From Dicyema japonicum (Eukaryota > Animalia > Dicyemida), in contig RDEW01000002.1 in assembly GCA_011109175.1 (NCBI GenBank), forward strand, positions 2,021,452-2,066,720: a stretch of DNA of 45,269 bases, written 5' to 3'. Below the pieces are notes generated by a model that saw only the letters and a list, made by a program, of their open reading frames with translations, ran no database searches and had not been told where the DNA came from. Positions 1 through 45,269 of this stretch are shown piece by piece. Position 1 is the first letter of the stretch, and every line of letters starts with the position of its first letter. The translations under genes and the position numbers were made by a program.

Positions 1-249
1 CCCCCTAATATGCTCCAGCGCCCTTGTTAAGAACCACTGATCTATATCATCGAAAAATCCTTACCAACGGAAATTTTATGTTTCTTGGACAACCTGTGAA
101 AATTAAGAAAGTGCTTTTTTGAGCATTTTACTATCGTTAAACATATTTTACAAATTAACTCATGATCATGTAATTGAAATTCTCTTGGAAATTTGTTAAC
201 AATTAATGTTGCTTTAGTCAGAGAAAACTTAGAAATAAAGTAGACTTAG

Positions 250-1140
250 AAATCTTCCAGGGGTTATTCACTATCAATTTCTCGTTCTATTTTCTCCTTT
301 GCTGCAAGTCTTCTGAAATAGTTCCCGACCGCAATGGAGCGGATTCCCCATTGGGTTTTTTGAAAGCAAGTAGCCTTGCGGAGAAGAGCAATTCTCTGGC
401 ATTTTCTGGGATGTCGACGTTAACCATTTTTTTCTGATTAGTTCCGTAATTGATTCTACAAGACAGCGTCCAGATTCGAGGTGTAAGTGAACGTAAGGTC
501 CTTAATATGCCAGGACGTAACCCTTCTAAGCCTCCGCCGCTGCTAGCCGCGAAGAAAGTTATTCCGTGGCGCACTTCGGATTCAGTAATGATGATCTCCT
601 GGGTTCCTTTAGGATTCAAAAACTTTTCATAGTCAGTCGGTGCCTCTGGGTGCTTCAGTATCAAGGTATTCAGGACCTCGGGGGTACAAGACAATACTGT
701 GTCATCGGACGTGATAACCCGTAAGGCTGCCCACACGCCGCCTTCCAGAAGTTTCCGGTTTACTCTCTCCTTTAGTTTGTTGGGGACATCTTTAGTGTAT
801 GTTCCTCTGGTTTCAACCTCATTGACATTAAGTGGCTGTTCAAGTACTGCGTGTATGCTATGACTGCTAAAATTCATTATGCTTTGTTTCAGTTTCCCGG
901 ATAAGTTGAGCCGGGAGTTTGTTTCTTTATTATTGGCCTCAGATTTCGTTGTAGGTATTCCGAGTGCGACAGGGCAAAGCATATAAGTTTTAGCCAGGAT
1001 TCCCAACTGTCAGAGAGCAGTACGTGATCAATGGCATCTGAAAGACACGATGCTGCGGCAATTCTTACTCCATTAGGGATTTTTACTGGGATCTTCCTGG
1101 CTTTCCGAAGGTTCGAGATCTTCAAGAGAGTGTGGTCAGT
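250..1140 (-). mobile_element. CRE-clade non-LTR retrotransposon remnant (region upstream of the RT core), frameshifted and truncated
   Basis: Translates to LRKARKIPVKIP...AAASCLS...W and LKERVNRKLLEG...AALRV...TPEVL...KHP...GLRPG...FSARLLAFKKP; clearly homologous to the longer element at 38040-41130. Confidence 0.8.
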
Positions 1141-1611
1141 ATGTGGCAGTGTAAAGTTTGGCTGAGCTATTTTTTGTGTTAAAAAGTTAATTTTTTTACT
1201 TATAAAATTATTTTAAAAAGATATTTAAAATTAAGATACATGGCGGATTCATTAAAAAATCTGGCGGATTCGAAAAATTTTGTTAGAAAAAATGGCGGAT
1301 TAGAGAATTTATTACTTATAATTGGCGAATTCGAGAGACTTTACTGTACGTGACATACAAAAAAACGAGTATATGCTTTTTATTATGCATTTAATAGTAA
1401 AATAATAATTTGTTGAGATAATTTAAAAAAAATAAATTTAAAAAAATTTAACCCTACGATTTATTTTTATAACTAGCGAGAATCTCCGCACAACAGAAAC
1501 ACACTCTACAGCCGATAGTTCGCTGGTAGAGTATTACAATAGCCATCCAAATTTAATAGTTGAAATCGAAATCTCTCTTAAACTTCTTACTTTTTCCAAC
1601 TAGTAATTTTT

Positions 1612-1770
1612 AATTAATAAAAAAAACCTTTTTCCTTTTATGGGACCCTGATGCTCTCTTGCTTTATGTGGAGATCAGAGTTTTGATGGTAAATCCAAAT
1701 TGACTCTTCACTATATAATCGGTCACTTCACTGTCGTATTAACTTTATATATAATCGATTAATTATCTGA
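1612..1770 (-). repeat. Dispersed repeat, copy 1 of 3 (purine tract on minus strand)
   Basis: Shares cctttttccttttatggga-cctga...tgactcttca with 3116-3270 and 6421-6575. Confidence 0.6.
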
Positions 1771-2411
1771 TCTTGATACTGTCATTCTTGAAAAGATTTT
1801 TTTTGGCTTAGGTCCGCACTTTCTGAAGAATTAATAGAACTTCTCAGGTGAAAAGGGAACGAATTCTATCGAATATGAAAAGGACAATATCTCCAACTAT
1901 GTACTACTATCTATTGTAGAAAATCGGGAGATTGAATAATTAAGATCTCTCCACGTGGGTGTCTACATCGTATTAAATGTTTTACTAGAAATTAACAAAA
2001 GGAATCCAAAAGACACATACAGATTCGAACGCGTGGAGATTTCCAAAAAATTGATTTTGAAAAGGTAGGTTTCTTATTTCAATAAATATCACTGATATAA
2101 CATCGTTCCACGAGAGCTAAAAATCTAACCAAAAAATGTATCCTTGTTACCGATTCTTTGACTTTCAGAAGAAATCTTGATGAAATCGAAGATGCATCAA
2201 TTCCTTATAAAAATGACAGTCTTTAGCTCCATAGCACATTAAAAAAGTTATCCGACAAATTAAGTAATCAAATATTCGTTCGATGAAAGTAATGTATCTA
2301 CCATGTTTTTCCGTGCACATCTCCAATCTTCATTTTTGAAAATATTATCGGTTAGATCAAAACCTTGTTTCTATTTGATTCTCCAATACCGACTCACATA
2401 AGAGTGCTAAC

Positions 2412-2598
2412 CACTCAACAAGCCTTCCTACATTGAATAAGACGTGTCTACCTCTGGTGGATTCGACTCCCTCCACTTCCGGGATTTCAACGCAGAAAGC
2501 TTGTAAACACTCAACAAGCCTTCCTACATTGAATAAGACGTGTCTACCTCTGGTGGATTCGACTCCCTCCACTTCCGGGATTTCAACGCAGAAAACTT
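2412..2598. repeat. 96-bp near-perfect tandem duplication
   Basis: cactcaacaagccttcc...caacgcagaaa starts at 2412 and again at 2508. Confidence 0.85.
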
Positions 2599-3115
2599 GA
2601 GAAAACGGTACCGTAATTCCCTAGAAACCAGCTCTGTCTTCTGAGTTGAATCTGAGTTTTCTAAAAAGTCCTGTTTTGTAATACTTAAGAAGATTCTTAA
2701 AACCAAAAATGTGAGAACATTGTCTTCCCATTTGTTTCCTTTCGTAATCCAAGGATCTATAAACTCGGAATATTTCAGTTTATTCCAACGTGAAAGATTA
2801 AGTTGTTTTCTCCAGAAGGTGAGTTACATGTCTGGTTGGGGAGGTGAATTGATGACAAATCGAAGGTTCATGGAAATTGATACGGTTGCCAAAAGTTGCT
2901 TGGTTCTTTTCGACATTACTTGAAACACGTGGAAATGTGAAATGATAAAAGCTTTTTCGTTGAAAACTTGAAAGTTTGCTGGCGGTAGGAAATTCGAGTT
3001 AGCGCAGAAATCCAATAAATTGAATAGCGATAATGTTTAAAATAGTTTATTTCTATAATAATTTTAATTATAAAAAATCAACGATTAATTGGTTTCGCTT
3101 AAAAAATATTTTCAA

Positions 3116-3270
3116 ATTAAAAAATATCCCTTTTTCCTTTTATGGGATCCTGAAGCCCCTTTTTCATTAGATGGTGTATCAATCTTTAAGGATTGCCACC
3201 AGCTGACTCTTCAGCCAATCGGGCAATTACTTGTGTTTATTATATTTTAATTATACAAATCAATAATTTT
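3116..3270 (-). repeat. Dispersed repeat, copy 2 of 3
   Basis: atccctttttccttttatgggatcctga...ctgactcttcagccaatcgggcaatt. Confidence 0.65.
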
Positions 3271-3799
3271 TAAGATTTTCACGTGTCATCATGTATGTCT
3301 TTTTTCCCAAAAGCAAAAACAAATTCTTGTAGCCCTCCTACTGAAGCAATTAATGAAAATACAGTTCCTGAAGTTGGACGACTTGCTCCAGAATTGCATG
3401 AATTCTCAGGACCTTGTAGTACGGCTTTTTTCTAATCTTCTTGTTTCCAATCACTTCTTTCTTCTTAAGGATGTGATGGCTAGTGTTGACCACTCACACA
3501 AATGCGAATGGGCAACTGAAGCTGCTAAATGTTCCAAAGCCAGGTTTGGAAGGATCCCTCGTGAAGGATTGCAAGTGACTTGCTGACTTCTTCATTCCCC
3601 TTCTCCACTCATAAAGGAATATCCAATATCAAGAAACTGCTTAAAGCAGAGAAAGGAAGGGTTAATTTAAATGATGGTCAGTCCACAAAATTTCCCAAAA
3701 GCTCAGTGAGCGAAATCTGTATATATTGAAAATGTGTGGAGGCTCTGAATGTTCAAATCAATGGGTACGATCTAGTCTACAGGATGCAAGAGTTCCTAC

Positions 3800-4080
3800 T
3801 CTGAAGATCCCGTTCAAATTGGTCAAAGGTGATGTGCTTAATGGATTGAATGTTGCGATAGCCAATTATACTGCTGTGCACCTCCCCCCTGACCTCAACG
3901 AGACAACGGACATAATTTATACAGGGCAGCGAACATACGATGAATTAACATTGAGGATCTCACAGCAAGCTCGTGGAAAGTACAGGAAATAAAATCTCCG
4001 AGCTTAAAGATAACCTTTCCCTTCTCAGTACGTTTAAAGATAAAAAAGAACTAAGAAGGAGATGATGGACATCTTGACAC
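3800..4080 (+). mobile_element. Possible R4/Dong-like LINE N-terminal remnant
   Basis: DIIYTGQRTYDELT weakly resembles the IY-AQ--Y motif upstream of the RT in R4-like elements; related RT fragments lie nearby. Confidence 0.25.
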
Positions 4081-4189
4081 CTTATGGATAAAAAAATCGA
4101 AGAAAGGGTTCCAATTCAAAATGGCCTTTTTCAAAATGGCCTCAAATTAATTTTTTCAGGTTTTGGATAAGTTCAATAATCATCAAGAG

Positions 4190-5690
4190 ATATTTCACCA
4201 AGGTCCTCGACATCTTTAAATAATAAGTCATCTTTTTTAAATCTTATAAAAATTGATTTTAAGGGGTCCTATGGGTAAGTGGAACATTTCACCAAGGTCC
4301 TCGACATCTTTAGGTAAAAAAGTCATCTTTTTTACAAATCTATCGTTAATTTTAAATCACATTTTCCTATTTATATGTTCATTATTTATGTCGTTGAAAA
4401 TTCCTAATTCCAATATTTTTTTATTATTATGGTACATGCACCAATTTATCCGTGCGTTTGGAAATGACTTTTGAAAAGAGTTTATTGCTCCTTTTTCAAT
4501 TCTGAGACAATAACTTTTGGTTCTAAATCCGGAATGAGACGTTTAATTATTAGAAGCATTGTGTCATATTCATTTTCAGTTTTTGATGTTAAAAGACAGA
4601 ATATTATCGGAAATATCAACCATATTTGTCTCAACATCAGTAATATACCAATATTTTGGCGAAAACTGTACCCAAACTGATAGAATCTATGCCCACAACT
4701 ATAGTTCTTGATGGACTTGTGTGCTAAGAAGACCCGTCATCAGTGTCCGTGAAATAGGAAATTGAATACACTTAATTATTTGTTTATTGATAACTTCAGT
4801 TTCGGTTTATTGGGAATTAATAAAAATTTGGTTAGAAGACACATTATAAATATTAATAGTCTGTTATAAATAGAAAGTTATTTTTAGAATGACATGCTGC
4901 CTGATAGTTTCGACTACTGCGCTGGTGACTGTACCTTTCCCGGTGTGGGTATTGAGATAGTTGGCTGGCTAGCCCACCCATAGGGCTTATGCCTGCTTCT
5001 TAAAAAAAGCGAAGAGGGTGCTTTGGTTTATATTATTGGTATCGTTCGTGTACGTTTTATAAGATCCCTAGTTCGAATCCCATTTGGTGATTTTAAATAT
5101 AACTGACCAAAATTGTTTTAACGCTGTTAAAATCATGATCATTCGATCACCTCTTTGAAAAATATAACAGCTTTATCGAATAATTAATTACAAGATTACC
5201 CACATTGCAAGTTTAGTCCGGCAGGCTATAACGGAACTTTTATGGACAAATTAATCATATTTTAAGTGAATATAATTCTAAAAAACAATCAATAATGTAA
5301 TTAAATTAACACAGGCAACCATCTAAAGTGGACTCTGCTGACATTATCGACGTTGCGTTGCCTCTCACGATTGCAACAGAGATCAACTGGAGAATCCACC
5401 GGGTCTCACTTGCATCGTGGCTTTTTAATGTAGCTTCCTTAGAAAGCGAAGCGATTTTACACTTATTCCTCCAGTTGTCTCGACCATAAAAAAACCGACG
5501 TATTCATAAGTTTTACCATTTTGTTTCACTTACCCACAGGACCCCTTAAAATCAATTTTTATAAAATTTAAAAAAGATGACTTTTATACCTAAAGATTTC
5601 GAGGACCTTGGTAAAATGTTCCATTTACCAATAGGACTTGTTTAAATCAATTTTTATAAGATTTAAAAAGATGACTTTTTTACTTCCTCC
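4190..5690 (-). mobile_element. Mutator-like (MULE) element remnant with foldback-type inverted repeats built from ~88-bp subunits
   Basis: 4190-4345 and 5525-5690 are inverted copies (accaaggtcctcga-atcttta...aagtcatctttt...aattgattttaaggggtcct); internal minus strand gives FCLLTSKTENEYDTML...PKVIVSE/KGAINSFQKSFPNARINWCMYH, a MULE DDE-region motif. Confidence 0.65.
5338..5490 (-). mobile_element. CRE-like retrotransposon 3' end (5'-truncated), nested in the MULE
   Basis: VETTGGISVKSLRFLRKL...LQLISVAIVRGNATSIMS, the RLE C-terminal motif; sister copy at 13485-13655. Confidence 0.7.
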
Positions 5691-5829
5691 CCAACTTTTT
5701 GTTTTAGTCAGGGATTCTTTAAGCAAAATTTTAAATAATAAATTTCCAAAATTGTCCATATTTCAAAATAATTCATAATTGATGACGTATTCAACCAATC
5801 AGATACTTTTTATTGATGATCTAAAAATA

Positions 5830-6120
5830 TTTACTGAGAAGGGAGATACAATGGTGAAGATGATAAATGAGATTGATGAGTATTTCAACTTAAGAGGAGT
5901 ATTGAGAAGTCTGTTACTAATTTGAGATGTATGAAAGATGTGAAATCTCTGGATGGGCCTGAAGGCTATCGCTACCTCGGAGTGTTAGAAGACAAAGGAA
6001 GTAATGTCATGAAACACGAAGTTTTAAATACTATTGCTGAAAATGTGAGAAAAGGGATAATAAAAATGTGAGAAAAAAGATATACTATTGCTGAAAATGT
6101 GAAAAAGGGTACATACTAAG
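5830..6120 (+). mobile_element. R4/Dong-like RT fragment (domain 7 region)
   Basis: LDGPEGYRYLGVLEDKGSNVMKHEVLNTIAENVRKRIIKM. Confidence 0.6.
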
Positions 6121-6420
6121 CTTATCTCAAAAAACGTTGAGAGCATGTTGGTGGAGTTTAAGTATGGGGTCCACACGATCGAAGAAAATCTGATTACAGC
6201 AACTAATCACCTGGTGAAGTTGGAAGCCTAGTACAATAACATTCCAGGTAACCTGAGTGTGGTGGAAACGGATAGGGTCCAGGTCAACGACTCCTCTTCT
6301 AAGAAGAGAGAGGTCTAGGAGCGATTACTAATTTTGATGTAATTGTTTCCTGCAAAAATAAAACTCGTTTTTTAATGTAAATCATTAATTAATTTGTTTT
6401 TCTTAAAATATATTTTATCA

Positions 6421-6575
6421 TTAATAAAATATCCCTTTTTCCTTTTAGTGGGATCCTGACATGCCTTTTTTCCTTTATTGGAATATCAGTATTTCATGTC
6501 CACCACCAACTGACTCTTCAGCCAATTTGGCAATTTTTTGCGTTTATTATATTTTAATTATATAAATCAATAATT
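6421..6575 (-). repeat. Dispersed repeat, copy 3 of 3
   Basis: atccctttttccttttagtgggatcctga...ctgactcttcagccaatttggcaatt. Confidence 0.65.
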
Positions 6576-6599
6576 AAGGTGTCTTATTATTAAATTACT

Positions 6600-6950
6600 C
6601 ACAAATTTTTGCTTTTCTGAACACGTTTTCATCATCTTCTATTGGTTCCGTTCTGGAACAGGACACCCTCTGAAATGTGATATTCATTCTTCTCGGAATC
6701 GATCTGATTGCAATATCTTCAAGATTATTAACAGAATTCAAGGAATACTATCAGGACCACACGTATAGAGCTTCTTAATTGATCTATTCTTGTGTAACCT
6801 GATCGTGACTAATGAGTTCTATACATGAGGTTATTTTAGACTTCAAGGCATCTCATATCAATTTCTTTTAAACCCGGGACTACTATTTTGTTGTATAGTA
6901 TGGGTGATGTAATTCAATCGCTATTGATGTCGTCTTCCTCTGTCGTGAGT
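6600..6950 (-). mobile_element. Degraded LINE RT-upstream fragment
   Basis: KKLYTCGPDSIP*ILL resembles the K-SPGPD-IP motif before LINE RT domains. Confidence 0.35.
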
Positions 6951-7179
6951 CCATATCTGGCAATTTCCTTTCAGATAAGTTAACAAGTAACACAGGAAGT
7001 AAATTCCTTCGTTTCTGCAGAAAATAAAAAAACTGTGTCCTCATCTAGTTGATGACCGCCACTTTCCTGCAGCAAAATTAACATATTTTTTAGTTAAAAA
7101 TTAAACATTTTTGCCTAAAGTTTTGGAATGATATTTGGGATAAGAAAACACTTCCAGATACTGAAATTAGCATCACTAA

Positions 7180-7500
7180 ACGGATTGCTGGAGCTGAGAT
7201 GTATCCAGCAGTATTTGATGAGGAATATATTTTGGAGATCGTTAAACAATTGCCTAATTGGAGAGCTTGTAGGGTGATGGACTAAGTGATTTTGTTGACA
7301 CATTCCATATAATTTCAGATAACCAACTAGTAAAGAGAAAAATGTGTCAGGGTGCTAAGAAACAAGCCTTAATAAATCAGTGTATTTACCGGGAATTTGA
7401 CAACCCTATATATTCAGCATGGATAGACGTCCAAAAAGCGTTTGACTCAGTAAGCCATGAATTTCTATTTAAAATTTTGGGCTGCTGTGGACTTTCTTGT
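7180..7500 (+). mobile_element. R4/Dong-like RT fragment (domains 0-3)
   Basis: IVKQLPNWRA and CQGAKKQALINQCI...SAWIDVQKAFDSVSHEFLFKIL. Confidence 0.7.
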
Positions 7501-7849
7501 TCAATAGAGATTTGTTCCAGAATAGTGTCTCCTTCGCAAAGAGAAGATTTAAACGGAGTGACATCGGTGAACAAAAGACCCTCTTTAACAAACGTCAATA
7601 ATCCTCCATCGCGACTTCTTGTCCGGTCCATTCTAAGTATATTGTAACCAGGAAAGCGTGAAATGGCGACTGACATAAGAACATAGCTCCAGCACTTTAT
7701 TACGGATTCCATTGACATTGAGTTGAAGAATGACCAACGTGGAACCAGGACCAGGGTTAGGTTTGATGTCACTAGCTTGGAGTAGAAAATTGAAGTTGGT
7801 AGGCCACCCTTCAAAGGACGTAGAGAGGTGGAGAAGTTCAAACGGTTCT
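7500..7849 (-). mobile_element. APE-type LINE ORF2 N-terminus with a 2A/StopGo-like motif followed by the endonuclease start
   Basis: TNFNFLLQASDIKPNPGP-GSTLVILQLNVNGIRNK, then after a frameshift FPGYNILRMDRTRSRDGGLLTFVKEGL. Confidence 0.75.
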
Positions 7850-7857
7850 CTTTAGTG

Positions 7858-9190
7858 GAGGGGTGTCAAACAAGCGACCCGCGAGCCTCATGTGCAACAG
7901 TACTGTTTAGTAGAGTTCGTTAAATGCTACCGTGCAGCCCGATTTGATGATATAAAACAAAATATTTTAATTTTNGTTCTGTCTCTGGTTTCCCAGCCTT
8001 CAATATCGGTCTGATGATAGAATTCTTCCAAATCTTGGGAATAATATTAAAGTTAATAGACAGGTTGTATATATGCGTGATGTAGTCAATTGCGTAGTGG
8101 CTTAGGTGTTTTAGGTGAATAAAAGATACTTTGTCAGGCCCGCACGCCCGTGAGCTCTTTAATCTGGTGATCACATCCAAGACTTGGTCATCTGTGAATA
8201 GTTCGTGATAAGGTTCCTTCTTCGGTTTATGGGCACGCACCTTAATGTCCAGGTGTTTCGAGAATAGTTTGAAGCTAATTCCAGCGTAATGTTTCATAAG
8301 GATGTTAGGATGTAGGTTGCATAAGTGTTCAGGAGAAGACTTTCCGGTTCCGTCTGCATCATCCAGCTCCGACTTGACTTGTTTAAGAGTTTTATAAAAC
8401 AAAATATTTTAATTTTAATTATAAATATTTTTTTATTTTAATTATTTTTTTAATAGTGTTTGTAATTCTTGTTTGTGTTTTTTCTGGAACTAAAAAACGG
8501 TGTTTGAAAGATGAAGAGAGTGTTTCAAAAATTGTACAATGATTGATAAAAAAATACATTGATATGTAACCAGTTTATCGCTATACCGAAAGAATACAAC
8601 TTAAAAGGGCATTACCATTCAATCATAGATTATACGATTATTTCGAAGGTACTAAGTTGTTTATTAACCAATAAGGTCCAATGCGTGTTTCAAAGCTTAA
8701 TGAATTACGAAATAATATGACTTCGTCACAGGCTCATTTCACAAAAATTCACAATCGAAGTTCTGCATTACTTACTGCAAGCTTTGAAATCAGCAGAATG
8801 TTAGCAATGAATGGGAAATCATATTGTGATGGTGATTTCATCAAGCAATGTCTCGGGACTACACGAATAGTTGAGCCCGACATGTAAAAAATTGTATCCG
8901 AAAAAAGATGTCAATCCTCCGGGAGTTGCTCTAAATGGGAAATCATATTGTGATGGTGATTTCATAAAGCAATGTCTCGGGACTACACGAATGGTTGAAC
9001 CCGACATATAAAAAATTGTATCCGAAAAAAGATGTCAATCCTCCGGAAGTTGCTCTAAACACGATTAGAAGATGGTGATTACATATTTAGTTTTCCCTTA
9101 TTTTTGGTTTTTCACTAAAATAAATAATCTTTCATTGATGAAAAATTATTATAAAATGCGGCCCTCGAAGCTGTGAGTTTGACACCCCTG
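7858..9190 (+). mobile_element. hAT (Buster/SPIN, GTF2IRD2-like) DNA transposon, internally deleted
   Basis: 14-bp TIRs (G/C)AGGGGTGTCAAAC at 7858-7871 and 9177-9190; exact 8-bp TSD CTTTAGTG at 7850-7857 and 9191-9198; transposase remnants PKEYNLKGHY and ASFEISRMLAMNGKSYCDGDFIKQC. Confidence 0.9.
7976..8390 (-). mobile_element. APE-type LINE fragment (pre-RT region) nested in the hAT element
   Basis: LKSSRACGPDKVSFIHLKHL...YNLSINFNIIPKIWKNSIIRPILKAGKP. Confidence 0.8.
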
Positions 9191-10120
9191 CTTTAGTGCA
9201 TAACTTGCACCGGGCGCCACCACAACAACAGGTGAAGCGCATGCCGCCACGCTAAAATTCACGATAGAAATGGGCAGATAATTAAAAATACCAGAATTGA
9301 TGAAGGTGGTTTTCTTCTAATCTCAGATACATGACTGCTTGGCCCTGCACAATGGAATTTGTCGANCTTTAGTGCATAACTTGCACCGGGCGCCACCACA
9401 ACAACAGGTGAAGCGCATGCCGCCACGCTAAAATTCACGATAGAAATGGGCAGATAATTAAAAATACCAGAATTGATGAAGGTTTTTCCTCTAATCTCAG
9501 ATACATGACTGCTTGGCCCTGCACAATGGAATTTGTCGAAACAATCGGACAACAGAAGCAGTCGATTGTGGAATCAAATATATATTAATTAGCAATTTTT
9601 CTAAAAAATAATCTAAAAATAATTATTTTTAATGATATTTTCAAACAAAAGAATAATTAAGATATTTAAATGTTTTGAACATTAAAAAGTAAATATAAGG
9701 TGACAAATCATAATAATGTTAAATGATTTTACTATTAGCTGTGACTCGTAAGTATAACTTTAACAATTTTAGTATTGACCAGTGGCTGCTTCGGATGTTA
9801 TTAGTGAAGTTTTTTAAAACTCCATACAATTACAATGGACATGCGTATTACCTTTCAGCATTAGACTGGTACTATGTGTACCACAGTTATTATTGCCACG
9901 CTTATAAATATTATCCTGTGCATATTGAAAATCAAGAAGAGAATGATGCTTTGAATAGTTTGAACTGTCTAGCAATTTTAGGCGTAGTCTATAGAGACAG
10001 ATGTATTGGCGTATGGAGATTGGGTTATGGAACAGTAATATTTTACGCTGATCACACATATTAAGCTATTGTACTATTCATTTAATAAAGCAGACATACT
10101 CCAATTGGGATTCTGCGTCT

Positions 10121-10716
10121 NNNNNNNNNNNNNNNNNNNNNNNNNNNNNNNNNNNNNNNNNNNNNNNNNNNNNNNNNNNNNNNNNNNNNNNNNNNNNNNN
10201 NNNNNNNNNNNNNNNNNNNNNNNNNNNNNNNNNNNNNNNNNNNNNNNNNNNNNNNNNNNNNNNNNNNNNNNNNNNNNNNNNNNNNNNNNNNNNNNNNNNN
10301 NNNNNNNNNNNNNNNNNNNNNNNNNNNNNNNNNNNNNNNNNNNNNNNNNNNNNNNNNNNNNNNNNNNNNNNNNNNNNNNNNNNNNNNNNNNNNNNNNNNN
10401 NNNNNNNNNNNNNNNNNNNNNNNNNNNNNNNNNNNNNNNNNNNNNNNNNNNNNNNNNNNNNNNNNNNNNNNNNNNNNNNNNNNNNNNNNNNNNNNNNNNN
10501 NNNNNNNNNNNNNNNNNNNNNNNNNNNNNNNNNNNNNNNNNNNNNNNNNNNNNNNNNNNNNNNNNNNNNNNNNNNNNNNNNNNNNNNNNNNNNNNNNNNN
10601 NNNNNNNNNNNNNNNNNNNNNNNNNNNNNNNNNNNNNNNNNNNNNNNNNNNNNNNNNNNNNNNNNNNNNNNNNNNNNNNNNNNNNNNNNNNNNNNNNNNN
10701 NNNNNNNNNNNNNNNN
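10121..10716. other. Assembly gap (N run)
   Basis: Run of N; other gaps at 31456-31463, 33612-34553 and 36790-36917. Confidence 1.
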
Positions 10717-10721
10717 AGACT

Positions 10722-11819
10722 TCACACAAAGGAGACAACAACAGCACTCATATCGTCTCTGAAGCGCAGAGATATCCCACGTGGAAATGATAAAAGTTTT
10801 TCAAGCATCGAGTTGTCTTTGTACTTCTTACAAAGAGGAATTTCAAAAAGCTTGGTAACGACATTAGGAGAACAACCGCCAAATTGTGAAATATGCCTTC
10901 CAACAATTTCAGCCACGTGTTCATGATCCAAAAATTCATTAATTCCACTGGTTGTCATAACAAAACAAATATCCTCAGGCTTGATTGAATAAGACATAAT
11001 TTCTGGTAGAGCTGTGAGGTACGGGGGAGACTTGTATATTTCAGGAAGCAATATATCTGCCTCCATGCCTCGAGTAGTCATGAAATTTTTAACATCAGTG
11101 AGGTATTTATGAGACCACTTGAACTGGTAGAACCCGAATCCCCGAAAAGGAATCAAAATATCACAAAGTCGACGGTTAACGAAGATTTCTTTTCTTTCTT
11201 CTTCAGGGACCGAGTTTTTAATTCTCTCGACTTCTTCTGAATTCTCGAAAGTATGAGGATTAGTGAGTTTAACTGTCTTGAATTTTCCATTATCTGCAGA
11301 AACAACGAATGCGGAACAATCCCCTGCATTAGCGACATAAATGGTCCCTTCAGCGATGTATGCAAAGCAGACACATGCCCCAGAAAAAGCTGTCAAAAAA
11401 GACTAATGGATAAATCAAAGAGGGTGACCTCAATATTTGGTTTGGAAGAAAATTTTTGGCTGATGCTTTTATCGAAGATTGTGAAGCCCCACGAAATTGA
11501 ATCCGCTATATTTAGGGTTACGTTTGAATTAGTCGAATCAGGCTGGGAGATCTACAGTTTTAGGCATATTTACATTAATTGGTTCATAAATTAATTCAGC
11601 TAAGCGGGGGAGAAGCTGTGAGCAAAATTTACCACAGTGATGTCCTCCGTAACCATTAACAACGCTAATAATGAAGTCATCTCTATTGGGGATCTTAGTT
11701 TGGATGATAAAGTCTTCACATATAGTATTGGACGGAAGCTGATTTGAAATAATGGATTTGACAAAAGGAGAGAAACATCTGATAATCTGCTCGTTCTCTG
11801 TTAAGAGTTTCAAACTCAT
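10722..11819 (-). CDS. PDP1: Pyruvate dehydrogenase phosphatase catalytic subunit-like PP2C, 349 aa; exons 11819-11574, 11551-11429, 11402-10722; introns 22 and 26 nt
   Basis: PDP-type motifs LTENE, SNQLPSN..ED, TAFSGAC, VANAGDC, RL..ILIPFRGFG..FKWS, SPPYLTA.PE, RFRDDMS.VVV; two GT-AG introns join the two ORF-track ORFs in frame. Confidence 0.85.
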
Positions 11820-11939
11820 TAAAATTCATAATTTATTTAAATTAATTATTATTAGGACAACCAACTGATATAAAATACTTTTTAATAAAAATTCATAAAA
11901 TTTTAGATATTGATAGATATAATAATAATTATTTTACAG

Positions 11940-13420
11940 CAATCCATCAAACCCACACTGAAGTTGCGACGGAGATTGCCAAAACAAAATCATCCCTATC
12001 CTGTGGACCGGACCGGATTCCAGCTATCATGCTAAAACAACTGGGTCCCATCAAGCGGTCAGAACATTTTAACTATTTCGTTTACCAAAATCAAATACCA
12101 AATATCTGAAAACATTCACATATACGCCCGGCTCTCAACCGGGCAGGACGAAGAACGCCCCCTTCTCCTATAGACCAATCTCTCTACTATGCTCGACCTC
12201 GGAGGTCCCTGAGAAGCTTATACTACGTTTGATCACCCCTGCTCTCTCTCTTACTTACCTACAAAATGGTTTCAGGAGCAATCATTACTTCGACACACCT
12301 TACCTCATTAACTCAGTTCATCATTGAAGGATTTGACACCAAACCACACCTCAAATCAGTCATATGATCTCTCGACCTTCGACACACCTTACCTCATTAA
12401 CTCAGTTCATCATTGAAGGATTTGACACCAAACCACACCTCAAATCAATCATATGATCTCTCGACCTTCAGAAAGCAGTCGACTTAGTCTCCAGAAAGAT
12501 TTTTACCAAAAATATTTGATCTATTAGTCAATTCCAACAACAAAATTTCCAACTTTCTAGCGGAAGAGAGGACGGGTCTGGATCCAGGTCGGTCTCAAGA
12601 CTTTTACCAAATGGAGTTTCCAAGGCTCTCCGTTGTCTCCGGGCCTTTTCAACCTGTTTTTGTCCGACCTGCCTAATCCGGAAGTCAAAAATACAAATGC
12701 AGACGATCTGATCATTGAAGCATGCGATCAAGATGTGATCTGTGCAACAAAGAAAACCCAAGAACTCCTTAAAAATGAAAAATTGGCTAAAACACAATCC
12801 TCTGGACGTTTCCGCTGAGAAGTCAGTCCACTTTGTTCACGTCGGTTAAAGACTCGAAAACAGATCTATTGACTTATACATTGGCAACACTAAATTCCCC
12901 TTCACAAAGACTTAAAGATTTTGGTATCACATTCGATACCCATATTGGAAAAACCATAGGAACCTGCCAGGGGAAAATTGGACTGATCATATCGCTATTT
13001 GGAGGTCCAATAAAGAATCTTTTTCCACCCTTTGGATCCTTATACAAACAATTCATTGAGTCGACCATTGCCTATTCCTGCGCTTCATGGGGAACAAACC
13101 TCTCATGGACGAACCGCTGAAAATCGAAGCTTGTCTACGCTACGCCAGTCGGCTGCGTCAATAAAACACTCGGAAAAACTGGAAGAATTATCACCCTCCA
13201 CTCTCAATCTTATCCGTGAAAATTGAAAGGGTTCCGTAGCCCTTCGAAAACTGAATTGCCTACCACAAAAAAACCATTCCACCCCTAAAAGCAAAAATAG
13301 AAAATACATCACGCCGGGGAAATATATGGGAAACACTGCCACCCGCCCAATCCGTAGCTGTGCTGGATCAAAAGTCCAACATTGGGAAAAGTTGAGGAGC
13401 TTCTTCAGAGTTGTCGGAAT
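11940..13420 (+). mobile_element. Degraded APE-type LINE (I/Ingi/Jockey group) RT
   Basis: Fragments SCGPDRIPAIMLKQLG, SYRPISLL, LLPNGVSQGSPLSPGLFNLFLSDLP, NADDLII, FGITFD, LYKQFIESTIAYSCASWG. Confidence 0.85.
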
Positions 13421-13484
13421 CACTAATTAATCAATTCCTTTAATTAAATGTTATTTATTTTGGGTTAAAAAAAGTGATCTTCGT

Positions 13485-13655
13485 CGACATTATCGACGTT
13501 GCGTTGCCTCTAACGATTTCAACAGAAATCAATTAAAGAAACCACCAGGTCTCACGTGCGTCGTGACTTTCTAGTGTAGCTAGGCGTCCAAGTTTCTTTA
13601 GAAAGCGAATCGATTTTCCACTCATTCCTCCAGTTATCTAGACCACAAAAAAATA
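13485..13655 (-). mobile_element. CRE-like retrotransposon 3' end
   Basis: Near-identical to 5338-5490; ends in VEIVRGNATSIMS. Confidence 0.7.
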
Positions 13656-13778
13656 AAACTTTGCTATTTTTCAAAAACGGTAAGTTTAATTCTGACTTAA
13701 TTTAGACTTTTCTTGATAAGAAAAACAGAAAAGTTGAAATCTGGTTGGAGTAAGACTAACTACACTAGTTGATTAGAG

Positions 13779-14290
13779 GTGCCGAAGGTGGGAGTCGTTA
13801 AGCTCCTGTGCGGCATAGGTACTCTGGCTACCTATGTCAAAGGAAGAATTATCAAATGCGGAGAATCCCACTTGTTGCTAAGATTCAGAAATAAATACGA
13901 CGCTTCAGCTTTCGAAGCTGAGGTCAATACTAAGGTACCTTTTGGGCCCGGGGCACATAACATGTCACGGGTCATTCCTAAGGATTTAGATTCAGTAGTG
14001 ATAGTCTTCGGAGTCCCTCTGGACTTCGTAGATGATAATGTAGTAGAACACATCAAGAAGGACTACACAAACGGGGAGAGAAAATTCCGTACCATTAAGG
14101 TCTCGCTTCACTCTGGAGCAGAGGCAGAGAAGATTTGAATTGCGGGGGTCCAAATTCGCGAAAAGCCTGCCAATCAAAAGTCAGGTCTCTCAAGTGCGTG
14201 AACTGTGGCTCGGAGGAACACAGAGCTATTCCTCTATCAAAAGGCTGCGGAGAAGGTACTACAGGGGAGAAGGCAAACGTATGGTAAAAG
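13779..14290 (+). mobile_element. LINE ORF1 (gag-like) remnant with a zinc knuckle
   Basis: 119-aa ORF with VIVFGVPLD, then in another frame KCVNCGSEEHRAIPLSKGC (Cx2Cx4H...C). Confidence 0.5.
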
Positions 14291-14358
14291 AATATCCAAA
14301 CTTAGGGATATTGCGTTGTGCTACATAAAGGAAAATGCGCCGAAGGTATTTTTTAAAT

Positions 14359-14960
14359 TTATGTATAGGTTGAAATTTCTGTTGGAAAAATATCGGTCTT
14401 ATTGTCAAGACTTAAAAAATAATTGTTTTTTATTATTTTAAATAAATTCTTTGTTAGATCTAGCAATTGATATTTTGTTACCATGGAAACACGTTTAAAA
14501 AAAACAGGTTGATAAGCATCAAGCCACCCATATGACATATATACTTTATCATAGTTCCCTTCGTTCTCTAATAGGTTTAAATCATAGAAATAAATAACAC
14601 TTTGCAGATTCAATAGATTTGTTTTCGTTTCGTTACAATTGTTTTTAAAAACGTCTAAATGTGCAAAAGAATCGTCAACAAATAGGGTTAGGGTCGACTG
14701 TGACTGGACTAAAAACCCTCGAAAACAGAGATAGTTTTCATAGCTCCTAAGAATGACATCCCCCAACATAGTCCGTGGTCTCTTATAACCTGAGCATTAA
14801 AATTAAATACAATTATCCCAAATTCCTAAGGTAACTAAACTAATTAACTCTTTGATCCAGACTCGTTTCAGCATTCCAGAACTTGTCTCCAGGAAACGAC
14901 ATTGTCCCGCTAGGAAAGAATAGTTAGATCATCTTGATACCGCCCAGGCATTGGGCGTTT
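14359..14960 (-). CDS. Candidate multi-exon host gene of unknown function (exon structure unresolved)
   Basis: 136-aa ORF preceded by intron-like segments gtatcaag...ctaac...cctag (31 nt), gttaatt...cttag (23 nt) and gtattta...ctcag (21 nt); no family recognised. Confidence 0.25.
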
Positions 14961-15615
14961 CCTCAGTAAGGTAAATCACATAGCACGACATGGCCACGTG
15001 GCGAGGCGTTGCAATCTGAGCATGATTTTACTAATGCCTTTTTCTGCTTCTGAATAGTCATAAATATATGCTTATATTAAATTTAAATTAGTAAAATAAA
15101 GTCAGTTGTAATGAAAAGGGCTCGATTATAGCCTTCAGACATAGAGTTTGCTTATATCAAAACTGCCCTTTGTAAATGTTAAATTTGAGACTAAAAATGG
15201 AAGCTATACTTAAAAGCCATATTATCAGAATATGCAGAATTCCGATCTAACATAAATAATTTAACCTAGATTAATTTTACTGAATACACAAAAAAGACAC
15301 TTTCGGAGAGAATTTTGATTGCTGGAAGAACAATCAAGGAGAGTTCGGAGATATTGGAGAAATTTAGTTGACGGAGGTTGGATGTGAAAATAATAACAAT
15401 CGATGTTCAAAACATCTAAATTGTTTAGTTAACGTCATTGTCTTTAGAGGCTATAATCAAGTCATTCGCAAATGATAGAAGTCTCAGAGAATTGATTGGA
15501 ATATGGCTGAGGTGCAAAAGAGTGATACCATACTTCGATTGAGATTCTATTTATTTATTATTTATTTAATAACCCCGAAAATGGAACACCAAGAAATAAA
15601 GAGTAAACCAACTAA

Positions 15616-16895
15616 TTAAGTGATCCCGGTACGCCTCAACAGGATCGAGAAATTTTTCCTGTGTTCATCCAGAGTACCCACGGCTTTCCTGAATAGACGA
15701 CGATCATATTTCATTAGAGTTTGAAGAGGAGTGGGTTTTTCCCCCAAATTTCGTGTATTTGAGGCCTTTAGCCTTGAATGGAAGAAACGACTTGTTTCTT
15801 GGCCACACAGACAGATGAAGCCGGAGCCATTATTTTTGATTGCGGCGTGGTCAAGCATTGGAGGGAAAAGATCGGGGGGTAGATTCGTTTGACGTGCTAG
15901 TTTGCCAATTAGGGTATTGATCTTGAGTGAATTTGATATCGAAGCTCCATAGGCCCATGAGGCACAAGCGTACTCAATCGTCGGTTTTAGGAGTTGATTG
16001 AACACGACGAGGGCGCATTCCTGTGAAGGTTTGGACTTCAAGAGCGGTTTGATTATATTAAGTTTTCTGAGACCCTTTGTCATAACGTTCTTCACATGTT
16101 GAGAAAATGTCATCAAAGGGTCAAATGTCACTCCCAGGATAGTTGGACGAGTCTGTAGTGGTAAGGAGTCTCCAAAAATGTTCAAATCCAGTGTATGTTT
16201 TTCTTTTCTGTCCGTGGTGAAGATTGTATATGTTGATTTGTCCCTGGATACGGAGAGACGATTCAACTTCAACCAGGCTCCCAGGTCGTCAATATGTGAC
16301 TGAAGCTCTGATTTTGCTGTACCCACGTATTTGTTCCTGCTAGCGATGATTAGGTCGTCAGCATAAGTGAGAAGCATTGAATCTGGTCCTCCAGGGCAGG
16401 GTAAATCGTTGAGGAACAAGTTGAATAATGCCGGAGAGAGGGGCGATCCTTGATGGACGCCATTTGGTAGGAGACGGGACCTCGATCTTGCATGGCCTAT
16501 ACAGACACGTCCTCTTCTTCCGGAGAGAAAATTGGCTATCCATCTTTTCAAATCCGTCTGAATGGTGGTGTCAAAAACCTTCTTCGTGAGTAATATTCTC
16601 GAGACAGAATCGAACGCCTTCTGGATATCCAAGGAAACCATTATTGTCCGTAGATGGCGTTTTGGTACGTTGAACCCTTCTGATATAAATTGAGACAGTG
16701 AAGTCAAATGTGTCGTAGTTGAACGCTCACGTTTGAAACCATGTTGAAAGTTTCAGTCGGGCAAATGGGGTTTAATTTTCCAGAGTACGAGTTTCTCCAT
16801 TAGGCGCGATAATGCGCACGTTAATGAAATTGGACGGTAGGAAGAAAGTGAGGTTTTCGGTTTTCCTGGTTTAAGGATCGGTATTATAAATGAGA
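15616..16895 (-). mobile_element. APE-type LINE RT, 5'-truncated, one in-frame stop upstream of a 363-aa ORF
   Basis: IPILKPGK...SYRPISL, QHGFK..RST, LDIQKAFDSV, GVHQGSPLSPALFNLFL, YADD, ILGVTFD. Confidence 0.92.
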
Positions 16896-16993
16896 GATTC
16901 TATTTAATTATGATAATTTACTGAATTTTGTCATTAATAATTTTATTTATTTATTAAATAATAAATTCTATAAAATAAATAAATAACCTATAA

Positions 16994-17755
16994 ATGATCG
17001 TATCCTTATGTGCATATGAATTATTAATTATTTTGATAACTCCAGTGATTCTACGTATTGATGGTTATTTTATTAATCGAATTTAGCACATTTGTGTCAC
17101 CAAACGTATTTGAAACACAATACATCGTGGGTTAGTCGAAGTCCAAATGGTGAAATAAATGCATTTTTAAATGCGATAATATACGTAAGATATAAGAATA
17201 AACACAATAAAGTAAATTTAATTCAATATTAGATTATCTTACACACATTGACTAACAGAGACGCCAAATTAACAAGAATTCAATTAAAAGACCAAGTTCG
17301 TCTTGTCTTGTCGTCCAGATATATTTTCTTGCGGTTCACATTCACTTTCTCTGGCGGAGAGTATACCTTTAAAAAGATTGAAATAAAACACATTTTCAGT
17401 TATTACACAAATTATGAGATTGAAGTCAATCAGCAGCCGACTAACTATCCTGAAATACATTTATGCAAAAGAATTTTTAAAATTTATCCCAATCTTTATT
17501 TCAAACTGTCATGTTTAGTCGCCCGAATACAAGGAAAGGGATATATTCAAGGATCTTTATTCTACAGTTTATTTATTCATATATTTAGATAAGCAATGCA
17601 TGAGAGATACTAGTAAACCGTCGTATAGAAGCAGGAAAATGATAATATCTATACTTTGTTGTGTCGTTGATATCTTGGCTTTGATAGCGATAATCGTGGT
17701 CGCTGTTGCATGCCAGAGAAAAGGAAAATTCAGGTTGTTAGCTAACCAAAATTAA
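16994..17755 (+). CDS. LAMP-like type I membrane protein, 228 aa; exons 16994-17054, 17087-17211, 17233-17566, 17589-17755; introns 32, 21, 22 nt
   Basis: Spliced frame gives a hydrophobic N-terminus, a beta-rich ectodomain (WVSRSPNG...IIYVRY; HLCK; CMRD), a TM helix IISILCCVVDILALIAIIVVAVAC and a basic tail QRKGK. The gene model is better supported than the LAMP label. Confidence 0.72.
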
Positions 17756-18399
17756 TTGTCCCGAAACTAATTATTAATAAGGGAATTTTGGTTTATTATC
17801 TGTCATACCTTCGCTATTAAATTGGGGGATGTGCTTGAATCGTTAGGTAGTTAGTGACCTGTCCATAGATTACTATGGCAACCTCAGTTTGTCTAATTCT
17901 GTTCTGTGTAGGTATTGTAAGTTTTCAATTTGAGTGGGGAATTCATTAAAATAGATATGTTAGCAATATTTTTTATTTCTTGGTGAATTTCTTTATTTTA
18001 AGGCCTAATCTGAGATTCTGAGTGGCATTTTTTTTGTGTTTTACTGACATAAATAGTTGGCCTCATTTGAAATTTAAGTGACTCTGGTACCATCTTATTG
18101 TGGTCAGGCGCTAGTTGTGTCTTAATTTTTATTTCAGTCTACTAAGGTCTCTACTATTTCTAATTAGAATGTATCGGTTAGGCAGTTTATTTTTGAACTA
18201 GTCGCATTGGAAACATCAGGACTCATAGGAAGCAGATCACTGAACCTGCTGAATCAATTAGGATTGCAAGGATGAAAAACAATAAAGAGAAAGTATCTGG
18301 CTTATTTCCTTACAGATTTTAGGAGAAATTCGTTCTCAATTCTGAGAGTAGCTAGTGTTCGTTAACCGTTTGTGTTATTAACTAATTGTCTCATTTCTT

Positions 18400-19330
18400 A
18401 CTAATTCTAGAGAGTTACTCGAATATAAATTAGTTAGTTAAACGCACTCCCACGATTCTTATAAAAATATGAATAATTAGGCTTACGACTCTCAGCTTGG
18501 CTTCCGCGTCAAGCATTCAACCTCAACCCACTTAACCAAGTAAACTGACTTTATTGCTGATGGATTCAACAATCACAAACGTTAATCCGTGCTGTCTTTA
18601 CCTCCATTGACATTTCTAAAGCCTTTGATGGGACCTCCCCCGTGTTGTTTGTAACAAGATAACCGGAACGAGTATTCCTCTATTCATACACCAATGCATA
18701 TAAAGAAATACTATTATGTCATAGATATCTCGCTCCCGTACCTCTCAAATGTAGTCCCACAAGGATCTGCTATTTCTCTGATATTATACCTCCACCTGAG
18801 TAGTATCCCCGAGATGGATGATTCGCTGGTCCTGTCCTCGAGATAGAAACATCACTTCGCCTCAGCCCGTTTCCATACGCACTGATTCTCTATAATCTTG
18901 GTTATTGACTAACCACCTCTCCTCTCTTCTCCAAGTCCAGCGTCATAATATTCACTCCCAACCGATCTCAGTTAAACATAAAATAGGATCTGAAAATTTT
19001 CAAGAAGTCCTCTCTATCACAAAACTCCAAAAATCCTGAGAGTAATCTATGAGCAATGCCTTAAATTCTACTTTCACGAGACCTTGTGGTTGCAGAAGCG
19101 AACAAGGAAAAGATTCCCCTCCGTGCCCAGACACGATTCATCTTTGACCAGAATAAAAAAACCTCCAGAAAAATCTTCAAGCAATATATCAGAACCACCT
19201 TGAAATAACGTTCTTCTTCTTACTGCCCCCTCTCAATAACTTGTGTATCAAAATTCCTAGAAAAGTTTGTATTAATGCGTATCTCTCCTGTTCTACAACT
19301 ACTATAATTTCAACATGGTATCAGGGCAGA
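18400..19330 (+). mobile_element. Highly degraded APE-type LINE RT
   Basis: QLGFRVKHSTSTH, IDISKAFD, VPQGSAIS in broken frames. Confidence 0.7.
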
Positions 19331-19339
19331 CCGTTTTAA

Positions 19340-20040
19340 AACAACTCATTTAGGTTTTATCTCCCAGTTTATTAGTCGGCTTTAACATGAGAACTTCCTA
19401 AATGGAAGACGAGCACAAGTACACTACAACAACATCAAATCAAGATCTCGCTATTTCCCAAATGGAGTCCCTCAAGTCTCCCCACTATCACCCCAACTCT
19501 TTAATCTCTACATAAACGAAATGCCACAAACCTGTAATGAAAACTGTCTAATCTTCTCCTATGCCGACGATATCACGTTTACCTCCAAGGACAGAAGCAT
19601 TCAATCAGCGACTCAGTTTAGAATTTTAAAAGTGCTCTCAAAAACACTTAGAGACCAAACTGGCGGTTTTGCCACAATTTTTGAAGAATTTATCCGACCA
19701 ACGATGACGTATGCAAGCCCTTCGTGGGCAATGCAGATTTCACGATCCTCCTCATTGAAACTATCCGCAATCGAGAAGACTACAATAAGATTAATTGGAC
19801 CAGAACACAAAATCTAGCCCATTGAAAATTTCTTAATCGAATTACAACGGAAACTCTTAAAGGAGGCTATTTTACCGAGCTGCCCTCTATTCCATTAACT
19901 ATCGAAATATCTACAATCATACAGAAATTTTGAGCCGATGTCATGTCCAATGAGAAGAGCTATTCAGGATTCTCGACCCCACCGGACTCTTCCTCTCCTT
20001 TGCCGGCCTTGGATCACTTAGTTAGATGAGAACTTTTATT
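19340..20040 (+). mobile_element. APE-type LINE RT 3' portion
   Basis: NFLNGRRAQV, PNGVPQVSPLSPQLFNLYINEMP, FSYADDI, FIRPTMTYASPSW. Confidence 0.8.
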
Positions 20041-20310
20041 TCTTTCTTTTTGACCCAGTGATCTTGTAGGTAATAATTATAAAATAGTCGTTCTAAGACC
20101 GATATGTTCCTTTGTGAGTTCGATGGAGGACTATCGTGCCAAGATAAGGTTTCTAGTGGAAAGTTTCGAATCACGTGAGTAGTTAGTTGGGCATTACCAT
20201 GGTCTTTTGAATATATAATTAATTTTACAAAATTTATAATCTAAGACCCCGTGCTGGGCAAGCTAAGATAAATAAAAAGATTTCTAATGAATTTATGAAA
20301 GAAAAAGTGA

Positions 20311-20560
20311 ATGTCCCAAATCGAAAAGGAACTCACTGAAACGGGTTCATGCAGAGTCGTTATTGAAGAGATCTCAAAAACAGACACTACTAATCTTTCA
20401 ATGAGCTTTGATGATTGGGTATTCGGCGTCTTTGGAAGCTCAAGAGACAATGTGATCTTTGGTTCAGGTTTTCTCATGAAAGTATTACTACACAACTAAT
20501 CACAGTGATTTTAAGGTATTAAAGGATGGTTGGACCATTTCAGACAACGACAAGATATAT
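20311..20560 (+). mobile_element. Possible Merlin/ISXO2-like transposase remnant
   Basis: GSCRVVIEEISK...WVFG resembles the G-VVEIDESK...WVFG signature. Confidence 0.3.
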
Positions 20561-21125
20561 TCTTCATAGCTGTTTTAATGGAAATAACTCATCGGACAAA
20601 AAATGAGTTTTGATTTTTTAGCGAATACGATAACCACATAAGAGATCTTGTGATCGATAAGTCCAAGGAGACCCCAAGTGTCTGGATGGAATGATAAAAA
20701 AACTCGCTCTTGCCTAAACCACTGGAGGGGTTCACGTAATTTTGGATATGAATTGATGTGAAGCTCGGAAAGGATGAGTCCCGCTCTTGGACCACATCGT
20801 TAATTGACGGTCTCTTTTTTTCTTAAAACTCAATGATCCTAAGGCAATAAATATAGGATTGTTAAGAATAACGACTGGTTGCCCATTTTAAAGATACACG
20901 GGCATATTTCCACACATGCCTAAATGATATCTCTCTTTAGACNAAGCTCGGAAAGGATGAGTCCCGCTCTTGGACCACATCGTTAATTGACGGTCTTTTT
21001 TTTTCTTAAAACTCAATGATCCTGAGGCAATAAATATAGGATTGTTAAGAATAACGACTGGTTGCCCATTTTAAAGATACACGGGAATATTTCCACACAT
21101 GCCTAAATGATATCTCTCTTTAGAC

Positions 21126-21900
21126 CAGGTTTCCAAACTTTTTTTTACACGCCTCACTTAGAAAAAAATATACAATCTTGCGCCTCCCTTTATATTCCAT
21201 GATATAATACAAATTAGCAGAAACATTTTTTAACACAAAAATTTATTTAGATAATTTTTTTCATTCGTGACACAAAGTTTTTGAAATCTCTGTGTCATTG
21301 AGGAGACTGCTACTCGTAGCTCATTATGCACCATAAACTAGTTCGATATTTAAATTTCATTGCAGTTAGTTCAGAAAATCCAGTCTCTCATAAAAATGAG
21401 GTAACAAATGGCAACAAAACTTTCATCGACTTTTTTTGCTTGAATGTTGACTATGGTGCAGAAAGTATTCGACAGTGGGAACATGTCATGGATATTTTTC
21501 TGTATATTAGATTTGCATAACTTCAATTTTTTAATGAGTGCGTTAACTTTGTCTTTTTGAGTTAATGCAGTGTGGTCCCTGCATAGATTTATTCTATAAA
21601 CTCAATTACCCAAAAATGTCAACCAAATAGGCAAATTGATAATAAAACTATTATTTCTGACCAATTTTGCATCTTCAGTGTTATTTTCCTCAGAAAATCT
21701 GCAACTTGATTTTTTTGTTCAAACGCCCTCATACTCTCAGCTGCAAGTGTTTTTAAACTTTGCAAACAAATGTGTATTTCAAAGGAATCGACAATAATAC
21801 ATGTGAATCCGAACAATAAGTAGGATGGACAACATTTTCTTGTCTTTGGAGTCGTATTGATTATATTCAAATTATTCTGACTTTTGAGCTACCATCAAAA
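21126..21900 (-). mobile_element. hAT Buster (ZBED5/SCAND3-like) internally deleted transposon
   Basis: TIR-like CAGGTTTCCAAAC at 21126 after an nnnTAnnn site; N-terminal LLFGFTCI...LAAESM and C-terminal FVTSFL*ETGFSELTAMKFKYR...ELRVAVSSMTQRFQKLC. Confidence 0.8.
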
Positions 21901-22199
21901 TCTTCATTATTCGTCAAATTTCATTATTCGTCAAGGTTTCAACTTCAACCATAGTATTAACTGTAAAAATAACAATTTACCCGACTTTATAGTATTGTGT
22001 TCCTCATAACACAAATTGTCTCCGCTTTACTCAGATAGCGAAATTTATGAAATCAACGTGTTTTACAACTGAGACACTGTCGGTGACATATTTTTGTACT
22101 AAGATTAACAAATAAATATATCACAAACAGAATGGTAGTTTGATAAGATTTTAATTGAAGAATTTAACAATTTATTAAGAAAAAGGGAGCAATGATCAT

Positions 22200-22385
22200 A
22201 TAGCGTTCGCCCTGATTTCGTGACTATTTTCTCCCAGGATGGCGAGCGAGATTTGCTCAAATAACCAGAGGCACTCACAAGGGGTCTCCTGATCTTGTAG
22301 AAATCCGATTCCCTAGACGACTCAAAAATTCCAGCGTCGCAAGCGCAAGGGAACCAGACGTCTCAACGGCGAGTGGAGCAAACAA
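22200..22385 (-). mobile_element. CRE-like retrotransposon 3' end (another subfamily)
   Basis: PLAVETSGSLALATLEFLSRLGNRISTRSGDP...LFEQISLAILGENS. Confidence 0.8.
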
Positions 22386-22419
22386 AAAATCTTTGGGTAG
22401 GACCGCGTACTTTGCCAGT

Positions 22420-23000
22420 TTCTACCTCTAGTCCTTCTCAAGTTATTTCTGACTACAATATTAAAGTGAGTTGCTTTTTGAATCAATTCTCATATCTCCG
22501 TTCAATACCATCGGTTTATATTTCCAATGAAGCTGTAAAAATAGATTCATACTATCAGGAATTCCATAATCGAATCAAAACATAGTTCTGCGCTTTATTG
22601 ATTTCGAAAGACAGTAATTTAAGGAATAGCTTTTTTATATAACTACTACCTGATTTGTGAGGTGGAATATCGGCATTTAATAATGCTTTAACCAAAAAGA
22701 TATCCAGTTTTCTTCGTTATCCTCAGTAAGAAAAAGTTAAGTGGTCTCCATTAAGATGTAGATCGGTGTAGTATTGTTATATGATTTTACTATCATTTTA
22801 GACAAAATAAATCTNTTTAAGGAATAGCTTTTTTATATAACTATTACCTGATTTGTGAGGTGGAATATCGGCATTTAATAATGCTTTAGCCAAAAAGATA
22901 TTCAGTTTTCTTCGTTATCTTCAGTAAGAAAAAGTTAAGTGGTCTTCATTAAGATGTAGATCGGTGTAGTATTGTTATATGATTTTACTATCATTTTTGA
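22420..23000 (-). mobile_element. Degraded CGGBP1-like hAT transposase fragment, partly duplicated across the N at 22815
   Basis: LVKALLNADIPPHK and EI*TDGIERRY resemble the AFVSADIP / DETTD..RY motifs. Confidence 0.4.
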
Positions 23001-23049
23001 CAAAATAAATCTTCTTTAGGTGTTATTGTATGCCTTTTGAAATTCGTTC

Positions 23050-23200
23050 CTTGTCTTTTCCAGACATGAGTGCGTAACGTTTCCACGTATTTTGGCAATT
23101 AATGCGTTGTCTAGTTTTTTTGGCTCGCTAGTTTTTCTCCTATTTCTTTCAGAAAAGCAGCAGTGAGGGAACAAACGGCTTTTGAATTTGAAATTAAAAT
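23050..23200 (-). mobile_element. CRE-like 3' end fragment
   Basis: SLTAAFLKEIGEKL...IAKIRGNVTHS. Confidence 0.45.
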
Positions 23201-24479
23201 TTTTTTTAATTTAAAAAAAAAACATGTAAAATTTTTTGATTCGATAGTCCCATTAGAGAAGTAGAACATAATATCCGGGGATATGGGTTCATCAGTAGTT
23301 CTCTGAGGGGTACTTGTATGGGAATCTGTATTGTTGAGGATGCTCGGGTAAAGAACATCCAATCCATTTTGAAGGTTCATAAAAGTTTTGATTCGATAGT
23401 CCCATTAGAGAAGTAGAACATAATATCCGGGGATATGGGTTCATCAGTAGTTCTCTGAGGGGTACTTGTATGGGAATCTGAATTGTTGAGGATGCTCGGG
23501 TAAAGAACATCCAATCCATTTTGAAGGTTCATAAAAGAGTCTTTGGCGTAGGTTGCCATCACAAGTGCGGAAAAGCTTAATGTCGAAGGTTACACCCAAG
23601 ATTTTTTGAGTTTTTTCCGAGAGATTTTATTTCCATCAATGGTAATGTCTATAACACACTTGCCAAGCTTTCGGTTAGTTGTGAACAGTCAACTTTTCTG
23701 CACTTGCCTGTAAGGAATTTTTATCAAACAATCAACTGAGATTGTCCAAACTGTTATATGCTCGCAGTATTTGTTATATTCTCATCCCCCAATGCGGGAC
23801 AATGTAAAATTTAATAGGACAAAAGATAGAAGAGATCCGTTGTAAGTAAATTTTATAAAACAATCAACTGAGATTGTCCAAACTGTTATATGCTGACAGT
23901 ATTTGTTATATTCTCATCCCCCAATGCGGGACAATGTAAAATTTAATAGGACAAAAGATAGAAGAGATCCGTGGGGAAACCCATATGTCGAGAGCGCTGA
24001 GAGTGATAACTAGGGCGAATTTTTTAACCTAAAAAATAAATACTTTAACTTAAAAAAATTAACTTTATTAACTTAAAAACTAAAAAAATTAACCCAAAAA
24101 TTTAACTTTATTACTAAACAATAAAAACGCTAAAACTTTTTGTTACACATACAAATAACATAATTTTCTAAATTTCCTGGTAGAAAATGTCTGTTGGATT
24201 TTAGAAAATTCTTAATCTCTAAAAAAATTAACCCAAAAATTTAACTTTATAACTAAACAATAAAAACACTAAAACTTTTTGTTACACATACAAATTACAT
24301 AATTTTCTAAAATTCATGGTAGAAAATGTCAGTTGGATTTTAGAAAATTCTTAATCTCCGAGAAACATCGTTCAATCGAGCACGAAGTAGGCTGACAATT
24401 CAGGAGTAATGAATACTCGGCGGAGATACATGTGAATTATTCATTTTCATTATTTTTGAAATATCATTTTTGAAGCCTT

Positions 24480-25550
24480 TTATTTATGTATTCTTTAATA
24501 AATTTGTTGTCATTTCCAAATTCCAACGATTCTATACTATCAAATGCTTGTTTAGTTGTGAAGCGTATACTTTTAGATTTCGTAATAATATCTGCAATAG
24601 CTACATTATTCGGAAACTTGGAATGTTCGAATAGCTTCGGATAAGGTCACATAGACTGCTAACTAACACGTAGTTTTTGAGACTTTCTTCAGCTGTTCGA
24701 ACTAGATATCCATCATCCGCGAATGATTCGAAAATATTTTGAAATCCGATCAGATTTTCTGAATAGTATATAGCGGCCTTAAGCCAGGTCCTTCCGGATA
24801 AGAGTCTCTTATTTTCTCACAACAATTGTGTAATAGCCACATGTGACATGGAATAACTTGGGGTAAAGATTTTTAAGTATTTTGCCAGCTGAAACGTAAA
24901 ATTTTACCTGATTTCATATAATTTGCAGCATCCGAAATTCACAAAAAGAAATTTTCCCTTTGAACCAAATTATTTCAAAGTGCATCGTCGACTATCTGAG
25001 TAATGATGTTCTTGTTAGGAGCAGATTCTATCGCCTTAAACGATATCAGATATGTTGTTTCAGGAGAATTTAACGATCCAATCATCACAGCAACGTATCT
25101 TTGGCCCCGGATTTTTGTTTCATCTGTAATAGCAAAAACTTTTTGATTGCTACAAAATAAAGTAAATTTTTATACGCAAGTTTTTGTTGAATTAACAATT
25201 TTTGATCCATTATGATTTGATCCACAGAGCTTCTAGGTTTTGATGGTGAGGGAACTCATACAGAGCCTCAGTAAAACAATTCTCTAAGCGACGGCATAGA
25301 TAGTTTGTTTATTGGAATATCAGATTCTACGAATGCTCTGGTTACTTGTAGAGCCCAATCAGCCAGTGTGTTTGGGACGATTCGGTCAGATTATCTACAA
25401 AAAATAATCGTTATTTCGCAAAACTTATTGAATTTTGATGTTTTGTTAGGCTCGATGGAAATTTACAAAATGCCTTTTCTCGCATTTTATATTACACAAA
25501 CAGAGTCGACAATATAGCGCACCATCCTTAAGAAACATACATTATTTAGG
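24480..25550 (-). mobile_element. CGGBP1-like hAT transposase pseudogene
   Basis: GALYCRLC...KRHFV.FH zinc finger; RAFVESDIPINKL; DETKIRGQRYVAVMIG; ISDAANYM...LKNLYPKLFHVTC..LHNCCEKIR; WLKAAIYYSENL; several stops. Confidence 0.8.
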
Positions 25551-25899
25551 ATAATCTTTTACAATGGCCTTAACTTTAATTCGGTACAATTTTGCTATCT
25601 TAGGCATGTCAGCCAAAAATTTTAGTGACATCATATATTATTAATAGTTAATTTACAAAAAATTAATAAATTAAATAAAATAATTATAAGGTTAAAATAA
25701 TTTTAAATTTTAACTTTTTTGACTTTTCACCCTGTCATGTCTGTACAAATTAATCAATACATAAGTTTATGAATAATTCTGTAAATTTTAAAAATTAACC
25801 ACGTTGTCCTGATGCCCAGCAAAGTTACTATAAAAAACTGAAGATTACAACATAATAAAATCCATCCTCTAAGGACAAGATCTAAATACACATGCTGCT

Positions 25900-26570
25900 C
25901 GGAAGTATGGACTAAAAAAGATGGCTGAAAACTTTTTTTTAATTGACGGAAAACTCTATCTTCAAGATTCTTTATCTAATCACAAGTTTGTAATTGTTTC
26001 AACCAACACAGTGGAGATGCGGATAATTGCCGAAGAGGTCCATGACGCTAACCATTGTGGACACAATGCAATGGAAGAATTGTGTGGAAAAAGATTCTGC
26101 TTTATTAAAATAGACGTCATTCGTCAGGTGACAAGATCCATGACGCTAACCATTGTGGACACAATGCAATGGAAGAATTGTGTGGAAAAAGATTCTGCTT
26201 TATTAAAATAGACGTCATTCGTCAGGTGACAAGAGACTGCAATATATGCCACTCTGCAGTGCAAAATTATGTTATTTCCAATTTTGTAAATGATAATGAT
26301 CATTTTTCTTGGTTATTAACTGTCACTGAGGTCGATGTTTCATTACACGGAATCTTAGAAATAAAAGTGGCATTCAAGTTGCTGAAAAATTAAACGGTAT
26401 TTTCATGGATTATGGCCCGTGCAGATATTTACGGTCTGATAACGGGACAGAATTCAAGAATCTTCACATTGTTAAGTTATGTGAAGAATTCAAAATCACT
26501 CAAATTCATGGAAGGCCAAACAATCCCCAGAGATAGTTGAACGATTCAATTAGACGTTCACAAGGAATTT
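25900..26570 (+). mobile_element. Ginger/GIN-like (KRBA2-type) integrase remnant
   Basis: HHCC zinc domain HDANHCG...DCNIC; core YGPCRYLRSDNGTEFKN...HGRPNNPQ..IVERFN. Confidence 0.8.
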
Positions 26571-27525
26571 TTTGTAATTTCAGTTTTTAGGCGTTGTATC
26601 ACGTATAAAAAATTATATCAATGTTTTTAATACTGGAACTATTCAAACAAATGTTCCCAGAAAAAATCAATGCTCTCCAATACTTTATCTCGAAAATTGG
26701 ATTAAATTGTTTTTGAAGCTTTTACCAAGACAAGAGAGGAATTCATTCCTTTTAAAAAANAAACAATCCCCAGAGATAGTTGAACGATTCAATCAGACGT
26801 TCACAAGGAATTTTTTGTAATTTCAGTTTTTAGGCGTTGTATCACGTATAAAAAAATTATCTCAATGTTTTTAATACTGGAACTATTCAAACAAATGTTC
26901 CCAGAAAAAATCAATGCTCTCTCTAATACTTTATCTCGAAAATTGGATTAAATTGTTTTTGAAGCTTTTACCAAGACAAGAGAGGAATTCATTCCTTTTA
27001 AAAAATATTGTTTCTAAAATAGCAAGGATGTTGAATTATTCGCCGTTTAAAGGGTCCAATGGCTGGTTTGAAAAATTTAAGAAATAACATCAGTTGTCAT
27101 TAAACAAATGATTAAGCAAAAGAGAAAATTGTTTCGTTACTTGATAACAGAAGTTGCTACANCCCAGAAAAAATCAATGCTCTCCAATACTTTATCTCGA
27201 AAATTGGATTAAATTGTTTTTGAAGCTTTTACCAAGACAAGAGAGGAATTCATTCCTTTTAAAAAAATATTGCTTCTAAAATAGCAAGGATGTTGAATTA
27301 TTCGCCGTTTAAAGGGTCCAATGGCTGGTTTGAAAAATTTAAGAAATGACATCAGTTGTCATTGAACAAATGATTAAGCAAAAGAGAAAATTGTTTTGTT
27401 ACTTGATAACAGAAGTTGCTACAGGAATATCCATCTTTCCAACATTGAATTGTTTTTTCTTCAAAAAATGTAACCTCATTAATTCAACCGTTAGACATGG
27501 GTGTTATTAAATCCTTTTAATTATC
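26570..27525 (+). mobile_element. pogo/Tigger transposase remnant, duplicated across the N at 26760 and 27162
   Basis: PFKGSNGWFEKFKK (CENP-B HTH) and NVTSLIQPLDMGVIKSF (DDE_1). Confidence 0.75.
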
Positions 27526-27739
27526 CTAACGCTTTAATGGATTTTGCTCTTTCTTTTGAGGGCCTTGAGTTACTAATGTTTATTTTAAAAAAATAATAAT
27601 AATTACTGGGTAATAATAATAATAAAGCCTTTTCACGAGAGCCATAGTATTTATATCTCCGCATAGGCAGGACATACACTTTATTTAAGTAAAGAACAGT
27701 TAATTTTAACTAATCGTAGAACCAAGGAATGATTTTCAC

Positions 27740-27937
27740 TTCTTTTTTTCTTTTTTTGTGTGGGTCATTTCTAGACAATCCAGTTCCGCAGTGAGTATCC
27801 ACTGATGACGGCGCCACTCGTCAAACTTTTTTAGCATCGTAGATGCGTGGAACCTTCTACCAGGTGAACAGCAGCGAGAATCGAACCCGTAGCCTAAGCC
27901 ACTTTAGCTCGACACCTAGTCACTATGCCACCCGGCC
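27740..27937 (-). mobile_element. tRNA-derived SINE-like element
   Basis: Head GGCCGGGTGGCATAGTG (A box) ... GGGTTCGATTCTCG (B box) with a poor cloverleaf, ~110-nt body, and an A-rich tail ACACAAAAAAAGAAAAAAAG. Confidence 0.55.
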
Positions 27938-28689
27938 GTTACTGGGTAAACGTGGCAAAAAAAATTGAATAGTTGGGAAACAATTAATAGCTGTCGGCGA
28001 CAAATTCTTAATTCAAATTTTTTAATTAATAATGAGAAAGAAAATTTGGACATCATAATTGCAGATGTAATTACTGAAAATGAACAAGAAAATGATGATA
28101 AGTCCCCAAACTGAATGCAACTGTCGACACTTAGACATAATAACAGCAATGAATGACCTTGATATGAATATTCACCGTTTGTTTCCCGGTGCGTTAAAAG
28201 ACTATCACAATTTCAGAAAAACTGTTTTAAAAAATACACTAGTTAACAATAAAATTAATAGAAAACATGTATAAATGTTCATANGGGTAGTTTGAAAATG
28301 GCATAATTTTTATGCGTATTTTCAAAAAATTGGAAAATATCGGAACCTCTAAGTGGGGCACTGGATTTTTACTTGATATGAATATTCACCGTTTGTTTCC
28401 CGGTGCGTTAAAAGACTATCACAATTTCAGAAAAACTGTTTTAAAAAATACACTAGTTAACAATAAAATTAATAGAAAACATGTATAAATGTTCATAAAA
28501 ATACTTTACTTATTAATAAAATTAATAAAAAAATAAGTTAAAACTGTTAGTTTTTATAAAAATGAAGAAAATATCGGATCTCTGTTTTTGGGGCAATTTT
28601 TCAAAATGAATGCTCCAAATGGAGGTTGTACTGTAATTGGTTATCTTTGATGTAATAGATTATTTTTATTTTTGACATTGATTAAAAGT

Positions 28690-29400
28690 TATGGATCACT
28701 TTCAGCGCTCGTGACACATTAGATAGCCTCGACACAAAACATCGGTGTCCATGATATACTCCAACCCTACGTCCACTCAAAAAATTTTGATCAAGTTCCA
28801 TAGACCTGAAGAATTCAATAGAGATGGAGGCTTGGTAACGCAAAAAACCAGACAACTTAAGAGTTTGATGGTTTGTTAATGAATCCCCGGTCTTCAAGGA
28901 TGATATATTATAGTCTAGCCTTTCTAAAGACGATTTCTAAAGTTGAAATTCTCGTGGTGAATAAAACGAAATTTAAGAAGGTTGGCTGCTCCACATTAGA
29001 GGGACTATCAACCAGAGGATGTTTTATGAAAGTATAGAGCAATTGTGCGTAAAAAAAGGTCTCTTCAAACGAGAGATCCACGTGTCATCACTTTGGCATG
29101 TTGAAAGTCTCTATCTGTTACGTCGGCTTTGGTGGGACATTGATAAATGTTGGGGGCAAAACGTTCAGAAAATGATCTTGAATGTTTTAAGGCTAAAAAG
29201 TCACGATATCCAAGGAACGCTTCCGAAGACTGGATTAACCTGCATTGGCAAACCGTTACTTTCGGCGTCATTAAATGTAGCATATAAAGTTGTGAAATAA
29301 AAGGAGCCCATATTGCAGATGCAGCGGTTCACAAGTTGGGTTTCCGACCCTTGCAAAAAAAAGCACTGCAAATTCAGGTTCCATTTGCAACGACTTAGCC
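28690..29400 (-). mobile_element. Degraded APE-type LINE RT fragment
   Basis: DFQH, FRKA and NFLSGRRVGV.HG...SR fragments. Confidence 0.45.
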
Positions 29401-29844
29401 ATGTGAATCTGGATTTTTCATCGCCACTAAATATAAAAAAATAAGTACTGAAGAGCTCTTAATCCTGAAAACGATCTCGGAATTACACTAGCAAACAAAA
29501 AACCACGCTTCAAAGAATTAAAACTAAAAGGCAGGAAAAGTCTCAAGGAAAGTGACGTCTTTAAGATCTGTGTTAATTATTGATGGCAAAGTTTTTTGTG
29601 GCTCACCGCTAAAAGCGCCTGAGCAGAGGAAATATGATTCCATTATGTCATAAGCAGGGTCGGAATGATTCACCCGTAATAAGTGCTAATATAATACAAT
29701 CGGCTCGTGGTAATAATTGTATCCATGTGCTCCGGTTTGCAAGCTGTGTATAGGTCTTGGTTTTTTATAAGCAAGATTTCTCCAGGGTGTTTTTTAGAAG
29801 TAACCAATTGAGGGACGTCACCACCTCAGTAAATTGATAATATT

Positions 29845-30200
29845 TAGCTTATAGTTTAATTGTACCCTTTATGTCGATTCTGGATGGACTCTGTTTCTGT
29901 GGAAGTGGAAACTGGATACACTTAATCAGTTGTTTACTATAACTTCTTTCTCGGTGTATCCGGGGTAAATGAATAAATAAATAGCGGCTGTTAAAAGAAA
30001 GGTCCCTGACCAAATCTTCTGATGAAGATCGCATTATGAAAACTATTCTGCTAAAGAATGAATTGATGTCCGCGACGGTAGGACGTGGGACAAAATGGAT
30101 GAGGGCGGACCTACTTCTCCACCTCTCTTCGGGAGCGGAAGCCTGTAATGAAGTATTGGAAGATGGATTTGGTCGGCACAAGCAGGTGTTCTCCCTTTAA
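29845..30200 (-). repeat. Dispersed repeat family (probable LINE 3' end); related copies at 32340-32545, 35480-35720, 43760-43975
   Basis: Shared attatgaaa-ct-tt-cgccgaagaat-aa...ggacgtg and ggatggactctgttt-tgt-gaagtggaaa-tggatacac blocks; peptide ASAxEERWRS...HF...FIM recurs. Confidence 0.55.
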
Positions 30201-30984
30201 TTCCTTACTTGGATCAGTTAGTTGTGACTGTTTGTGATGGGCTTACATTGATAAACCTGAGGTTAATAATAATTTCTTCAATAAATAGAAAATTTATTGA
30301 AATTTGCTATCTACACAAAATAACTCAAAAAGGGTAGTTCGTATGAGGTTTTTGAGTATTATTGTAAAAATTAATTAAGCAAAAAATAATCTATACTTTT
30401 AGTGAAAATAGAATTGTAATCGAAAGATGCTTGAAGCAATCTATCGAAATAAACTACAGAGCAATTTATACGTCGATATTGTTGTATAAATTGTCACCGT
30501 CCGTACGTGGAACTCTATTTTTTGCATTTTTCTAATATTTTTCTTGACTATTTTATTTATTAAAAAATGTCATTTCTGATTAATGTCTTATAATCTACTA
30601 AAAATTAAAAAAAACTAAACGAAAATTAACTTTTAATATAAAAAATTATTATATATTTAACCCTCCTATTTCTAAGTATAATCAGATTCCTAGCTTTTCA
30701 TAACTCTAATCTCAAGCCTGAACCTTTAACCANTTCAATAAATAGAGAATTTATTGAAATTTTCAATCTACACAAAATAACTCAAAAAGGGTAGTTCATT
30801 TGAGGTTGCTGACTATTATTGTAAAAATTAATTAAGCAAAAAATAATCGATACTTTTGGTGGAAATAGAATTGTAAAAAATTAAAAAAAAACTAAACGAA
30901 AATTAACTTTTAATATAAAAAATTATTATATATTTAACCCTCCTATTTCTAAGTATAATCAGATTCCTAGCTTTTCATAACTCT

Positions 30985-31130
30985 GATCTCAAGCCTTAAC
31001 CTTTAACCATAACACTAAATCCCAACCCTATCCTTAACCCTATCTCTTACCGTATACCCTATTCCTAAGTCCTACCATAAGCTGTAACCTTAAACCTAAT
31101 CCTAACACATTCCTAAACGGTATCCCTAAC
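30985..31130. repeat. Degenerate (CCCTAA)-like hexamer array
   Basis: ccttaacctttaaccataacactaaatcccaaccctatccttaaccctatc...cctaatcctaac...ccctaac. Confidence 0.55.
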
Positions 31131-31463
31131 GACATTTTATTTTAACTCAAGAACTAACAGTTTGCAACTGCTAGCTGCTCTCACAATTGAAAACGCATTT
31201 CCCCTGACGATTTGCAATGAAATGCACTTAATGAACCACCTCTTGTTTCTCGTATCGTTTTTCTTTTTCGCGATGATTGAGCCGAGCCTGTTAGCAGGGT
31301 CAGTGACCTGCTTCCACTTATTCCTGTCTTTTTGATTGACACTGGTTCAAAGATGAATTGTCCTGAAAGATATGCGTATTTTTTTTATCTTTAGAGTCTC
31401 AGCCTTTTCCGAGACAGAGTCTAGTCAGTTGCTGTCGTTGTGGTGCTAAGAGAAANNNNNNNN

Positions 31464-32185
31464 TGCCCAATGTGAACTTTGGGTGCTATAAGCTAACAAG
31501 AAGGACCGCACAATCTCTGCTAAATTGGTCATGCCCCTCATGCCCCGGGAATATTGGCAGAAGGAGAGAACCCTTCCTGGACCAGTCCTGGACCTATATA
31601 ACACGGACGAATGTCTACGCCGTTTGAATGGTCTCGTGTCGGAGAGGATTCACTCAGGATCCCAAGATCGGCATTTCTAACAGCTGCCTCTTTGTCTTCA
31701 GAGCTAGTCACCAGGAAACTCTATAACAATATTCAAGATGCCTGGATAATCTTCTCTGCTTTGCACCTCTTGTCCATGGATCACACCCGACCGAACTGAA
31801 AGAAAAAAACCTCAATTTAATCATCAAGAGAAATACCTCTAAATAGGATACTGTTAACCTGGCGACTGCACTAGGAAGTCATTCGATTGCTGACCATCCG
31901 GCCTCATCGTCCATTATCAAAAAAGACAAGTGGGACATACGCCATGAAGTGAATTAAAAGGTCATGGTCGGGGACATTCGGAGTGGTTTGTGTACGCTTT
32001 CCAGCAATGACAAGGTTATTTTACCAACTAAAGAAATCCTTGAGTTCATCATCCAAAAACATCCATCCGCCCCGTCGGATCTACGCGAGACAGAAATTGG
32101 GAAGGACATCTCACATTAGGAAACCACCACAGATGAAATACGATCTGCTTCACGCTACTTCACGCTCCCACCTACTTATATAATG
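31464..32185 (+). mobile_element. CRE-like retrotransposon 5' remnant with the end of a PHD finger
   Basis: FGCYKLTRRTAQSLLNWSCPSC; LRIPRSAFLTAASLSSEL...W; EVN*KVMVGDIRSGLCTLSSND; TTDEIRSASRYF, colinear with the 38-41 kb element. Confidence 0.65.
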
Positions 32186-33213
32186 CTATGGTACATACGA
32201 AGATGAGTTACTCGAAGATTCCGGAGTACATGTGGAGGAAAAGAAGAAACAAAGAAATCTTCAACCAAGTCGGCTTATTAGTTGAATGCACTTCACAGGA
32301 TGAAGGAAGTAAGATTCCAGAGAGAGGTTAATTACTTCTTAACATCTTATCGGTATCTCCCTGACCAACTCCACTGGTGAAGAGTACATTATGAAATCTC
32401 TTTCGCCGAAGAATAAAGTGTCTATGACGGTAGAACGTGTGATGAAAATAGACGAGGATAGACCTATTTCTCTACTCTCTTCTGAAGCGGAAGCCCGTAA
32501 TAGACAATTGGAGGATGGATTTGGTCGCTACAAGCAGACGTTCTTGATTGGGTTAATTAGGTCTGATATTTGTGCTGGGCTTGTCTAACATGTATGCCAG
32601 AGGTCAAATAAATAATCTTGTTTTGGTTACCATACTCTCATCTCCCTTCATAAAGAACTCAGGAGACATCAAAAAACCTCATGTTTTGAAGCACGGAAGC
32701 ATCAGATGCACTGATGTATTATTTCGAATCTTACTTTCCAATATTGGGGGAACAAAGCTAGAATCTAAATATCGTTAAATAAGAAAATTGACACACCTGG
32801 ATGAGGAGAGAGCTCCACGCTGGCTCAGTATAATTCCCATTCTTTTCGACGTCAAGAAATATGGTATATTTGTGAGTCAAGGTTATCTGTGACCTTGGGT
32901 TATCTTTTTTAATCGGTCGAGGACCGCTTTCTGAAATCGAAATGAAATACATTCACTATTGCCTTCGATTCTTCTCCCCCGCCTTTAATTGAAGACTAAA
33001 CGCCTAATACGACTGCTCTTCACTCCAAAACCATTTTCACAAAATACACTTATGATCTCCCAAATATTGACAGTGTTATAAAATTTACGTTTTAGTCGTT
33101 CATCGAAGCCACAAAGATAAATGAAGTTTTCTAAGTTCCTTGTTTACAGTTATTTTTGACATTCATTGACATTGACGGATCACTCTCAACGCTCGCGAAA
33201 TAGTTTTCAAATT

Positions 33214-33611
33214 TTTTTTTTTTAAAAGAACACTTTTAAATGTAAAAATTAAATTAAGGCATCTGAATGGCCATGCTATTTCCCCTAACAATAGCCAACG
33301 AGATACGTTCTCGGAACCAACTAGTCTCTCGCGGATTTTTGGTCACAGCTTGAATCATGGAGCCGATCTTACGAACCAACTCATCTGCTTGGGGGCCAAG
33401 GATTCCTGACGTTTCCACCGCGAATGGAACAAAAAGATACTCCTCCGAAATTCTCTGGTACTTCCTCCTCTTCCGTTCCTCGGCCTGCTTTGAAGCATGT
33501 CCTGGGTCTGAAGCAGAAGCAACCAAATTAGACGGGGAATAAGTATCAACACACGTCGCGTCCCAGATAAGGTTTCGTCCGTTGGCGAATGGAAAAGTCG
33601 TCATCCCATCA
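33214..33611 (-). mobile_element. CRE-like retrotransposon 3' end with RLE domain and poly(A) tail; upstream part lost in the gap
   Basis: DGMTTFPFANGRNLIWDATCVDT...AEERKRRKY...FVPFAVETSG...ERISLAIVRGNS*, a short 3' UTR, then about A12. Confidence 0.88.
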
Positions 33612-34759
33612 NNNNNNNNNNNNNNNNNNNNNNNNNNNNNNNNNNNNNNNNNNNNNNNNNNNNNNNNNNNNNNNNNNNNNNNNNNNNNNNNNNNNNNNNN
33701 NNNNNNNNNNNNNNNNNNNNNNNNNNNNNNNNNNNNNNNNNNNNNNNNNNNNNNNNNNNNNNNNNNNNNNNNNNNNNNNNNNNNNNNNNNNNNNNNNNNN
33801 NNNNNNNNNNNNNNNNNNNNNNNNNNNNNNNNNNNNNNNNNNNNNNNNNNNNNNNNNNNNNNNNNNNNNNNNNNNNNNNNNNNNNNNNNNNNNNNNNNNN
33901 NNNNNNNNNNNNNNNNNNNNNNNNNNNNNNNNNNNNNNNNNNNNNNNNNNNNNNNNNNNNNNNNNNNNNNNNNNNNNNNNNNNNNNNNNNNNNNNNNNNN
34001 NNNNNNNNNNNNNNNNNNNNNNNNNNNNNNNNNNNNNNNNNNNNNNNNNNNNNNNNNNNNNNNNNNNNNNNNNNNNNNNNNNNNNNNNNNNNNNNNNNNN
34101 NNNNNNNNNNNNNNNNNNNNNNNNNNNNNNNNNNNNNNNNNNNNNNNNNNNNNNNNNNNNNNNNNNNNNNNNNNNNNNNNNNNNNNNNNNNNNNNNNNNN
34201 NNNNNNNNNNNNNNNNNNNNNNNNNNNNNNNNNNNNNNNNNNNNNNNNNNNNNNNNNNNNNNNNNNNNNNNNNNNNNNNNNNNNNNNNNNNNNNNNNNNN
34301 NNNNNNNNNNNNNNNNNNNNNNNNNNNNNNNNNNNNNNNNNNNNNNNNNNNNNNNNNNNNNNNNNNNNNNNNNNNNNNNNNNNNNNNNNNNNNNNNNNNN
34401 NNNNNNNNNNNNNNNNNNNNNNNNNNNNNNNNNNNNNNNNNNNNNNNNNNNNNNNNNNNNNNNNNNNNNNNNNNNNNNNNNNNNNNNNNNNNNNNNNNNN
34501 NNNNNNNNNNNNNNNNNNNNNNNNNNNNNNNNNNNNNNNNNNNNNNNNNNNNNCTGAGACCCCAGGTCAGCTTCCACACCTCCTTGCTCTATCCACCGTC
34601 CGTGTGATTGTCCACTGTCTTTTAGCAGCACTAAGAAAACTGGGTATAGATCGGTTCGAGTAAATGAGACGACTTCCTGAGAACTCAGGGAGAAGGGAAT
34701 ATAGTAACCCCCACAGTAAATAAGATAAATTATTAAATATAAATAAGAATGAATAATAT

Positions 34760-35238
34760 TTAAGGGCTGTGGCTCACAAACTTGAAATACAGGAGAGGAT
34801 ATCTCGTCTCGTCCACGAAGGCTGAGTTTAAAACACAAATTACAAGTATGCTCGAACTCTTCGGCCACAAATTTGTCAAAGTTCCGTCGAGATGCCTGTG
34901 GAATCAACCAGGCGTCCACGAAGGCTGAGTTTAAAACACAAATTACAAGTATGCTCGAACTCTTCGGCCACAAATTTGTCAAAGTTCCGTCGAGATGCCT
35001 GTGGAATCAACCAGGAGACGAGAATGGAGTAACCACACTTGGAGTGGTAAATATTCTGTATTTGGGCGTAGTAAACATCGTCATCAAGGATGGCCACAAT
35101 ATCCCCGATTCTGTATGTTTGATACTACACTGAATAAACATTTGAGACTTTGAAGCAGACCGAGTGCACAGACTGAGTATTTTTGAATGAAAAATTCTCG
35201 CGGAACTAAACGTCATTTTATGTAAACACATCGTCCAT
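34760..35238 (-). CDS. GATAD1: GATAD1-like protein, C-terminal domain only (101 aa without the internal duplication); introns 35206-35229 (24 nt), 35125-35148 (24 nt), 34925-34946 and its duplicate 34822-34843 (22 nt)
   Basis: Spliced SVCFK|YQTYRIGDIVAILDDDVYYAQI...SWLIP...KF...YFKFVSHSP matches the recalled GATAD1 pattern SIFYKGVYYQIGDVV...YYAQIRG...TWLIP...YLEFVCHAP. Confidence 0.82.

Positions 35239-45269: not shown

Follow-up and report, generated by a model that had tools for sequence, protein, structure and literature searches.

A three-exon PDP-like gene in repeat-rich DNA

The window, that is, the whole 45,269-nt stretch of Dicyema japonicum DNA analysed here, has ~35% GC and ~3.7% gaps and contains remnants of LINE reverse transcriptases and few genes. 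The assembly to which it belongs was made from pooled specimens from Octopus sinensis and has 36.7% GC, 4.1% gaps, 48.9% LINE-rich repeats and 1.24% heterozygosity (PMC6736024). On its minus strand lies a three-exon gene for a PDP-like protein (Table 1). DNA upstream of this gene is repeat debris with no obvious promoter. The three long ORFs of a GC-rich island elsewhere in the window had no Pfam match at E 0.01.

Table 1. Features of the window and of the related locus L001 in the O. sinensis assembly
Feature	Position	Strand	Remarks
Coding sequence	11819..10722	-	ATG at 11819, TGA at 10724-10722; three exons
Exon 1, 82 codons	11574..11819	-	Met start, SNQLPSNTICED motif, VVNGYGG; from ORF translation and alignment to 12, then 150 PDP homologs
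Intron 1, GT..AG	11573-11552 (22 nt) or 11573-11543 (31 nt)	-	Both in frame; from intron enumeration
Exon 2, 38 or 41 codons	11429..11542 (346-aa model)	-	'aF..lD..i' helix with Asp106
Intron 2, GT..AG, 26 nt, phase 0	11403..11428	-	Directly 5' of S-F-L-T-A-F-S-G-A-C
Exon 3, 226 codons and TGA	10722..11402	-	AGDC, RGFGF, PPYLTALPE, TTSG, RDD; TGA at 10724-10722
ED, kept	11717-11712	-	E35, D36
N-G-Y for D-G-H	11649..11657	-	AAT GGT TAC; AAT 11657-11655 in VVNGYGG, TAC 11651-11649
GDC, kept	11324-11316	-	D148
Phe for Asp of RAFGD	11130..11132	-	TTC; final F of RGFGF
Ser for Asp of (T/S)DG	10947..10949	-	AGT; S of TTSG; PDP1 chain 3mq3_A residue 347
RDD, kept	10760-10752	-	D336, D337
TGA in frame with start	11826..11828	-	Three codons 5' of start codon; read from sequence
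Out-of-frame ATG	11827-11829	-	10 nt 5' of start codon; opens overlapping upstream ORF
Assembly gap, 596 N	10121..10716	.	Begins 5 nt past stop codon; 3' UTR hidden
Tandem duplication	12288-12469		89-nt unit, 98% identity; ~470 nt 5' of start codon, in apparent decayed retroelement
Short ORF	12833-13120	+	Resembles LINE RT C-terminal remnant, judged by eye
LINE-type reverse-transcriptase ORF	15619-16707	-	Pfam RVT_1, E 1.2e-23
U6 snRNA gene, first copy	37769-37869	+	68.5 bits, possibly degenerate; in tandem with second copy, spaced 45 nt
U6 snRNA gene, second copy	37915-38014	+	110 bits, full match
GC-rich island	38110-41128	-	47-50% GC vs ~35% elsewhere; three long ORFs of 365, 198 and 169 aa
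Locus L001	1-12522		On contig VCDQ01002019.1
L001, short-chain dehydrogenase	1999-2634
L001, PDP-like gene	5336-6522
L001, M14 peptidase fragment	11020-11448

To define the gene model, we listed every way of placing one or two GT..AG introns in the interval 11669-11349 such that 11819 to 10722 reads as one open frame. Exactly two solutions retain exons 1 and 3 as well as the conserved middle segment: the 22-nt form of intron 1 together with the 26-nt intron 2 yields a protein of 349 aa, and the 31-nt form with the same intron 2 yields one of 346 aa. The two models are three residues (ISQ) apart and are indistinguishable at the level of the DNA. The intact, two-intron frame of 349 aa put forward in the original prediction is thus upheld, with an equally in-frame alternative of 346 aa beside it; residue numbers below follow the 346-aa model. 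Animal introns of < 30 nt have been reported only in myxobolid myxozoans and Dicyema japonicum (PMC13644364).

Several observations support the individual parts of this model. Asp106 falls in a column that is 98% conserved across the family in our alignment, which validates the frame of the middle exon. Intron 2 is supported by the closest relative of the gene, at locus L001 (see below), which has a 26-nt phase-0 GT..AG intron at the identical position, before S-L-S-T-A-L-S-G-A-C. The same relative also has a 24-nt phase-0 intron within the variable region that holds intron 1 of the D. japonicum gene. Furthermore, since the two proteins share the C-terminal end ...RDDM(S/T)AVVVSFV followed directly by a stop, we regard the D. 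japonicum stop codon as genuine.

A model with introns of 68 and 39 nt was rejected because it breaks the frame. A homopolymer error in the T-run near 11395 was likewise rejected as the cause of the frame shift there, given that independent contigs are identical over 11295-11573; the 26-nt phase-0 intron common to both genes explains the change of frame.

Relationship to PDP phosphatases

A search of PDB sequences with the 224-codon 3' ORF retrieved the PDP1 catalytic subunit (3mq3/6v0t, E 5.8e-32; 2pnq, E 3e-31), and the next-best PPM chains followed at E 2.3e-5 or worse. The exon 3 product matched the Pfam PP2C family (PF00481) with 78.4 bits (E 8.9e-22, cut-off 20.3). The exon 1 ORF alone had no match in Pfam or among PDB sequences. 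We then relied on the best 150 hits found by searching 1.84 billion representative proteins exhaustively, all of which align as PDP-type proteins bearing the same motifs. In this alignment, exon 1 pairs unambiguously with the N-terminal strands of PDP, with SNQLPSNTICED opposite SNQLxxNxPxED and VVNGYGG opposite V(F/V)DGHGG. The PDP-type motifs SNQLPSN..ED, FKWS and PPYLTA.PE align along the D. japonicum protein; the earlier claim that PDP-specific motifs are retained agrees with this alignment and with the PDP1 match. Judged by its sequence, the gene is a true PDP-family PP2C. Within the 45,269-nt window, tblastn found no paralog of it.

Among solved proteins, PDP1 is by far the best match to the D. 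japonicum protein (PDP1/PDP2, PDB 2pnq, 3mq3 and 6v0t), and the two have in common the PP2C fold and the C-terminal RDD strand. They differ in the distance from DGH to SGA, which by alignment alone is ~70 residues in the D. japonicum protein versus ~142 in PDP1c; the L001 relative likewise lacks about half of this stretch. PDP1c residues 98-151 are said to form the pocket for the lipoyl domain of E2 (PMC12146199), and most of this insert is missing, again by alignment alone, from both the D. japonicum protein and its L001 relative. It is plausible that neither protein would dock on E2.

Replacement of four catalytic residues

Direct reading of the codons agreed with the original prediction on both counts, namely that NGY stands for DGH, RGFGF for RAFGD and TSG for TDG, and that ED, GDC and RDD are retained (Table 1). 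Compared with PDP1, therefore, the D. japonicum protein has a replaced Asp and His in DGH, a replaced Asp in RAFGD and a replaced Asp347 in TDG; in the numbering of 3mq3_A, counted from our alignment, the first Asp of RDD is residue 445. The positions affected are 95-99% invariant among the 150 PDP homologs: in the best-150 alignment, Asp occupies the DGH column in 117/121 homologs and the TDG column in 143/144, His follows in DGH in 113/117, and the RAFGD Asp is present in 147/150. At six key positions, the D. japonicum protein reads NYDFSD against a consensus of DHDDDD. It is the sole homolog with four of the six changed, the other PDP homologs of the best 150 having at most two changed (several of these are fragments).

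PPM1A bridges its two metals through D60, the Asp of DGH, and holds metal 1 with D239 and D282; its general acid is H62, which pairs with D199, the Asp of RALGD. The losses in the D. japonicum protein presumably map to the metal-bridging Asp and the general-acid His of DGH, and to the metal-1 Asp of TDG. Of the residues that would form a binuclear metal centre, the RDD Asp and ED are present, and Asn and Ser have taken the places of the DGH and TDG Asp, respectively. With four catalytic residues lost, canonical hydrolysis by this protein should be impossible.

Could the protein instead be an enzyme whose remodelled PP2C site still hydrolyses, weakly or in an altered way? One metal might be held there by ED, Asn55, the Gly56 carbonyl and Asp336, and Asn and Ser side chains are able to coordinate metals, if weakly. 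ED and RDD are retained, as is GDC, whose Asp is the counterpart of PPM1A D146. The latter is a third-metal residue, the loss of which converts PPM1A into a substrate trap (PMC8567228). However, metals M1 and M2 are the minimum requirement for all known PPM phosphatases, and TAB1 and PHLPP2, which have the PPM fold without M1 ligands, are inactive, these single-metal relatives showing no measurable activity (PMC12002173). Moreover, the general-acid His is now Tyr, and its Asp partner is Phe. We consider a remodelled enzyme improbable.

Independent contigs and related copies

For comparison with the gene we used Logan contigs of another sample, sequenced in four runs; these were the only runs matched in searches for the locus, with no RNA run among them. 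Contigs at single-copy depth (~37x, run X1) show 0 differences from the window over 11295-11654 and 3 over 10894-11316. None of the differences falls within the S, F or Y codons and none is listed at the N codon. Thus, in answer to the question raised with the original prediction, whether reads would restore Asp codons, independent contigs give S, F and Y, and the N codon is absent from the differences recorded. The contigs also confirmed the bases of intron 2, with 0 differences.

These comparisons bear on whether the substitutions or introns are artefacts, arising from sequencing errors or from chimeric assembly beside a gap. The proximity of the 596-N gap to the stop codon, the single N bases scattered through the assembly and seven sites in the gene at which window and contigs differ are what such an origin would lead one to expect. 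Against it, the contigs of all four runs leave the critical codons unaffected in the stretches compared above, and the position and size of the introns, as well as the C-terminal end, recur in the L001 homolog. An artefact is therefore very hard to credit.

The seven differences between contigs and window in the coding sequence are fixed; four change an amino acid (P309A, S184L, D47N and P44L) and three are synonymous, which gives a pN/pS of 0.36 that is not significant (binomial p = 0.17). The divergence of ~0.6% fits the reported heterozygosity of the pooled specimens.

Summed contig depth reached 7-13x that of the single-copy contig in patches at 10851-11051, 11253-11386, 11521-11587 and 11655-11855. 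The extra contigs in these patches resemble parts of the gene at 90-95% and differ by, among others, S272N, H280P and A146T; they would represent either paralogs or orthologs of relatives that were present in the pooled sample. Related contigs of higher depth have T at 10948, so that the codon reads AAT (Asn) where the D. japonicum copy has AGT (Ser). This suggests that the TDG site went from Asp through Asn to Ser (GAT > AAT > AGT), and the Asn in related copies implies that loss of the Asp preceded their divergence.

A motif-intact sister gene and the polarity of the losses

The closest relative lies at 5336-6522 of locus L001, on the 294-kb contig VCDQ01002019.1 of O. sinensis assembly GCA_006345805.1. 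It is 45% identical to the D. japonicum protein, groups with it in the tree with support of 1.0, and shares with it the three-exon layout (its own introns are of 24 and 26 nt), a shortened architecture and a C-terminus that reads VVVSFV before the stop. Unlike the D. japonicum protein, it has kept DGH, RAFGD and TDG, and it also has GDC and RDD. GC content at the L001 locus is about 45-49% (40-50% across the 12-kb stretch) compared with ~35% in the D. japonicum window, which indicates that the sister comes from another genome. Being compact and having micro-introns, this locus seems to belong to a second dicyemid-type organism, another species whose DNA is carried in the host assembly.

A maximum-likelihood tree built from 113 well-covered homologs places next to this pair (support 0.98) P0022, a canonical PDP-like protein of 440 aa with all catalytic residues and an N-terminal extension/presequence. 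P0022 is encoded without introns on 1.5-kb transcript-like Logan contigs (L002 and L003; SRR20225968 and SRR20225989). Because the L001 sister keeps its catalytic residues, the four losses are derived on the D. japonicum lineage. The D. japonicum copy has a branch of 0.73 substitutions per site versus 0.33 for the sister, that is, 2.2x longer, and synonymous sites between the two are saturated at this level of amino-acid identity.

The N-terminus and predicted localisation

The D. japonicum protein starts four residues ahead of the LSPxQV..IL..NE core (MSLKLLTENEQ), with Glu at positions 8 and 10, whereas canonical PDPs have 60-130 residues ahead of this core; compared with them, it has neither the N-terminal extension nor a presequence. 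The upstream DNA contains no exon that could be reached by a micro-intron and would add a basic extension. Candidate presequence exons with introns of 120-1400 nt were rejected, as they lie in antisense LINE debris and none resembles a targeting peptide; two candidates with introns < 100 nt were both trivial.

The first Met directly before the conserved core and the missing presequence exon, both proposed originally, are consistent with the in-frame TGA at 11828-11826 and with this upstream search for exons behind micro-introns. The absence of a long presequence is not peculiar to the dead copy, however. The motif-intact L001 sister has a basic N-terminal extension of 12 residues (MRSVGTVLRRIS) and also does without the long extension of 60-130 residues, so the absence is a trait of this small clade and is not tied to inactivation. 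A cytosolic location, rather than one in the mitochondrial matrix, is plausible for the D. japonicum protein.

We also noted that the out-of-frame ATG just upstream of the start codon opens an overlapping ORF (MNFNEFETLNRERADYQMFLSFCQIHYFKSASVQYYM, then a stop), and scanning ribosomes would need to bypass this ATG to reach the PDP-like start.

Possible constraint on the dead-site copy

Next, we considered whether the gene is a young, unexpressed pseudogene, a drifting duplicate of an amplified PDP-like family in which a stop or frameshift is yet to come. The long branch (0.73 vs 0.33) would fit, and a branch of this kind is also expected from relaxed constraint. So would the excess of consensus losses in moderately conserved columns (0.30 vs 0.57 in the 0.5-0.7 bin), the four of seven allelic differences that are nonsynonymous, the repeat-rich, gene-poor surroundings, and the run searches that yielded no RNA; the gene stands alone beside LINE debris and an assembly gap, which also counts against the reading that we prefer.

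Neutral drift is harder to reconcile with the state of the reading frame. Measured against GAY or CAY, six of the 12 bases in the four lost codons have changed (~50%), and had this much change built up neutrally, one would expect a disrupted frame; yet the frame of 346/349 codons and both GT..AG pairs of the micro-introns are intact. In a neutral simulation of the coding sequence, with substitutions alone and indels uncounted, the frame stayed open with a probability of 0.12 when divergence was 5%, and of 0.017 when it was 10%. In addition, loss of the TDG Asp is older than the split from the related copies.

The distribution of the substitutions is also informative. Outside the catalytic positions, in columns with a conservation of 90% or more, the D. 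japonicum protein and the L001 sister each keep 25/32 residues, such that highly conserved scaffold residues are kept equally in both. Where the sister keeps the consensus, the D. japonicum protein does so in 23/25 non-catalytic versus 7/11 catalytic columns (Fisher p = 0.057). Overall, the better conserved the bin, the more often the D. japonicum protein matches the consensus, from 10% at the lowest level of conservation to 78% at the highest. No single point is decisive and the statistics are marginal; together they speak for a scaffold that has been maintained while the active site in particular was dismantled, and we regard a pseudogene as unlikely.

A probable pseudophosphatase derived from PDP

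Taken together, the gene probably encodes an intact, derived and catalytically dead PDP-like protein, i.e. a pseudophosphatase. Loss of the Asp and His of DGH and of the Asp of RAFGD and TDG would mean that the binuclear Mn/Mg centre could not assemble, while the PP2C beta-sandwich scaffold and PDP-type surface motifs are kept, perhaps by selection. The protein might then act by binding or sequestering a phosphoprotein or partner without hydrolysing it, in the cytosol rather than in the mitochondrial matrix. A pseudophosphatase with a non-catalytic role was also the core of the original prediction, and this part is the best-supported reading, given the four losses, the intact scaffold, frame and splice sites, and the intact sister; the absence of a presequence, which had been joined to it, turned out to be unconnected.

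To our knowledge, PP2C-fold pseudophosphatases are few, namely TAB1 and PHLPP1/2. The D. japonicum protein resembles them in having retained the PPM fold (23/25 scaffold columns) and lost M1/M2 ligands (7/11 catalytic columns kept). TAB1 and PHLPP1/2 have the PP2C fold, have lost M1 ligands, are inactive in vitro and act by binding (PMC12002173). They differ from the D. japonicum protein in that they derive from other PPM branches, not from PDP, and have different domain contexts; they are also ancient and conserved across metazoans, whereas the D. japonicum gene is lineage-specific. A limited full-text literature search for PDP together with pseudophosphatase found no earlier description of a PDP-derived pseudophosphatase.

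More tentatively, and with some doubt, we postulate that the two genes represent a clade of shortened, presequence-less and probably cytosolic PDP-derived PP2Cs, specific to dicyemid-type parasites, whose copies in the D. japonicum genome have been repeatedly duplicated and inactivated by different routes (here Asp>Asn>Ser, His>Tyr and Asp>Phe). If so, a metabolic phosphatase would have given rise to a family of pseudoenzymes that is diversifying, binds phosphoproteins and has taken on a new role outside mitochondria. A dead copy and a motif-intact sister at 45% identity would offer a natural series in which to follow the change from enzyme to binding protein and the order in which residues were lost. 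The finding may also have a bearing on the regulation of pyruvate dehydrogenase in an extremely reduced animal parasite.
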